In this document: in pieces, positions 1 through 64,000 of the stretch
How the letters are laid out: each line of letters begins with the position of its first letter
Position numbering within the stretch: the first letter of the stretch is position 1
Origin: a virus
Length of the DNA stretch: 64,000 bases
IMG/VR virus record: IMGVR_UViG_3300010048_000001
Span: 41,197 to 105,196 of that record
Direction: 5' to 3' (one strand)
Translations under genes and position numbers: made by a program
Notes under the pieces: model-generated
Told to the model about the DNA's origin: nothing
Seen by the model: only the letters and a program-made list of their open reading frames with translations
Databases searched by the model: none

Positions 1-372
1 ATTATAGCCTGGATAAAATTGCGACCAATCGCAGGTGCCCTGATGGCCAGGGTTCAGCGCTACCATACGACCATTAGCAATCGGACCGGCGACATAGAGA
101 TTGCTGACGTTTGTTTGATTGCCGGACTCGGTCGCCAGGTATTGATCTACCCGCGCGACGTTGGTCAGACCAGGTAGGGGATTGGCGATGGTCGTCACAG
201 AGGATTGTGTTGTCGGCAGAACTGGCAGGCCGAAGGAATCTTGTATAAGGGCTTGCCGTCGCGCTGTTACGTCGTCGATCGCTCCTATTGTCACGCTGTC
301 GTCGATCGCGTGCGCCTGGGCAGTGAAGCCCAGAAGAACGCAGAACGCCGTCGCAACCGTCCCGTTGCTCAT
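1..372 (-). CDS. Secreted protein, 3' truncated by window edge
   Basis: Not in the ORF track. ATG at 372 follows GGGGAGA; the frame is open to base 1 and reads MSNGTVATAFCVLLGFTAQAHA-IDDSV... (signal-peptide-like). Confidence 0.7.
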   Translation of the reverse strand, partial: MSNGTVATAFCVLLGFTAQAHAIDDSVTIGAIDDVTARRQALIQDSFGLPVLPTTQSSVTTIANPLPGLTNVARVDQYLATESGNQTNVSNLYVAGPIANGRMVALNPGHQGTCDWSQFYPGYN

Positions 373-416
373 TGAGTTCTCCCCTGTTGAGATACGTACT
401 TAGCGTATCCCAACAG

Positions 417-431
417 GGTACACAAGGTACC
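417..431. promoter_or_regulatory. Palindromic operator GGTAC-N5-GTACC overlapping a putative minus-strand promoter
   Basis: GGTACACAAGGTACC; the minus strand reads TTGTGT-17nt-TAAGTA upstream of the CDS starting at 372. Confidence 0.65.
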
Positions 432-449
432 TGGACGATTTTTCCTACC

Positions 450-728
450 TCATAAACACGCACCCCCTGACCCGCCCGCCGCTCGAGCAGCATTGACGTA
501 GGCGACGCACTCGATGTCAGAAAGATTAGGGATGGTCACAAAATGTGTACCATTCGGGAGGCACGCCGGGAATACATTTTGTCCCGCGCAGGGCAGATAC
601 CCGACAAAGGTACGGATCCCGCCAACCCCAAAAATCCGCAGCAACCACTCGATCGAACTCTCTGAAGCCGCCGCGGGCCCAGCAAGAACGCCAGCCAACA
701 ACAGCCCCGCCACTATTCGCCTCACCAT
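450..728 (-). CDS. Small secreted Cys-containing protein
   Basis: Signal peptide MVRRIVAGLLLAGVLAGPAAA; overlaps the stop of the upstream gene. Confidence 0.7.
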   Translation of the reverse strand: MVRRIVAGLLLAGVLAGPAAASESSIEWLLRIFGVGGIRTFVGYLPCAGQNVFPACLPNGTHFVTIPNLSDIECVAYVNAARAAGGSGGACL

Positions 729-1030
729 GACAATCCGACAACATAGAGCGTCGCGTCAGAGCAAAGAGCATTTGGGGCGCCGACCACGTTGAATGTGATC
801 GGAAATTTGACCAGCCGTGAGGTGTTTAGGATCGCTTGCGCCTCGTCGGCACTAGGCTCGCTTACCGCAAACCCATACCACTGAGGCCCGCTATTCGTCT
901 GGAATTGAATGCAAGCAGGAAACCCGCCGCCTAGCGTCTTGATCTTTGTGACAACGCCCGGCCCGTCGGCATAAGCCGCGCTCGCCAGAGTGCAAATGGC
1001 AGCCGCAAAAATTAGCTGTCGCATCTTCAT
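722..1030 (-). CDS. Small secreted protein (possible OB-fold)
   Basis: SD AAGGAAGGA; signal peptide ending ASAAYA; two Cys in the mature part. Confidence 0.75.
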   Translation of the reverse strand: MKMRQLIFAAAICTLASAAYADGPGVVTKIKTLGGGFPACIQFQTNSGPQWYGFAVSEPSADEAQAILNTSRLVKFPITFNVVGAPNALCSDATLYVVGLSW

Positions 1031-1079
1031 GAAAGCGTCCTTCCTTAGATTGAGAGTACGTACCTAACGACCCTCGAGG

Positions 1080-1094
1080 GGTACACAAGGTACC
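1080..1094. promoter_or_regulatory. Operator GGTAC-N5-GTACC, duplicate of 417-431
   Basis: Identical 16-mer GGGTACACAAGGTACC plus shared flanks (TTGAGA..TACGTAC and TGGACGATTTT). Confidence 0.65.
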
Positions 1095-1214
1095 CGTGCA
1101 GGAATGGACGATTTTTGGACGTCGAGGGCGCTATGTCCCGCGAATGCGCCACCTCATACTAGCGCTCGGCATTGTCGCCGTGATCCTCGAGGCCGCGATC
1201 TGCGCGCGGCGCCT

Positions 1215-1409
1215 TCACCGCGGTGGCAAAATCTCGATCGGAATGCCCGTCCAAGAGAGGACCGTAGGCCCCGGAGGAATACGGGCATACGGGAAAAGAA
1301 CCTCAAAATCGTCGCCGTAAATCAGTAGCTTCTCCGGTAGCTCGCCGATCTGTCGAAGCCGCGCCGCAATAAAGGCGTTCACGTCCGCAATCGAACGGAA
1401 GCCCATCAA
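1215..1409 (-). CDS. Hypothetical protein
   Basis: Start overlaps the stop of the upstream ORF, suggesting translational coupling. Confidence 0.5.
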   Translation of the reverse strand: MMGFRSIADVNAFIAARLRQIGELPEKLLIYGDDFEVLFPYARIPPGPTVLSWTGIPIEILPPR

Positions 1410-1597
1410 ACACCCCGCTCGATCGTCGCAATAAGCTCGCCCAGCACCTCAGTCGGCCGCGTCCGCAACATCCAGACCCGATCCGCCTTCAGCCATTCCC
1501 GAATCGCACCCGCACACCGAGCTCGCTCAGCCGAAACCGCAGCCTCAGTGTCGATATCTCTTATGTAACGGCGCGGAGGGTCGCGATCGTCCATCAT
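1406..1597 (-). CDS. Hypothetical protein
   Basis: ATGA-coupled small phage ORF. Confidence 0.55.
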   Translation of the reverse strand: MMDDRDPPRRYIRDIDTEAAVSAERARCAGAIREWLKADRVWMLRTRPTEVLGELIATIERGV

Positions 1598-2031
1598 AGA
1601 GCCGGCTCTCTACGCGGTGGATTGGGATTGTTCCAATCAAGTGCCCGCACATAGCGATTGTGCGTCCTGAACCACGCCATATTGTCCTCGACCTCAGAAA
1701 CACGCTTATGGTGTACCCGCGGCCGAGGCGCCGCCTCCTCCGCCGCCACCGGAGGCATCATTACCGCAGCACCCGCAATCGCAGGCAACCCGGGCAAGCC
1801 GCCAGGACCCACCTGCACCGGCAACGTCGCATTAACCGGAGGACTCGCAGTCGCCATCCCGCCCATCCCCATCTGCGTGAACGTCAGACAGCTCGCCGAC
1901 TGCTGACTCCCATCAGAGATCTTCGCGCAGTCGTAGACATTAATCGTGACAGGCGATATCCCCGGTGCTTGCGCACAGGCCGAGAGCCCAAGCATAGCCG
2001 CCGCCCCTAAACGCCAGATGCGGGGATGCAT
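1594..2031 (-). CDS. Putative lipoprotein
   Basis: Lipobox-like LSA-C after a hydrophobic stretch. Confidence 0.6.
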   Translation of the reverse strand: MHPRIWRLGAAAMLGLSACAQAPGISPVTINVYDCAKISDGSQQSASCLTFTQMGMGGMATASPPVNATLPVQVGPGGLPGLPAIAGAAVMMPPVAAEEAAPRPRVHHKRVSEVEDNMAWFRTHNRYVRALDWNNPNPPRREPAL

Positions 2032-2657
2032 GCGCGACCCTTTTTAAGATTATCGCTGCGCCATAAGGGCTGTAAATTTGTGTAGTGCACAGCGGCAAGA
2101 AATTGCGAACGATCAGAAAGATCAAAGGATGCTAATGGCCTTATGTGATCTAAGTGCCACCCATCGAAAGACCAGTTGTCCCACGTCATCCCCGACGAGA
2201 ACTTAGATTCCATATATTCTTTAAATTGCTCTGGCGAGCACCCGAGGTCCTTGACCACAGAACCGCCTTTCATCCCCCGCTTTATCGCCAACCGCAAGCG
2301 GGTGCGAAGATAATGGGTTATCTTGTAGATAACATCATTCTTTAGGCGCTCTCGTGTATAACTAACAGCTGAGCTAATCCTAGCTCCTCTATTTCTATAA
2401 TAATTATCTCTACGCATAGCCCTGTTTTTCTCCAGATCTCTTCTATATTTATTTAGATCCTCCGCACGGACTGCATCGGGATGCATGAGCCGTCGTAGCT
2501 TTTTGTTCTTCCGATCGATTATACGCCGGCATTCAACACAACCATAATTGTGAACGACCCGTTGCGCGATGTGCCCTCTTCCGCACGGCTCCCCGGTAAA
2601 ATAATGGTATAGGCCTCTTGACTTTGCTGCAGATCGGCTGACGAGCTCTAACATCAT
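2007..2657 (-). CDS. HNH homing-type endonuclease with N-terminal zinc finger
   Basis: YFTGEPCGRGH..CVEC; LGCS...GMTWDN..WHLDHIRPLASFDL...HYTNLQPLW..N; lower GC than its neighbours. Confidence 0.85.
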   Translation of the reverse strand: MMLELVSRSAAKSRGLYHYFTGEPCGRGHIAQRVVHNYGCVECRRIIDRKNKKLRRLMHPDAVRAEDLNKYRRDLEKNRAMRRDNYYRNRGARISSAVSYTRERLKNDVIYKITHYLRTRLRLAIKRGMKGGSVVKDLGCSPEQFKEYMESKFSSGMTWDNWSFDGWHLDHIRPLASFDLSDRSQFLAAVHYTNLQPLWRSDNLKKGRACIPASGV

Positions 2658-2667
2658 GCGTTGTTTT

Positions 2668-2997
2668 CTAAACGCCAGAGGCGGGGACAAAACAGAAGAC
2701 GAACCCCTCACGAGACACAGCCGGATCCCGGCTAACAAACAAAACACCACGGCCCGTCGGGTTTACCCGGTCCCAAATCACCTTTACGGCCGGGACGTGC
2801 ACATCAGCCGCGCCCACCATTGCCTCAAAGCTGCCGTCGGCGTTCTCCATATACGAGTCCGGGTAATACTGATCGGCAGGGCCGCAACACGGCCCAGCAA
2901 AATCCGGCCGCATCAACGAACCCATCCACTCGGCGAAGGGGTCATCCGCGCTGTGGACAAGCACAAACCCAGCCAGCGCAATCGCCGAAACCCTCAC
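2668..2997 (-). CDS. Hypothetical exported Cys-rich protein
   Basis: Hydrophobic N-terminus; CCGPAD and FCFVP motifs. Confidence 0.7.
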   Translation of the reverse strand: MRVSAIALAGFVLVHSADDPFAEWMGSLMRPDFAGPCCGPADQYYPDSYMENADGSFEAMVGAADVHVPAVKVIWDRVNPTGRGVLFVSRDPAVSREGFVFCFVPASGV

Positions 2998-3311
2998 CGC
3001 CGCGGCTCACACATCTTGCAGACGCAGTTCGCCGCATACCGCGGGCTAATATGCCCACGCCGACACGGACGCCCCGTGTAGTACGTCCGATCCCCATTCT
3101 CCAACGCCGCCTCTCGCTCCGCACACCGCGGCCGTCCCAGCTTCGCTCGAGCCTCGTCCAGAAGACGCAGCAGAAACACCACCTCATCGCCCCAATAAAC
3201 GGTCGGCGGATCTGGCTCGGCCTCTACCGCGGCCCTCAAACACGCCTCATACTCCTCGTCAGTCAGGACAGGGGCCGGTCTCCCACCACGGCCGGTCGTC
3301 TGCTCAGTCAT
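2994..3311 (-). CDS. Protein with C-terminal HNH-associated zinc finger but no nuclease domain
   Basis: YYTGRPCRRGHISPRYAANCVCKMC resembles the N-terminus of the HNH at 2007-2657. Confidence 0.6.
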   Translation of the reverse strand: MTEQTTGRGGRPAPVLTDEEYEACLRAAVEAEPDPPTVYWGDEVVFLLRLLDEARAKLGRPRCAEREAALENGDRTYYTGRPCRRGHISPRYAANCVCKMCEPRR

Positions 3312-3586
3312 GGTTTCTCCGGAGCCTTCAACCCCGCCACATACGACGCCCACCACGCCGCTAACTCCCCAGCACGCTGCTCCTGCAAACCAACCAGCCC
3401 ACGCAAATACTGGTTCGCCCGCTCCATGCTCGTCACCGCAGCCTGCAGCGCAGCAACACGATCCGCCTCAACCTGAGCCGCCGCTACCTGCGCCGCACTC
3501 AACCCAGGAACCGACGCCGGAGCCTCCTGCCCATACGCCGGAAATCCAAAAACCAAACCACCCACCAAAAATAATATTTTTTTCAC
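3308..3586 (-). CDS. Secreted coiled-coil protein
   Basis: GTG start after GAGGAG; MKKILFLVGGLVFGFPAYG signal peptide. Confidence 0.65.
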   Translation of the reverse strand: MKKILFLVGGLVFGFPAYGQEAPASVPGLSAAQVAAAQVEADRVAALQAAVTSMERANQYLRGLVGLQEQRAGELAAWWASYVAGLKAPEKP

Positions 3587-3644
3587 CACTCTCTCCTCTA
3601 AGGGGCCCCCTCCGTTTTCAGAGGCCAGCACTAACCAGAATCCC

Positions 3645-3872
3645 TCACCTCTCCCGAATCCCCAGCGGGAAAATAACCTCGCTCTCCCCAGCCGGACCAC
3701 ATTCCCACTCCTCAACCAACATCCCAGCTCCACTCTTCCGGTCAAATCCCCCACACGCCCTCATGTGCCCCAGCGCCTCAGTCTTGTCCCCAAATACCGC
3801 AACCACCCGCTCACGAAAGTCGCCGTCCCACCACCGCTCCAATACTAAATATACCCGCCCCACCCCACTCAT
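3645..3872 (-). CDS. Hypothetical protein
   Basis: Coupled small ORF with VYLV...VVAVF..K.EA phage-type motif. Confidence 0.6.
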   Translation of the reverse strand: MSGVGRVYLVLERWWDGDFRERVVAVFGDKTEALGHMRACGGFDRKSGAGMLVEEWECGPAGESEVIFPLGIRER

Positions 3873-4099
3873 TTCCGCGCAGCCTCTCGCGCCATCTCCT
3901 CGTCAACCAAACCATCCTCAATAAATACCGGATTCCCACAATCATCGTGATACAATGCCCGCCCGCTGTCCCGCAGCCACCTGTACCGAGCCGCTTCCCG
4001 CCACAGCCTAAACCAGTCCGCAGACTCCCAGCCCTCCCACCAACTAGTGCGCTCCGACCCTTGTACCCGCACCTCACTCACCCCGATTCCAAGCGACAC
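3869..4099 (-). CDS. Hypothetical protein
   Basis: EAARYRWLRD motif seen in small phage proteins. Confidence 0.55.
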   Translation of the reverse strand: MSLGIGVSEVRVQGSERTSWWEGWESADWFRLWREAARYRWLRDSGRALYHDDCGNPVFIEDGLVDEEMAREAARK

Positions 4100-5053
4100 G
4101 CATCCCGAAATTCACCCCAGCAAATACATTGCCGGAATTATTCCCAGCACTACCGGACTCCCCTTTTTCATCAACTCAACCATCCCCACGCTAGCCGTGA
4201 ATCACCACAACCCAAACCCACACCGCCAGCAACGCACCCCACACCGCCGAAACCGCACACGCAGCCGGTGACTTCCGATACCCCCCATCAGTCACAGCTA
4301 TTAAATTACCCAGAACAATCACCACCGACGATGCCACCCAAAACCATGCCATTATCGCTTCCAGAGCTATTGCAGAGTGTGGACGAAGGTGCAGTTGGAT
4401 GCGCCCGCCTGCCTGTGCCAGCGGCCCCCACCGTACCCCGGCTTGGGACCCATTGCGGGCCTGGCTGAACCCTGTGGGCTGGGGATACCTTCCGGCGAGG
4501 GCGCCATCAGAGGAAGCTCGCGATCGCCAACAGCACGCATGCAATGATCGTCACGACAATCGCAAACAGGATCAATATTCCACCCGCATATTCCACCACA
4601 CCGCTCTCAAGCCGTTGACGTAGTTTCATTTTTCTCAGCCATTCCTCAGATGGGCTATCTGCCGTAATGATCTGGGGTTGCGAAACGATTCGGCCCTGCC
4701 ACCCTTACTCGCATGATAGACTCACGCCCAGCGGTTCTCGAGGATGGCTGATGTCAGCTGGGGCCGAAGCAGCTGAAGGAGTACGGCCGGGCGTATCTGG
4801 GTCATGTGCGCGCCGGAGGTTTAATCATGCGCATCAGGTTGAGACCTCTGTTAGGGTCTTTCTCATCATCGAGCGGTAGCGGGCTATTGCGGACGGGCGC
4901 GATCGATGACATTGACGGTTGGGCCGAGATTCTTCCGAATGGTGCTGAGGATTTCCTGCTGTATTTCCGTGCGAATATCATCGGCTATGCCGTTAGAGCA
5001 GCCGCGGTCATCGAGGGCGGTATGAATCGCAATGGCTTGTTGCTCTTTGGGGC

Positions 5054-5656
5054 TCATTGGTCATCCGGCTGAGGGGTGACGTCGATCATTTCTGCTGCAT
5101 CGTCTGGGCCGACGTTTTCGAGTTGGGGAAGGTATTCGATGGCGCCTTGGAGGAGGGCCTCGACGCGCTCGAAGCGTTGGGCGGCGGTCATTTGGGTAAC
5201 GATGTGCTCGACGGAGCCGGTATGTTGATGCTCGACGCGATCACGCCAAAGGTGTGGTTGGCGGTTACGGAGCCAAAGCGAGCACGCGTTGACATCGGGC
5301 GGTGCGTGTTGTTTGACCATTGTGCGGACGAGATCGCCGTCTTTGGTGATGAACACTTTTTCGGTTTCGTAGTCGTATCCGATACCGCGCTGATAGAGGC
5401 TTTTGGCCATTTTGCCATCGGCTTCGCCTCTACCTTTAAGAAGCGCGGCTTTAAAGCTTGGTTTATGTCTTTTCCAATAAGTGATGGTTGCTGGCGAGAC
5501 GCCGAATGTCTCGCTAATTTCGATATCTGTGTATCCGAGTAGGGCGTATTGAAAGGCGCGCTGAGCGAAGTCCGGCTTATACTTTGATGGTGGGCCGGAC
5601 GTCTTGATAGCGTCGAGGGGCTCGACATCGATTATCTCGATCTCTGTGTCGCTCAT
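5054..5656 (-). CDS. terS: Terminase small subunit
   Basis: PSKYKP..A...ALLGYTD.EI...FGVS..T...WK..P.F HTH; SLYQRGIGY; PPDVNACSLWLRNRQP..WRD. Confidence 0.85.
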   Translation of the reverse strand: MSDTEIEIIDVEPLDAIKTSGPPSKYKPDFAQRAFQYALLGYTDIEISETFGVSPATITYWKRHKPSFKAALLKGRGEADGKMAKSLYQRGIGYDYETEKVFITKDGDLVRTMVKQHAPPDVNACSLWLRNRQPHLWRDRVEHQHTGSVEHIVTQMTAAQRFERVEALLQGAIEYLPQLENVGPDDAAEMIDVTPQPDDQ

Positions 5657-6288
5657 TTCAGGATATTTGGTGTATCGCCGCGGAAGTGGATTCTTGGGGT
5701 ATCAGGCATAAGGAAAGCGAAGCCGCCGTCTTCGTGATGGACGGTGAGGATGTGGGATTTATGGAAGGGGTCGAGGAATTCGAAGCCCTGCTGGACGTGT
5801 CGCTTCACGTAGGAATCGGGGGATGGGACACCATCGCCGACATTTACGAAGAGCTTTAGGTCATCGATTAGGACGGCGTAGTTGCCGTCTGGGCGCAGGT
5901 TACGGATGCGGCGTAGCTCCTCATGGAGCGGCACCCAGGCTTCGACATCGGCATCGAGGTCTCGGGGATCATCCTGTATGTCACCGCTGGCGAAGTGAGC
6001 GTCGAGGAAGAAGAACACGCCGCGTCTAGCGCAGTCGTGGTTTGTGGTGAGAAGTGTGTGCAAGAGGTCGACGCTTTTGCCTTGGAGGATTGTGACGCGG
6101 GGATCGCACTCGAAGCGCTGGATGGCGCGGGCGTAGTTGTTGGGTTCGAGTTCGAGCGAGAAGAGGCGTTCGAAGCCGTGCAGGGCGGCATAGGCGAGGG
6201 AAGTGCCGTTACCGACGCCTGTTTCCACGAAGATGGGGAAGCGAGCGACGAACTCGGGGGGGATCGTCCATTGTGTGAGGCAGCCCAT
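5653..6288 (-). CDS. Class I SAM-dependent methyltransferase-like protein
   Basis: FVETGVGNG (motif I), SLEL, FFLDAH, VLIDD. Confidence 0.75.
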   Translation of the reverse strand: MGCLTQWTIPPEFVARFPIFVETGVGNGTSLAYAALHGFERLFSLELEPNNYARAIQRFECDPRVTILQGKSVDLLHTLLTTNHDCARRGVFFFLDAHFASGDIQDDPRDLDADVEAWVPLHEELRRIRNLRPDGNYAVLIDDLKLFVNVGDGVPSPDSYVKRHVQQGFEFLDPFHKSHILTVHHEDGGFAFLMPDTPRIHFRGDTPNILK

Positions 6289-6441
6289 CGGTTTTATTTC
6301 AGGGGCCTGTTGCAGATGTGGCAGGTGTTGCTTGAGGCCACGAGCACGAGGAGCGTGACGAGGATCGCTATGCCAATTAGCGCGACGGCGATAGTTTGCT
6401 CAGGGCTCATGACGAGTTCGGTGCAGGGCACGCTGCTCATT

Positions 6442-7041
6442 TTATGGGTCTGGAATGGTCGCGGTTACGTGGATGCCGAGGGTGATTTCTCCACCGGGCG
6501 CTGCGGGATAGGCGGTTTTTGGATCGTGCATGTAGGCGCCGCCTGGGCAATTATTCCCGCGACGCTGGACTGCCCACACTAACACATCCCCCGCCTTTAC
6601 GGTGGAATGGATCTTTGGCGGCTGCAGCGAAGTGTAAAGCGCTCGACAAAGCCCGCCGTCTAACCCACAGCTGGGCCAATCGACAGGCTTGGCTACCTGC
6701 ACCTGCGCAACCTCGGGGATGAGGTTGGGATTGACCACCCCAACATTGTTGCCGGAGTGAAAGCCGTTGGGCTGCGGTCCGGCGTTGTAGATCGCGACGG
6801 CCGGATAATTCGTGAAATCGTTCTCATCGCCGTTAGTGCCGAGACACATCCAGTTCTGGCCGAATTCCTTAAAGACCCAATCGACAACTCCGTCGTGATC
6901 AACGACTTGGGCTCGCAAGATATTACCGACCGCCGGCAACAGCGCCGGCCCCATCGCGGGAATGACCTCAGTGTAGTTCTCGGCAAGGGCTGGTGTCGTC
7001 ACAAGCAACGCGGTCGCGAGGGCGAGCGGAAGATAGTTCAC
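6442..7041 (-). CDS. Secreted protein
   Basis: GTG start after AAGGAG; signal peptide MNYLPLALATALLVTTPALA. Confidence 0.7.
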   Translation of the reverse strand: MNYLPLALATALLVTTPALAENYTEVIPAMGPALLPAVGNILRAQVVDHDGVVDWVFKEFGQNWMCLGTNGDENDFTNYPAVAIYNAGPQPNGFHSGNNVGVVNPNLIPEVAQVQVAKPVDWPSCGLDGGLCRALYTSLQPPKIHSTVKAGDVLVWAVQRRGNNCPGGAYMHDPKTAYPAAPGGEITLGIHVTATIPDP

Positions 7042-7181
7042 TACGTCTTCTCCTTCTCGTTCTTGGATTCGACATAGGCGGTGCGCTCTGTGTCCTCGCC
7101 CTTTAGGGCTGCGGCGAGGCAGGCAAGCAGGATCAGGCCGAAGCCGATTATCCCGCAGCAGAGGACGATATCGAGCGTCAT
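7041..7181 (-). CDS. Small single-TM protein (46 aa)
   Basis: Read directly: MTLDIVLCCGIIGFGLILLACLAAALKG...; its stop abuts the next start. Confidence 0.45.
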   Translation of the reverse strand: MTLDIVLCCGIIGFGLILLACLAAALKGEDTERTAYVESKNEKEKT

Positions 7182-7241
7182 AGCGACTCGGCTTTAGCAC
7201 AAAATGTACCCGTCTGTGAAGGGAGGGAGAAAAAAGTAATG

Positions 7242-7278
7242 GGTACGACTTGTACCCTGCCACGGCCGTGGTTATATG
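7242..7278 (+). promoter_or_regulatory. Early-operon promoter with overlapping operator
   Basis: Operator GGTACGACTTGTACC (7242-7256) covers -35 TTGTAC; 17 nt spacer; -10 TATATG (7273-7278). Confidence 0.6.
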
Positions 7279-7320
7279 TTGTACCGGAGAAATCCGATAC
7301 GGCCGCAGAAGGGAAATCCG

Positions 7321-10139
7321 ATGAAAATCTGGTACGGGGCCACGCCGATGACCGACATCGAAATGGTCTGCCGTCTTATGATCGCTCGCGCCGCCGCGAA
7401 GACTTTAGGCGGCGACAAGCTTGATTGGTTTGACACGATCTTAGCCGCTGCCGGGTATTGGACTCTGCCTGAGTGGGTTCCTGCATTACCCAACGCTTAG
7501 GCTATGACCAATCACCCTAACCGCAACCGGCGTTATACGCTGCCCAACAGCAAGCGGGTTGCCCAGCGGCACACCTACGACAATGGCTTGGTCGAGATAT
7601 ACGTGGTGGGAACGGACGGCGTCCGTGCCTGTATTACGCGGCAAGAGCCAGGGATGGCGTGGTGTCTGTACGTAAACGGCAGACTCGTGGTTCGTAGTTT
7701 CACGCTGGGCTTCATGTTGCGGCAACTCGACATGGCGTTAACCGAGGAAGAACACCGATGATCGATAAACCTCATAGCTGGCTAACGAACTGTCCAGAAG
7801 CTGCCGCTGCTCTGCGGCGAGCGGATGCAGCTTACGAACAAGAATGCGCGAATGCCGCACATCTCAAGCTAGCGGACAAGGTGATTTCCTACCGCTGCGC
7901 CAAACAACGCTGGCGTCAGGCTTACGATCGCATCGCCAACGGCGATTACACCTGAAACCGAGGGAGTTAAGCAATGAGCCGAGCGGTCTGGTTAGGCTGT
8001 ATCCTGGTAGCGCATCGCCAGCGCACCGGATCGTATAAAGGATTATCCGACGCGCAAATGCGCGACTTGCTCGCTGCGGTCAGCGCGGGCACCAGCTGGA
8101 CGATGACCTCGCCCAACGCGGGCTATCACTCATCCTCTCCCGTAGTGTGGGCCGTCCCATGAGCCGCGATTACAACGTCGACCTGTTGTGGAGCGACGGC
8201 ACGCTAAGCGAGCGCGTGCTGGTCCGCACCACGTCACCCGAGCGCGCTGTTGATCTAGCGGCACGCGTTGTGCGGCAATTCGGTCCAGCGCCTGAGGTGG
8301 GCGCGGCGATCGAGGATAGCGAAGTGAGGATCGGATGAACGCGATCCAGATCTCAGATCACCCCTCAAACCTAGACCCTACTGCGCGCCTCGTATCGACC
8401 CCGAGAGAAGAGCATTCAATTTTCTCAGTACGCGGCGGCTTCATTGCTTGCGTAGGCGCGGCAATGGCGCTGGAAGGTTTGTTTAAGACTGAAGCCGCGG
8501 CACGCGCTGCAATCCGAGCATATTGCGAGGGATGAGAGCCATGCGCACGCCACCCACCAAGATCATCGACAGCGAGAATTACGTGGTCGCTGAGGTCACG
8601 CGGATGCGCGACTTCAAGGACTACGATTACGTTGCTATCCGGAAAGGGGACAACGTAATTACCGTCGAGATCGCCCAGGTGCCGGACCTGCTGCGCGCCA
8701 TAATGAAGGCGGCAAACACATGACCCATTACGATACATCCGCGAAAGCGTTTCTTGCGGAGCGCAAACTCAACGGCTCGCTGGTGCTCAAGATGACTGCG
8801 GAAGAGCAAAAGGCTCTCAACCGTGATTTTTTGTTCTGGCGCCGGGCGCGCGAATTAGCGAACTTAGTTCAGGAGTGAGGCTATGACCGTCGATCCCGAT
8901 CACACCCTCGTCCTTGCTATCCGCAAGCTATTAGACGGCCAGGAGTGGTCAAGCGACACCCTTGACGAGATTGCTTGGCTGATGACCGAGCACGGATACG
9001 CCATCCGCGAGCCCACCAACGAAGAGGAGGATGCAGAATGAAGATCACCCTAAACCCGCGCCTCCAGTACGAGACGCGCGACGATGCGGAGCGGATGATC
9101 GAGGTTCATTGCCCTGCTGGATACCTCTACGAGGTTTATCCGGTCAGGACCACGCTCGTGCAGGTGCCGCTGTCGTTTGCCGTCAAGGTTTACGATGGCG
9201 ACGATTGCCGCTTTATCGGCTTCGCGTATGACGCAGAGGCCGAGGCGGATTTCGTAGCAACAGAGGAGGGGTTGCATGGCTAAGTTCATCATCGAATGGA
9301 CCGTTATGGTCACAGTCGAAGCGGAGAACCATGAAGCTGCCGATAATCTCGTAAGCGAGTGGACGATCTTCGACGCACTCGACCACAACGCCACCGTCAC
9401 ACACCCAACCGCAGCGGTCGAAGGAGCCACGTCATGAAGGAAATTCAATTCGACCAGCAATGCTGGCACCAAGCGCGCGGCCGCAACGGCTTTCTCAACT
9501 GCCACGGAGTGGCTGTGTCCGATATGTCCGCCAGGGCGCACCTCTCCGATAACCACGCCGAGATTCATCTAAACCCCATAACGAGCAAGGGGCTGGCGAG
9601 CGAATCCTGTCGCATCCCGATCCGCAAAAGCGCTATCCCGGAGCTTATAGCCGCCCTGCACGCAATCTGGATGGAGACAGCCGCATGAAATCAAGATTGG
9701 TAGCGGCTTGTGTTGTGGTCGCCGCACTCACTAGATGCGCACCCGCGCACAACTGGCAACCGGGGCCGCAAGTCGCCGTGTCCGACTTCGAGCGCGACAA
9801 AGCCAGATGCGATTTCCTAGCACGCCATTCGGGCGGTGGCGGGTTCGCTATAGGCGGGCCGGCATTCCTGATCGGCTATGCCGTGGGGAACGCCATCGCG
9901 AGCACAAACCGCGTTCAATCGGATTTCAACGACTGTATGATCGACCGAGGATGGGAGGTTGCGCCGTGACCAAGCGTCAGAAGTGTACTGAGTGCGGCCA
10001 ACTATCGCTGCCAGGCTTGGTGCGCGGGCACGGCAAATGCTGGTTTCACTGGGCCGCTGGTTGTTGCTGGGGCCGCACTTGGGCTGAATGGCTCCAATAT
10101 GGTGGGTCGAGGCTAATCGCGCACTTTCCCGACAAGTAA
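7321..10139 (+). other. Operon of about 14 small coupled early genes of unknown function (e.g. 7321-7500, 7504-7761, 7758-7955, 7974-8162, 8335-8535, 9038-9283, 9434-9688, 9685-9969)
   Basis: Chain of short ORFs with ATGA overlaps and SDs, running from the promoter at 7250 to the terminator at 10148. Confidence 0.7.
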
Positions 10140-10147
10140 AAAACTCC

Positions 10148-10173
10148 AGCCCGCCTTCTCGGCGGGCTTTTTT
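10148..10173 (+). terminator. Rho-independent terminator
   Basis: AGCCCGCC-TTCTC-GGCGGGCT followed by a T run, at a convergent gene junction. Confidence 0.8.
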
Positions 10174-10579
10174 ATTTCTCACTCGGGAACGGTGTGGATT
10201 GGGCAGCCCGCTCTTGCAGATGCTCGTCGAGCATCGGACGAGGCAAGGGCTTGACGCACTCATGGAGATATCCGAAGGCGTTGAACAACACACCGCAAAT
10301 GGCGTCGGTGTCTGGGTGCCGCGCGTAGTGACTCCGCCACCATGCGTGCAGATGCCGCCAAGCAGATTTCATGAAGGCGCTCAGCGGCATCCCCTTTTTC
10401 CAATTATCCTCATGACGATGAACGTCGGAATTATGACGGCGTAGGTAATCAACATAGACCTCGAGCGCATACGGCGAGAGGCTGCCGTCGAAATCCAATT
10501 TCCCCTCTGTGGTGTCCCGCGCAGCGCCCGAGGCGAATCGGCGCATCAATTCGCGCATTTCCTGTTTTTCTGCATTCAT
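10172..10579 (-). CDS. dATP/dGTP diphosphohydrolase-like (DUF5664-type)
   Basis: RFASGAARD...GK.DF; DNWKKGMP....SAWRHL; AICGVLFNA. Confidence 0.7.
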   Translation of the reverse strand: MNAEKQEMRELMRRFASGAARDTTEGKLDFDGSLSPYALEVYVDYLRRHNSDVHRHEDNWKKGMPLSAFMKSAWRHLHAWWRSHYARHPDTDAICGVLFNAFGYLHECVKPLPRPMLDEHLQERAAQSTPFPSEK

Positions 10580-10764
10580 GCGTCGTACCCAATTTGCTCC
10601 ACCAAACTGGCTAGTATCGCCACCACATCGTCACGCGTGACAAAAAAATACATTTTCGTGTCGCTCTCTTGGTTCTCCATGACGAACGCGAATCGCTCGG
10701 CTGTACCTTTGGGGAACTCCACCAAGGCGGTGCAGAACGCGTCAGCTTCCAAGCGGACGGTCAT
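10576..10764 (-). CDS. Hypothetical protein
   Basis: Coupled ORF with SD GAGGG. Confidence 0.55.
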   Translation of the reverse strand: MTVRLEADAFCTALVEFPKGTAERFAFVMENQESDTKMYFFVTRDDVVAILASLVEQIGYDA

Positions 10765-10777
10765 CCCTCATCCGCGC

Positions 10778-11803
10778 TCATTGGATGGCACTATAGATCT
10801 TTCCCTGGTGCTCCCAATGCAGGGCATCGTGAATCAGCACCAATTCCGGCATCAGTAGCTCGCCATCGCGAAATCGTAGGATGACGAACCCGGAGCGCCA
10901 GTTAACGGGATTCCCTTCTGTGTAATTGAATTGCGGACCATACGGCTGCGCCAGGGTGCCAGTTTCCACGCCCCAGCGAGTCCCATTGTAGTCGGTCCAA
11001 GGAACGGCCTGAAGTCTGTGCAAATGGCCGGTAACCATGGATTTACCGGCGTCTTTAGCGTTGTTGTATGCCGCATGGATGCCGCCCTTGAACCTATGTT
11101 TTACAATTACCGAATTATTTATCCATATCGACCAAGCGCACTCCCAATCAGGCAAGTGGTCTGAGAGGCTTACCCCTAACACACCCTCAAGCTCAGGAAT
11201 ACCGGCAACAATTTTCGTGTCGAATCTTATGTCATGGTTGCCGACTGTCCGGACCCAGCGAATCGCGTCCATACGTGTACGAGCGGCCCGGCGTAAAGCC
11301 GCTAGCCGCTGCTGACAGGCGCCAAGCTCCTCGACAACTGTCGGGCGTTTTTCCCACCCGAGCGGCGGATGGCGGCTAATGCTCGCGCCGTCGAATATGT
11401 CGCCATTCAAAATAACCGCCTGAATCTCAGGCGCCATAGAAGCGATCACAAACTGAAACGCCCGCATCGCGGGCGTTGGTTCTCCAGGCCAGATGTGGGC
11501 GTCAGAGCCCACAAGGACAATTCCACTGTTGATTTTCAGATCTATCCGGCCAAGATGCGCAGGAACATAACTTTCTGCTTGCTTTTTCTTCGGCTTCTCT
11601 GGCTTAGCCTTTGCTGTTCTTCCCGGTGGATTGTATTCCGGAATAGGAATGTTGCGTGACTTAGCAACGAAACAGGTATGACGAAGCGCGCCGGTGGAAA
11701 TGCCTAAAGCGAGCGCCGCCTTGGTTTGCGAACGATGCTCAGCTAATGCCGCCAAGCGGCGCTCAAGTTCCTCGCTTGAGATCGGTTTTTGGCCAACGGC
11801 CAT
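10778..11803 (-). CDS. Metallophosphoesterase with N-terminal HTH
   Basis: SDAH, NGDIFD, GNHD, KH and GHLH calcineurin-like motifs; SQTKAALALGIS HTH; SD GAGGAGG. Confidence 0.85.
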   Translation of the reverse strand: MAVGQKPISSEELERRLAALAEHRSQTKAALALGISTGALRHTCFVAKSRNIPIPEYNPPGRTAKAKPEKPKKKQAESYVPAHLGRIDLKINSGIVLVGSDAHIWPGEPTPAMRAFQFVIASMAPEIQAVILNGDIFDGASISRHPPLGWEKRPTVVEELGACQQRLAALRRAARTRMDAIRWVRTVGNHDIRFDTKIVAGIPELEGVLGVSLSDHLPDWECAWSIWINNSVIVKHRFKGGIHAAYNNAKDAGKSMVTGHLHRLQAVPWTDYNGTRWGVETGTLAQPYGPQFNYTEGNPVNWRSGFVILRFRDGELLMPELVLIHDALHWEHQGKIYSAIQ

Positions 11804-12017
11804 CCGCCAATCCTCCTCGTCGAGGATCATATCACACAAACTGTTACAAAATCAATACGTTATGTTATAACGGCAAGATGTTAAGACGTTACGTACCCTA
11901 CAGGCTCGGAAATCGATTTTAGCGCCCTCTGGTAAGCGAAACGCTCTGACCCTACTCGGACACGTCCGAGAGACGTTTTGCTCACAGGCGCCCGCCGCCG
12001 CGGGCGGGAAGCGATTT

Positions 12018-12596
12018 TCAGCGAAAGGAGACCTGGAAAACGTTCGACGAGGCCAAGCCCACAAAGCCGCTCGAATTCGCGGGGGCAGCAAGCGTGCCAT
12101 CGGCGCGGATCAAAGCCGAGCCTTGCAACACAGCGGGAGCCTGTGGAACCAGCACGATCGAGGTTTTGCCATCGGTCGCGACCCCGATGGTGTTTCGGCC
12201 GATGCTCGTCATCGTAGGCAGCGTTATGGTGACGGTCCCGCCGCCCGAGGCTACCAAAACCGAGCCCCACTCGTTCGCCTGAACGGTATGTGCCCCGGTC
12301 ACCGGCAGGAATTGGATAGGGCAGTTAATCGCATCGGTCCCGTTAGAGTACGCGTAAACCTGACAATCGCTGTTTGCCGGGCCAGCAAACGGCATCCCAT
12401 CAAGCGTGGGCACACGAGTCGCGCGTGAGGCTCCTCCCGGTGTGATATCTTGAGCTGCCGCTCCCGCAGCCAGGACTATGACGAGCCACCACACGCCAAC
12501 GGCTAGGGCGACCACGCCAACCATGCAAGCGCCCATGATTGCGTAGAAGCGCAGACGAGTCGCGCTCGCCCATCTGGCAAATCTCTCGGCGTTCAT
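12018..12596 (-). CDS. Membrane-anchored or exported beta-rich protein
   Basis: Long hydrophobic N-terminus followed by a TVTITLP fibre-like segment. Confidence 0.6.
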   Translation of the reverse strand: MNAERFARWASATRLRFYAIMGACMVGVVALAVGVWWLVIVLAAGAAAQDITPGGASRATRVPTLDGMPFAGPANSDCQVYAYSNGTDAINCPIQFLPVTGAHTVQANEWGSVLVASGGGTVTITLPTMTSIGRNTIGVATDGKTSIVLVPQAPAVLQGSALIRADGTLAAPANSSGFVGLASSNVFQVSFR

Positions 12597-13708
12597 TAGA
12601 GAAACAACGCTGACAATTTCGAGGCGATCGGGGTCCCAAGCCCGGTGCATGGATCAGGCCCAACCTTTGCACGGTACAGGCCGTTATTCCCCATCGTGAT
12701 GTCGTTGAAGGCGAGATGGTTCTGCCAGAGCGTCGGCGAGACGAAGCCTAACTTCTGTCCGAGAGCGGCAAATACGCCGGCGTACAACGGCGCAACGCAG
12801 CTTGTGCCGCCAAACACGTTATCCGTGCCGCCGAGGGTGATGTAGTAGCCGGTGCTGGGGTCGGCATTTCCAGCCACATCAGGCACCATCCGCATCGTCC
12901 CGGTCGCGCCTGCCATCCAAGTCGGCATAGGGAAGAATTTCGAATAGCCGCCGCCGGTCCCTTCTCCGTCAGGATTGCCGGGATTGTCGTTCCAGACCGT
13001 CTCCGGGTTCGTAAGGCTGGAGTTGTGCGGACGGTTTGTTCCGCCGCAGCCGATGACATGCGGCGCCGCCGCGGGAAGATCGACATTAGACCGCCCGGGT
13101 CCGCCGTCAGCGCTGTCATTGTCGCCTGACGCGGCAAAAATCACCATCCCATTTTGGGTTGCCGCAAGGGCCGCGGCCTCGAGCTGCATCGACGCAGCCT
13201 TGCCCCAACTGACTTCGTCTGATCCCCAGCTGATGCTGCACACATCGCAACCGTCCGCCGCAGCCCGCATAATCCCGTTCGTGATCGCGTCCAGGGTGTT
13301 AGCTGCCCAATACACCCGGATCGTAGCCGGCAAGCCAGAGGCAGCGAAGAAAGCCGCGGCGGCGATCTGGATGTCCAGCGTCACCTCAGCCGAGGCGGGG
13401 TCCGTGACGTCCTGGTTGTTCATCGCCGTACCGTCAACGGAGAAATCCCCGATCTTCGGAAGCGGCTGGCTGAGTCCTCCAAAAAAGCGGCCCATGTCCT
13501 CCCATTTCCAGCCACCGCCGAGCTCGATAATCCCGATGCGGCCCGTCTTTGCTACGCCGGCCGGCCACGTTTGCCACCCGTAGGATGCCATCAGCTGCGG
13601 CACCCGCCACGGAGCGCGAGAGGAGACGCGCGGGAATTTGATGTACGGGTGCATAAGGCCCCGCCGCTTCAGGTCGGCGATGTAAGCGCGATGGGGTTCG
13701 TAGTTCAT
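12596..13708 (-). CDS. S53 (sedolisin/kumamolisin) family serine-carboxyl peptidase
   Basis: IGIIELGGG, EVTLD (catalytic E and D), SISWG, ASGD, VPDVAGNADP, GGTS (Ser), FNDIT.GNN..Y...G.DPCTGLG. Confidence 0.92.
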   Translation of the reverse strand: MNYEPHRAYIADLKRRGLMHPYIKFPRVSSRAPWRVPQLMASYGWQTWPAGVAKTGRIGIIELGGGWKWEDMGRFFGGLSQPLPKIGDFSVDGTAMNNQDVTDPASAEVTLDIQIAAAAFFAASGLPATIRVYWAANTLDAITNGIMRAAADGCDVCSISWGSDEVSWGKAASMQLEAAALAATQNGMVIFAASGDNDSADGGPGRSNVDLPAAAPHVIGCGGTNRPHNSSLTNPETVWNDNPGNPDGEGTGGGYSKFFPMPTWMAGATGTMRMVPDVAGNADPSTGYYITLGGTDNVFGGTSCVAPLYAGVFAALGQKLGFVSPTLWQNHLAFNDITMGNNGLYRAKVGPDPCTGLGTPIASKLSALFL

Positions 13709-14049
13709 GTAATCACCGCTGTTTCTGCGTTGAAATTGCCCGTCTCGTGCATTCCCACTTCGATGCAGTGCACGAGGAGCTTGGTCGGCCCGTAGGGGAA
13801 GGTGGCGATGTATTTCTTGAACTCCGGCGGCACCGGCTCGCCGTCTGGGACTATCTGGAACATCCGCGTGTGCGTTCCGGTAACGACTGGCGGATCGTCG
13901 ACCAACAGAATTACCGCAATCTGCTGCCCGACATCCTCCGGCGCGTTCTCGTAGAACTTCAGCGACACGCTCTCCGCATGGTTCGGGATCACCAGCGTCG
14001 CGTTCCCGCTCGCGTCAAAGGTCGAGATCACTCGGGTGATGATCTTCAT
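13705..14049 (-). CDS. Hypothetical phage protein
   Basis: Coupled at both ends; R.F..VP.G.PVP...YIAT......H motif. Confidence 0.65.
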   Translation of the reverse strand: MKIITRVISTFDASGNATLVIPNHAESVSLKFYENAPEDVGQQIAVILLVDDPPVVTGTHTRMFQIVPDGEPVPPEFKKYIATFPYGPTKLLVHCIEVGMHETGNFNAETAVIT

Positions 14050-14741
14050 AGGAGAAGTTCCAGCTTCGCGTGCTTCGCGATATTTTCCTTTGCCCAGAGC
14101 GGGCGAAGGTTGGTGAAACGAAAACACGCTTTCTGTTGGTTAGGATCGGTTAGATCGAAGGAGGCACACGGGCGGATGTGTTCGATATGCCACGCCGCAC
14201 GGTTGTCCCAAGACATCCCCTTCAGGAATTGGCGCTCAAGGTGGGCCATCAATTGTTCGATTGAACAGCCGACTAGCTCAGCAGTTTTCTTGTCCTTGCG
14301 GCCGTTCCCGTGATCCCTCACGGCCCTTCCTATACGCTTGCGGAGCCGGTCGGCTACAGCATAGGCAGGATCTTCTGCCTTCCTCTGACGCCGGGTCGCA
14401 TTTCTCTTCTCTTTGTATTCCGGCGTTCTTTTGCGCGCATTCTCGATTTCACGGATCGATTTTTTATAAGTCCTGATTTTCTCTTTATGGCGCTGAGCAT
14501 GTGCTCGGTATTCTTCTGCGTGGCCCTCGCATAAAGTACGGCCAGGTACGGCGGGACATTTGCATTTAACGCAGAGCCCAGCCGCCTTATGGCGAGCAAT
14601 CCTCATCAGTCGGTTGGAGCGGTCTTTTGCTGTAGGCTGCTTTTTGTGGTTCCCACACAAGATGCGGCCAGGGATCGCGGGCTTGCCACATTGCGGGCAC
14701 AGACCAGCGTCTCGCCGTTGTATGTGCAAAGCCCTCATCAT
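14046..14741 (-). CDS. HNH homing-type endonuclease with tandem zinc ribbons
   Basis: Two GLCxxCxxPAxPGRxLCxxH repeats; LVGCS...GMSWDN..WHIEHIRPC..FDL..CFRFTNLRPLW..N. Confidence 0.85.
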   Translation of the reverse strand: MMRALHIQRRDAGLCPQCGKPAIPGRILCGNHKKQPTAKDRSNRLMRIARHKAAGLCVKCKCPAVPGRTLCEGHAEEYRAHAQRHKEKIRTYKKSIREIENARKRTPEYKEKRNATRRQRKAEDPAYAVADRLRKRIGRAVRDHGNGRKDKKTAELVGCSIEQLMAHLERQFLKGMSWDNRAAWHIEHIRPCASFDLTDPNQQKACFRFTNLRPLWAKENIAKHAKLELLL

Positions 14742-14743
14742 CC

Positions 14744-15865
14744 CTAATGTCCCTGCGACCACAAGTCCAGGCGCGTAAGCGTCCCGTCCTCATCCCGGCT
14801 CTTGGCGATCTGACGGAGATTGTCCCGTAAAATCACATACGCTTCGGACCCGTCATCATGGAGAATCGGCAGCCCCTGAGCATCACGTCGAAGATGGACT
14901 ATCGGATCAAATCCGGCCTCTCCCAGCAAGATATGCTTTCGTGCGTAAGCGCGCCGCCGTTTATCTCCGTGGAAGTTATGCAATACGGTGCCAGAAATAC
15001 TGCCAATATTTCTTCTAATATAACGCTTACATCTGTCGGCCCACGCCATTACCATGGCTTTGTAGTTTGGATGCAGACCCGCATGCAGCCCATTCTCGGG
15101 CTTGTCAAGCAAACACCAGGCTTGTACGTGATCTGCCCCGCCCCAAATGTGATGCTCCTGGAACCCCCCTACCGCCTCAAAGGCTTTCTTGCTAAAGGCC
15201 CACGCAATGCCCGGCCATACTCTTGGGGGATACGGGATCGTGCCGGTGGTCGCCAGATTAATGTTTAGCGAATCCAGCGCTCCAACTTCATTTACTTTTT
15301 GCTCTACGGTGCCTTTTACCTGATATATTTGATTCGTGTGAAAGTGAACGAAACCAGGCCCATCCGCATGCGGGAAATCCTGAGGCATCAACTCGTAGTC
15401 GGAGGTAATGTCTCGCGCATGGGAAAACATCTGGACAAAATCGAATATTTGCAGAGCTTGAATCGTGTGACCAATCACGTTCGGCCTGACAAACTGCGTA
15501 TCCGCGTCTATCAAGGCGCCGTTTTGCCAATCATACGGGAAATGCTGAACCCCGATATTGGCGGATGCTTCTTTGAGCCACAATTCCGATAACGAGCGGA
15601 GTTGGATGTACCTGTGCCTAAACCTATGATCCTGCCCAAGGACACCGCAATTGGCAGGCATACCATCGAGGCCGCTATCTGTAAAAACGAATTCGCGCCG
15701 ATTAAAGGCGATCTCGATTAAGTAAACAACGGCGCCGGCATCCATAAGATGCTTGATCGCACGTACCGCATGCTTATAGCGGCTGCGCCAGCGCCAAACA
15801 TTCTGAACGGGTACCAAGCAATAGAGCGGCTCCCGAACTTCGTCTTTCGAAATAAGTACAGACAT
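14744..15865 (-). CDS. Glycosyltransferase-like protein
   Basis: WLKE..NIG, IDAD (DxD), QMFS, G.AWA, GG.D and H.FHG motifs. Confidence 0.6.
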   Translation of the reverse strand: MSVLISKDEVREPLYCLVPVQNVWRWRSRYKHAVRAIKHLMDAGAVVYLIEIAFNRREFVFTDSGLDGMPANCGVLGQDHRFRHRYIQLRSLSELWLKEASANIGVQHFPYDWQNGALIDADTQFVRPNVIGHTIQALQIFDFVQMFSHARDITSDYELMPQDFPHADGPGFVHFHTNQIYQVKGTVEQKVNEVGALDSLNINLATTGTIPYPPRVWPGIAWAFSKKAFEAVGGFQEHHIWGGADHVQAWCLLDKPENGLHAGLHPNYKAMVMAWADRCKRYIRRNIGSISGTVLHNFHGDKRRRAYARKHILLGEAGFDPIVHLRRDAQGLPILHDDGSEAYVILRDNLRQIAKSRDEDGTLTRLDLWSQGH

Positions 15866-15995
15866 ATCTTAAAGCCTTCCCCGAACAGAGCCTGCGACGC
15901 TTCGTGAGCGAGTCCCGAAGGGGTGACGCGACCCACTCTGCCGGGGAAGCAAGGGGAGCCGCGCGTCGCAGTTTCGCGGCTGGTTCATTGCGGGA

Positions 15996-16307
15996 TTACG
16001 GACCGGTAATAACCGCTGTGTCCGGGTTGAAATCGCCAGTTTCGGCAACCGGAACGGCTTGCACGATGACGACCATCGGAGCAACAACGCAGGGCCCGAC
16101 AAGCGGCGCTACGCTGGTACCGGTATAGGTCATATTCGCAGTGCCGGGGCTGACGGCCACGACCGTCCAGGTAACCATGTCGGCTGCTAGCGCGATGGTG
16201 GCCACTGCGGCATTGTCGCTAGCAACGGCGCCGTCGGGCGGCGGGGCTGCGCTAAAGGTGAGCGCGTTAACGGCCTGTTGGCCTACAGTCAGGGTCGGAA
16301 GTGCCAT
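15996..16307 (-). CDS. Ig-like domain protein
   Basis: SDNAAVATI...VVAVSPGTANMT, a Big_2-like pattern. Confidence 0.65.
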   Translation of the reverse strand: MALPTLTVGQQAVNALTFSAAPPPDGAVASDNAAVATIALAADMVTWTVVAVSPGTANMTYTGTSVAPLVGPCVVAPMVVIVQAVPVAETGDFNPDTAVITGP

Positions 16308-16381
16308 GGAGGGTACGTTTCCTTTCTCCTCTCGTCTTCGAGAGGCCCCGAATTGTACCCGATTTTCGTTACGATGTCATG

Positions 16382-16645
16382 TCAGGGTCCGGCCGGCGCC
16401 GCGCGCTTCAAATGCCTCTCGACGTGGTTCGACAGCTCGTCGACGCTCTGCTGTACCTTGTCGATCGCCTCCAAGGCCGAATCGTCCTCTTCAGGGGAGG
16501 CGTCGTCGGGGACATCTCGCTTTCGGTGATGCCGCGGCGGCGGCTCGTCCGGCAACGCCATCTGGGGCAACGCCGGCGGGGGTAAGGCCCCTTGCTGGCT
16601 CGCGCAGCCCACCAACAGCAGCGCCAGGAGAAGAGCAATCCTCAT
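16382..16645 (-). CDS. Pro-rich lipoprotein (o-spanin-like)
   Basis: MRIALLLALLLVG-C lipobox; Pro-rich; near holin-like genes. Confidence 0.65.
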   Translation of the reverse strand: MRIALLLALLLVGCASQQGALPPPALPQMALPDEPPPRHHRKRDVPDDASPEEDDSALEAIDKVQQSVDELSNHVERHLKRAAPAGP

Positions 16646-16992
16646 GTGCACGCCGGCTCCCAGACTGGCAATCCGGCACGACGGGATCTCATAATCATGT
16701 CCGCAGTTCCCTTGCCCCCAGGAAAGGCAATCACGCCGTCCGGCTTACCTTCATCGATCATTTGCTGGTTCCGGACCACACCTGCCCGCCGTCCGTGTTC
16801 GTCCCATTGCGCTGGATACGAGACACAGGGGATACCCCTCTCCTCAGCCCACTGACACGCGAGGTAATCCGCACCTCTTGCCGCGCCCTGAATGACGAAG
16901 TCTATCCCACGTCTTGAGTGCACTCGATCCAAGGCATTGAACACCGCTCGACGATCACGGAAATCACGACCACCGCAGACCAGTATCCTCAT
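16642..16992 (-). CDS. YspA-related SLOG family protein (DUF2493)
   Basis: MRILVCGGRDF, IQGAARGAD, AG..RNQQM, AFPGGKGTADM. Confidence 0.88.
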   Translation of the reverse strand: MRILVCGGRDFRDRRAVFNALDRVHSRRGIDFVIQGAARGADYLACQWAEERGIPCVSYPAQWDEHGRRAGVVRNQQMIDEGKPDGVIAFPGGKGTADMIMRSRRAGLPVWEPACT

Positions 16993-17342
16993 TTGCGCTT
17001 CATCGCCTGCATTTTCAGATCGGTGCGCAACTCATTCAGTGCAGTGTTTATTTTGTCGAGCGAGTCGCGCAAATACGTCGAGAGATCGTGATCCTCTGCC
17101 TTTAACTCGGCCAGCGATTTCTCAGCAATCGTCACTCGGACATCCATCGCCCCATATCTCGCGCTCATGTCCTGATGTAGCGCTTCGAGTTCCTGGTGCG
17201 TTATGACGAACGCAGTAGCCAGGCCCAGCAGGAACACAATCTGCAGAACATTCACGACATGAGCATAGCCGACGTTGTTGGGCTGCTTAGCCGCAGAGAT
17301 TTGGTCATCGATCATATTGTCGGCCATCTTGTTCGAGTTCAT
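16989..17342 (-). CDS. Single-TM coiled-coil protein (lysis-region candidate)
   Basis: TM segment followed by heptad repeats. Confidence 0.6.
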   Translation of the reverse strand: MNSNKMADNMIDDQISAAKQPNNVGYAHVVNVLQIVFLLGLATAFVITHQELEALHQDMSARYGAMDVRVTIAEKSLAELKAEDHDLSTYLRDSLDKINTALNELRTDLKMQAMKRK

Positions 17343-17586
17343 GGAGAAGTCTCATATTCTGTCTCTGCAAGAGCTGGCGCTCACGTTCACATTGCCTGAC
17401 ATGCTCGAGGGCTTCGTCGCGCTCACGGCGCGCATCATCCCGATCTTTCCGCATACGCTCGAGCTCGTCACTCAGCTCGTCCTCCGAATCTTTTTTCGCG
17501 GTCCGCGATAATTGGAAATATCCGTTGAGCAGCGTCAGCGCCGCCACAACAAGCGCTCCCCCGGAAATGATCAGTGATGCGTCCAC
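17305..17586 (-). CDS. N-terminal TM plus coiled-coil protein (holin-like)
   Basis: One TM segment followed by a charged coiled coil. Confidence 0.6.
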   Translation of the reverse strand: MDASLIISGGALVVAALTLLNGYFQLSRTAKKDSEDELSDELERMRKDRDDARRERDEALEHVRQCERERQLLQRQNMRLLHELEQDGRQYDR

Positions 17587-17985
17587 TTAGCGCCCACTCG
17601 AACTACGGATCACCGCGCCCGTATGGGCGAAAGCTAGGCCAATCCAGCCGATCTGATCGTTCAGGATAAATTCCCAGGGCCGCTGGGTTCCATCCGCGTA
17701 GGTCTGCTGAACCACACACCACGCGACAAATCCGGCAACGATCACAAGGATGAATTGCTGCGGACCTAGCAATGCGAGCCGGACAAAGGGCGAAAGCCTC
17801 CGATTGAAGACCGACAACAGGGCTATGTCCGCACACGCCATCATCGCCAGCGACACGAACATGCGATCACTGCCATCGGCCGCAAGGTTGTCCGCTACCC
17901 ACATCAGGCTCGCCAATGCGATCCCATCGCCCGAATGCGGGAACAGCAAAAGCAGCCACGCCTGGATAAGATGAACCAGCGACAC
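17587..17985 (-). CDS. Multi-pass membrane protein (holin-like)
   Basis: 3-4 hydrophobic segments. Confidence 0.55.
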   Translation of the reverse strand: MSLVHLIQAWLLLLFPHSGDGIALASLMWVADNLAADGSDRMFVSLAMMACADIALLSVFNRRLSPFVRLALLGPQQFILVIVAGFVAWCVVQQTYADGTQRPWEFILNDQIGWIGLAFAHTGAVIRSSSGR

Positions 17986-18164
17986 CGTCGCAATCGTGAA
18001 CGCGCCCGGATGGCCGATCGCTTCCCGTATTTCAGCCAGGAATTTCAGTGTGTACCTTCATGCCCGAAAAATTCTCCGGTGGGAGGATTTTAGGGCCGAG
18101 GTGTCGGGCTCAGCCGTTAATCATTTGAACTAGCACGATTAACGGGATTGTGTCGAGAGAAGGC

Positions 18165-18362
18165 TTACGCCGCAGGCTTATGCCGCCCCAGCATATCGAT
18201 CGCTGTAGGTGCCGAAGCTTCTTGACAGGGAATATGGCCGCCGTCATCCCTGGCGTTGAGGCACCAGCAGCCGGTGTTGGTCCCCTTAATGATCGTGAAA
18301 CAGATCCGACGAAGGCGCCACAGAGCCTCTATGTCGAAGGAATCGGCTACGGGCTCCGGCAT
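18165..18362 (-). CDS. Small Cys-rich protein
   Basis: GCWCLNARDDGG; paralog of the upstream ORF. Confidence 0.55.
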   Translation of the reverse strand: MPEPVADSFDIEALWRLRRICFTIIKGTNTGCWCLNARDDGGHIPCQEASAPTAIDMLGRHKPAA

Positions 18363-18364
18363 AA

Positions 18365-18613
18365 CTATGCATCCCGGTATGAGTAGCGAGCGTCGCCTAC
18401 CTTACCGGGATCAATCACCAGGACTCGGCTCACGCACTGCAGCGTTACGTCGTTGCCATTGTCATCGCGCGAATAGCACCAGCATCTGCCATATTCCGCG
18501 CTCGCAGCATTGGAGAGATTGCTTTTCGAGAAGCAGCATCGCATCCGTATGGCAGCTAACCGCGCCATCCTTTCGCCGATGAAATCGGCATCGTGGCACA
18601 CCTGGTCCCCCAT
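18365..18613 (-). CDS. Small Cys-rich protein
   Basis: RCWCYSRDDNG. Confidence 0.55.
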   Translation of the reverse strand: MGDQVCHDADFIGERMARLAAIRMRCCFSKSNLSNAASAEYGRCWCYSRDDNGNDVTLQCVSRVLVIDPGKVGDARYSYRDA

Positions 18614-18631
18614 AGCACAGCCTACCAACCG

Positions 18632-19099
18632 TTAGAACGGCACATCATCGAGATCATTGGCTTGATACTCCGCAGGCAAATCCCCGGCCGTAGCGCCATT
18701 CTGTCGAGACGGTGGACGAGTGCCTGAGCGCTCAGACGATTGGGAGCGCCCCGGACCGTCAAGCATCTGCATCTTCGCATCAAACCCAGACAGCACGATT
18801 TCAGTGGTGAAACGATCCTTGCCGGTCTGGTCAGTCCATTTTCGCGTTTGAACTTTGCCCTGGACGAAAAGCTTGGAGCCTTTGGTGACGTAGGCTTGCA
18901 CCACCTTGATGAGCCCTTCACTCCGAATGATGATGTTGTGCCATTCCGTCCGTTCCTTGCGCTCACCGGTGTTGCGATCCCGCCAGCTCTCCGTTGTTGC
19001 GAGACTGAATGTCGCAATTTGCGTGCCGTTACTCAGCGACCGAATTTCCGGATCCCGCCCGACGTTTCCGATCAGCATCGCGCAGTTCAAGGATGCCAA
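18632..19099 (-). CDS. ssb: Single-stranded DNA-binding protein
   Basis: LIGNVGRDPE, ATTESWRD, TEWH and a C-terminal DDVPF tail. Confidence 0.97.
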   Translation of the reverse strand: MASLNCAMLIGNVGRDPEIRSLSNGTQIATFSLATTESWRDRNTGERKERTEWHNIIIRSEGLIKVVQAYVTKGSKLFVQGKVQTRKWTDQTGKDRFTTEIVLSGFDAKMQMLDGPGRSQSSERSGTRPPSRQNGATAGDLPAEYQANDLDDVPF

Positions 19100-19100
19100 G

Positions 19101-19601
19101 TCATGCCTCCAAAAGAATCTCGGATAGATCTTTGTTCAATGCAGCATTCGGCACGAACCACGCCGGCGGCCGGTTGGACTCAGATCGCAGCCAATGGTCC
19201 TGCTTGGCATCAGCCCCGGATATCCATCCGAGGACCCGAAAATGGGGAGACCGCCCCGCAACCAGGACGAAATAATCAAGCGGATGGTCGGTATCTCGTA
19301 CAATCAATGTTCCAAATCCATCGGGCGGCTTTGGTGCCCGACAGGGTGCGGTTCTGATTTGCAGATTGTGCCTGACATCGGCGTGCTTGAACGTGTTCAC
19401 CGACTCTGACCAGACAATCCCTGTCGCTTTGCAGAAAGCCGCCTCACCGGCCGCACCGGGCAAATCCGGAGCTAGCGGATCTCCCACATAGCCGTGCCGC
19501 TGCGTAAATGTGCAGGACGCAGCATTGCGTTTCTCGGCAACCTTAACGCTCCGAGCCACCTCGTCGTCAGTCAACGTCACATCGATCGGAGCCACTAACA
19601 C
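19101..19601 (-). CDS. Hypothetical protein, possible restriction-endonuclease-like fold
   Basis: GAAGEAAF...ADV...QIRT...YFVLV...LGWI pattern. Confidence 0.6.
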   Translation of the reverse strand: MLVAPIDVTLTDDEVARSVKVAEKRNAASCTFTQRHGYVGDPLAPDLPGAAGEAAFCKATGIVWSESVNTFKHADVRHNLQIRTAPCRAPKPPDGFGTLIVRDTDHPLDYFVLVAGRSPHFRVLGWISGADAKQDHWLRSESNRPPAWFVPNAALNKDLSEILLEA

Positions 19602-19689
19602 CAGCTGACTTTCCCTATGGCGGATTCGATCCCCTCAGTTTGCTCGGACGCAGCCGCGCCAGTGCGGCGCGGCGTGGGGCGAAGCGAGC

Positions 19690-20260
19690 CTAGTCGCGAG
19701 CGGAGCACGAAACGGGACGGCTCATTTTGTACCCTCATAGACTCTCTGTACCACAGACTCTGGGTAATTAGTACCCTTTATTTTTTATACTCTCTCTTGA
19801 GAGGTAAGAATCCTTAATCCGCGCGCCCGCTATATACGCGCACGCGTATCAACCGTGACGAGTGAGTGGTTTGGGAAATTGCTCTTAATGCAAGCGCAGC
19901 GCAAGCGCAGCGACGCATCTGACATAATTCCTCCTAACTTCAATGTGTTAAGCATTGTACAGAAAAATTATGGCGCTTTGGAGAAAACTGCAAGCGCAGT
20001 GCAAGCGCAGGCGCAAGCGCAGACAATACGCCCCGCCACACCCAAAACTCACAACTACAGATGGAAACCATTGATTTACTTCATAAAAGCGCTTGCGCTT
20101 ACGAATCGATATATCTTTTCGTAAGCGCAAAGCCGGTTGCAGGCAATTCGCTAGAGAAATCCTGGCGATTCCGTATTGTACAGAAAAATAATGGCGCTTA
20201 CGGAACTTAAAGTTGTAAGAGAAAAGCGCCAGTAAAATTATGTACAATAGGAACGCGGAG
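19690..20260. repeat. Putative replication origin with iterons
   Basis: AT-richer non-coding region. GCAAGCGCA at 19890, 19901, 19990, 20001 and 20013. ATTGTACA-N9-TGGCGCTT at 19954 and 20175, and inverted at 20224. 13-bp inverted repeat 20093-20105/20118-20130. Lies directly downstream of the primase and helicase genes. Confidence 0.65.
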
Positions 20261-20279
20261 GGGCCTTTATGTCCTCCGA

Positions 20280-21479
20280 TCACGTCGATTCTTTCTCGTC
20301 TGAATACCGCATGTCGGCGGGCCGCAGATACTTATGAATGTGCCTCGATGGCCCTATGAGCTCCACAACAACCACCCGACCACTCTCAAGCAAGCGGGCT
20401 TGAGATGCCTCTATGTCATAAGCCGATACGCTCGCAAGCTCCCGCCGCTTCTTAGCGAGTTTCGCAAGACAATTAGGAGCCTGAAAATTGAGAGCAACGC
20501 GAGAGTCCATGCTGATTAACCAACGGAGAAACTCGTATACATCACGATCAAGCGCTGGTTTTTCATACTGGTAGAGAGTGCGATCCTGCTCACGAACGAA
20601 GACGCCGTCTTTCCAGGTTAGGTCTATTTCGCCGCTCCCAGGCCCCTGATTGTTCTTCATGGTACGTAGGATGCGCCGATTGTCGTCCTCGAGTTCCTCG
20701 GGATCGTTGTCAGCAGCATCACGCCGAGGTCGCGTTAGATACATGCGTGAGCGCACCGAATTATTCCAAGCCGTAGAGCCGGAAATGCCCGAACCGCTGC
20801 TCATCCCCATAACGCTAGGGTGCGCGGTAATGATCACCACGCCCTGGATACGCATCGCGAATTGGCGCAGCATTGTAATGAACCGCCGCACCTGCACACG
20901 CACATATTCTTGCCCGCCGAAGGCGTCCGCTACTGTGTCGATGACGGCATATTGGACGCCGAAATCGAGCGCTGCTTCTTGAAACTGATCCCACAGTGGC
21001 GTTGGCTCGATCCGGTCGGTCCGACGCTCAAATTCCGCCAGGATATTTTCCATCCCGACACGGGAGGAATATAGGACCTCAACGTCTGGGTGCTCGCAGC
21101 CATAATGATCGTTGATTTTTTCCTGACGACGATGCAATTCGTCCTCATCATCTTCGCAGAATAAGGCGATTCCCTTACCTTTTTTGGTCTTTCTTCCGAA
21201 CCAATTGGCACCTATAGAAGCAGCCGTCAGGAGCTGCTGCATAATCAAAGATTTGCCCAGCCCGCCATCGCCCGACAGCATCACTACGGTACCCTTGAGC
21301 ATGCAGCCCTCGACCATCCAGTCATAGCCTTGGGCGTCCTGCTGGTACCATTGAGCCGGAGAGAAAGTTTCAAACCGTTCGAATATCAGGGGCTTTGGTT
21401 TGAACGGCTGATAAAATCCGCCGCCCGGGAAATTGGTTATGGTGCCGCGGTCAGATCCGCGGCCGTTGTTGTTCGGCAA
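20280..21479 (-). CDS. RepA-like (AAA_25) replicative helicase
   Basis: Walker A GDGGLGKS, CEDD, VIDT, HPS, SGSTAWNNSVRSR. Confidence 0.9.
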   Translation of the reverse strand: MPNNNGRGSDRGTITNFPGGGFYQPFKPKPLIFERFETFSPAQWYQQDAQGYDWMVEGCMLKGTVVMLSGDGGLGKSLIMQQLLTAASIGANWFGRKTKKGKGIALFCEDDEDELHRRQEKINDHYGCEHPDVEVLYSSRVGMENILAEFERRTDRIEPTPLWDQFQEAALDFGVQYAVIDTVADAFGGQEYVRVQVRRFITMLRQFAMRIQGVVIITAHPSVMGMSSGSGISGSTAWNNSVRSRMYLTRPRRDAADNDPEELEDDNRRILRTMKNNQGPGSGEIDLTWKDGVFVREQDRTLYQYEKPALDRDVYEFLRWLISMDSRVALNFQAPNCLAKLAKKRRELASVSAYDIEASQARLLESGRVVVVELIGPSRHIHKYLRPADMRYSDEKEST

Positions 21480-22431
21480 GTGCTTCCCTCCGATACCGTT
21501 CGGCGATCAGCCAATCGTCGAAATCCCCATACTCTTCGGGAGGGAACACGACCTCAGAATCGAGCCCTTGCTCGATGTATGAATCTCGAGCCTTGTAGGC
21601 TTCTCTTTCCCCCACCTTACCACTACCATCACGATCGCCGAAGATCACGATTCGCCGGACGTGCGGCGGTATCTCTACGCGGCCCATGCGATACACTCCT
21701 AGCGCGGCCCAAACCGGGATCCCATAGAGGCACTTCGCCGCGAGCGCTGTCTCGATGCCTTCGGCGATCCCCAACGTAGCGACCCTGGCTGGCCCGAGAT
21801 GGACCGCGCCGGCATCGAGCGGACCTAGCGACATTTTCTCCGATTCGATCGGAGCTTTGGTGTTGGGCGTTATAGGGCGCCCGTCATCGAACCAGAATTT
21901 ATCCTGCAGCCAAATCCTTTGGATCGCGATAACCCGCCCCTCGAGGTTCTGCACCGCAGCCACAAGCGCTGGCCAACTTGTTTTTGTCTTGCTGTGCCAC
22001 AATTCAGGCACGTAGCGAATCGAGACAGGGATTGTCCGCAGCTCGATCCCACGAGTATAGAGATAAAGCGAAACCGGAGTGCGCTCCGGCGGCTGCGCGT
22101 TCAGGAAAATCTTCCGTGCAGCCTCACGCAGCGCCCTCTCGTCATTGTCGAGTTCGCCCGTGGGCAGCGGCAATTTCTGCGGCTGAATGCGGACGCCAAA
22201 ATAATCCCGGTCCGGCCATAGGCCTCGGGCTCGGAGCGCATCAAGAACGCGCTCTTGGGAACACCCGGCGAAGCATCTAACTAAGACGCGCCCATACTTC
22301 TCGTGAACACTGAGACTGGGCGTCCTATCATCGTGCGCTGGGCACCGGCACATGCCACCCCGAGAGCCCCGCCACTTCCCCTTGAGAGAAGTGACAATTT
22401 GCCTGCCGCTGGCTTGGTCGACGAACGCCAT
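21451..22431 (-). CDS. DNA primase (zinc finger plus Toprim)
   Basis: CRCPAHDDRTPSLS...CFAGC; IAEGIETAL; FGDRD; DFDD. Confidence 0.9.
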   Translation of the reverse strand: MAFVDQASGRQIVTSLKGKWRGSRGGMCRCPAHDDRTPSLSVHEKYGRVLVRCFAGCSQERVLDALRARGLWPDRDYFGVRIQPQKLPLPTGELDNDERALREAARKIFLNAQPPERTPVSLYLYTRGIELRTIPVSIRYVPELWHSKTKTSWPALVAAVQNLEGRVIAIQRIWLQDKFWFDDGRPITPNTKAPIESEKMSLGPLDAGAVHLGPARVATLGIAEGIETALAAKCLYGIPVWAALGVYRMGRVEIPPHVRRIVIFGDRDGSGKVGEREAYKARDSYIEQGLDSEVVFPPEEYGDFDDWLIAERYRREALAEQQRPRI

Positions 22432-22437
22432 TGGTAG

Positions 22438-22635
22438 TCAGGAAGAGTGCTGGCTGCGGCGTCTCTCGCAGCCTGATTTCACACAAACCCAGAGATCGCA
22501 GGTCTCATGACAAGACCAGACTTGCTCATCCGTGAGCGCAGCTCTGCGACGCTCGCACGCGATCTCGTCGCGCCTCGCGCGAATCGCCTCAAAGTCGTCT
22601 GCCACGCGAGCTCTCGCGGGTGGCTCCTCTGTCAC
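22438..22635 (-). CDS. Small Cys-rich protein
   Basis: VADDFEAIRARRDEI followed by a C-terminal Cys cluster. Confidence 0.55.
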   Translation of the reverse strand: MTEEPPARARVADDFEAIRARRDEIACERRRAALTDEQVWSCHETCDLWVCVKSGCERRRSQHSS

Positions 22636-23204
22636 TGACCGTACCGCAGTTGCGCAGGGCCTGCGTGGTGCCAGTCCCATACAAACCAGGAAAAATTATG
22701 ACGCGGCGAGGCCGTATGGAGTGCTGCCCATCGTGGTCGCTTCGTCAACACCAGCTTCAGCGCGAATGGCTCGCACTCAAAGAGATCTACCCGGCCGCTG
22801 GCACAGTCGTACTCATTGCGCAGCAGCATGGCGACCTTGCCGCCCGCCCGCTGCGTTAGGCGTATCGCGTGGCGGATGAATGGCTCGGCAAGCTGGTAGG
22901 GCGGGTTGGTTACGATCGAGAAAAGGCCGTCGCCCGGTGAGGAATGTGTGAGAAAATCTGCCGATGCCGCACCTTTGCAGCCCAGAGCATCGCCAGCTAT
23001 ATCGCTGATCATGACGCTGTACCCAGCATCCGTCAGAACATCGGCCATATCGCCACGACCGCAAGCGGGCTCCCACACCAGCCCACGCAACTTCACACGA
23101 TCGAGTAGGGCTTTCGTCACCCAGGACTCGGTGTGATATACATCGCCACCGCAGCGCTCATACCCAGACCCTCCAAGCATCGCCGGATCTGGCCTTCCGC
23201 TCAT
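22632..23204 (-). CDS. DNA adenine methyltransferase-like
   Basis: D.Y.T, WEPACGRG, IVTNPPY. Confidence 0.85.
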   Translation of the reverse strand: MSGRPDPAMLGGSGYERCGGDVYHTESWVTKALLDRVKLRGLVWEPACGRGDMADVLTDAGYSVMISDIAGDALGCKGAASADFLTHSSPGDGLFSIVTNPPYQLAEPFIRHAIRLTQRAGGKVAMLLRNEYDCASGRVDLFECEPFALKLVLTKRPRWAALHTASPRHNFSWFVWDWHHAGPAQLRYGQ

Positions 23205-23485
23205 GAAAGCTTCTCGATGGCCGACACTAAGGCCCAGTCCCTTCTTGAGCGCCTGGCCGCAGCATCCGCTCGGGCATCCCTGTTTTTGCGATAGTGCAGC
23301 TTCGACTGCCGATTCGGGTCGTCGTCACGTACTGGCGGTAATGCTCGCCGTTTTCTCTCAGCAACCCAGATATCGACGAGGCCGTTTTGCGAGACGTGTA
23401 TTTTCAGTGTGTCTCCTGGCGGAACCTCGACTTCCTTGCAGACTCCAGCGATGGTGATTTGCGCCATCATGACAATCTGCCTCAA
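23201..23485 (-). CDS. Hypothetical protein
   Basis: Coupled at both ends. Confidence 0.5.
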   Translation of the reverse strand: MRQIVMMAQITIAGVCKEVEVPPGDTLKIHVSQNGLVDIWVAERKRRALPPVRDDDPNRQSKLHYRKNRDARADAAARRSRRDWALVSAIEKLS

Positions 23486-23904
23486 TCGGCAATTTGCGTA
23501 ACGGTGATTACGAGCTTCGGCTGCACACCGTAGACCTTGCGGGCATGCAACTCAGAGATGCGTGCGTCGTCGGTGTAGACGACCCCCTTGCACGCATCTT
23601 TTATCTGCTTCACTATATTGTCTAGGTCGGGCTTTACGGTATGCTGCGCTAAACCAATGATCGCGGCATTCTTCTTTTTCTTTGACCATGACTTTGGCAT
23701 TTGGAACTCGGCACTCACGTCCATCCGCACCGCGTGGTCTAATATTTCGTGTTCGCCATCAATCATGGCGTGCTGCGCCACTATACGCAGGGTTGCGGCG
23801 TTGTTGCGCTGCTTTTGTGGCGTAAATCGCACTTTACCATTGCCACCGGAGCGCGCCCACGGTACCGGCTGACCGAGCAGCGTGATTCTGACCGGCTCTA
23901 CCAT
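23482..23904 (-). CDS. rusA: RusA-family Holliday junction resolvase
   Basis: KPDLDNIVK...DA..GVVY.DD.RI..L...K.Y. Confidence 0.9.
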   Translation of the reverse strand: MVEPVRITLLGQPVPWARSGGNGKVRFTPQKQRNNAATLRIVAQHAMIDGEHEILDHAVRMDVSAEFQMPKSWSKKKKNAAIIGLAQHTVKPDLDNIVKQIKDACKGVVYTDDARISELHARKVYGVQPKLVITVTQIAD

Positions 23905-23919
23905 TTTTGAAGGCGATTA

Positions 23920-24234
23920 CTACACAGAGAAGTCGACTGCTCGCATGGCAGCAGCACCAAGCGGGGTCTCGACAAACTCACCCAGCGCGGCAATCAGCCT
24001 ATCGATCGCTTCCTCGGTCTCTTCGCGCGCATCGCGCTTGTCCGCAGGCTCGAAAGACCGCTTTGCCGCGGCGCGGAGGACCCTGACGTTGTGCCCGTCT
24101 TCCTTGGCTTCTTGAGCCAGGCTCTTGCGGTCTTCCTTCAGCGCCTCCGCCTGCCGCTCGAGCTCGACGAAGCGCTTAAGGTACTCCATCTCGTTCAGTA
24201 CGGGCCGATTACGCCCGTGGTTGCTCTTTGACAT
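23920..24234 (-). CDS. GapR/DUF2312-like DNA-binding protein
   Basis: L..FVELE......EDRK....EAK.DG.NV.VLR.....R. Confidence 0.65.
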   Translation of the reverse strand: MSKSNHGRNRPVLNEMEYLKRFVELERQAEALKEDRKSLAQEAKEDGHNVRVLRAAAKRSFEPADKRDAREETEEAIDRLIAALGEFVETPLGAAAMRAVDFSV

Positions 24235-24239
24235 TGGGA

Positions 24240-24611
24240 TCACACTCCAGCCAGCGGGGCGCCAACGCAAATGCCCCCTGTGTTGCCGATGCCAGATTGC
24301 CTCGGATCTTCGTCTCTAATGACGGTGGCGAGACTGCCGTAGTCGCGAGTCTCGATGTCATGGCCATGATAGGATACCGGTGGCCAGACGCCGGTAGCGT
24401 AGGGCGCAATGGTCACAGCATAGCGCCATTTCTCGGCGCGTCGCGCACAGCTCCGACTGCAGTATTTCCTTTGGACAAAGTCACCAACATCCTCTTTCGC
24501 GCGCCGGATCAGAGGGCTTGCGCAGTCACTCAGGTCGCACACGCGGCCATCGCCGGCGCCCACTGCCGTTTGGGGATATTTGTACCTGCTCGGGGTCTGT
24601 AACTCGCTCAT
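24240..24611 (-). CDS. Zinc-binding hypothetical protein
   Basis: CDLSDC...RKYCSRSC. Confidence 0.6.
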   Translation of the reverse strand: MSELQTPSRYKYPQTAVGAGDGRVCDLSDCASPLIRRAKEDVGDFVQRKYCSRSCARRAEKWRYAVTIAPYATGVWPPVSYHGHDIETRDYGSLATVIRDEDPRQSGIGNTGGICVGAPLAGV

Positions 24612-25152
24612 GTGACGGGCTTCCCGGGCACCAGGAGTCGTTTGCTGGTTCTAAGGAGCCAGAGGTCTGCTGCGATAGAAGACTCGATGACTCGCATGCA
24701 CAGTCGTCGGATGTAGTCCAATTTCGTCCCCTTCGAACTTCACTAAGAAGGTTCTCAAGCTGCTGTTCCAGCCGATCGAACCTTCGGAGCATCTCGTCGA
24801 GTGGCGGGGGCTGCGGCACCAGTCCCCACACTAACTTGGCGAACTCGTCTCCAAAGACCGCGCATGCGACGGACAGCCTTTCTACTGTCCAGCACTTCCC
24901 GCATCGGAGATACTGCGCCATGCGGACGCTAACCCCGAAGATGCGAGCAACGTGCTTATCCCTGTTCTGATCCGGTATGAGCTGGTCAAGCGCATCGCCA
25001 GCCTTCTGCGCGAGGGATACTGCGTTAAACGCAGTATCGCTGCGCCCCTTTCCGATCGACAATGTTCCGGCTCCAGCTGAAAGTTGCAGTCGTGGATACC
25101 GATGGTGAAGGGACTGAAAATGGAACCGCCGCAGAGGAGCCCATTGGCCCAT
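24526..25152 (-). CDS. CII-like HTH regulator (start uncertain)
   Basis: KHVARIFGVSVRMAQYLR HTH; downstream of cro. Confidence 0.55.
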   Translation of the reverse strand: MGQWAPLRRFHFQSLHHRYPRLQLSAGAGTLSIGKGRSDTAFNAVSLAQKAGDALDQLIPDQNRDKHVARIFGVSVRMAQYLRCGKCWTVERLSVACAVFGDEFAKLVWGLVPQPPPLDEMLRRFDRLEQQLENLLSEVRRGRNWTTSDDCACESSSLLSQQTSGSLEPANDSWCPGSPSHERVTDPEQVQISPNGSGRRRWPRVRPE

Positions 25153-25469
25153 ACCCCTCTGCGGCGGTCACCGTTGCAGACCGGCCAAGCGGGAGTTCCC
25201 CCCACCCAACTTGGTCGGTCCGCTGCAAGCGGGCCCGTCGGCTCCGCTTCCCCCGAACGGTCATCTGGTCGAAACTGCACCGAGACTGGCGTTGAAATTG
25301 TCTTGCCCGGAGATTGGTGCGGAATCCCGCACGCAAAGTGGCATGCAGTGCGCGTGCGCGGACGCATCGTTGCCATCATTGAGAATAGAGCGGAAGCAAT
25401 CCGCTTCGCACGGTTACTGCACGCCACACTCAACAAAGTCTCCCCAGCGCATTCGCGCTGATGATTTAT

Positions 25470-25709
25470 TTACGCAGCGTCAGCTTTCGCTTTAGCTGCA
25501 ACCCTTGCCAGAGCTTCAGCGGTTACGTTTGGGAGCCCGCACTCCTGTGCAGCCACCACGACCCGCATCCACAAGTCAGAAGGGATCGACTTTCGCCAGC
25601 GATGCTGTTTAGCCGTGTTGTAACTTATTCCGACCGCGCGAGCGTACTCGCTCGCTCCTCCGAACAAGTCGATCACTGCGGCGAAATCGATGAACCCTTC
25701 GTCAGGCAT
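25470..25709 (-). CDS. Cro-like repressor
   Basis: VIDLFGG...YARAVGIS......W...IP...W; divergent from cI. Confidence 0.8.
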   Translation of the reverse strand: MPDEGFIDFAAVIDLFGGASEYARAVGISYNTAKQHRWRKSIPSDLWMRVVVAAQECGLPNVTAEALARVAAKAKADAA

Positions 25710-25717
25710 GGGCGTTA

Positions 25718-25746
25718 TAGGTGACATTATGTACCCGCCCTGTCAA
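25718..25746 (-). promoter_or_regulatory. PR-like promoter with variant operator
   Basis: TTGACA (25746-25741), 5 nt, then GGTAC-ATAAT-GTCAC. Confidence 0.65.
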
Positions 25747-25773
25747 GCCCCCTGCGTACCAGATATCTAGGCT

Positions 25774-26238
25774 ATGTTCCCACTCAAGATGACGCCATCC
25801 GATCGCCTACGCAAAGCGCGGCGCGCCGCGGGCTTCTCAGGCCCGACCGATGCCGCGAGGCGGTTTAACTGGAAACTCGAAACCTACAAGAAGCATGAGT
25901 CGGGAGGGCGCGGGATTACGGTCCGCATGGCGTCTAAGTACGCCCGCGCGTTCAGGGTGGCAGCGGCTTGGTTGCTATACGGAGAAGGGCGGGCACCTGA
26001 GCCATCACAGGCGCAAAATGAGGACCCCTTCGATCAGGATATTCTGACCCGCGCTATCGCGGTTTCACGTCGGGTGCTCGGCCCCTATCCCGAAGCCTCA
26101 GCTATCGAGCCGCACATGGTTTCGGCGATTTACGCGCTTCTCCTGCGGGAGGCCGCGACACAATCGATAACGGTTGAGGATGAGGAAACGCTGCGGGTCT
26201 TGGAGGTCTTTGCTCGCGGGGTTCTTGGGCCGCGATAG
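25774..26238 (+). CDS. CI-like XRE-family repressor
   Basis: RLRKARRAAGF...DAARRF....ETYKKHESGGRG...WLLYGEG. Confidence 0.85.
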   Translation: MFPLKMTPSDRLRKARRAAGFSGPTDAARRFNWKLETYKKHESGGRGITVRMASKYARAFRVAAAWLLYGEGRAPEPSQAQNEDPFDQDILTRAIAVSRRVLGPYPEASAIEPHMVSAIYALLLREAATQSITVEDEETLRVLEVFARGVLGPR

Positions 26239-26636
26239 GCGGCCGCAGCGTCCGGCGTTATAGCCAAGAGGACCGCCAGCGCAGCCAACGAGAACGCCCA
26301 TGTCGCATCGCCACGGGCGATCCAGGACTGAACCGGGAAGAGCCTCAGCCCCGCTAAGATCGCCACTGCGCAAGCAGCCCACGCCGCGGCCCAGCCGCCA
26401 ATAATTCGCGACAGCGATATCGACAAATATAAAGGCAGCAAACACACGGTCACGTGTTGAGGACGGAATGGTTCCATCCCCACGCATAGTAAAAGACCCG
26501 CTCCCGCCAAACCGATACCAAGCCCACTATCAACCAGAGAGGTAAGGTGGCGGCTACTTGGCGTCTTCTTGCTTGTATTATTACAATAAGTAGGGATGAG
26601 TCTTTCTGCTGCACGGCGTAAAGCTGCTTCGTCCAT
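26130..26636 (-). CDS. Four-TM membrane protein (DUF4118/KdpD-TM-like)
   Basis: Four hydrophobic helices with a GG..AA..A motif; 3' end overlaps cI on the opposite strand. Confidence 0.5.
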   Translation of the reverse strand: MDEAALRRAAERLIPTYCNNTSKKTPSSRHLTSLVDSGLGIGLAGAGLLLCVGMEPFRPQHVTVCLLPLYLSISLSRIIGGWAAAWAACAVAILAGLRLFPVQSWIARGDATWAFSLAALAVLLAITPDAAAAYRGPRTPRAKTSKTRSVSSSSTVIDCVAASRRRSA

Positions 26637-26731
26637 CCCGTTAACCTTTTGTTGCAACCGAATTATGCCCCCTTAGGAGATAGTTCCGCATGCGACGAGT
26701 TGCCGCAGATGCGGTGGGGCACGAAACGCCC

Positions 26732-26757
26732 TTGACATTTGAGGTACAAACCGTACC
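26732..26757 (+). promoter_or_regulatory. PL-like promoter with operator
   Basis: TTGACA (26732-26737), 5 nt, then GGTACAAACCGTACC (26743-26757). Confidence 0.7.
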
Positions 26758-27130
26758 TTGTCCTGCACGCTATGTGTGGGGCCGGAAATGACTGAGCAAG
26801 AACTATGGGAGAGCCATCGCGAGCGTGCGCGTGTCGCAAAACTAAATGTGAGCGCCGCGGTCGTCTTGAGCATGGCGGTCTCCGGTGCGCTGTGGATTGC
26901 CATCTGGTTCGCCGGTAAGGCGATCGTCAGCGCCTGGATCGCGCCATGGCTGTAGTCGACAACCTTGCACTGATCGTTGCCGGTGTGCGGCTGCAATATC
27001 TCTTGCAGCATGGGAAAGCCGCGCTTCTCTATGAGAACGCCGCGCAATTCGAAGAGCATCCGCATTGGCTGCTCCCCGAACCATCCTGGGGATGGCCGTC
27101 GCCGCACGACACCACTGCGGAGAAAGCCCG

Positions 27131-27451
27131 GTGAGCGTCAGGGCGGCGGTCGTGCTGCTGATAGTATCAGCGGCCCTGTGGGCGCTGTTCTTCTGGTTCG
27201 CCTTTTTTTGGTTAGCTTCACCTTCTCATGCCGGAGAGATTGCCGACTGCATCCATGACCGCGCACTCGAATGGGTAGAAAGCGGCCAGACCAGCGGTTC
27301 TCCTGATGATTTCTTCGCGGTCGCAGCGGCGGCTTGTTTAGATGACGTCGCAGACGACGACAATGCCGCCGCTGAAGTGCACGAGGGCCTTCGACGCGCC
27401 ATAGCCGAGAAGCTGGAAGAATACCTCAGAAAATTCACTCGGGAGCAGTAG
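27131..27451 (+). CDS. Membrane or secreted hypothetical protein
   Basis: GTG start coupled to the upstream stop; hydrophobic N-terminus. Confidence 0.5.
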   Translation: MSVRAAVVLLIVSAALWALFFWFAFFWLASPSHAGEIADCIHDRALEWVESGQTSGSPDDFFAVAAAACLDDVADDDNAAAEVHEGLRRAIAEKLEEYLRKFTREQ

Positions 27452-27605
27452 GGATGGAACCAATAGCTGACGTCACGGTCCGGGTGCTTGAGCTAATGCT
27501 CGACGAGCTTATCGATCAACTGCACGAAATGCCCGAAGGCGAGCAAAAGCGCGAACTTACTGAGCGCGCCAATCGGCTCGACGAAGCGCTGCTGGGGATG
27601 ACGAC

Positions 27606-27905
27606 ATGAACGAGCGGCAAACGACCGAAACATTCGATACCATCAATGAATGGCAGCGCGTGACGTTCCCGGCTGCAACACTTGACGGAGTGTTGAACCA
27701 CATCGGCGAAGAATGGCGCGAATTCCAAGACGCGATGACGGCAACGGGTAAGATTGACGAGGCGGCCGACCTAATAATTCTCTTGGCGTGCTTCATCGAT
27801 CAAATGTCTGGCGTAGGAGCGCAACGGTTCGTCGATGACAAGATGCGGCGTAACCGAGCGCGCCAATGGAACATCCAACCAGACGGGACGGGCCGGCATG
27901 TCTGA
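27606..27905 (+). CDS. DUF550/MazG-like dNTP pyrophosphohydrolase
   Basis: WQ..TFP.......HI.EE..E.......EAADL.IL....K...N.ARQW. Confidence 0.8.
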   Translation: MNERQTTETFDTINEWQRVTFPAATLDGVLNHIGEEWREFQDAMTATGKIDEAADLIILLACFIDQMSGVGAQRFVDDKMRRNRARQWNIQPDGTGRHV

Positions 27906-27914
27906 CAAGTCACC

Positions 27915-28295
27915 ATGAACCGCGTCAGCATCATAGGGCTCGCGCTTGTCGCCGGCGCGCTCTTCGCCTACGGCGCGGTGAGCGGAGACGAGCCGGCTAG
28001 GCCGCTGTGCCAGAATGGCCATCCGTCGCCACGCCGCCCCGATGTAACTTATGGGCACCTGCCGGTGCGGCCGGGCAGGGTCAGGGATCATAGGATTCCC
28101 CTTTGCTTAGGTGGCCCAGATACGGCGGCCAACATCCAATATCAGACTATTGGGGATGCAAGCGCAAAAGACATACTCGAGTGGCGCATGTGCGAGGCTT
28201 ACTGCTCCGGGAAGATCACCCTCGACAAGGCACAGGCATTCTTTGCCTCCGGCAAATGGGAGCAGGTGGTGCGCCTGAAGGAGCAGCTGCCGTGA
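27915..28295 (+). CDS. Exported HNH-like nuclease
   Basis: Signal peptide; DHRIPLCLGG.D...N.Q.Q....KD..E. Confidence 0.7.
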   Translation: MNRVSIIGLALVAGALFAYGAVSGDEPARPLCQNGHPSPRRPDVTYGHLPVRPGRVRDHRIPLCLGGPDTAANIQYQTIGDASAKDILEWRMCEAYCSGKITLDKAQAFFASGKWEQVVRLKEQLP

Positions 28296-28490
28296 GCCTC
28301 CATGAAGAAGAACAATGCAGGCTGCTAGCTGTGAAAATGGCAGAGCAATGCAACGGGCATCACGACAGAATCGTGCTTGCCGCGATCATGGCCTTGCTAG
28401 GCTACCTCGTAGATAAGCACCGCCTCGACGTCGCTGACCTGTCCCGCATGCTAGTCGCGCAGCTAGAAGAACGGCCGACGGCGCACTGAC

Positions 28491-29345
28491 ATGCCTGAAG
28501 AGACAGTGATTCGAGCCAGTGGGCTGACGTGGTACTCAGATTGCCCGCGCAGGTCCGCAAGCAATATGTTCCGCCACGAAATCGAGGCCGCGGGCTTCAA
28601 GCTGCGACAGGTGCCGCAAGACGTTGGCGCAGCAATCGGGAATGCGGTGCACAAGGCAGCTGAGGTCACGCTGGCCGAAAAGGCGCGTACCGGCGCGCTG
28701 CCGCCGGAGAGCGTGGCCAGCAACTGTGCTGCCCAAACCGTTCAGGAAGAGGTTGCTGCGGGCGTGCAGTTCGACATCAAGGGAATAACTCGGAACTTGA
28801 ACGATGCGCAGGCCCAGAGCGTAAAGATGGCTCGCGCGTACCATCGTGTCATTGCGCCGACGATCGAGCCACTGATGGTCGAGGAGCGGCTCGATGCGGA
28901 GATAGCGCCCGGCGTAATCCTATCCGGCAAGCCGGATTTAGTGGCGCGCGAGCCCAAGATGCTGCGCGACGTAAAGACGTCGAGCCGGGCTCGTCCAGGC
29001 AGCCACGCGCCGCAGATTGGGGCGTACAGCCTGCTCATCCGATCCAATGGACTCGATATCGACAGCGCCTCGGTCGACTATGTGCGTCGTACCGCGCCAG
29101 ATAAGCCGCAGCCGGATCCGATATCGGCACCGGTTCAGATAGCGCCCGCGGAGACGGCAGCGGCAAACATAATTCGCCATATACGCCATGATCTGGAAAT
29201 TTTCAGAAATGGAGACCGAGATCATAGGATCCTTTCCGGCGACGCATGGGCGTTCGCGGCGAACCCAAACAGTGTCCTATGTAGTGACCGCTTCTGCCCC
29301 GCATGGGGCACAGACTTCTGTCATGAATGGATTCCAAAGGATTAA
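28491..29345 (+). CDS. PD-(D/E)XK exonuclease (RecB/Cas4-like)
   Basis: CPR, GNAVH, SGKPDL, DVKT, QIGAY and a C-terminal CS..FCP...C. Confidence 0.85.
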   Translation: MPEETVIRASGLTWYSDCPRRSASNMFRHEIEAAGFKLRQVPQDVGAAIGNAVHKAAEVTLAEKARTGALPPESVASNCAAQTVQEEVAAGVQFDIKGITRNLNDAQAQSVKMARAYHRVIAPTIEPLMVEERLDAEIAPGVILSGKPDLVAREPKMLRDVKTSSRARPGSHAPQIGAYSLLIRSNGLDIDSASVDYVRRTAPDKPQPDPISAPVQIAPAETAAANIIRHIRHDLEIFRNGDRDHRILSGDAWAFAANPNSVLCSDRFCPAWGTDFCHEWIPKD

Positions 29346-29349
29346 GTAA

Positions 29350-30459
29350 TTGTCAGGTTTCAGACCATCGCTAGTCACGCACCGCGAAGACCAGCCGGGA
29401 CAACGGCTCCGACAGCTATTGGAAAATCCCAAGGTTGTCGAGAAATTCAAGGCGGCCGTCCCGCGGCACCTCAATCCAGAGAGGATGCTGCGTGTCTCTG
29501 CGCTGGCATTGCAGAAGACACCAAAGCTGCTCGAATGCGACCCCATGACACTGCTCGGCGCGATGATGGTTTGCGCCAGTCTCGGCATTGAGCCGAATAC
29601 GCCTCTTGGGCACGCGTACCTGATCCCCTTCGAGCGCCGGCAGAAGAACGACAGCGGTCGCTGGGTAACAGCTGGCGTAGATATCAATCTCATTATCGGA
29701 TACCGGGGCTACATCGACTTGGCGCGACGGACCGGCATGATGGTGTCACTGCACGCCGATGTCGTCTACGGGCCCGCTGGAGACATGAAGGGCGACGAGT
29801 TCTCCTTCGAGTACGGATCGAACATGCATCTGCGGCATGTGCCGATCGGAGACAACGAAGGTCGCCCGCCTGTTTGGGCATACGCCCACGCCTCGCTGAA
29901 AGACGGACAAGCGTTCGAGGTGCTCCCGTATGAGCGCGTGCTGAAGGTCCGCGATAATTCTGAGGGATATCGACATGCATTACGAGCCAAAGAGCGGCTG
30001 GATAATGGTGATAGATCGGCCCGTCGCACCTGGGAATCTGCGCCGTGGGTGGCCTTCGAGCACGAGATGGCAGCCAAGACCATGGTTCGGCGCCTTAGCA
30101 AAATGCTGCCGCTGTCCATCGAATTCGCTAATGCCGCCGCGCTCGACACGATGAGCGAGACCGGCAGCGTCGATTTCTCATCCTTCATGGACGGGGCTGA
30201 TATGAGCACAATCGACGTCACGGCGAGTGCGATCGAACAAGATACGGAGCCAGAGGAGCAGGAAAGGCGCCGCGGCCGGCCGCTGGGCAGCCGCAACAAG
30301 CCACGGCATGAGGAAACCGAGCAGCAGCAGAATTCGGAGCAAGAAGACGGTCTCCCCGACCGAGCTGCTCCGAATAGCCCCCGGGAGAACGATGACGGTC
30401 CCCCAGACCCCTCTCCCGGGGGCGCCCCTCCAAAGCCGCAAGTGAGCTTCGAGGTCTGA
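29350..30459 (+). CDS. recT: RecT family ssDNA-annealing recombinase
   Basis: PKLLEC...LLGA....LGIEP..PLGHAYLIPF, IGYRGYIDLARR, EMAAKT..RRL.K.LP. Confidence 0.92.
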   Translation: MSGFRPSLVTHREDQPGQRLRQLLENPKVVEKFKAAVPRHLNPERMLRVSALALQKTPKLLECDPMTLLGAMMVCASLGIEPNTPLGHAYLIPFERRQKNDSGRWVTAGVDINLIIGYRGYIDLARRTGMMVSLHADVVYGPAGDMKGDEFSFEYGSNMHLRHVPIGDNEGRPPVWAYAHASLKDGQAFEVLPYERVLKVRDNSEGYRHALRAKERLDNGDRSARRTWESAPWVAFEHEMAAKTMVRRLSKMLPLSIEFANAAALDTMSETGSVDFSSFMDGADMSTIDVTASAIEQDTEPEEQERRRGRPLGSRNKPRHEETEQQQNSEQEDGLPDRAAPNSPRENDDGPPDPSPGGAPPKPQVSFEV

Positions 30460-30466
30460 TACCGCC

Positions 30467-30649
30467 ATGATCGTATGCAAGGGCTTCTGTACGCACCGAG
30501 ATTGCTGGCAGGCGAAAGCAGACGAGTGCCGCGCTGGGGCAGAGGAATATCGGCGCAAAACCCCGCCGTGGAGTGACCCAGCTCAAGCTCTAGACGAGCG
30601 TGCCGACCAGTGGGAATCCATGATTAGTCGGCTGCGGATCATCCGATGA
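30467..30649 (+). CDS. Hypothetical protein
   Basis: Small ORF coupled to the next gene. Confidence 0.5.
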   Translation: MIVCKGFCTHRDCWQAKADECRAGAEEYRRKTPPWSDPAQALDERADQWESMISRLRIIR

Positions 30650-32301
30650 TTTCCATAAATATTCGCGACTACAGAGGTTGCGAGTTCGCTGACATTGAGT
30701 GCGCACCACTGGCTCTCGTCGCCGGCCGCAATGCGGTTGGCAAGTCGTCAATCGCTGGCGCGCTTGCGGCAATCCTGTCCAGCGAAGCGGTGCCGCCGGG
30801 CATCAAGAAGGGAAGCGCTGCCGCGCTGGTTCGCGCCGGCGCGAAGAACGCCATCGTCAAGATCCGCGATGACAATGGTGCCGCCTCTCTTGATTGGCCT
30901 GCCTGTGCCGCACTCCATTCGGGCCAGGCGCCACATGCAGACGAATTCGCAACCGGGATCCAGAGCCTCGTCGACCTAGACATCAAGGAACGGGCCCGGC
31001 TTCTCTCCGATCGCCTCGGCGCGGAACCTACGGCAGAGGAATTAGCCCAGGCGCTCAAAGACGCCGAGCTTGCCGGCAAATATCTCGAGCCTCTGCGGAT
31101 GAATATCGAAACGCATGGCTGGGATGGCGCGCATACCAAAGCGGCCGAGACCGGAGCCGAACTTAAGGGCCGCTGGCAGCAGGTTACAGGCGCTAACTAT
31201 GGAAAGCGGCTGGCCCAGGATTGGGTGCCGGAGGGATGGGATAACGGCCTGAGACCGCTCGGCGAGCATACACTGTTGCAGCGTGCAGAAGACGCTCGGG
31301 CCGAGCTCGAAAAAGCAATCGGCGCAACAGCAGTGTTATCATCCAATTATGAGGCGCTCAAGGCGGAGGCCGGCGAGCACGCCGCGGCAGAGGAAGCGGA
31401 GAAACAAGCTGTGCAAAGGCTGACGCAGGTTCGAGCAGCACGCGCAGCACTCCCCGCAGTGAACCAGACGACACCAATGCCGTGCCCGCATTGTGGTGGG
31501 CGGCTAGTGCTACGGCGCAAAGACAGCGCTGCGCTCGCTCTCGAGAAAGCCCCAGATGACGAATTGCTACAGGCGAAAGAGCTAAAGCAACGGCGTGAAG
31601 CCATCGCCGGCGCCGACGGCGAAATAGCCAATGCCGAAGCGGAGCACACTAAGGCGCGTGAGTGGGTCCGGCGCTCGAACGAAGCCGCAGCAGCGCTGCT
31701 GAAAGCACGTCCACCAACCGACGCGTCTGTTGACCGAGAGGCCGCGCGTCTCGCTGCCGATGATGCTCAGAACAGACTCAAGGCCTATCGTGCCAAGACG
31801 GCGGCCGCTGGCCTGGTTGCCAAGATCAACGAGAACGACAAGGTGCTCGAGATCCTTGCCCCGACCGGACTGCGAGCCCGCAAGCTGCTCAAGACACTGG
31901 ATCTCCTCAATAAGGAATTCTTTGCCCCCGTATGTGAGGCGGCAGCATGGAAGCCGGTTAGCGTCGCCGAAGATATGACACTGGCCTATGGCGGCCGGGC
32001 ATATCCGCTTCTGAGCGCATCGGAGCAATACCGGGTGCGCGTCACGACGCAGGTTGCGCTGGCGCGACTTTCCGACGCTTCGATGCTGGTGATCGATGGC
32101 GCTGACATCCTCGACGCGCAATCGCGCAGCGGGCTGTTTGCGCTGCTGACCAATGTCGGGATCCCCGCACTCATCTGCATGACGTTGCCGAGGCGGGACA
32201 CGGTCCCCGACCTCGCAGCGCTCGGCTGCGGCCACAGCTATTGGATTGAAAATGGGATCGCCGAGCGGATCGGTGCGGACAAGGCAGAGGCGGCGGAATG
32301 A
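30646..32301 (+). CDS. Rad50/SbcC-like ATPase
   Basis: Walker A GRNAVGKS, coiled coil, CPHCG zinc hook, LSASE signature, VIDGAD. Confidence 0.85.
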   Translation: MISINIRDYRGCEFADIECAPLALVAGRNAVGKSSIAGALAAILSSEAVPPGIKKGSAAALVRAGAKNAIVKIRDDNGAASLDWPACAALHSGQAPHADEFATGIQSLVDLDIKERARLLSDRLGAEPTAEELAQALKDAELAGKYLEPLRMNIETHGWDGAHTKAAETGAELKGRWQQVTGANYGKRLAQDWVPEGWDNGLRPLGEHTLLQRAEDARAELEKAIGATAVLSSNYEALKAEAGEHAAAEEAEKQAVQRLTQVRAARAALPAVNQTTPMPCPHCGGRLVLRRKDSAALALEKAPDDELLQAKELKQRREAIAGADGEIANAEAEHTKAREWVRRSNEAAAALLKARPPTDASVDREAARLAADDAQNRLKAYRAKTAAAGLVAKINENDKVLEILAPTGLRARKLLKTLDLLNKEFFAPVCEAAAWKPVSVAEDMTLAYGGRAYPLLSASEQYRVRVTTQVALARLSDASMLVIDGADILDAQSRSGLFALLTNVGIPALICMTLPRRDTVPDLAALGCGHSYWIENGIAERIGADKAEAAE

Positions 32302-32428
32302 ACGAGCATCGCGGGACCCCTTGGCTCGGGGCAATCATCGCGATTGGGATAGCTGCCGCAGCTTGGTATTTCCTGATCGGCCACGAACTCATCGCCACGC
32401 CAATCCCCGGATCGTAATGGAGACTGAC

Positions 32429-32677
32429 GTGGCTGAAACGCCACTAAGGCGCCAGGGACTCTTCCTCTGTGAGTCAGAAATCGCCCGCCGCCTCGGCGTA
32501 AGCGAGAAACGCTGGCGCGAGATTCGGGCGCGTCTTGAGCGGGAGGAGGGGCTGCCGCAAATTCATCCTCTGCTCGGTGGCCGATGCTGGCCTGCCGTCG
32601 AGGCGTGGTGCATTAGCCTCTACAAATCAGGCGGCATGGTCGCAGCGAAGGCAGATGGTGAGGAAAAATGGGACTGA
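32429..32677 (+). CDS. Excisionase-like winged-HTH protein
   Basis: EIARRLGV...W.....LE...GLP..PL.GGR.WPAV.AW ending in DGEEKW, a pattern normally found directly upstream of alphaproteobacterial phage integrases. Confidence 0.7.
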   Translation: MAETPLRRQGLFLCESEIARRLGVSEKRWREIRARLEREEGLPQIHPLLGGRCWPAVEAWCISLYKSGGMVAAKADGEEKWD

Positions 32678-32681
32678 CAGA

Positions 32682-33371
32682 ATGACTCCTACCCCCTGTA
32701 TGGCGGATTTTTCTCACAATAACCAACTGCCGTATCCGACCTACGCCGCCGATCGTATCGGCTTTGCCCAAATGGTCGCGGGGAAATGGCCATTTGTTAT
32801 GCACAAACTAACGCAAGGCGCGAGCTTCGTTGATCCAACTGTGGTCGGTCGCCTAAGCCAAGCAGCGCAAGTGCCGGGAATAAATCTAGGTGTTTTCCAC
32901 TTTATGGACGATAGCCCGATTCATTTGCAAGTCGGGAACTTTATGGGTGGCCTAATGAGGCTTGCCACGGCCCTGCCGACTGGCACATTCGTGCGCTTAG
33001 CGGTCGATAACGAGCCAGACACGATCGGGTTGCCAGTTACAGCGCAGAGCGATGCGCTTGCGGCTATGATGGCTCAAGCGATGTTTGCCGCCACAGGCAA
33101 GCGCCCACTCGTTTACGGGAATCGGTACAATTTCTTTTCGGCTAGGACGATTGGGCCAATGGCTGCGTCGCAATTATGGCTCGCCAAATACGGCCCGGAC
33201 GCGGACGCCGCCGGTTGCCCCCCAGGATGGGTCAATTGGCAGTTCCAGCAATTCAGCGATGGGTCTGTCGACACGCGGGGGCTATCGGTGCCGGGATTCG
33301 GTGGCGTCGCACTAGACATGAGTGAGTTTGCTGGATCGCTCGCCGAGGCAATCCAGACATGGACAATGTGA
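32682..33371 (+). CDS. GH25 lysozyme (muramidase)
   Basis: DFSH, KLTQG, FHF, VDNE (DxE), LVYGN, LWLAKY, QQFS, DMS. Confidence 0.85.
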   Translation: MTPTPCMADFSHNNQLPYPTYAADRIGFAQMVAGKWPFVMHKLTQGASFVDPTVVGRLSQAAQVPGINLGVFHFMDDSPIHLQVGNFMGGLMRLATALPTGTFVRLAVDNEPDTIGLPVTAQSDALAAMMAQAMFAATGKRPLVYGNRYNFFSARTIGPMAASQLWLAKYGPDADAAGCPPGWVNWQFQQFSDGSVDTRGLSVPGFGGVALDMSEFAGSLAEAIQTWTM

Positions 33372-33478
33372 CACCAGAATTCGCCGCACGACGCGGCGGG
33401 TCGTGATCGGAGCCGGAACACGGGAAATGTAGGCGACTCCGATCACGCTTCCCCACAAGGAGGAGAGCTAAGCGTATC

Positions 33479-33832
33479 ATGAAAAAAATCGTAATCGCAA
33501 CAGCTGCGGCGCTCATCAGCGGCATCGCTAGTGCCCCGAGTTGGGCCGACTGTACCAATTTCGGCGGCGAGCATCCCCCGTTTTGCGAAACAGGGACTTT
33601 CGTGGTCGATAGCGTAAACCCGGACAGATGCCTAAAGGGGCATATGTCTGACAGCGGGAACAAATACGCTCTTCAGTATAGCGCCACACCTGGGGTGGTG
33701 ATCGGTGGCGCAATAGTGGCTGAGCTTCTGTTCCACGGCGGCGATGTGAGTGTGGTGACCAAGGGACTACAAACAACCTGTGACGATGGTGGCTATTACC
33801 AGATCGTCGCGGTCCGCCGCGGCGGGTTCTAA
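33479..33832 (+). CDS. Small secreted Cys-containing protein
   Basis: SD AAGGAGG; signal peptide MKKIVIATAAALISGIASAPSWA. Confidence 0.8.
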   Translation: MKKIVIATAAALISGIASAPSWADCTNFGGEHPPFCETGTFVVDSVNPDRCLKGHMSDSGNKYALQYSATPGVVIGGAIVAELLFHGGDVSVVTKGLQTTCDDGGYYQIVAVRRGGF

Positions 33833-33892
33833 AGGACTTTTATGATGGATGGCGGCCCCGTAAAGGGGCCGTCAACACCCGAAGGACGATGG

Positions 33893-33920
33893 TTGACGAC
33901 GCGGCGGTACTTGATGTACC
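33893..33920 (+). promoter_or_regulatory. Promoter and operator upstream of the PEP-CTERM and int genes
   Basis: TTGACG (33893-33898) followed by GGTACTTGATGTACC (33906-33920). Confidence 0.6.
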
Positions 33921-33994
33921 CAAGCACGATCCGCGATGCAACCGACGTGCCGTCGGCTAAATGAAAACCTTGGAGGGGGCGATAGGAGCCATGA

Positions 33995-34621
33995 ATGAAC
34001 AATTCCATCCTCCCCATGATCGCCATGGGCGCTCTTACGATAGGGTCCGCACACGCTAGTCCGATCACACTTGGGACCAGCAACCATACGGCGACCGGCC
34101 AATTCCTGGTCTCGGCCGCCGGCGGAATAACCAGGGTATCGACAACAATGACAGGGGTGTTTGGCGTGGGCCCAGCATCCTATGCGGGAGACGTTGGCAT
34201 CTATACGTTCTCCGGCGGCATCGCTCCGTTGTTCGGCCTGCAGAGCCTGACGATCGTCTTTGGCGATGGTAACGCGGTCGTGGGGTCCGTGTCGTGGGGC
34301 AGTGGAATTATGACGAAGCAACCCGATGGTTTCTTTGCACTCGATGGTTCCTACACGGTAGGCGTTTCGGTCGGCGATGCGGCGTTCCTGGAAGATTTTC
34401 CGGTTGGCTTCATGACATCCGTCGACCTGCTAGCTGGCCCTCAGGGCGGACAGCCGGATAGCACGCCGTGGGGTTTCATCTCGAGCGGTAAGGTGATCGG
34501 AGGCGATCCGCCTGTGGATCCCAACCGGGTTCCGGAGCCGAACGCGTCCTATATCTTTCTGGCTGCGATTGGGGCAGCCGCATGGTCCGTCTCGCGGAGG
34601 CGAGATGCCGCGCAGCCCTAG
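33995..34621 (+). CDS. PEP-CTERM sorting-domain surface protein
   Basis: Signal peptide (SAHA); C-terminal VPEP, TM helix and RRR. Confidence 0.85.
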   Translation: MNNSILPMIAMGALTIGSAHASPITLGTSNHTATGQFLVSAAGGITRVSTTMTGVFGVGPASYAGDVGIYTFSGGIAPLFGLQSLTIVFGDGNAVVGSVSWGSGIMTKQPDGFFALDGSYTVGVSVGDAAFLEDFPVGFMTSVDLLAGPQGGQPDSTPWGFISSGKVIGGDPPVDPNRVPEPNASYIFLAAIGAAAWSVSRRRDAAQP

Positions 34622-35816
34622 CGATACCCCAGGCCTCGAGATAGCCGTCCGTAACGGCCGGCGCATCCCGCGGTGGCGTGCCCGCAAGGAAGCCGTGAAG
34701 CTCGGCTTCAAGCCGTCGACGCAGCGACTTAACATTGACCCCGATAATCTCGACGAGCTCGGCAAGAAATGCCGAGAGTTGTGGGCCGAGATGGAGGCCT
34801 GGCTCGACACCCAGCCGCGCACTGATGTTCCTACGTGGGACGGGACGATTGGCTGTCTGATCGAGACGTATAAGGTTGATCCGTATTCTCCGTATCAGGC
34901 ACTCTCGCACGGCTCGCGGCAGGCCTATGACTACGATCTTGGCGTACTCCTCAAAACCGTCGGGGAGCGGCGCCTCGATAAACTTACCGGCAAAGACTTC
35001 CGGCGTTGGTACGACAATCTGCGGCGGCCAGCGCAGCCCGGAGGCCCAGAGCGGATCCGTCGTGCAGCCGGCGTTATGACGATGCTGCGGATCCTCGTCG
35101 GATACGGGGTTGAGTCAGATATCGCGCATTGCGATCGCCTTAAATTGATCTTGGGCAGCATGCGGTTCAAAGGGCCCGGCCATAGGACCCAGTTCTTAAC
35201 TTACGAACAGGCGGCAGCTATAATTGCCAAGGCGCATGAGCTCGGCTTCCCGGAGATCGCCCTTGGTCAGGCGTTGCAATTCGAGGCGACACTTAGACAA
35301 AGCGACGTAATCGGCCAGTGGATCCCAGACCCTGATGCCCCGCATCGCTCACGATGGACGGGCGGGTTGTTGTGGGGACAGCACATCTCTAAGGATTACA
35401 TCCTCGAAAAACGCACTACCAAACGGGGAGTGCTGTCCCACGTCGATTTGAAGGGCTACCCGTTGGCGCTGGCCGAGCTACAGAACGTGCCGATAGAGAG
35501 GCGCGTAGGCCCGGTCATCATCGACAGCCGCACCGGAGCGCCCTTCAAGGAAGGGTTGTACGCCAGGCGCTGGAGGGTAATTGCTAGGGCTGCGGGCGTC
35601 CCAGACAACATTTGGAATCGCGACAGCCGCGCCGGCGGCGTCACTGAGGGATCAGACGCCGGGGCGGATATGGAACTTCTTCGGCATCACGCGTCACACC
35701 GGTCGCTTTCCTCGACCGAGGTTTATAGTAGACCGACCTTAGCGAAGACCACCCGTGTAGCTAAGCTGCGGCTCGCTCACCGCGAACGCAGAGCACAAGA
35801 TCGCATCAAGGACTGA
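34605..35816 (+). CDS. int: Tyrosine integrase
   Basis: SD GGAGG at 34596; LRQSD (R), KR.TK, RDSRAGG, HASH and catalytic Y in TEVYSR. Confidence 0.88.
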   Translation: MPRSPSDTPGLEIAVRNGRRIPRWRARKEAVKLGFKPSTQRLNIDPDNLDELGKKCRELWAEMEAWLDTQPRTDVPTWDGTIGCLIETYKVDPYSPYQALSHGSRQAYDYDLGVLLKTVGERRLDKLTGKDFRRWYDNLRRPAQPGGPERIRRAAGVMTMLRILVGYGVESDIAHCDRLKLILGSMRFKGPGHRTQFLTYEQAAAIIAKAHELGFPEIALGQALQFEATLRQSDVIGQWIPDPDAPHRSRWTGGLLWGQHISKDYILEKRTTKRGVLSHVDLKGYPLALAELQNVPIERRVGPVIIDSRTGAPFKEGLYARRWRVIARAAGVPDNIWNRDSRAGGVTEGSDAGADMELLRHHASHRSLSSTEVYSRPTLAKTTRVAKLRLAHRERRAQDRIKD

Positions 35817-35840
35817 CGAACGAAATAGAAACAAACAATG

Positions 35841-35969
35841 TCCACCCTAATTTCCACCCTGTCCACCCTATGCTATAGAATCCGCCACTTAATCGAGGCG
35901 TCATAAAGAGGGCCGATCTGGAGGCGGCTGTTGATTTATAACGATTTATGCTGATTTATTTTCCACCCT
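35841..35969. repeat. Putative attP with arm-type repeats
   Basis: TCCACCCT at 35841, 35853, 35862 and 35962, flanking about 90 bp that includes an AT-rich tract, immediately after int. Confidence 0.6.
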
Positions 35970-36036
35970 ACGGGCGACTTGCGGCAACAGAGAGGGACGG
36001 GTCCGGCATGCCCATTCCACTCAGCAGGAGTGCACT

Positions 36037-36330
36037 ATGTCTTATGAATCGAAGACGATCCGTGGTCCGCAAATGACCCCAACTGATGCCGAGCTAGAAA
36101 AATCAACTGATGAAAAAATCGCGGCGCAATGGCTTGGGTGGAGGATTGGGCCGACAAAACAGCGCGAAATTGCGGAGGCAATACGTTCTGCTCGCTACGA
36201 GGAGCGCGAGCGCTGCGCTAGAATTGTCGATCGCCATCCCGACGAGGCGCACCCATCTGTGTTCGATCCGGAAGAGGTGCGCGGGTGCTGTGAGGAGATG
36301 GCCGCAAGGATTAGGAGCGGCGAGAAATGA
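36037..36330 (+). CDS. Hypothetical protein
   Basis: SD AGGAG; EERERCARI motif. Confidence 0.6.
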   Translation: MSYESKTIRGPQMTPTDAELEKSTDEKIAAQWLGWRIGPTKQREIAEAIRSARYEERERCARIVDRHPDEAHPSVFDPEEVRGCCEEMAARIRSGEK

Positions 36331-36375
36331 ATACCCTAAGCAAACGCCACTTGAGGCCGTGCAGCAGGTGTCTAG

Positions 36376-39300
36376 TTAGGGCGCCGTAGGGAGTCCCTCG
36401 GCGCGCCGCACCATAGGGCGAAGCTGCTCCATTTCCTTGTCTCGCGTAATATAGAACTGATCGAGAGCTCGGCGCTTAGCCTCGGCGCTTGCCCCCTGAT
36501 TCATCAGAGTTGCCTGTAACTGCTTGCGCTGCCGAGCGAGCACCATCCCGGCGCGCTGCATGGCTTTGTCGAGTTGCGGGCTATACTCTGGATGCTCCTG
36601 TCGTAACCTCTCGACAGCTTCCGCATCACCCATCTGGGAGGCTTTTTTCATGCCCTGCCCAACGATCGAAACCTCTTTCTTGAGATCGTAGAAGTCTGTT
36701 TGGATCCGGTTCGCGGCCTCAGGTCCCTCTCGGACGAAGCGGTTCAGGACAGGCGTGTCGGCGCCGCCCCATGCGGCCTGCTGCGGGAGCCAGCCAGCGC
36801 TTTCGCCGATAGCATCTGTCGCTGCCGTAATGTAGCTGGCCCAGCCGGCAACGTAGCCACGGAGCAGATGCTGCACGACTTCGGGCGAGGCTTTGACAGG
36901 GGACACAGCATTGTACGCATGCGTCAGCGCAACGATCGACGGACTGTTGAGCGGGCTGTATAGCCCGGCCGCATTCTGTGCCTCATCCGCCTCATTAACG
37001 ATAGGCCGTCCAGTGTAGCTATCGGTGTTGAAGTACGTTTCGATCGCGGGCTTAACCGCAACGGGGATCGGATTGAACTTGAACGTGTTGAGGACCATGG
37101 CCGTGAAGGCTTTCGTCAACGCCCGTGTGCTCCCAGCTTCGGTCCCGTTGAAATAGTCCAGCAGCATCTCCGGTAATGAACCCGTAAGAGCACCAACCTC
37201 GAAGGGCTTGGGAATGCGGACGTGCACGGCGTCTGGCCCGTTGCCAAGCCAGACGTGGTAGGCATATTGCCGATCCCAGTCTTCCAGCTTATCCCATTGC
37301 TCTTTATGGTTCTCTTGATTGTATTCCCAAAGCGCTATGGCAGCTCCAGCCATCAGCCCCATACGCGTCAAGACGGCATTGCGATCCTCTCCGATCAACC
37401 CTCGGCCGGTGCGGGCGAGGCCTTGCCAGCGGGCATTGAGGAACGGGATGGTCTGCGCGAGGAACATCGGGATAGCGCCATCGCCATGCGTCGAGAAGTC
37501 GAGGAGGTCTCGAGCTTGGCGCATCGCCTCCGCCTCGTCACCGGTCTTCGCCAAGATGTGCTCGTAGACAGCCGCGCGTGGCCCCAAATCAGCCGCCCGC
37601 GTCATTCCCTCGCCAATCTTTTTGACGAACCGATACCAATCGGCCGCGGTCTGTACGAGACTGTTCTGGAACTCCTTCCCCTCTATCTGTTCGCGAACGC
37701 TTCGTGGCATGTCGATGTCGTAATGCCCTGACACCGTCCCCGCCGACATCAGCTTCAACGCAATCGGATCCAGGCCGCGCGCCATCCGCACCGCCGACGT
37801 CATCGACGCGATCGGGTTTGTCCCGGTGAGCGCATAAGCATGCAGAGCCATGCGTAGATTGTGGGCAAGAGCGAAGGCTGGGTCGAACACAACCGCACCA
37901 CGCAGCAAACGGGCTGGACCAGCGAGGACACGCGTCAGCCCGTTCACGGTGCTCGGCCCAAGCGCCGCGATCGAGCGAAGCAAGAGCGGATCCTTGACCT
38001 CGCCATATTGCGGCTTGCCGTCGACCATGACCGAAACGACGTTGGGATGCTGATCGGGGTTTTTGATGGCAGCGAATAGGCCTTTGGCGGCTTCCTTCTG
38101 CTCCGCCGTCATCGTGGCCGGGTCGAGTCCCAGATCCGTGAGGAAGTCGCGCACCGCCGGATCACCGAGCTTCGCCTCAAATTCTACACGAGCCGCTTTG
38201 CTCATCGGCGTAATGGCACCCGTCATGGTTCCCATGTCGTATGTTAGCTGCATTGCGCGGTTCTTCATGCCGCGGCTGATCATCGCCGACGTGTTCATGA
38301 CCGTGTTGTCGAGGATATTATTGAAGCGAGCTTCGCCGCCCTTGAGCTCCCGGATCGGCGATCTCTGTCCGGCAATCCCCTGTCGCCCGGGCGTGACGCC
38401 TTTGGTTCCCTCGGGATCAATCGCACGGAAGAACGGCACGTAATCGTCGTGGTCAAAGAGTGTGCGGCTCTGCGGATTAATGAGCCCTGTCGCCTCGCCG
38501 AAGTTCAACAGGTTGTGGTTGTATTCCTGCAGCTCCGCGTGCGCGGCCTGGAACGGATTTGAGCCGTCGGGCTGCGCATATAGCTGGTCGAGATCCCTAT
38601 ACTTGTCGACCATCTCGGGCGTGATGTTACGCTCGCGGCCTTCGCCGAGCAGCCGCTCGCCGCGTTTGATGCTTGCCCAGAGCTGGAAATCATCGAGGGC
38701 GCTCTGCCCCATATCGGCAATCGGCTTGAGGATCTCCTGAAGCGGCTTAGCTCCTTCTATTTGTTCGACGCGCCCAGAGGTGGGATCGAAGCGCACCTGC
38801 CCGCGTTCAATAACAAAACGGCTGACTGCATGAGAATTGCGCGCGAGGCGCGCAGCCTCGGTCGGCGAGAGCGCTGCCGGCAACAGCTTGCCGCCACCGG
38901 CAATCTTTTCCTGCCTCTCAAGCCCGGCAAGGTTGTCGAGAACGTGCGCGACAGCGCCGGTCACTCCTTGGTCGCGAATCGCGGAGAGCTTCTCGCGAGT
39001 GCGATCGAGAAAGCTGCGGCGGTCGGTTCTTTGGATTGATTCTAAATCTTTGCCGCGCTCTTCCGGCGTGCCCCAGCGCCCCCCTCCGGGCGGCGAAGTA
39101 GGCGGACCGCCTCCCGGTGGCCCTGATGCGGAGAGCCCTAACTTCGGGGCTTCTGCCCCTGCAGCGACAATGCTTGCTTCGCTTCCTCGATTGCCGCCTT
39201 CACCTGTGGATCGTCCTGCGGCAATTCCTGCATGTGTTCCAGAAATTGCTGCCATTGCCTCTTTGGGGCGTAGCGCCCCGGCGGATCGATAAAGCCGATC

Positions 39301-42300
39301 ACTCGTCTCTCCCTCATCCATGCCTCGCACATCTTTTACGAGGCGGGCCTTCAGCCAGGCGGGAATATCCTTGGTGCTCACATAGTCAATCAAACCGCCC
39401 GCCGCTAGGAGCCGGTTGCGAGCTTCCCACAAAAGCTCATTCGCTCGCTCCCGCGGGAGCATGCCGCGCTTGACCAGCGGGTCGATGACCTTGGCCGCAG
39501 TCGCTTCTGCACTCGCGGCCATCTGCCTAATTTGCTCTTGCCGCTCGACCGGGTTGAGTGGCTCGAGTAATGCCCGCCCTTCTGGCGTCAACGACGCCGA
39601 TGTTATGTGGCCGTCGGAGCCTTCAGCAGTCACGCTGGCGATGCCGTGCGCGGCCAAGGACATGATGTCCGGAATAGAAAGCGGGTTCCGAGCGGCCGGA
39701 TGATTATGGTGAAAAGCGGCGGGAACCGTATCGGGGTCCCATAGGCGGCGGAGCAGACCATCTGAAAACTTAATCGCACTAGGATGACCTGAAGTGCCGG
39801 CCTCAATAATTTGGCCATCCTGTCCGACAATTGCAAAATACTCATGCCCCGAAAGAAGCCCAGCAGAGGAGACGTAATCCCTGGCCGCTTCATGTCCGCC
39901 GACAAGGTCCGGGGAATATTCTGGTGAAGCACGAAGGCCTTGTGCTTCTTCTGTCGTATTGCTCGCGCGCTTTATTCCGGCGTAGGGGTTCTCGCCTGGC
40001 CCCGTCGATTCCCAGCCCCGCGGGTTTGCAGCCAAGCCCTCCTCACGCCCGCGCTGCATCTCGACGACCGGCCGGCGATTGCCCATGATGGCACTGAGCA
40101 CCTCGGCAGCCCGCTCGCCGGTCGGGATAAAGAAGCGCGTCTGATAGCCAATGCGCTCAACAAACGCTCCGCTGTTTTCGAGCTCCGGCCGATCCCGATA
40201 ATCCGGCCCGGTCAGCTCGAGTCGCGGCTCGCCGGCGACGGTAGCGCGACGGATCGTCCACCCGTTTGCCAACGTTGCCCGATCGCCGTCCAGCACGCGC
40301 TGGGCGACCTCGGCCGGCTCATATGTCTTGCCGGCGGTCTCAGCGCCCAGCGAGCGCAGGACCTGCCCGATGTGATCCTCGTCGACGACTCGGCCAAGCA
40401 TCCGTTCGCCGTCGGCCGTCTGTAGCCGGTAGACCTTCGGCGTCCCTGACAGCCGGTCCCAGATTGGCAGTATCGACCCTGTTATCAGGTGCTGGGTTTT
40501 GGCGCTGTATTCCGGGATCGTCGCAAGCTGCTTGTCCCATAGATCGCGAGCCTGCGCTTCGTCGCGGACGAGCTCCCAATTCCTATCGGCCAGCGGCCCG
40601 TCGATATTTCGGCGCGCGGCATATTGCCAATCGAGCGGTCCGGCCAGCCGGTAATTCTCCGTTACGGCTCCGGTGTTCGGGTCCGTAGTGTTGCTTGCCT
40701 CGGCAACCGCAAAGACCTTCCCGGTGCGTTTCGAGATCGCGTAGAACAGAGGCTTTCGCCCCGAGAGATTGCGTTGGCCGGCCGCGATCTGATCGAAAGT
40801 CGCGGGGTGATTTTTGTTCTCGACCTTCAATCGAACATACTTGGTTTCCGCACCCGACTGCGGATCCTTGTAAATCGGCTGGTCGGCTTCCTTGGTTATC
40901 CGATCGCCCTTCAGCGTCTCAGTCCCGACATCGAGGGTCCCAGCTGCGGCAGCGCTGTCGACCGCATCGTTGAGACGATCCTCGAACTCGCCAAAGACTT
41001 TGTTCTGCATGTCGAACTTCAGCGACAGCAGACGATTGAGAAACTGGGTGATCTCCGGGGGATCGGTCGGATTGCCGTTCTCATCTTTGAGTCGCAAGCC
41101 GGTCTGCGCCTCGAAGTCAGCCGGCTCGATTGTGCCGATTTCACCGCGGCGCATCGATCCCCAGAAAGAGCGCAACGCCGCGGACGCTTCCGGACTTTCA
41201 AGGTTGTCCCGAGCGCTAAAGAGTCCCTGCTCGCCGGCCCGGCGCTCGCCCTTCGTGAGCGCGCCAAGCTGCGAGAGCCGGCGGGCAATCGAGGAGATAA
41301 AGCGCCGTTGCCCCTGTAGATCGGTCGTCACGAGATGGAAGATCGGAGCCGACGCCTGGTTCGTTCGGTGCGTGCGTCCAAACCCTTGGATGGCCTTGTC
41401 CGCGCGCCAGCCGGCTTGCACCAGATAGTGTGAGCGCTGTGCATTCGAGCTCGGCGCCGTCAGGTCTGCATGATAGCTACGCCCGGTGCCGCCGGCCTGA
41501 GAGAAGACGAGGATCGGCTTTTTAGCGTTCTGAAAAGCATCCGTCTCAGCCGCATTCGAATCGCCCGGCCGTGACTCTAATGTCGCCCGTGTGACCCCTT
41601 TCTCATCGGGCTTGTGCACAACGCGCTGCTTGCGGCCTGTCACCTCGGCAACCCTGTCGGTCCCGAAATGGTTCAGCAGCATTTCCAGCGGCCCGTGCGG
41701 CACCCGGATGCTGCCCAGTTTGTCGAGCAGCTCGTCGCGCATCCGCACCGCTTCGGGATTCTCGACGATGTTCCCCTGACTGTCCTTGACGACCTGCCAG
41801 CGCTCGTTGCCGTTCTCGTCGATATATTTCTCCCACTGGGCTACCGGGAACGATTTCTCGACCATTTGCATCAACTGGTCGCGCGGCGTGAGGTCAAGAT
41901 CCTCGAGGTCCTCCGGAGCTTCCTCGGCTCCCCCTTTTACTCTCTCGATCGCCCGTTTCTGCGATGCCTCATTGGTATTGACCAGCTGCAGAACGGCCTG
42001 CTGGCCTTCCTTCAGGTCTCCCTCGATGGCCCTCAGGACCGATGGCATCTGCATCGCGGTAATAATCTGGTTGAAGAACCGCTGATGCCCGGACCAGAAG
42101 GCGCTCATCGCCGCCATGCGTGCTCTTGGCGAGGCCTGTGGCTCTCCAGTGCGGCCTCCCGGCTCCCCGGTAATCCCGAGAGCGGCGTTGATATTCTTCA
42201 AGACGGTCTGCCAGGCACCGGCAAGCTCATCGTAATTCTCGCGCTGCTCCGGCGTCAGCTGGTGTTCGAGGCGGTCATATTTGACGTCGTCGTAGCTGAG

Positions 42301-45300
42301 GTTCCGCGACACATAGGAACCCATCGCCTTCATGTCGCGCGCCACGAGCTCCATCGCCGCGATGCCGCCAGAGCCGATGTTCTGAATGAAGGATTGCTTG
42401 CTCGGGAAAGCCGTGCCGCGGCCCCAAAGCCCTAGCCGCTCCGCATAGGCGAGGTTCGAAACTTCCGTGGCACCGGTGGCCGAGACATAGACGACGCGTG
42501 CGTTTGGCAACTTCTGTTGGAGTTCGATGCCGGCGAGCGCCTTCGCTGCAGCCTCTTTGGTCCCGCGGCTTCCTTTTTGCGCAACGCTATTGGCGAGATT
42601 GTGACTGTTATGGACTAGGAGACCATTGGCAAAATAGTTCGCCGTGCCGGTTTCTACGTTGAATACCTCGACAGAGCGACTGCATCTATCTCTGCCACAA
42701 CCAGTTCGACTTCCTTGAGGATGCGGGAATTCTCGAACCGCAGAACCACCCACCCAAGATTCTCTAGATATGCGGTTTTCCGCGCATCGCTTTGCTGACG
42801 TGCCGCGGCCTTGTGGCTGTGGCCGTCTACTTCTATAGCAATCCTCAGGACAGGATTCGCAATATCGATCCGGTAGCAGCGCGGGTACCCTTCGCGGACT
42901 GGCTTGACGCCCACTGGGAATTCCGGCTCCCACCTGAGATGCCCGAGCAATAATGCCTGTGCCGGAGGCATTGGCTTCCCATTCCCGCCACGCCCGCTCT
43001 TGGCTGGGTTCCCTATATGTCGCTTCGCGTAATCCATATTGTGAAACGGGTTCCGCTCTGAGGACAGATATCCCGCCAATGACTCCTGATATTGCTCCGT
43101 CCGTCTCGTTTTGTTCAGTCGAACTCGGGCAGCTTGATCGAACGCCGCGCGGCGCTCTTCGCTCATGCGTGATCTTACCGAACCCATCCTGGCGGCAGTG
43201 GCTTGCGCAGTGCATGACCTGCTGCAATAGAGATTTTTGTTGTGCGGGTATTTGACCGGGAATTCCCTCCCGCAGTTTTCGCATATATGTGTGTTTGCCA
43301 TCTTGTGATAGATAGCGAATGCGATCGTTCTCGTCAATCCAAACCGCTGGAACATACCCCGAATCTTCGGTCCAGACCGGGTGGTTCCCCGTCATAATGA
43401 CGGGTCCGATAACATGGAGGTGAGCGCGGGTTGCCCGGGTGAAAGTGCGCTTCACACTTGTCGGGACCACCCGGTTTTCTGCGTGATCAAATCCCAAGAC
43501 ACAATCGCCAACCTCCAACGATTCGATGGGCCGCGATCCATTAGGCGTAGCGATCAGGGTGCCGGCTGGCACACATTCATCAAATGCGATAACCCCATCA
43601 AAGTCAGGCCCAAGCCAGTTGGCCAGCTGATCGATCCGGCGTTTGCCTTGAAGTGTCTTGCCTGTCTTCTCGTCTTTCCCAAGACGCTCGCCACCCTTCA
43701 ATGTGTCATAGGTCGTGAAAGCAATCCCCCGGTCTGCCGTCAGATCGTTCCCGGCTTTCACCTTGCCCAGATTGAAGATCTCTTTCGGATCGCGGCCGAG
43801 CCCCTTCCAGTCGCGCTGTGCATCCTCGATCAGCGTTTTGTTCTCACTGATCCACAATGCCTTTTTCTTACCTTGCATGTAATTATCAAGTATAATACCG
43901 GCAACTTGCCTCCCTTTTCCAGTGCCCGTGCCGTCGCCGAGAAAGAAACCACGACGAAATGGCGTCTCCCCGGCAATGGCCGGAAGTATTTGTGAGTGGG
44001 CATTACCTGCGTATGTTATCGCCTCTAGTTGAGCGTCAGACAGAGCGCCGCTAGATATTAACTCATTAGGCAACCGCGGCGCATAATCAACGCGCGGCGG
44101 CATGACAGAAGCCAGCGCCGCGGTCTGTACCAGCGCGCCAGGATGCGCCTGCGATCCCTCTATCTGGATACGCTGCGGCCGGTATGGCTCGTAGACCGCT
44201 TCGGTGACCTCGCCGTGCGAGCCTGCCGGATCGGCAACGACTTCGTCGACCTTGGCCGCTTCGGGAAGCGGTTCGCCCGCTTCTACCCCTGATGACTCGC
44301 CGCCGGCCGGTAATACGGATCCTGCCCCGCCTTCAGGTCGTAGAACCACTCCATGAGGCTCTGGGCCGCCTCCTCCCACGACCTCGCCTGTTCCAGGAGC
44401 GACAGCAGTGTTTGGCTCTGCTCCGCCCAACTCGGGCCCTGCGGGTTGCTCTGGAACCAGCGCATTACCTTCACCGGGTCGAGACTCGGGTCGTAGAGCT
44501 CCGACGCCGCCTGGCTCAACTCCGCCCGGTACTGCTGGCCCTGCCCCGGGAGGAACAGGCTCGACTGGAACCCGAGGTTCAGGAGTTGGACCAGATACGG
44601 GGAGTGTGGGTCCGGGGGCTGGTTCGCTTGGCGCAACCACCGCTGGGCCGCCTGGTTCACCGGCCACTGGTTCACTGGGAGCCCGTTGTTCCGTAGGAGT
44701 TGTGGGTTGCCGATCATTTCTCACCTCATCGAGGCGCTGCATAAGATCTGGGAGTGAACTGGCTTCGCCCAATACTGGTGGGCGGCCGGACGGCGGATTC
44801 TTGTCGATGACCAGAAGCCTGGTCCCGAAATTCGTACCGTATTTGCTATAGATGCTGCCCGGCACCCCCATGTTGGCGCGGACCTCGAACGACCCGGACA
44901 TACGCCGCCACCACGGTGCGAAGGTCGACGAGTCCATACCCATCCCGCGGCCGACAATCGCCACAAGCCGGCCGCCGGGCTCGAGCCGCTTCATCGCCTC
45001 CTCGATGTGCCGGGCCCCGGTCATCAATACTTTCTTGTCGCCCATGCGCCCGGCCGTCTGAGAGAACGGCGGGTTCATCAGCACGACACTCGGGCGCACC
45101 TCCGGTGGCAGGATGTTGTGTAACTGTTCAGCATTCTCATGGTAACCGCGTGTAACGCCGAGTGACTCGACATTTGCGGCTCGCGGCAGGAAGAGCTCGT
45201 TTGTCGTGATCTCGCGCGGGTACGCGTTCTTCGCCATCGCGACCAAGCTGCCATTGCCGGCACTCGGCTCGAGGACATGATCCTCTGGCGTAATGTTGGC

Positions 45301-48000
45301 CATCCAAGCCGCGGCGTAGCTGTAGTCTGGCGGCGTGCTGAATTGCTGGAAACGATCCTTCTCGCCGGCGCGCACCGTCTGCGTCGGGAGGAGTTTCTTC
45401 ATTGCCTCTAACTGACCAACGATATCCGTCGCAGCCGGCAGAGCTTCTCGTGGATTAATCCCTCCCGGGCGTCTGGTGACCCATTGATTAACGCCGAGTT
45501 CAAGTGCGTCATAAAGTTGATCGCGGGTAAATTTCTTTTCGGCAAGCGTCCCGCCAAAAGATTTCTCGGCCATCGCCTGAAGATCTTTCGGGCTTAACGC
45601 CTTGTTACGATTTCGAGCGTCTTCGAGCGCCTCTGTTACCTGATCGGCCAGCTGGAACGGCGGCGTCTTCTCGCCCGGCTGAGCCGCGGCCGAGGCCGGA
45701 TTCAGCTTCTCCGGCTCCGTCAGGGAGAATGACGATTGCCCGATCGGGTTCTTGAGATCCCCCTCGCGCACCCACGTCTTGATCTCGTCGAGCGACATCG
45801 GCGTGACATTGCCGACGCGGTCCGGCCCGGTTCCATCTGAAAACAAATCGGCGAAAGCGTTCTTGGCCTCATCTACATTCCGGTAGCCGAGCATGACGCG
45901 ATGCCCGTCGAATGCTCCGGTCTCGGGATGCGCCTGGTCTATCACGAACGCGTGATGGCTCTCCGGGTTGGGTCCTAGAGAGGTCGCGACTTGGTTGCCA
46001 CCTTCGGTGATCCTGCCCTGATCTACCGGGTTCGCGTTCCCCTCGGCGTCTGCGGCACCCTCGGGGAAGTCCATCGTAAAGTCGAGGCCGTGGAAGTCGA
46101 CCTTGCCTTCTCCCGGCTCAGCGTAGCGTGCATCTCGTATTTCTCGCCCGACCTCGAGCGGATCGCGCGGGTTTGACGCTCTCGGCGGCGGGGTGGGCTC
46201 TTCGGCTGGGGCCGCTATCGGCGCTGTTGGTTCCGGCGCTACGACTGGGGTGCTTGGCGGCGCCTCGGGAGCAGCCGGCGGCGGCGGAGCGGTGGCCGCT
46301 TCAGGCCTAGCGATTTCAGGCGGCGGAACAACAACTGGGGGCGGCGGCGCGACAGCCTCTACCGGGGGCGGGACAGGCTGGGTCGGGGTTGGCGGTGGCA
46401 CGGGAGCCGCCGGCGTAGAAGAAATCTCTGTCAGTTTGTCCCGAGCCTCTTGGGCCGCAACGTCCTCTGGACCGATTGTCGGCTGCGGCGTGGGCTCCAT
46501 CGGCTTCGCCGTGGCTGTCGCGACTTGCTCCGCTTTGGCACTCTCGACAGCTTCTGGGGGCACGGTGGCGACTGGCGGCGGGGGGATAGTAGCGGTCACC
46601 GGGGGAACTTCAGGTGGCGACGGCGCGGGAGCTGGTGTCACGAGTGTTGGCTCGGCGGGCGGAAACTCCGGCGCTGCGGCAGTCGCGGCCGGAGCCTCGC
46701 CGGCCGGAGGCACTTCGGTAAGCGTATCTACAGCCGGAGTAGCCGTCGCGGGGCGTTCTGGGGAGCCGGCAAGATGGCTGATCGCAGCATGCCCTACCAA
46801 TGGCAACGCTGTTCCAACAATGGCACCGGGGATTTCTGCGGCGACACCCTCACCGGCGGGCTTGCCCTCGACGATATTCTCCGCAGCACGTCCCGCTGCC
46901 GACACCGCAGGCTGCACCCCGAACGCCTGGAAGAGCATGTTCTTGATAGTGCTGGCGAACGGCTGAACACCGAACAGCCCCCAGCCTACGGCCCCGATCG
47001 CTCCACTCGCGACGCTGCGCTTTATTGCCGTGTCGAAAGCCGCATCAGGATCGCTTGGGTTCTCCTTCATCGCGGCTGCGAATTGCGGACCAATCGACTG
47101 CACGGTGCTGCCCAACCATGCGCCTGCAGCGCCGCCCACCATGCCACCGACTGGGCCAGCCAGTGCTGTTCCGGCCGCCCCGCCGACGATGCCGGCGGCA
47201 GCTGTCGGATAGCTTTTGGCTAGCTGATATTCTGCCTTCCGGGCCAGCAGCCCCGGACTGGCAAAGTCTTTCCACTCAACCGGCTGCGCCTCCGGGATTG
47301 TTTCGGCTTCTGGTTCCGGCGCCTTGGCGTGGCCCTTTAGGGCTGCCTCCGCCTGCTCGCCCATCGCGAGCTCTTTAGTGCCGGCTTTTAGGCCGGCGAG
47401 AGCGGTTCCTACCCAGCCAGTAGAGGGCGGCGGCGGGGGCTGCTCAAGAGGTTTGAGGCTCGAAAAGTCGAGGGGTTTCAACTGTGAAAAATCAAGCGAC
47501 GGAGGAGCTGGCTGTTCTTCAGCCGGCTTAAGAGACGAAAAATCGAGGCCTGCCGAGCCCCCCGTTTGTAATGCTATCGTCCCGCCGTCAGCATGCTTCT
47601 CAATCGGCTCTTGTGCGTTACAGCACGCGTGCCGACTCACCTTAGTGTTAAGGTCGAAAGTCTCCGGAGCCTTTTTGTTCAGAGAGGCGTAAAGCCCACA
47701 CGTTTCTGGCTCATCAAAGAACCGACAGTGCTCACAACGCACCGCACGTTTAACAAGGCCCGCCTCCTTAGGTGTCCAGGATTTTGTGATCGGCTGATCA
47801 TCGCTCGGGGTCCCAAACGCGTACCCACCACATGACCACCCAGCGAGGACATGCTCGCCATCCATCGGCGCGCACTTCTCCTTGCCCGGCATGAAGAAAC
47901 GACACGACTCGCACTGCGCGAATTTCTCTGGATCCCCCTTGGGATCCATGTAGAGAAACGCATCGCGCGTGACTTTTTTGGCTTCGCCGTCGAATGGCAT
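36376..48000 (-). CDS. Giant polyvalent DarB-like ejected protein (3874 aa): two HiPIP-like units, InPase-like domain, N6-MTase, strawberry-notch helicase with intein, JAB-like domain, LPD38-like domain
   Basis: MTase FSTP/LEPSAGNG/MNPPF (about 44790-45400); helicase GDGTGTGKGRQ, FDE^SH, YVSATG, QGFGRTHRTNQ; HHNHP..S..D (about 39700); IPKPFEVG (about 37200). Confidence 0.9.
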   Translation of the reverse strand: MPFDGEAKKVTRDAFLYMDPKGDPEKFAQCESCRFFMPGKEKCAPMDGEHVLAGWSCGGYAFGTPSDDQPITKSWTPKEAGLVKRAVRCEHCRFFDEPETCGLYASLNKKAPETFDLNTKVSRHACCNAQEPIEKHADGGTIALQTGGSAGLDFSSLKPAEEQPAPPSLDFSQLKPLDFSSLKPLEQPPPPPSTGWVGTALAGLKAGTKELAMGEQAEAALKGHAKAPEPEAETIPEAQPVEWKDFASPGLLARKAEYQLAKSYPTAAAGIVGGAAGTALAGPVGGMVGGAAGAWLGSTVQSIGPQFAAAMKENPSDPDAAFDTAIKRSVASGAIGAVGWGLFGVQPFASTIKNMLFQAFGVQPAVSAAGRAAENIVEGKPAGEGVAAEIPGAIVGTALPLVGHAAISHLAGSPERPATATPAVDTLTEVPPAGEAPAATAAAPEFPPAEPTLVTPAPAPSPPEVPPVTATIPPPPVATVPPEAVESAKAEQVATATAKPMEPTPQPTIGPEDVAAQEARDKLTEISSTPAAPVPPPTPTQPVPPPVEAVAPPPPVVVPPPEIARPEAATAPPPPAAPEAPPSTPVVAPEPTAPIAAPAEEPTPPPRASNPRDPLEVGREIRDARYAEPGEGKVDFHGLDFTMDFPEGAADAEGNANPVDQGRITEGGNQVATSLGPNPESHHAFVIDQAHPETGAFDGHRVMLGYRNVDEAKNAFADLFSDGTGPDRVGNVTPMSLDEIKTWVREGDLKNPIGQSSFSLTEPEKLNPASAAAQPGEKTPPFQLADQVTEALEDARNRNKALSPKDLQAMAEKSFGGTLAEKKFTRDQLYDALELGVNQWVTRRPGGINPREALPAATDIVGQLEAMKKLLPTQTVRAGEKDRFQQFSTPPDYSYAAAWMANITPEDHVLEPSAGNGSLVAMAKNAYPREITTNELFLPRAANVESLGVTRGYHENAEQLHNILPPEVRPSVVLMNPPFSQTAGRMGDKKVLMTGARHIEEAMKRLEPGGRLVAIVGRGMGMDSSTFAPWWRRMSGSFEVRANMGVPGSIYSKYGTNFGTRLLVIDKNPPSGRPPVLGEASSLPDLMQRLDEVRNDRQPTTPTEQRAPSEPVAGEPGGPAVVAPSEPAPGPTLPVSGPTPEPRVPVEPVPPGAGPAVPGGVEPGGVGALRPESRPGEGNALVPEQPAGPELGGAEPNTAVAPGTGEVVGGGGPEPHGVVLRPEGGAGSVLPAGGESSGVEAGEPLPEAAKVDEVVADPAGSHGEVTEAVYEPYRPQRIQIEGSQAHPGALVQTAALASVMPPRVDYAPRLPNELISSGALSDAQLEAITYAGNAHSQILPAIAGETPFRRGFFLGDGTGTGKGRQVAGIILDNYMQGKKKALWISENKTLIEDAQRDWKGLGRDPKEIFNLGKVKAGNDLTADRGIAFTTYDTLKGGERLGKDEKTGKTLQGKRRIDQLANWLGPDFDGVIAFDECVPAGTLIATPNGSRPIESLEVGDCVLGFDHAENRVVPTSVKRTFTRATRAHLHVIGPVIMTGNHPVWTEDSGYVPAVWIDENDRIRYLSQDGKHTYMRKLREGIPGQIPAQQKSLLQQVMHCASHCRQDGFGKITHERRAPRGVRSSCPSSTEQNETDGAISGVIGGISVLRAEPVSQYGLREATYREPSQERAWREWEANASGTGIIARASQVGAGIPSGRQASPRRVPALLPDRYCESCPEDCYRSRRPQPQGRGTSAKRCAENRISRESWVGGSAVREFPHPQGSRTGCGRDRCSRSVEVFNVETGTANYFANGLLVHNSHNLANSVAQKGSRGTKEAAAKALAGIELQQKLPNARVVYVSATGATEVSNLAYAERLGLWGRGTAFPSKQSFIQNIGSGGIAAMELVARDMKAMGSYVSRNLSYDDVKYDRLEHQLTPEQRENYDELAGAWQTVLKNINAALGITGEPGGRTGEPQASPRARMAAMSAFWSGHQRFFNQIITAMQMPSVLRAIEGDLKEGQQAVLQLVNTNEASQKRAIERVKGGAEEAPEDLEDLDLTPRDQLMQMVEKSFPVAQWEKYIDENGNERWQVVKDSQGNIVENPEAVRMRDELLDKLGSIRVPHGPLEMLLNHFGTDRVAEVTGRKQRVVHKPDEKGVTRATLESRPGDSNAAETDAFQNAKKPILVFSQAGGTGRSYHADLTAPSSNAQRSHYLVQAGWRADKAIQGFGRTHRTNQASAPIFHLVTTDLQGQRRFISSIARRLSQLGALTKGERRAGEQGLFSARDNLESPEASAALRSFWGSMRRGEIGTIEPADFEAQTGLRLKDENGNPTDPPEITQFLNRLLSLKFDMQNKVFGEFEDRLNDAVDSAAAAGTLDVGTETLKGDRITKEADQPIYKDPQSGAETKYVRLKVENKNHPATFDQIAAGQRNLSGRKPLFYAISKRTGKVFAVAEASNTTDPNTGAVTENYRLAGPLDWQYAARRNIDGPLADRNWELVRDEAQARDLWDKQLATIPEYSAKTQHLITGSILPIWDRLSGTPKVYRLQTADGERMLGRVVDEDHIGQVLRSLGAETAGKTYEPAEVAQRVLDGDRATLANGWTIRRATVAGEPRLELTGPDYRDRPELENSGAFVERIGYQTRFFIPTGERAAEVLSAIMGNRRPVVEMQRGREEGLAANPRGWESTGPGENPYAGIKRASNTTEEAQGLRASPEYSPDLVGGHEAARDYVSSAGLLSGHEYFAIVGQDGQIIEAGTSGHPSAIKFSDGLLRRLWDPDTVPAAFHHNHPAARNPLSIPDIMSLAAHGIASVTAEGSDGHITSASLTPEGRALLEPLNPVERQEQIRQMAASAEATAAKVIDPLVKRGMLPRERANELLWEARNRLLAAGGLIDYVSTKDIPAWLKARLVKDVRGMDEGETSDRLYRSAGALRPKEAMAAISGTHAGIAAGRSTGEGGNRGSEASIVAAGAEAPKLGLSASGPPGGGPPTSPPGGGRWGTPEERGKDLESIQRTDRRSFLDRTREKLSAIRDQGVTGAVAHVLDNLAGLERQEKIAGGGKLLPAALSPTEAARLARNSHAVSRFVIERGQVRFDPTSGRVEQIEGAKPLQEILKPIADMGQSALDDFQLWASIKRGERLLGEGRERNITPEMVDKYRDLDQLYAQPDGSNPFQAAHAELQEYNHNLLNFGEATGLINPQSRTLFDHDDYVPFFRAIDPEGTKGVTPGRQGIAGQRSPIRELKGGEARFNNILDNTVMNTSAMISRGMKNRAMQLTYDMGTMTGAITPMSKAARVEFEAKLGDPAVRDFLTDLGLDPATMTAEQKEAAKGLFAAIKNPDQHPNVVSVMVDGKPQYGEVKDPLLLRSIAALGPSTVNGLTRVLAGPARLLRGAVVFDPAFALAHNLRMALHAYALTGTNPIASMTSAVRMARGLDPIALKLMSAGTVSGHYDIDMPRSVREQIEGKEFQNSLVQTAADWYRFVKKIGEGMTRAADLGPRAAVYEHILAKTGDEAEAMRQARDLLDFSTHGDGAIPMFLAQTIPFLNARWQGLARTGRGLIGEDRNAVLTRMGLMAGAAIALWEYNQENHKEQWDKLEDWDRQYAYHVWLGNGPDAVHVRIPKPFEVGALTGSLPEMLLDYFNGTEAGSTRALTKAFTAMVLNTFKFNPIPVAVKPAIETYFNTDSYTGRPIVNEADEAQNAAGLYSPLNSPSIVALTHAYNAVSPVKASPEVVQHLLRGYVAGWASYITAATDAIGESAGWLPQQAAWGGADTPVLNRFVREGPEAANRIQTDFYDLKKEVSIVGQGMKKASQMGDAEAVERLRQEHPEYSPQLDKAMQRAGMVLARQRKQLQATLMNQGASAEAKRRALDQFYITRDKEMEQLRPMVRRAEGLPTAP
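39138..39302 (-). CDS. Nested +1-frame ORF (54 aa) overprinted in the linker after the JAB-like domain
   Basis: GAGGGAG 6 nt before GTG; MIGFIDPPGRYAPKRQWQQFLEHMQELPQDDPQVKAAIEEAKQAL looks like an amphipathic helical hairpin. Confidence 0.6.
   Translation of the reverse strand: MIGFIDPPGRYAPKRQWQQFLEHMQELPQDDPQVKAAIEEAKQALSLQGQKPRS
42654..43301 (-). CDS. DUF559/Vsr-like endonuclease encoded in the +1 frame inside the intein
   Basis: CENCG..YCSRSC zinc finger; YRIDIA....IAIEVDGHSH.......DARKT.YL..LGW.VLRF.N. Confidence 0.85.
   Translation of the reverse strand: MANTHICENCGREFPVKYPHNKNLYCSRSCTAQATAARMGSVRSRMSEERRAAFDQAARVRLNKTRRTEQYQESLAGYLSSERNPFHNMDYAKRHIGNPAKSGRGGNGKPMPPAQALLLGHLRWEPEFPVGVKPVREGYPRCYRIDIANPVLRIAIEVDGHSHKAAARQQSDARKTAYLENLGWVVLRFENSRILKEVELVVAEIDAVALSRYST
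43309..43337 (-). promoter_or_regulatory. Putative internal promoter for a leaderless endonuclease mRNA
   Basis: TTGACG-17nt-TATCTA-7nt-ATG(43301); no SD. Confidence 0.5.
44283..44717 (-). CDS. Nested +1-frame ORF (144 aa) overprinted in the MTase-helicase linker
   Basis: TGAGGTGA SD directly upstream of ATG; Trp/Tyr/Leu-rich helical protein, while the main frame is low-complexity P/G/E. Confidence 0.7.
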   Translation of the reverse strand: MIGNPQLLRNNGLPVNQWPVNQAAQRWLRQANQPPDPHSPYLVQLLNLGFQSSLFLPGQGQQYRAELSQAASELYDPSLDPVKVMRWFQSNPQGPSWAEQSQTLLSLLEQARSWEEAAQSLMEWFYDLKAGQDPYYRPAASHQG

Positions 48001-51000
48001 TACGGTTTAACCATCAGGCCGTTAGGCGTCTGAATGATGCTGCCCGCCGGGGCGTTATCGATGTCAGCCTGCGTCTTGGGAACCAGAGGATTGGTGCGGG
48101 TCCATTGTTGTGGTGCCGGTGAGGAGGTGCCTGCTGCGGGAGCCGTTCCACCCGGCCTGCCATACTCACCTTCCGCCTGCCTCATAAAATCCGGGACCTG
48201 TTCGCCGGGTGACGCGCCGAATGGATGGCTTAATTCGTACTGCTTCTGAAGGAACGTAGCCCGGTCCTTGATCTGGGTTTCGCGGTTAGCGGGCGTCTGC
48301 TCGTGCTTTGCCGTTGGATAGAACCCCTGCTCCTTGCCGTCCGGCCCAAGCAGCAACGTGCCGGATTGCCCGTCCTTCACAACGTCCTGGACCTGTATGG
48401 GACGCTGATTCTGTTTAGCCGATTCCCGTAGCTGTTCCAGAGCAGCGTGGTGAGCCTCTGTCTCGTCTAGCCCACGCTTCCGTAGATCAAGGATCGCGCC
48501 CTGATAGGACGCCGTCAGATCCAATTTCTGCTGAGCTTGTCCCAGCTTCTCCTCACCAAACTGCTGTTGCTGAGCGAGTTTCGCGCGATTGAAGTCCGCC
48601 AGGTCCGCCATGCGGGCGGCAGCTTGCTGCGCTGTCTGCATACGCGCTTCCGCAACCTCGCCGCTCTGTCGGGTGTGCTCTTGCTGCTGTCCGTATTTAA
48701 GCCCGGTTTCTAGCCCCTCGCCGAGGGCTACGCCAGGGAACGGAGAGCGTGAAGAGAGCATCCCAGCGCCGATCGCAATCGGGATCATCCAGGGACTCTG
48801 CAGGAAATCGGAGCCTTTGGGCTCTCCGGATTGAGGCGGCGCTGCGGGCGGATTAGCTAATCCCGCTTGGCCCGAATCACTAATAAGCCCGCTGGAACGC
48901 TCGTACCGCCCACCCATCGTCGGGATCATCATCCCGGTCTTGGTAGTTCCCAGCCCTCTTTCAAGATGATCCCCAGAATCCGCCGGTCGCTCGAAATATT
49001 TCTTCCAGAGACCATTCGCCGCCTCTCGTGTGGGAGCGCTCTTGATCTCGTTCCAGTGCTGCGTGGCAACGGGGTCGCCGCCTGTAACCTGCGAAAGAGC
49101 CCACGCGTGTTGCACGTTGGGATCTTGCCAATTCGGATGCTGCTGTAAATTAGCTGCACGATCCAGATGAGCTTGATACAGCCCTACGCTGGGACCGCCC
49201 TTATCGGCGCTAACGTTAGTCGGATCGAAACCGCTCTCTCTCTGGACATTATCCGCAATTCCCTGCGCGACATGCTCAGGAACTCCGGCATTTTTCATCC
49301 ACCAGTTGACTGTCTGCTCCCGGTTCTCAGTTGGGGGAGTTGGCGGCGGCGCCGAGGCTATGCTCCCAGTGGGGGCCGAAATATCGACCTTGCCAAGATC
49401 GAGGCCCTGGCTTGCCGGCGCGCCGAGTCCAGATGCCAATGTAGGCGGCGGACGCGTAGGATCATCGACACTGCCACCAAGCTGCATGCCGCCCCAGAGC
49501 TGCTGGTCGAGCATATAATTGAGCGCCGGCGGCACACCTCCACCATCCTGCATCGGAGAAGCACTGGCGGTCGGTTGCGACGGCTGCCCGAACTGCGGTT
49601 GCTGCAACGCGATCCCGGCACCCGGCGTCATCTCTTTTGCCTGGATCGCCCGCTGAATCAGCGCACCTTGCTGGGTATTCGGCGGGAACCGCACGGCGAG
49701 TTCGCGCAATTGCTCGAGTGAACGCTGCGTCAGACCCTGGTAAAATCCCTGCGTGTTCGGCGTCGTTCCGGACAGCGGCGCCGCCGCAGTCAACGGCGAC
49801 ACCGCGCCACCGACCTGCAACATGCGCCGGCCGAGGCCGCCGGGATGCTGACTCAGCCCATGGCCAAGCCCGATCTCGTGCATAGAGCCGAGACCCCTGC
49901 CAAAATGGCTGCCGCTTATCCCGGGCAGATGTGCTATGCGACCGCCGAGTTGATTTCCTACAGGCGATGTGTTCACTCCGGGAGTGTCGAAGACACCGAG
50001 GCCCTTCATGGAATTGAGGGTTTGAAAGAATTGAAGGGGCGACATCCCACTGGAAGATAAAGTTTGTGGGCTGGACATTGGCGGCTTCGGCGGGCCCGGG
50101 CCATTAGTGCTGCCCGGCATCGTAATATAGCTGCCAATTTGCGGAACGCCTGGAGATGCCCCAAGGCCAGGCTGAGAGGCGCCATATCCTGGCACTAGCC
50201 CGCCAGCTTGCCGTTTCGCCACACCGCCGCCTCGATCAAACAGCGCAAACGGCGCTGCCCCAGCGAATGCATCGCCGAAGCCATTCAGAGCTCCCGCCTC
50301 CCCTGCCGAGAGAGCCCCAGACCCAAAAAGGGATCCCAGCCCGCTAGTCAGCCAGCCATTCGCTCCGAACCCTCCGGTCGCGCCAATGATACCGGTACCG
50401 GCCAGCCCAAGGCCGGCAATCTGGCTCACCGGGCTGGGGCCCGGATAGCTCGTGGAGCCCGACCCGCCGGCCAGCGCTCCCGTGCCCTCGGTGATGCCCG
50501 AGAGCCAATTCAGCTGTTGGTACGGATAGGCTTGCTGCTGGATGAACTGCTCATAGGGGATATTGAGCTCTTGCTGCGCTTGAGCTTGTTCCTGCCCGCC
50601 TTCCGTATTCAGCGCGCTCGCTAATCCCAGCCTCTCGTTCTGTGCGGTTTGTCCAAGATTACCCAAACCGAATGCGGCCTGTGAATTGAGCCAATCGGTC
50701 GCTTGCTCAGCTGATAGTTGCGTTTGCTGCTGAGTATTAAACTCGCCCAGCTGCTGCTGCCCGATGCCGGCCAATGCTTGGGCTGCGCCAAGGCTGAGTT
50801 GCCCCTGGGTTCCAAGGGCTCCCGCCTCCGCCTGCGCCGCACCGAGAGACTGCTGGCCTGCGCCGAGAGAGATCTGCCCGGCTCCGAGACCGAGCTGCCC
50901 CTGCCCTTGCAAAGCCCCGGAGGTCAGCTGACCCGCGCCGAGCGCGGCCTGTGCAGCACCCAAGCCCAGCTGACCTTGAGTGCCCATTGCGCCAGACACA

Positions 51001-51926
51001 AGCTGCCCAGCGCCAAGCCCGAGCGTCCCTTGAATCTGGGCTTGTTGCTGGGCAAGTTGCTGCTCAGCATTAAGTTCTTGCTGTGCCTGCGCAAACCCTT
51101 GTTGCTGAATGCCGGCGAGGACCGGCGCCTGGGCAAGCTGCTGCTGGCGGGCCGTTAGTGCTTGGGCAACTGCTTGGCGGTCGCCGCCGAACGCTCCCGC
51201 AGCTGCGGCATTGCCGGCAACTTGAGATTGCTGCTCCGCGTTCTGCTCGTTGAAGAGTGCTTGGGTAGCACTCGTGACGGCCGACTGATATGGATTGAAA
51301 TACGTGCCGAGATCGGCATAAGTCGGCGTATTCCCTGGAAGGCCAGTTGCCGCATTGCTGGCGATGCCGGCATAAGGCGAAATTGCCCCCGCGATATTCT
51401 GTCCTGCCGCACCAAGTCCGAGACCCGTAGCAAGCGCACTCGATGGCGCTACCGCGCCGGCGATATTCGTATTTGCCGCACCAAGTCCGAGACCCTGTGC
51501 TGTCGACGCATAAGAGCCCTGCTGGCCCAAATAAGGCGAAATCGCCCCCGAAATATTCTGCGGAGCGCCTTGTGCTAGCTCCCCCGCGCCTAGTAAATTG
51601 CTGCCGCCCCAACTGGCATATTGGCCGGCATCTATCTGAGGAATCGACGGCCATAAAGGCTGCGTGGCATTATTAAAAGCTTGGATGGCTTCAGCATTCA
51701 CCCCTGCTGTGGGATCGTTCCGCGCCATAGCCTGGACTATGCCCTGAGCGTTAAGTTGATCAGGACTAAAAGGCGCTACCAGTTGCCCAGAGTATTGTTG
51801 TAGCGGCTGAGCTGCCTGATTCTGCGCTTGGGTTGTTAAGTTAGTATAAGCATTCAGCCACTGTTGAGGCGGCTGTGAATTCTGAACTACAGTATTTGTT
51901 GATGGAGCGGGAGAACTCTTGCCCAT
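48000..51926 (-). CDS. Internal virion/DNA ejection protein with lysozyme-like domain
   Basis: Q/G/A-rich; YFNPY, AGAFGG and LGLGAGQ repeats; AQGIADNVQRESGFDP..SVGLYQ tail-lysozyme motif. Confidence 0.8.
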   Translation of the reverse strand: MGKSSPAPSTNTVVQNSQPPQQWLNAYTNLTTQAQNQAAQPLQQYSGQLVAPFSPDQLNAQGIVQAMARNDPTAGVNAEAIQAFNNATQPLWPSIPQIDAGQYASWGGSNLLGAGELAQGAPQNISGAISPYLGQQGSYASTAQGLGLGAANTNIAGAVAPSSALATGLGLGAAGQNIAGAISPYAGIASNAATGLPGNTPTYADLGTYFNPYQSAVTSATQALFNEQNAEQQSQVAGNAAAAGAFGGDRQAVAQALTARQQQLAQAPVLAGIQQQGFAQAQQELNAEQQLAQQQAQIQGTLGLGAGQLVSGAMGTQGQLGLGAAQAALGAGQLTSGALQGQGQLGLGAGQISLGAGQQSLGAAQAEAGALGTQGQLSLGAAQALAGIGQQQLGEFNTQQQTQLSAEQATDWLNSQAAFGLGNLGQTAQNERLGLASALNTEGGQEQAQAQQELNIPYEQFIQQQAYPYQQLNWLSGITEGTGALAGGSGSTSYPGPSPVSQIAGLGLAGTGIIGATGGFGANGWLTSGLGSLFGSGALSAGEAGALNGFGDAFAGAAPFALFDRGGGVAKRQAGGLVPGYGASQPGLGASPGVPQIGSYITMPGSTNGPGPPKPPMSSPQTLSSSGMSPLQFFQTLNSMKGLGVFDTPGVNTSPVGNQLGGRIAHLPGISGSHFGRGLGSMHEIGLGHGLSQHPGGLGRRMLQVGGAVSPLTAAAPLSGTTPNTQGFYQGLTQRSLEQLRELAVRFPPNTQQGALIQRAIQAKEMTPGAGIALQQPQFGQPSQPTASASPMQDGGGVPPALNYMLDQQLWGGMQLGGSVDDPTRPPPTLASGLGAPASQGLDLGKVDISAPTGSIASAPPPTPPTENREQTVNWWMKNAGVPEHVAQGIADNVQRESGFDPTNVSADKGGPSVGLYQAHLDRAANLQQHPNWQDPNVQHAWALSQVTGGDPVATQHWNEIKSAPTREAANGLWKKYFERPADSGDHLERGLGTTKTGMMIPTMGGRYERSSGLISDSGQAGLANPPAAPPQSGEPKGSDFLQSPWMIPIAIGAGMLSSRSPFPGVALGEGLETGLKYGQQQEHTRQSGEVAEARMQTAQQAAARMADLADFNRAKLAQQQQFGEEKLGQAQQKLDLTASYQGAILDLRKRGLDETEAHHAALEQLRESAKQNQRPIQVQDVVKDGQSGTLLLGPDGKEQGFYPTAKHEQTPANRETQIKDRATFLQKQYELSHPFGASPGEQVPDFMRQAEGEYGRPGGTAPAAGTSSPAPQQWTRTNPLVPKTQADIDNAPAGSIIQTPNGLMVKP

Positions 51927-52037
51927 TCGTGGAGCGCTTCCGGACCAAGGGAGCGGATCCGGGGCTCCAACGCGGGTCGATTAGGTGGCCGCCACCGATC
52001 GCGGGAAGCGGATGACGCAAAAAACTATATCAGAATT

Positions 52038-52511
52038 TCATTTTATAATAAAGATCCCGCCGATCTGCCGCCCCCATCGGCGCCAAAGCGCCAGCTTGGT
52101 TTCGAGCCTTGTCTCGGAAAACGGCGAGTCAACCAACTCTATCCATTGGTCTTTACGCAATTCGTCTCGGTAGGCTTTGGCGAATTCCATCAGCGCATTA
52201 TCAAGCCTCAGCGTGCGGTAAGGCTGTCTGACGAACAACCACAATATCTGTAGATGGTAGTTCTCAGTCCACCAATATCGTTCGAATACGATGCCGATCG
52301 TTCCAGCGATCCTAATTGGATCATCGGGATCGGGCGTGTCGATGACGCCGTGGAAGCCGCCTTGGCCGCGAGTCGCGAGCTCTATATGTTCCCGGATCCG
52401 ATTTTCGCTTTGAACGGCGCCGAAGCTCCCGGCATCTTCGTGTTCGAGAAGGCACCGATAAAGCTGTTCCTCATCCTGCTCTAAGGCTGTGCGGACGATA
52501 ATGTCAGCCAC
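52038..52511 (-). CDS. GNAT-like protein
   Basis: IIVRTA..D; LFVRQPYR; position typical of podoviral structural modules. Confidence 0.65.
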   Translation of the reverse strand: MADIIVRTALEQDEEQLYRCLLEHEDAGSFGAVQSENRIREHIELATRGQGGFHGVIDTPDPDDPIRIAGTIGIVFERYWWTENYHLQILWLFVRQPYRTLRLDNALMEFAKAYRDELRKDQWIELVDSPFSETRLETKLALWRRWGRQIGGIFIIK

Positions 52512-52858
52512 TATCCCTCGACCACAGACCGGAAATGCCGCAAAACCCGCACCAATGTCTCCGCGTCATGTTCCCCGGGCCAGACTTGCAACGACGGGCT
52601 CAGATCAATCATCACATAACGATCATCTAATATAACTTGAATCGCAACCTGATGCCGAGGCATTGGCCCTCTAACGTCGCTCAATAAGCTGACTGAGCTG
52701 CCGCGCTCTCCTTTGCGCCACACAACATGGCCATCATTAATGAAGGCAAACGTCGCATACGGGGTGGGCCAGCCATCATCTGCTAGCTTGCCGATAATCC
52801 GGGCGTACAAAGCCAGGAGTTTGTCTGCTTTGGTCTGTTCAGATGACGCCGACACCAA
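52511..52858 (-). CDS. Hypothetical protein
   Basis: Coupled ORF. Confidence 0.55.
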   Translation of the reverse strand: MVSASSEQTKADKLLALYARIIGKLADDGWPTPYATFAFINDGHVVWRKGERGSSVSLLSDVRGPMPRHQVAIQVILDDRYVMIDLSPSLQVWPGEHDAETLVRVLRHFRSVVEG

Positions 52859-53363
52859 CGCGATCCTCGGTCGAAAACATCACGCGCACTAGACTGAGAT
52901 GCCTCGAACACAGCTTGTTTTTCGGCAAATCAGGTGACCCCCACTCATCTATGATCGCCGGCGTTCCCAACTGCGAGGCCAGCGTTTTGGCCGAAAGAAT
53001 CAGTGATTTTGCATGTCCAGTGCGCGCTCGCTTCTCCGGCAGCACCAGGTTCCAAACCGACAACATCCGGTATTGGCGAGACAGCGGGGAAACGCGGGCG
53101 AAATACAGGCCCATGCTCGCTTCGATCGGCTCTTTCCCGTCGCCCCGCACCACGAAGGCCACGCCGCCGTGCCGGTTCGCTAGAGCGGCGATCATCGCCA
53201 TTAGCAGGTCATCGTCGTCGCAGACAATCTCGTCCCGCATCATCTTGAGAAAGCGCACAAGATCTTCGAAATCAGCTGACGTCGCCAGATCGACCGGCGA
53301 CACCGGTTTTGGCTTGCGCCCGTTCGGCCGATTCACAATGTGTGGGGATGCGGTCGAATACAT
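52839..53363 (-). CDS. GNAT-like protein
   Basis: LATSAD..D; VLPEKR...GHAKSL. Confidence 0.6.
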   Translation of the reverse strand: MYSTASPHIVNRPNGRKPKPVSPVDLATSADFEDLVRFLKMMRDEIVCDDDDLLMAMIAALANRHGGVAFVVRGDGKEPIEASMGLYFARVSPLSRQYRMLSVWNLVLPEKRARTGHAKSLILSAKTLASQLGTPAIIDEWGSPDLPKNKLCSRHLSLVRVMFSTEDRVGVGVI

Positions 53364-54226
53364 TAAGCGGCGGCTCTCGCAATCGCATCTTTGTTATGCC
53401 CGATGCTGGCATTCTTCGATCCGTGCGGACCCTTGAGCTTCTGCAGCCGCCCAATCTCCCTGCCGCGAACCTCTTTGACAAACTCATCCAGTACTTCGTG
53501 GCCGTGCTTCATCGCCGCATCGTGGCTCGCTGTGGCCCCGCGATTGCCGAGGAAATGGCGGCCGATCATCTCGACATGATCCGGATGTACCAGGATTTCA
53601 CCGTCGGCGGTGATAACGGGAACCGTCTCTTCTTCCGTATCATTCTCCTCTTTAGCCTTCCCTCCGCTCGCCAGCGTCGGAGTGAGGGGCTCCTTGCCCT
53701 GAGGCAACCCGCCATGAGGGGGTTGCGGCGGGCCTCGCCCCCGATCGCGCGGTGGCCCCGCGGTGCCATAGGGCATGCTCTTTATGATGGAATCCCACAC
53801 CGCCGCCCCGTGGAGGGAATTGCCCTCCCCGAGGCCAGCAATAACATCGGCCGGCAAGACATAACTCTCTGCCATGAGATTGACATTATTCTTGTCGTTA
53901 CGGCCGGCGCCTGTCCCGAGCGAGAAGCCATAGGGAGATCTCTCCTCCGATCGAGCTTCGGCGCGCTCCCACCAGGGGGCGGCCATGCTCGGGCTAAGGC
54001 CACCTCCCATCTGCCGCCGCGGCGTCCGCGCAAGATGTGTCGCGGCCTCGATCACTTGGTCGTCAAGGGATCCGCCGTCGGCCCGCTTATGGACGCGCTG
54101 CGGCAGCTTTCCGCCGGGATCGCTCTCCGCAAACTCTTTGCCTACCGACTGAGGGATTCCGATATTGGAATGCCCCGCAGCCGCAGCCCACATGGCGCGT
54201 CTTTGAGATTGACTAACCGGCGGCAT
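53363..54226 (-). CDS. Virion-associated protein with xxGG motifs
   Basis: SQRRAMWAAA..IP.SVGKEF; G.G.ND...SYVLPADV; VPVITADGE. Confidence 0.7.
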   Translation of the reverse strand: MPPVSQSQRRAMWAAAAGHSNIGIPQSVGKEFAESDPGGKLPQRVHKRADGGSLDDQVIEAATHLARTPRRQMGGGLSPSMAAPWWERAEARSEERSPYGFSLGTGAGRNDKNNVNLMAESYVLPADVIAGLGEGNSLHGAAVWDSIIKSMPYGTAGPPRDRGRGPPQPPHGGLPQGKEPLTPTLASGGKAKEENDTEEETVPVITADGEILVHPDHVEMIGRHFLGNRGATASHDAAMKHGHEVLDEFVKEVRGREIGRLQKLKGPHGSKNASIGHNKDAIARAAA

Positions 54227-54410
54227 TCAGCGCCTCCCGCAACGCATCCGCGTATTCTTTCGTGACGACGCAGCGCTCGGGCGCAATCGTCTCACAATGC
54301 CGCAACTCTTCCTCCGCCTCAGCGCGCACTGTCGGGTCTGCTTGGATCGCGCCGCGCAATTGCAGCGCGTCGTTCCCGTAGCGCTTGAGGAGATGATATT
54401 GGGCAGGCAT
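54213..54410 (-). CDS. Hypothetical protein
   Basis: Coupled ORF. Confidence 0.5.
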   Translation of the reverse strand: MPAQYHLLKRYGNDALQLRGAIQADPTVRAEAEEELRHCETIAPERCVVTKEYADALREALNAAG

Positions 54411-54692
54411 TTAGCCGGTCCCCTCTGCCTCACCGACCAGGCGCTGATCAAGCGAAGTAAACGTATCCTTAGCGCTAAACATCGGATGCTTCCCGCAGGA
54501 CTCACCAACGTTTACTGGGGGCCACATCGCTTGGGTGCCCATGCCGGGCTTGCCGCCCACAACCGGCGGTGGGCTCATAACTAAGGCTACGCCAGGAGGA
54601 CCGTAGTGGCAGGTGCCTTGCTGCTCATTCACGGCCTGGTAATAAGGGCAGGTGCCGCATGCTACCACTACAAGTGCTGGATCGAGAGCCAT
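54411..54692 (-). CDS. Small Cys-rich protein
   Basis: CGTCPYY..GTCHYGPP...WPPV...SCGKH. Confidence 0.65.
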   Translation of the reverse strand: MALDPALVVVACGTCPYYQAVNEQQGTCHYGPPGVALVMSPPPVVGGKPGMGTQAMWPPVNVGESCGKHPMFSAKDTFTSLDQRLVGEAEGTG

Positions 54693-54749
54693 CCGTGCTC
54701 ACCTATCGGGGGCGAAACGTACCCGCCTTATCATAATTTACTGGCTTTC

Positions 54750-55517
54750 TCAACCCACGCCTATGTTGACCCGAGCCCAGATGGCAATCTGTTGGTTGAA
54801 GCTCGTCGAGATGCTGGCCGATAACGCGTATATGTTGCCTGTTAAGCTTTGTGCCGGCGTGGGGATCGCCACCATCTGCTGCGCAACTGCACCAGAAACC
54901 GACGGTACGCCATTGAAATAGGTGGTCGGATTGCCGTTGAGCGTCGTATCCTGGCCTCCAATCAAGGTGAGGAAGAATGCTGCCCCGGAGATCGTCTCAC
55001 TCGGGCTCAGCGCCGACGACACGTCGAATCCGAGCAGACGGGTTTCCCCTTGATCGACTGTCGGGAAATCCTGCAGCGCATAGCCAGCCGTGACGGGCAA
55101 CACGGACTTGGTTCTAGGGGCGGGCAAGAGCACTATTTCGGCATTCGCCGGCGGCGGCAGGGACGGGGCACTCGGCACACCGAACACGCGCTCGAGTTCG
55201 AGCTCTGCCCATGGCATGATCACCTGCCCGAGACTCGTGGTGGCGCTGATGCCAAGCCGATAGGTATTCTCCGCCAGAACGTTGAAAGGATCGTTGAATG
55301 AACAGGCCTGGAAAACCTGCGTGCCGGAGAACTCCGGCCCGCCGATGAACCGAGCCGTCTGGTCTAGGTCTAGCTGTTCGTCGACGCCATCCACCAAAAC
55401 CAGCTTGCTAGTGACGACCGTAATGGCTTCGCCAGAACTCAACGTCTTCGCAAGATCATAGCCGCGAACGCGGGTCTCCCCGTCTTGGGCGGAATCAAAG
55501 TCGCGGCCGACGTACAT
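54750..55517 (-). CDS. Tail/fibre adaptor-like protein with an internal duplication
   Basis: Two copies of DF....GETR..G.D....LS..E.I. Confidence 0.65.
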   Translation of the reverse strand: MYVGRDFDSAQDGETRVRGYDLAKTLSSGEAITVVTSKLVLVDGVDEQLDLDQTARFIGGPEFSGTQVFQACSFNDPFNVLAENTYRLGISATTSLGQVIMPWAELELERVFGVPSAPSLPPPANAEIVLLPAPRTKSVLPVTAGYALQDFPTVDQGETRLLGFDVSSALSPSETISGAAFFLTLIGGQDTTLNGNPTTYFNGVPSVSGAVAQQMVAIPTPAQSLTGNIYALSASISTSFNQQIAIWARVNIGVG

Positions 55518-55689
55518 CAGGCCCCGGTATGGATCGCCAGGCCGATCGCCAGCGTCAGCAGGCCACTACAATCTGTGGCGATATCAGACGGGATCTCGAT
55601 CCCCCATTTCAGTTTAACGAGCCACACAGCGATATCAACGAGCGCTATCGCAGCCCCAGCTGCGGCCCCTGTTGCTTTAGCGGCAGTAT

Positions 55690-55941
55690 TCATGGCGCTA
55701 TTTGGGTCCTTACCCCAGAGGAATTGACGACATACGTGTGCCCGTCGCCGGAGTCGACGTAGATGATCGAGCCGCTAGCCGGCGCAGCCGGCGGCACCAC
55801 CGGTGTCAGCATGATCCCAACAAGATCAACCGCCACCGCCTGATTGCGCAGCTGACCGATCGCCTTGGTAAGCTGCTGCAGATCGGTATCAATCTGCGTG
55901 AGATATTTGAGCGCGCTGAGCGGATCAGGGCCGACGGCCAT
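55690..55941 (-). CDS. Small virion protein
   Basis: Coiled coil followed by IYVDSGDG; overlaps the upstream stop. Confidence 0.55.
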   Translation of the reverse strand: MAVGPDPLSALKYLTQIDTDLQQLTKAIGQLRNQAVAVDLVGIMLTPVVPPAAPASGSIIYVDSGDGHTYVVNSSGVRTQIAP

Positions 55942-57916
55942 CCGGAGCTCCTCTGTATTCCATTTTCCCGATTCGCCACCACGATCCGTTGTCTCGGCTG
56001 CGGAACTCAAACTGCAGCGCTCGCGCTCGACCACGGGCAGGAATAAATCGAGTCTGAGAATTAACGGCGAATGGCCCTTTTACCCGCGCCGGGTCCTGAG
56101 TGTAAGGAAAGAAATGCACCAGAACCTCGACGGTGCCGGGACCTGGCCGACCATCGGCGGTGAACTTAATGTCGGGGTAGATCCCATTGATCTGAATAAC
56201 CTGATCTTCTTCCGCTATATTGATAAACCCGGTTTTTAGAGACGACAAAAGCGGTGCCGCGCCGGCATCTGTCCCCTTTTCATGCTGCCAGACAGCCCCG
56301 GTTGAGTCGGCCGCCAGCGGACCACCGAACACCGATTGATCAATCCAGGCATGCCGCGGCAGAAAGGCGCCACTTGGCAGCGTTGAATAATCCCAAACCC
56401 CTGTGTCGACTTGATAGCGGGCACGGGTGGTGGTGCCGCCAATCTGCGGTACCTCCCACGAGACTTCATTGAAAAACGAATTCGTCTCGCACACAGCATT
56501 CATTGCACGGGCTGGATTGATGCTCTTGAACACCGCATCCCACACAGTGCAAGGTATAATCTGGGGAACGCCGCCTTCCCACACATAGAATTGGTTCTGG
56601 CTGATCCAAAAAACTTTCTGGTTGAGAGTGCCAAATCCTTGCATGCTGAGCAGGCCACAATTGATCCCCTGCGGCTGGAAACCCCAGATGAATGGCTGTC
56701 CCTGGTAGAACGCCATGTAAAGGGCTTTATCTGTCCAGATCAGATTGCCGCCGGCCAGCGCCAGCCCTCCAACGATCATGCTGCCGGCGGTGAGCCGAAA
56801 AGAGCCCGCCTGGTTCGTTGTGAGCGGCACAAAGTCAGTGTAATCGCCGACATCCGACCAAGCGACTAGCATGGGATCGAAGAGCCCGGTAGCTCGATTG
56901 ACGGTACCCAGACAGAATAGCTGCTGTTGCTGCGTCGCAACAAAGATCGTCGTATTAGACTGAGGCACAGTTGCCGCATTAGCGGCCGGCGTCGCGTATC
57001 CCAAGGCCGGCTGCCAAACAAAGACGGGGCCGCCTCTCGGGTTCCACATCAGGAACTCACCCCAATTGTCCAGCGTCGAACGCGTCGTCGGATACCCCGC
57101 GGCAGGCGTCACACCCGCGGCCGTGGTAAAAAAGGTCAGCTGGATATTCCCCGGGCCCGCCCCAGCGCCCGGCGTACCGTTCGCATTCTCATTAAGCGAT
57201 CGAGCTGCGGAGGCCGGCTGCGGCCCGAGGATCGTGTAGGTGTGCTGATCGACAACCGTGGCTATGTAATTGCCCTGTAGGGTGAAACCATCAATCGCCG
57301 TCGCATCCGGGATGGATACGATTTGTCCCGTAAAGAGGCCATGATTTGGTAGCGTTATAGTGACGATCGGACTTCCTACGGTGGTTGTGAAATTACGGGC
57401 ACTTCCTTGGCCAACGATCGTCTGAGTGGCTGCCCGCGCCGCGGTTATCTGATACTGCCCGCCCCCCGAGGATACAACACCGTAACTCCCGTAAAGGATT
57501 AAGCCCCCCACGCTTACCGGATCGAGGATTTGCAGCCACTCTCCAACGGAGGGCGCATTGACGGCGTCGGTAATGGTGATGGTAGTGCTCCCGGCCGTTG
57601 TGCTCAGCACGATCGGAATAAACGCCAGGATAGTTTGCGGCGTGATGTTATAGACTGCTTCCGCAGCGAAAACGTTCAGCCCGAAATTCGCCCCGATACC
57701 CAGCAACGACACCCCGGCTAGGCTAGTCCAGGCTTTCAAGGCGTGCGTGGCGCCCTGCGCAGGCAGCGTCTGACAAAAGAATTCAAAGCCGCCCTCTTTT
57801 TCGGGGAGCCCCTGAAAGAAGCGAACCGACAGCGAATCGCTGAACCCACCCTCATTCAGGTTTCTCGTCTCCTCCAGGTTTATGCCTGGCCTTAATATGA
57901 GCGGGACGATGGGCAT
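55925..57916 (-). CDS. Tail tubular/nozzle (gp10-like) protein
   Basis: LRPGIN, VRFFQGLPEK.GG, WSD..DY.DF.P..TNQAGS, CGL, FNEV.W, WRIG...DGRR. Confidence 0.8.
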   Translation of the reverse strand: MPIVPLILRPGINLEETRNLNEGGFSDSLSVRFFQGLPEKEGGFEFFCQTLPAQGATHALKAWTSLAGVSLLGIGANFGLNVFAAEAVYNITPQTILAFIPIVLSTTAGSTTITITDAVNAPSVGEWLQILDPVSVGGLILYGSYGVVSSGGGQYQITAARAATQTIVGQGSARNFTTTVGSPIVTITLPNHGLFTGQIVSIPDATAIDGFTLQGNYIATVVDQHTYTILGPQPASAARSLNENANGTPGAGAGPGNIQLTFFTTAAGVTPAAGYPTTRSTLDNWGEFLMWNPRGGPVFVWQPALGYATPAANAATVPQSNTTIFVATQQQQLFCLGTVNRATGLFDPMLVAWSDVGDYTDFVPLTTNQAGSFRLTAGSMIVGGLALAGGNLIWTDKALYMAFYQGQPFIWGFQPQGINCGLLSMQGFGTLNQKVFWISQNQFYVWEGGVPQIIPCTVWDAVFKSINPARAMNAVCETNSFFNEVSWEVPQIGGTTTRARYQVDTGVWDYSTLPSGAFLPRHAWIDQSVFGGPLAADSTGAVWQHEKGTDAGAAPLLSSLKTGFINIAEEDQVIQINGIYPDIKFTADGRPGPGTVEVLVHFFPYTQDPARVKGPFAVNSQTRFIPARGRARALQFEFRSRDNGSWWRIGKMEYRGAPDGRRP

Positions 57917-58677
57917 TACACTGGCGGAGTATCAACAGTCGGCGCCGGGAGGCGCGAACCCCATCCGACTGATTGCAATTTTTTGCGGAACTCCTCGATG
58001 CCGGCACTCGCCTTGAGGCGTTCGTATTCGCCAAGCCAGTGAACAGCAGTTTGTGGGTCGTCTCCGGCAGCCGAGAAATTGTGTTGCTCGGCCGAGATGA
58101 AGATCATCTCTGCAGACAAGAACAAGTCCCGCAGCTGCGTCGAGATAAATGTTGGAGCGCCATTCGGATACCCAGGCTGCGGCTTAGGGGACAGCGGCGC
58201 GGGGCGCATCGTACCGTAGGTGCTGACCGTGTATCCCTGGTCTGGCGGGCCGCCGACAAACACACTCACCTGGTCGTTTGGACACCACATCGTGGGGACG
58301 CTCGGCGATGTGGGAGCGACATCAGACGGCCACATCGAGTCGATCAAATCCTTCGACGCGGGCAAGAGCGGCACGCCCGGGGTGGCCGGCCCTCCCGGGA
58401 AGCTCGGGATTAGGATTCGCAGCTGCTCGACAACGATGAAAGTCCCAATGTCGCGAGGCAGAACAAACACCTTGGAATTGCCCGTCAGAGCTCCGGTGTC
58501 GTCCGTCACCCTGGTCGACAAAAGATCGAGATCACGCAAGATCCGATTCTCGGCACTCGCGATGCAGTCCGGCACGATGGCCAGAAAATCAGGATCATCC
58601 TGATACCCCGCCTCGCCGGCCATAACCGCCAACGCCTTGAGATTTGCTTGCCAGTCCACGACTAGCCTCCGGTGCAC
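57916..58677 (-). CDS. Head-tail adaptor (tubular A-like)
   Basis: AENRI.RDL; P.PDQ.Y; W..EY..L. Confidence 0.7.
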   Translation of the reverse strand: MHRRLVVDWQANLKALAVMAGEAGYQDDPDFLAIVPDCIASAENRILRDLDLLSTRVTDDTGALTGNSKVFVLPRDIGTFIVVEQLRILIPSFPGGPATPGVPLLPASKDLIDSMWPSDVAPTSPSVPTMWCPNDQVSVFVGGPPDQGYTVSTYGTMRPAPLSPKPQPGYPNGAPTFISTQLRDLFLSAEMIFISAEQHNFSAAGDDPQTAVHWLGEYERLKASAGIEEFRKKLQSVGWGSRLPAPTVDTPPV

Positions 58678-60758
58678 CTGTAGGCTATCGCGGCGCCGCT
58701 GGCCACATCATGCGTTATGGTGAGTTGCGTAGTGGTGGCCAAATAACCAAGAGTGGTCGGGACCGTGCCTGTCTCCGGCGTCACGTTGCAAATTGGGGAG
58801 CGAGCAAACATCCCAGCAAAATTTATGACGCACGAAGTCGTCGAGGTCCCTTCTGTAACGACTCCCGCGTTATCGGAAGAGCGCAGCACCAGTGATGGGG
58901 AACCACCGCCGCAACTCGCTATGGTCGGCAATTGATCATGTTCATTGGCATTCAACGTCGAGGTGTCATAGGTCTCCCCAGGGCTGTTGCCTGGGAAGAA
59001 ATTTGCCGGATTGCCAGAATTGCCAAGCTCAACCGTCGAGGCGCCCTGAATGCGGTACGGGATAGCAGAGACTGTATTGGAGCCCAGAGAATATGGAGAT
59101 GAACTGTATCCCTTGAAATTGATAGCGGACTGCTGATAAGGCCGCGCAAATGCGGTCGAATAGCTGAGATTTGCCGTTATAGTCGCGAGCGTAGGTCCGG
59201 TGTTCATGGCGTCGGCCCACAAGATCCCGTTGGCAAGGATGTCGTAATGATCTCCACAATTAGCGGAGCCGATTATTTGATATGGCGCCAGAAACTCTAA
59301 GTATCCTAGCCGTCCGACAAACATCTGCGCCGGCGTCGATGAGCCCAGGGCACACGAACCGAACGAGACATTGGTTACAAAGACTGATGTCGCCTGCCCG
59401 AATTCGTTGATCAGCCTATTGCAATTCTGAAGCGTTAGATTCTGAAGGGCTATCGTGGCTCCGTTCGACAAGGCCACACAACTGGCGGCTCCCTGCCCGT
59501 CCAGCAGATAATTTGCTGCAACATTTGTCGCCCCGGCCACTACAAGATTGCCTTGAGATTGCCCACTAGGCGCCACAGGACCGCCCATCGCCACGCCAAC
59601 CAAAGGCCCGTTGAGCTGGAATGGCTTGTAATCTCCCGGGTTTGAATCCTGCGCGAGCTGAACCGTGACGGTGAAATTGTTAAAATCTATGTGCCTGCTG
59701 ATAGTGGTCACTGCCTGTTGGATAGTCTGGCAAGCCCCCGTCGTGGGGGCCAAACAATCTTCTGCCGGGAAATCCTGTCCGTTGATGGGATCGACATAGA
59801 AGGTTGTATTTCCAGGGATGTGCCATCTATTAGACCGAGGGAAATTCCACATCCCACCGCCAGCCTGTACGATCAAGGTGGTTCCCGGCCAAATGACTAT
59901 CTGCCCAGCTCCCGAGATGACGGCCAGTTTTGCTCGGCCGACATCAAGATTGGTGAGCGTCAGCTGACAATTCGCCGGGTAAGATCCCGGCGCATTCACC
60001 GTTATGGTGTAATACGCGTTCCCGGAGAATTGAAGAACGTTGCTGCAATCGCTAGGCTGGACGACATAAGCCGCAGTCTTTGTCGTCACCGTCGTGCACG
60101 AAAAACCGCCTACAGCAGAACAGCTTTGCAGCAGGCGGCTGTCGAATAGAATCTGCCAAGTGCCCCCGCCTAGCGCCAGGGAAATCGCCACGTCACCCGC
60201 CTGTTGTGTAATACTGGTCGCCCCACCGGGGATTAACATAGAGCTCGAGCCCGTAATGGTCGGGGCGCCGGTGAAGAGCGTGACTTTGATATTCCCGGCG
60301 AGGGCCGTGTTCCCAAAAGATTGGATGTTGTTGCTGCCGCTGACGTTGAGTGAAGCCTGCGGAACTGAGCCTAGATCCGTGGTGGTGGCGCTCAGCAGAG
60401 TCGGCAGTGCATCGCCGCCGATCGGCGGAGCCCAAATGTGATTCACCGTATCGAGAGAGGCGACGGGCACCCATGCGGCACCGTCCCAGATATTCAGCGT
60501 GAGGATCGTTGCGTTTTGCGGCTTGTTTAGCCAGAGCGTTCCCACGCTTGGGTTTGACGGCGCCGTTGGCCCCGCGTTGAGGCTTTGCAGCGCGTTTATG
60601 TCGTTCGCCGCAGCCCCAAAATTCCCGCGGATAACGGATGGCGCATAGGGGAAGCCGTCAGGTGGTTGCGCGGTGTTGATCGATGAGGCGCCGAGCGCGG
60701 CGGCCGACCAGGCGATAAGCCCGCACAATCCGGCAACAACAGTACGGTAGAAGAGCAT
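58662..60758 (-). CDS. Tail fibre/spike protein
   Basis: PTAPSNPSVGTLW, YVDP.NG.D...A..TIQ.A and a beta-helix-like body. Confidence 0.7.
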   Translation of the reverse strand: MLFYRTVVAGLCGLIAWSAAALGASSINTAQPPDGFPYAPSVIRGNFGAAANDINALQSLNAGPTAPSNPSVGTLWLNKPQNATILTLNIWDGAAWVPVASLDTVNHIWAPPIGGDALPTLLSATTTDLGSVPQASLNVSGSNNIQSFGNTALAGNIKVTLFTGAPTITGSSSMLIPGGATSITQQAGDVAISLALGGGTWQILFDSRLLQSCSAVGGFSCTTVTTKTAAYVVQPSDCSNVLQFSGNAYYTITVNAPGSYPANCQLTLTNLDVGRAKLAVISGAGQIVIWPGTTLIVQAGGGMWNFPRSNRWHIPGNTTFYVDPINGQDFPAEDCLAPTTGACQTIQQAVTTISRHIDFNNFTVTVQLAQDSNPGDYKPFQLNGPLVGVAMGGPVAPSGQSQGNLVVAGATNVAANYLLDGQGAASCVALSNGATIALQNLTLQNCNRLINEFGQATSVFVTNVSFGSCALGSSTPAQMFVGRLGYLEFLAPYQIIGSANCGDHYDILANGILWADAMNTGPTLATITANLSYSTAFARPYQQSAINFKGYSSSPYSLGSNTVSAIPYRIQGASTVELGNSGNPANFFPGNSPGETYDTSTLNANEHDQLPTIASCGGGSPSLVLRSSDNAGVVTEGTSTTSCVINFAGMFARSPICNVTPETGTVPTTLGYLATTTQLTITHDVASGAAIAYRCTGG

Positions 60759-60993
60759 GCGCCGAGCGCCTTACGCGCTCCGGCAAATCGAGGCCGGCTA
60801 CGGTCTTAAGCGCCTGCCGTTCGGGGTGGCGCGCACCTCTTTCTTATCTTATTTCCATGCCTTTGTCAGCGCCGTCACGGCAATCTCATCCCAAGGTCAT
60901 GGAACGACACAAGAGGCTCGACGGTATGATCCAGGTACGGATGCACCACACAGCCGTACCACCAGAGAACCCATTCGAGTTGAAGGGCCTCGG

Positions 60994-61437
60994 TCATGGC
61001 TCACTCACCAACGGCTCAATCCCCGGCGGCACGAAGGGCGGCGGCAGCGAGGGCTCCGACGTGTAGGGCTCTACCTGCGGGGTAACGAACACCGGTGGCG
61101 GCGGCGCATTCGGATCGCCCGGGCCGTTCTGCTGGACCGGCCACGGGAGCGGCGGCAGCGGGAAAGTTCCCTCGTCGGCCTGCGTGAAATTTTCGGGGCG
61201 GGGATCGTAGCGCGGGACCGGATCGGGGGGGATTACAAGAGGCCGATTAAAGATGAAGGGAACATCGTAGCATTTCTGGCATACTCGCAATCTGATATTC
61301 ATCAGACGCGGCCCGCGCCATTCCATTTGGTAGTGAAGATCGTCCAGCAAATACCAAAAGCCGCAACGATCGCACACTCCCCAAGCGCTAGGGTGCCTTG
61401 CGTCTACCCTGGCACGGCCGTGATAGCGCCAGGCCAT
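60994..61437 (-). CDS. Zinc-ribbon virion-module protein
   Basis: AWGVCDRCGF...VCQKC.D...PPDP.P...PRP. Confidence 0.7.
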   Translation of the reverse strand: MAWRYHGRARVDARHPSAWGVCDRCGFWYLLDDLHYQMEWRGPRLMNIRLRVCQKCYDVPFIFNRPLVIPPDPVPRYDPRPENFTQADEGTFPLPPLPWPVQQNGPGDPNAPPPPVFVTPQVEPYTSEPSLPPPFVPPGIEPLVSEP

Positions 61438-61752
61438 CTATTCTTCCTTGTGGCGCCGCCGCTTCACGCGCTCGACCGGGATCATCGGTATGGGCTGCGG
61501 CTGCCTAGTGAGCACCACAGCGCTGAGATCGGCCGCCCACTCATAGTCGAAATTCCACTCACCGGTCTCGGGATCGGCATGCGGCGTCACCTCGGGCGAC
61601 CACAATATCTGGGTAAGGATCCGACGTATGCCAGCGACTGCATCGAGGTTCGTAGGTGTTTTGAGGTTCTCGAGATTGATCGTAATGGTGTCAGGGATCG
61701 TCATGCCTCCCTCCTGCGTTAGTCTCCGGCGGGCCGCGGTCGGTAACGGCAA
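61438..61752 (-). CDS. Hypothetical protein
   Basis: ORF with SD GGAGG (true start probably 61704). Confidence 0.5.
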   Translation of the reverse strand: MPLPTAARRRLTQEGGMTIPDTITINLENLKTPTNLDAVAGIRRILTQILWSPEVTPHADPETGEWNFDYEWAADLSAVVLTRQPQPIPMIPVERVKRRRHKEE

Positions 61753-61896
61753 TCCTTTCGCTCCTGGAGAGGCGTGGCCCGTGCTTCCTCACCCATCCGG
61801 CCATGGTGTGATCGGTCGCCGGCCTGTAGACATAGCCCTCAGGAACGCGCCCCCCAAGATAGCGGGGCGTGCGCGCCGGAATAAACGCCGGCCCAC

Positions 61897-63210
61897 TCAT
61901 CGGAAATACGCCGTAAGGCCGGGCGATATCATCGTCGGGACGCGCTCGATATCCTCGCGGATCGCGCGCCACAGAGCTCCGTCCGGATAGGCATCATAGT
62001 CGGCTTTGATCATCTGATAGGTGATCCCTGTCGCGGGTTTTGGTGGGAACTTAAGAAAGAGCTTCGAAGCGAGCCCGGCCGCAAACGCATCTCCATACCG
62101 CCAGGGGATATCGATCCCGACGCTGCCCTGCGGCACGAAGTCGTCCTGTTGTTGTTGGACCCATAGATTGAAGATGTAGGCGTTGTTGTCCGGGGGCACC
62201 CAGAACTGAATTTGCGGTTGCCGTGTCCGAATGAACCAGAACGTCGTCGGTCGGAACTGTAGGTTCGGTCCCTTGTCGGGTTGTGCCGCGTACTCGCTGC
62301 GACTGATCGGATATAGGATGAAGTCTTCTGGATCGACGCCATAGGCCTGGGTTTGGGCCTGCGCCAGATTATTATTCATCCCCAGCGTTTGCGTCGAAGA
62401 GGCCGTCTGCGGGCCTTGGATGGTGAAATTGTTCTGATCCGTCACGCCCACAACTAGGAAACCGCCGCCGAGCTGCACCCCACCAACCGTCAGCGATACG
62501 TTGATGTTAAAGAGTTGTCCAGTTGACATGCCGTGCGCCGGCAATAGCACGTTGAATGTCGACAGGTTCTGGGTCGCAGTGATGATTGGGACGACATAGC
62601 CGTCCGTAAAGCCCGCGCCTGACCCTCCCGTCAGAACCACGCCACCGCCCGTCAGAATGATGCCACCGCCCGACAGCGGGCCGCCGGAGACACCGCTCGA
62701 GGGATAGGTCTGTGCGGTGATCTGGTAGTTGTTCTGGTCGATGACGGCCGTCACGAGATACGGCCCCTGGATGATAATGCCGCCGACCGAGATCGGAATC
62801 GGATAGTAGACCATCGTCCCGTTGGCGTAGCCATGCAGCGGCTGATTTACCTGAACGGTAAGGGAGAAGAGCGTCGTCGTGAATGAGCCGGCAAAGCTCT
62901 GCGCATTGCTCGGGGTGTAAAGCCGGATGTACGCGTCGAATGCCGCCACTACGTTATAAGGCAAGGTGTAGAGCGAGACGCCCGGCTGCAGCGGGATTTG
63001 AAGAAGCTGTTGTTTCCACAGTAAGGGGAGACCAACGTTGGCCATCTCCACCTGCAGGAAGTTCGCCGAAAGGCGGGCCTGATACCAATGGTTTGACGTT
63101 ATCTCCGGCGGGTGGATCTGCAGTCGCCCGAGCGCGTCGAGGACGTAATCGCCGCCTCCGGGATTGAAGAGCTGAGTTCCGCTCGTCGAGTTCAGGGCAG
63201 CTTCAGGCAT
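61897..63210 (-). CDS. Head-tail connector protein with inserted beta-domains
   Basis: TSGT..F, ARLS.N.L..E.AN.G..LW, ISRSEY...PDK, W..PD, PWRY.DAF.AGLA. Confidence 0.75.
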   Translation of the reverse strand: MPEAALNSTSGTQLFNPGGGDYVLDALGRLQIHPPEITSNHWYQARLSANFLQVEMANVGLPLLWKQQLLQIPLQPGVSLYTLPYNVVAAFDAYIRLYTPSNAQSFAGSFTTTLFSLTVQVNQPLHGYANGTMVYYPIPISVGGIIIQGPYLVTAVIDQNNYQITAQTYPSSGVSGGPLSGGGIILTGGGVVLTGGSGAGFTDGYVVPIITATQNLSTFNVLLPAHGMSTGQLFNINVSLTVGGVQLGGGFLVVGVTDQNNFTIQGPQTASSTQTLGMNNNLAQAQTQAYGVDPEDFILYPISRSEYAAQPDKGPNLQFRPTTFWFIRTRQPQIQFWVPPDNNAYIFNLWVQQQQDDFVPQGSVGIDIPWRYGDAFAAGLASKLFLKFPPKPATGITYQMIKADYDAYPDGALWRAIREDIERVPTMISPGLTAYFR

Positions 63211-63271
63211 GGTCTACCAAAAGGTACGCAGCGCACCCGACTCTAGCAGAATTTTATCCGCGCGTCATGCC

Positions 63272-64000
63272 TCACCCCAGCCCTAATAACTTAACCGGCG
63301 TCACCCCGCCGTTGCTGCCCCCCGCCGCAAAGCCAATCACTTTGCTGGTCGTATCGTTGGCCCCTGTCGCACCTGTCCCCTGCCCACTGGCTGCTGTGCG
63401 AACATACTGCGCCGACGAAATAGAACTGCCGCCCGTAGGCACGTCAACGATGCCGCTCTTGGCGACGATCCCCCATGTTCCTTGAAAGACTAGCGCGCCT
63501 TGTGGAGCGTCGCTTGGCGTGCCGCCGCATAAGGTCGCCGACGAGGTGCTAAATTGGACGATGGAGCCAAGCGGCACGGAGCCGAAGCCAGGGGATGCCG
63601 TAGCCTCGCCGTACCAATTACCTGTATTGTTCACCACCGCAAATCCAGGCGAGATAAAGGCTGCGTTAGAAAAAAACCCGTGCCCGCCAAGCGCGCCTGT
63701 GATGCAGTTGTTAATCAGCGTCGAGATATCTCCCTCGATCTTAAAGCCTTGGGCGCCGACATAGTTACCCACGCCAGCCGCCATCGTGGAGATGTCAAAG
63801 ATCGAGTCGCTGCCGGGAGCCCACTGAAAGGTGGTCACCGGCTCAATAATCGACAGACCGAAAACTCCGCCGAGCTGGATGAGCCCGGCGGCCGACTTGC
63901 CGCCGAGCACTAAGCCCGAGCCGCCGCCGCCCGTGTTCCACCATCCCATCTGACACTTTTCAAACCGCGTGTTGAAGACGAACGCCGGACGAAAAGCCCC
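63272..64000 (-). CDS. Tail spike-like protein, 5' part beyond the window
   Basis: Frame is open to the window edge (GAFRPAFVFNTRFEKCQMGWW...); Gly/Ser-rich beta content. Confidence 0.6.
   Translation of the reverse strand, partial: GAFRPAFVFNTRFEKCQMGWWNTGGGGSGLVLGGKSAAGLIQLGGVFGLSIIEPVTTFQWAPGSDSIFDISTMAAGVGNYVGAQGFKIEGDISTLINNCITGALGGHGFFSNAAFISPGFAVVNNTGNWYGEATASPGFGSVPLGSIVQFSTSSATLCGGTPSDAPQGALVFQGTWGIVAKSGIVDVPTGGSSISSAQYVRTAASGQGTGATGANDTTSKVIGFAAGGSNGGVTPVKLLGLG

What the first reader, a model, noticed from the sequence alone, without database searches (positions are those of the whole stretch)
42607..43575. Intein whose endonuclease is encoded out of frame with its own leaderless promoter
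Seen: the splicing blocks are in frame 0, but the intein middle (about 215 aa) looks like non-functional filler in that frame and is kept stop-free. The +1 frame encodes a zinc finger plus DUF559/Vsr-like nuclease that ends just before block F. TTGACG-17-TATCTA-7-ATG lies upstream within the intein. Established: typical inteins carry in-frame LAGLIDADG or HNH domains. I recall that alternate-frame intein nucleases have been noted in a few phages, so novelty needs checking. Inference: separate transcription uncouples homing (early, during replication) from late expression of the virion host gene.
Basis: partly seen in the sequence, partly recalled or inferred. Interest (0 to 1): 0.85.

Follow-up and report, generated by a model that had tools for sequence, protein, structure and literature searches.

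The report
Intein with overlapping out-of-frame homing endonuclease
A self-splicing protein insert (intein) in a soil phage's giant helicase-containing protein also encodes, one base out of step, a complete DNA-cutting "homing" enzyme; the double coding is real and kept by selection, but it is one member of a large, mostly unannotated phage family whose general layout was already described in 2025-26 preprints.

Summary
Window 42607-43575 (-) is a 323-aa class-1 intein, cleanly inserted at helicase motif II (FDE|SHN) of a 3874-aa phage polyvalent protein. Residues about 102-298 in the host frame are stop-free, unstructured filler. The +1 frame holds an intact zinc-ribbon plus DUF559/Vsr-like (EDxHD) endonuclease (42654-43355). 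Synonymous recoding of the nuclease predicts about 10 stops in the host frame; none is seen (0 of 20,000 shuffles).

About 25 metagenomic loci and cultured phages (Pseudomonas MR14, Vibrio CP-T1, Corynebacterium phi673) share the layout. The nuclease is always +1 and is not annotated in the four GenBank records inspected. This excludes sequencing error. All 13 homologous polyvalent proteins retrieved lack the intein, which suggests recent invasion.

The "leaderless promoter" is not supported. Its -10 hexamer matches 3 of 6, equally loose sites occur about 0.56 per kb per strand, and many relatives have ribosome-binding sites instead.

Out-of-frame or antisense intein endonucleases are published (Gorbalenya 1998 as cited; Gosselin et al. 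2025 preprint; a 2026 dnaX preprint). I did not find the sense +1 Vsr-like version there. This scan has met the same layout many times on other DNA (82 earlier notes). Verdict: a new variant of a known kind, of moderate interest.

The parts
36376..48000 (-). Host gene: a 3874-aa polyvalent protein with pyrophosphatase-like, methyltransferase, strawberry-notch-type helicase (AAA_34 / Helicase_C_4) and LPD38 domains
   Evidence: ORF list; Pfam
42607..43575 (-). Class-1 intein, 323 aa: Cys1, block B TGNH, terminal HN, +1 Ser. Inserted between FDE and SHN of helicase motif II
   Evidence: All 13 retrieved homologues read FDE|(S/A)H without any insert
43273..43575 (-). N-terminal Hint part, intein residues 1-101 (blocks A and B)
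   Evidence: Hint_2 match; AF2 pLDDT 74-98; conservation periodicity follows the host frame
42682..43272 (-). Host-frame linker, intein residues 102-298: stop-free, Arg/Ser/Gly-rich, predicted disordered. Its DNA is read productively in the +1 frame
   Evidence: AF2 pLDDT about 40; 0 stops against 10.5 expected; the least conserved codon position is host position 1, which is nuclease position 3
42607..42681 (-). C-terminal Hint part (blocks F and G, ...VFNVETGTANYFANGLLVHN)
   Evidence: TIGR01443; AF2 pLDDT about 96; periodicity back in the host frame
42654..43355 (-). +1-frame ORF for the homing endonuclease. It is 233 aa from the first ATG, or 215 aa from ATG 43301, the start that is homologous to relatives. 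TAG stop at 42654-42656
   Evidence: start-codon comparison; AF2 pLDDT 86
43212..43283 (-). Zinc ribbon (CxxC ... CxxxC) of the nuclease, followed by long helices and an NPxH motif; presumed DNA-binding region
   Evidence: Four Cys conserved in at least 90% of 22 relatives; AF2 strands and helices
42657..42995 (-). EDxHD / Vsr-like (DUF559) catalytic domain, with motifs RGGNG, CYRIDIA, IEVDGHSH, D..K and GWVVLRFEN. All family-invariant residues are present
   Evidence: Pfam DUF559; PDB sequence hit 3HRL, E 4e-10; Foldseek top hits 3HRL, 3R3P (I-Bth0305I) and Vsr; invariant columns
43299..43337 (-).
   Evidence: Present in the sequence, but not reported by the consensus scan and no rarer than chance matches

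Best explanation
A mobile class-1 intein has recently invaded helicase motif II (FDE|SHN) of this phage's giant polyvalent protein. Ribosomes read the host frame straight through the intein. Its first ~100 and last ~25 residues form the Hint splicing fold. The ~197 residues between are a disordered linker, constrained only to contain no stop codon. The same DNA, read one base later, encodes a separate 215-233 aa homing endonuclease with an N-terminal zinc ribbon, helices, and a C-terminal EDxHD/Vsr-like (DUF559) nuclease domain. This protein is translated on its own, most likely from ATG 43301. It presumably cuts intein-free alleles of the helicase motif in co-infecting phage DNA, so that repair copies the intein and nuclease as one unit. 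Shown here: the anatomy, selection for two open frames, the switch of amino-acid constraint between frames, the fold assignments, the sporadic distribution, and recurrence of the layout. Inferred: splicing activity, nuclease activity and target, and how and when the nuclease is expressed.
For: Intein boundaries and motifs are established. The +1 ORF is DUF559 and gives a confident model (pLDDT 86). The nearest structures are the DUF559 protein 3HRL, the I-Bth0305I catalytic domain 3R3P, and Vsr. Every invariant residue of 22 relatives is present. The host frame has 0 stops against 10.5 expected, and against 14.6 and 24 in two low-GC relatives, with 0 of 20,000 shuffles stop-free in each case. 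Nucleotide conservation by codon position follows the host frame in the Hint parts (0.47/0.53/0.29 and 0.63/0.69/0.36). In the middle it follows the nuclease frame (host positions 0.34/0.49/0.48). The host-frame middle is predicted disordered. The same layout, always with the nuclease at +1, occurs in 22 of the 38 metagenomic and MAG loci examined, with GC from 0.27 to 0.66. It also occurs in the four GenBank phages inspected (MR14, CP-T1, phi673, Vibrio 159E43-1b), where only the helicase is annotated. All 13 homologous polyvalent proteins are intein-free, with FDE|SHN contiguous. An independent Logan contig of a soil metagenome, possibly from the source sample, matches with no indel.
Against: There are no expression, splicing or cleavage data for this uncultured phage. 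No close relative of this particular intein exists (at most about 33% identity), so purifying selection on this copy cannot be measured directly. Its nuclease sits on a long branch (1.31 against a median of 0.51), which could mean some relaxation of constraint. Neither candidate ATG has a recognisable ribosome-binding site. The Foldseek E-values are modest (4e-3 to 5e-3), although probability is 1.00.
Confidence: 0.85

Rival explanations
1. This is a sequencing or assembly artefact. The nuclease is really an in-frame intein domain, and two compensating indel errors shifted it.
For: The record is a metagenomic assembly. In-frame versions of this nuclease do exist in other inteins (L025 and L028).
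Against: The same +1 layout is seen in more than 20 independent assemblies and in isolate phage genomes. Artefactual shifts would not leave the host frame stop-free (0 of 20,000 shuffles). A separately assembled Logan contig matches with no indel at depth about 10, though it may come from the same sample.
Confidence: 0.01
2. The +1 ORF is a decaying relic. The element is now effectively a mini-intein with a junk linker, and the nuclease is no longer made or active.
For: The nuclease branch is long. There is no ribosome-binding site before either ATG. Degenerate derivatives exist elsewhere: L035 has lost most of the nuclease while keeping the host frame open.
Against: The ORF is intact over 233 codons. 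All invariant and nearly all near-invariant family residues are present, and the fold is confident. The intein is absent from all 13 retrieved extein homologues, including one at 71% identity, which points to recent nuclease-driven invasion.
Confidence: 0.1
3. The nuclease has its own internal leaderless promoter (TTGACG-17-TATCTA-7-ATG). It is transcribed separately and earlier than the late host gene.
For: The string exists with correct geometry for a transcript starting at the ATG. ATG 43301 is the homologous start and lacks a ribosome-binding site. The start region is AT-rich (GC 0.40) and among the 15% least structured windows of the gene. The host gene lies in a block with tail-fibre-like genes, so late expression is plausible.
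Against: The -10 hexamer matches only 3 of 6 and lacks the conserved last T. The consensus scan does not report it. Equally loose sites occur 72 times in the window. It is not conserved: many relatives carry Shine-Dalgarno-like sequences before the homologous start. The host and its promoter type are unknown, and no RNA run is available.
Confidence: 0.15
4. The nuclease is produced by programmed ribosomal frameshifting from the host frame, as a fusion to the N-extein and Hint N part, rather than by independent initiation.
For: The nuclease is invariably in the +1 frame.
Against: In the +1 frame a stop lies only 4-30 codons upstream of a start codon. In many relatives that start codon has its own Shine-Dalgarno sequence. 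I saw no shared slippery or shift-prone motif in these upstream regions, though no dedicated motif search was run. The constant +1 phase is explained more simply by common descent of the intein and nuclease as one unit; neither alternative frame is consistently easier to keep open.
Confidence: 0.03

Closest known systems
Non-canonical actinobacteriophage inteins (Gosselin, Arsenault and Gogarten, bioRxiv 10.1101/2025.01.02.630785)
   Same: These are contiguous inteins whose homing endonuclease is encoded in a reading frame other than that of the extein and splicing domain. The host-frame product of that region has no recognisable structure. The endonucleases are related to free-standing phage genes, and there is evidence of continuing transfer.
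   Different: That survey reports antisense LAGLIDADG, antisense VSR-like and frame-3 endonuclease-VII-like genes in DNA polymerase, capsid, terminase and thymidylate synthase. Here a VSR-like gene lies on the sense strand in the +1 frame. It carries a zinc ribbon, sits at helicase motif II, and occurs in phages of many hosts.
Cyanobacterial dnaX intein with an out-of-frame homing endonuclease (bioRxiv 10.64898/2026.09.14.751524; Gorbalenya 1998 as cited by Gosselin et al.)
   Same: The intein's endonuclease is outside the intein's own frame.
   Different: The host gene (dnaX) and lineage differ. The preprint could not be read here. Term counts show it mentions LAGLIDADG but not DUF559, Vsr, EDxHD or HNH, so the nuclease is probably of another family.
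Fractured genes: split inteins with a free-standing Vsr-like endonuclease gene between the halves (Dassa et al. 2009, PMC2677866)
   Same: The same nuclease family sits at the same position within the intein. The nuclease 3' end overlaps the C-terminal intein coding region, and the setting is mainly phage.
   Different: In fractured genes the host gene is broken into two ORFs and the intein is split and trans-splicing. Here the host frame runs uninterrupted through the nuclease gene, so the intein is contiguous. In 2009 that paper stated that Vsr-like nucleases were not known inside inteins.
I-Bth0305I, the EDxHD homing endonuclease of a phage recA group I intron (Taylor et al. 2011, PMC3239194; PDB 3R3P)
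   Same: The catalytic fold and motif are shared. 3R3P is the second-best structural match.
   Different: I-Bth0305I is intron-encoded rather than overprinted on an intein. Sequence identity is only about 19-20%, and the N-terminal DNA-binding region differs.
ShiLan-type out-of-frame HNH insertion in phage methylases (Arsenault et al., Genes 2025, PMC11855218)
   Same: A hidden endonuclease ORF lies in another frame of an insertion that stays stop-free in the host frame.
   Different: That insertion has no splicing domain, carries an HNH nuclease, and uses the third frame.

Membership tests
Class-1 intein (Hint domain) | N-terminal Cys/Ser nucleophile, block B TxxH, and C-terminal His-Asn followed by Cys/Ser/Thr | tested here: met
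   Cys1, T62-G-N-H65, H322-N323 | Ser; the same positions are conserved in 19 relatives
Class-1 intein (Hint domain) | Hint fold or profile match | tested here: met
   Pfam Hint_2, E 9e-8, above its cut-off; TIGR01443, 16.7 bits against a cut-off of 15.6; AF2 pLDDT 74-98 for residues 1-100 and about 96 for 301-323
Class-1 intein (Hint domain) | Precise in-frame insertion relative to intein-free homologues | tested here: met
   13 homologous proteins read ...DGVIAFDE|(S/A)H... with nothing between
Class-1 intein (Hint domain) | Protein splicing activity | not testable with these tools
   Needs expression of a precursor and detection of ligated exteins
EDxHD / Vsr-like (DUF559) homing endonucleases | Profile match and conserved catalytic residues (E, D, H, D/K of the EVDGxxH...D..K core) | tested here: met
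   DUF559, E 3e-13. D146, E157, D159, H163, D172 and K175 are present in this copy; all but D159 (at least 90% conserved) are invariant in 22 relatives
EDxHD / Vsr-like (DUF559) homing endonucleases | Vsr-type restriction-endonuclease-like fold | tested here: met
   Foldseek hits: 3HRL (TM 0.69 on target), 3R3P I-Bth0305I (0.65), and 1VSR/1CW0 lower down. Probability is 1.00 but E is only 4e-3 to 5e-3
EDxHD / Vsr-like (DUF559) homing endonucleases | Site-specific cleavage of the element-free allele | not testable with these tools
   Needs purified protein and the joined FDE|SHN target
Non-canonical inteins with an endonuclease gene in another frame or strand | An endonuclease ORF overlaps the intein's endonuclease-insertion region in a different frame while the host frame stays open | tested here: met
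Non-canonical inteins with an endonuclease gene in another frame or strand | Independent expression of the overlapping ORF | not testable with these tools
   No RNA run holds this DNA. Shine-Dalgarno-like sequences precede the start in many relatives but not in this window
Fractured genes (split intein plus free-standing endonuclease gene) | Host gene broken into two ORFs, with a stop after the N-intein half and a new start for the C-intein half | tested here: not met
   A single uninterrupted 3874-codon ORF

The most novel reading that the evidence does not exclude
The sense-strand +1 overprint may be a selected design rather than an accident of insertion. It would let the nuclease be made from its own internal start, and possibly its own transcript, at a time and dose independent of a giant, probably late, virion-associated host protein. 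It would also lock the nuclease gene to the host: frameshifts and many nonsense changes would also destroy the host frame. At the C-terminal end, the same nucleotides encode both a Hint beta-strand (RVxSIxV) and the nuclease GWxVLRFxN motif.
Probability: 0.2. Interest if true: 0.6.

Novelty: new variant of a known kind. Interest (0 to 1): 0.42.

Why it matters
Gene callers keep only the long host ORF, so these endonuclease genes are invisible. A word-indexed search of a 5.8-billion-protein database found no relative of the nuclease, and it is unannotated in the four cultured-phage records inspected. Recognising the layout corrects phage annotation and explains 'inteins with no recognisable endonuclease'.

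The same nuclease clade was found in three states: free-standing next to helicase genes, in-frame inside an intein, and overprinted at +1. Together with the fractured genes described in the literature, this gives a series for how inteins acquire endonucleases.

This phage also offers a clean natural test case. It carries one invaded allele, against 13 intein-free homologues with the exact target sequence.

Tried and rejected
- A word-indexed homologue search with the nuclease protein found nothing at similar lengths. This probably reflects gene calling rather than rarity.
- The 2026 dnaX preprint and Gorbalenya 1998 could not be opened. I only probed the preprint's vocabulary by term counts.
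- No RNA holder is listed for this DNA, so nothing can be said about expression. The one DNA holder is Logan contigs from a soil metagenome that may be the source sample, so the identical contig is weak independent support.
- The PDB sequence search found 3HRL but not I-Bth0305I. That link rests on fold comparison alone.
- The nuclease-domain tree separates the intein-associated clade from ordinary bacterial DUF559 (100/99). It does not resolve the order of free-standing, in-frame and +1 forms, nor place the window's copy.
- My crude gene calls suggest few Shine-Dalgarno sites in this phage (10 of 46). Start-codon choice was unrefined, so I draw no conclusion about host translation signals.
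- Local mRNA folding at the two candidate ATGs is only mildly weak (15-19th percentile), which is not decisive.
- No direct dN/dS was possible for this copy, because no close relative exists.

Full report
**What is there**

The window comes from a 105-kb IMG/VR virus record with direct terminal repeats, rated complete. Its only public holder found is a soil metagenome.

A single 3874-codon ORF runs from 48000 to 36376 on the minus strand. Pfam finds a pyrophosphatase-like domain, a methyltransferase, a strawberry-notch-type helicase (AAA_34, E 1e-109; Helicase_C_4, E 3e-81) and LPD38. This is the 'polyvalent protein' type of phages and conjugative elements. The gene lies in a minus-strand block with tail-fibre-like genes.

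**The intein**

- Translation of 42607-43575 (-) gives 323 residues. It starts with Cys directly after FDE, contains TGNH (block B), and ends LLVHN before Ser.
- It matches Hint_2 above the Pfam cut-off and the intein C-terminal model.
- I searched viral contigs with the C-extein and retrieved 13 homologous proteins at 48-71% identity. Every one reads ...DGVIAFDE|(S/A)H... with nothing in between.
- The insert is therefore precise, in frame and sporadic, as expected of a recently acquired mobile intein.

**The two frames**

The +1 frame holds a 233-codon ORF (43355-42654) with a CxxC...CxxxC zinc ribbon and a DUF559 domain (E 3e-13). Its TAG stop falls inside the first codons of block F.

- I held the nuclease protein fixed and redrew synonymous codons from the host gene's usage. 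The host frame should then carry 10.5 stops, but it carries none, and 0 of 20,000 shuffles were stop-free. Two low-GC relatives give the same result, with 14.6 and 24 stops expected.
- AlphaFold, run with a 19-sequence alignment, models host-frame residues 1-100 and 301-323 confidently. Residues 102-298 score about 40 pLDDT.
- The nuclease frame gives a confident model (mean pLDDT 86). Its best structural matches are the DUF559 protein 3HRL, the catalytic domain of the homing endonuclease I-Bth0305I (3R3P), and Vsr.
- All residues invariant in 22 relatives are present in this copy, including the acidic, His and Lys positions of the EVDGxSH...D..K core.

**Which frame is under amino-acid selection**

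Mean pairwise nucleotide identity across the family, by host-frame codon position 1/2/3:

| Region | Position 1 | Position 2 | Position 3 |
|---|---|---|---|
| Hint N part | 0.47 | 0.53 | 0.29 |
| Middle (linker) | 0.34 | 0.49 | 0.48 |
| Blocks F/G | 0.63 | 0.69 | 0.36 |

- In the Hint parts the third position is free, as in a normal coding frame.
- In the middle the free position is host position 1, which is the nuclease's third position.
- Amino-acid constraint therefore jumps from the host frame to the nuclease frame and back. In the middle the host frame is constrained only to stay open.
- Just before block F, both readings are conserved over the same bases: the Hint strand RVxSIxV and the nuclease motif GWxVLRFxN.

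**Not an artefact, and not a one-off**

- A profile of three nucleases retrieved 24 viral and 20 genomic loci. I examined 38 of them.
- In 22 of these a long helicase ORF stays open right through the nuclease ORF, at GC contents from 0.27 to 0.66. They include MAG contigs of Dehalococcoidia, Anaerolineae and Polyangiaceae. The nuclease is always +1 relative to the host.
- In all 18 complete inteins the insert sits at motif II, directly after DE or after DExHR.
- tblastn against GenBank phages found 40 records, mostly Vibrio phages, plus Pseudomonas phage MR14 and Corynebacterium phage phi673.
- In the four records I opened, the match is +1 inside an uninterrupted 'helicase' CDS. The intact 215-250 aa nuclease ORF is not annotated.
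- A separately assembled contig of the soil run matches the window over 42300-43900 with no indel, though it may derive from the same sample.
- Two compensating sequencing errors are therefore excluded.

**Other states of the same nuclease clade**

- L011 and L015 carry it as a free-standing gene whose end overlaps the start of a helicase gene. L023 is also free-standing, next to an unidentified gene.
- L025 and L028 carry the catalytic part in frame inside an intein of a UvrD-like helicase.
- L035 is a derivative of L033 that has lost most of the nuclease but keeps the host frame open.
- A tree of the catalytic domain separates this intein-associated clade from ordinary bacterial DUF559 (100/99). 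It does not resolve the order of the states or place the window's long-branched copy.
- Neither alternative frame is consistently easier to keep open. The constant +1 phase is therefore best read as descent of the intein and nuclease as one unit.
- The window's intein is closest to those of L006, L030 and L032 (about 30-33% identity). These sit in 776- to 1059-codon helicase ORFs with different flanking extein sequence. The unit has therefore apparently moved between distinct helicase genes through the shared DExH site.

**How the nuclease is expressed**

- In relatives, a start codon lies 5-9 codons before the CxxC. In many of them it is preceded by a good Shine-Dalgarno sequence, for example AAGGAG, AGGAGG or GAGGAGG. 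This points to independent initiation.
- In the window the homologous start is ATG 43301 (MANTHICENC...). It has no such sequence.
- Sites equally loose occur 72 times in the window, and the motif is not conserved.
- The start region is AT-rich and only mildly unstructured.
- I treat a separate leaderless transcript as possible (about 15%) but unsupported. The early/late uncoupling idea is untested.

**Comparison with what is known**

- Dassa et al. 2009 described Vsr-like endonuclease genes standing free between the halves of split inteins ('fractured genes'). They noted that this nuclease type was not known inside inteins.
- Taylor et al. 2011 characterised the family (EDxHD, I-Bth0305I).
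- Gosselin, Arsenault and Gogarten (preprint, 2025 version) reported actinophage inteins whose endonuclease lies outside the intein frame. Their types are antisense LAGLIDADG, antisense VSR-like, and frame-3 endonuclease-VII-like. They cite Gorbalenya 1998 for the antisense LAGLIDADG of the Synechocystis dnaX intein.
- A September 2026 preprint is titled as reporting an out-of-frame endonuclease in cyanobacterial dnaX inteins. I could not open it.
- The principle is therefore published. I did not find this particular form in the texts I could read: a sense-strand +1 zinc-ribbon/Vsr-like gene at helicase motif II, widespread across phages of many hosts, and here inside a polyvalent protein.
- This scan's own notebook holds 82 earlier notes of the same layout in at least 63 other genomes. 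I used those notes only as a lead to the Gosselin preprint, which I then read.

**Verdict**

This is a new variant of a recently described kind, of moderate interest. It is mainly useful for annotation and as a tractable model of how inteins acquire endonucleases.

Noticed in passing
L054-L066 (viral contigs), match start about 3501 in each: Thirteen homologues of the polyvalent protein's helicase domain (48-71% identity) all lack the intein. They carry the uninterrupted FDE|(S/A)H site. L054 reads FDE|SHNLANS, exactly as the window's joined exteins would.
   Followed up: yes
L050 (Pseudomonas phage MR14), L051 (Vibrio phage CP-T1), L052 (Corynebacterium phage phi673), L053 (Vibrio phage 159E43-1b): Cultured, published phage genomes carry the same intein with an intact +1 nuclease ORF of 215-250 aa inside the annotated helicase CDS. 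The nuclease ORF is not annotated in any of the four records.
   Followed up: yes
L025:1286-3787 and L028:1277-3787: The catalytic part of the same nuclease clade, without the zinc ribbon, lies in frame inside an intein of a UvrD-like helicase (TDEC|...HN|CQD). This is a classical in-frame Vsr-like intein endonuclease.
   Followed up: partly
L011:1513-2148, L015:2198-2827, L023:2210-2851: These are free-standing members of the same nuclease clade. In L011 and L015 the gene ends overlapping the start codon of a helicase gene that has no intein.
   Followed up: partly
L035:2441-2869 compared with L033:793-1632 (same Polyangiaceae MAG): L035 is a deletion derivative. Most of the nuclease, from the zinc ribbon to the catalytic core, is gone, yet the host frame is still open and the Hint blocks are intact. 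This is a snapshot of endonuclease loss on the way to a mini-intein.
   Followed up: partly
L030 and L031 (one Dehalococcoidia MAG contig, about 37 kb apart, opposite orientation): Two helicase genes with different N-terminal sequences carry identical intein-plus-nuclease units. This is either a recent duplication or homing between paralogues within one genome.
   Followed up: no
window 42690-42720 (-), and alignment A3 columns 396-412: Just before block F the same nucleotides encode a conserved Hint beta-strand (RVxSIxV) in the host frame and the nuclease motif GWxVLRFxN in the +1 frame. Both readings are conserved across the family. The window's own copy (WVGGSAVRE) departs from the Hint consensus.
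   Followed up: partly
window about 46200-46800 (-): The N-terminal third of the polyvalent protein has a long Pro/Ala-rich low-complexity stretch (PPPP, APPP repeats). It coincides with a local GC peak of about 0.70.
   Followed up: no
window 48000-51926 (-): A 1308-aa ORF with no Pfam match ends exactly where the polyvalent gene starts (shared base 48000). This suggests translational coupling of two very large genes.
   Followed up: no
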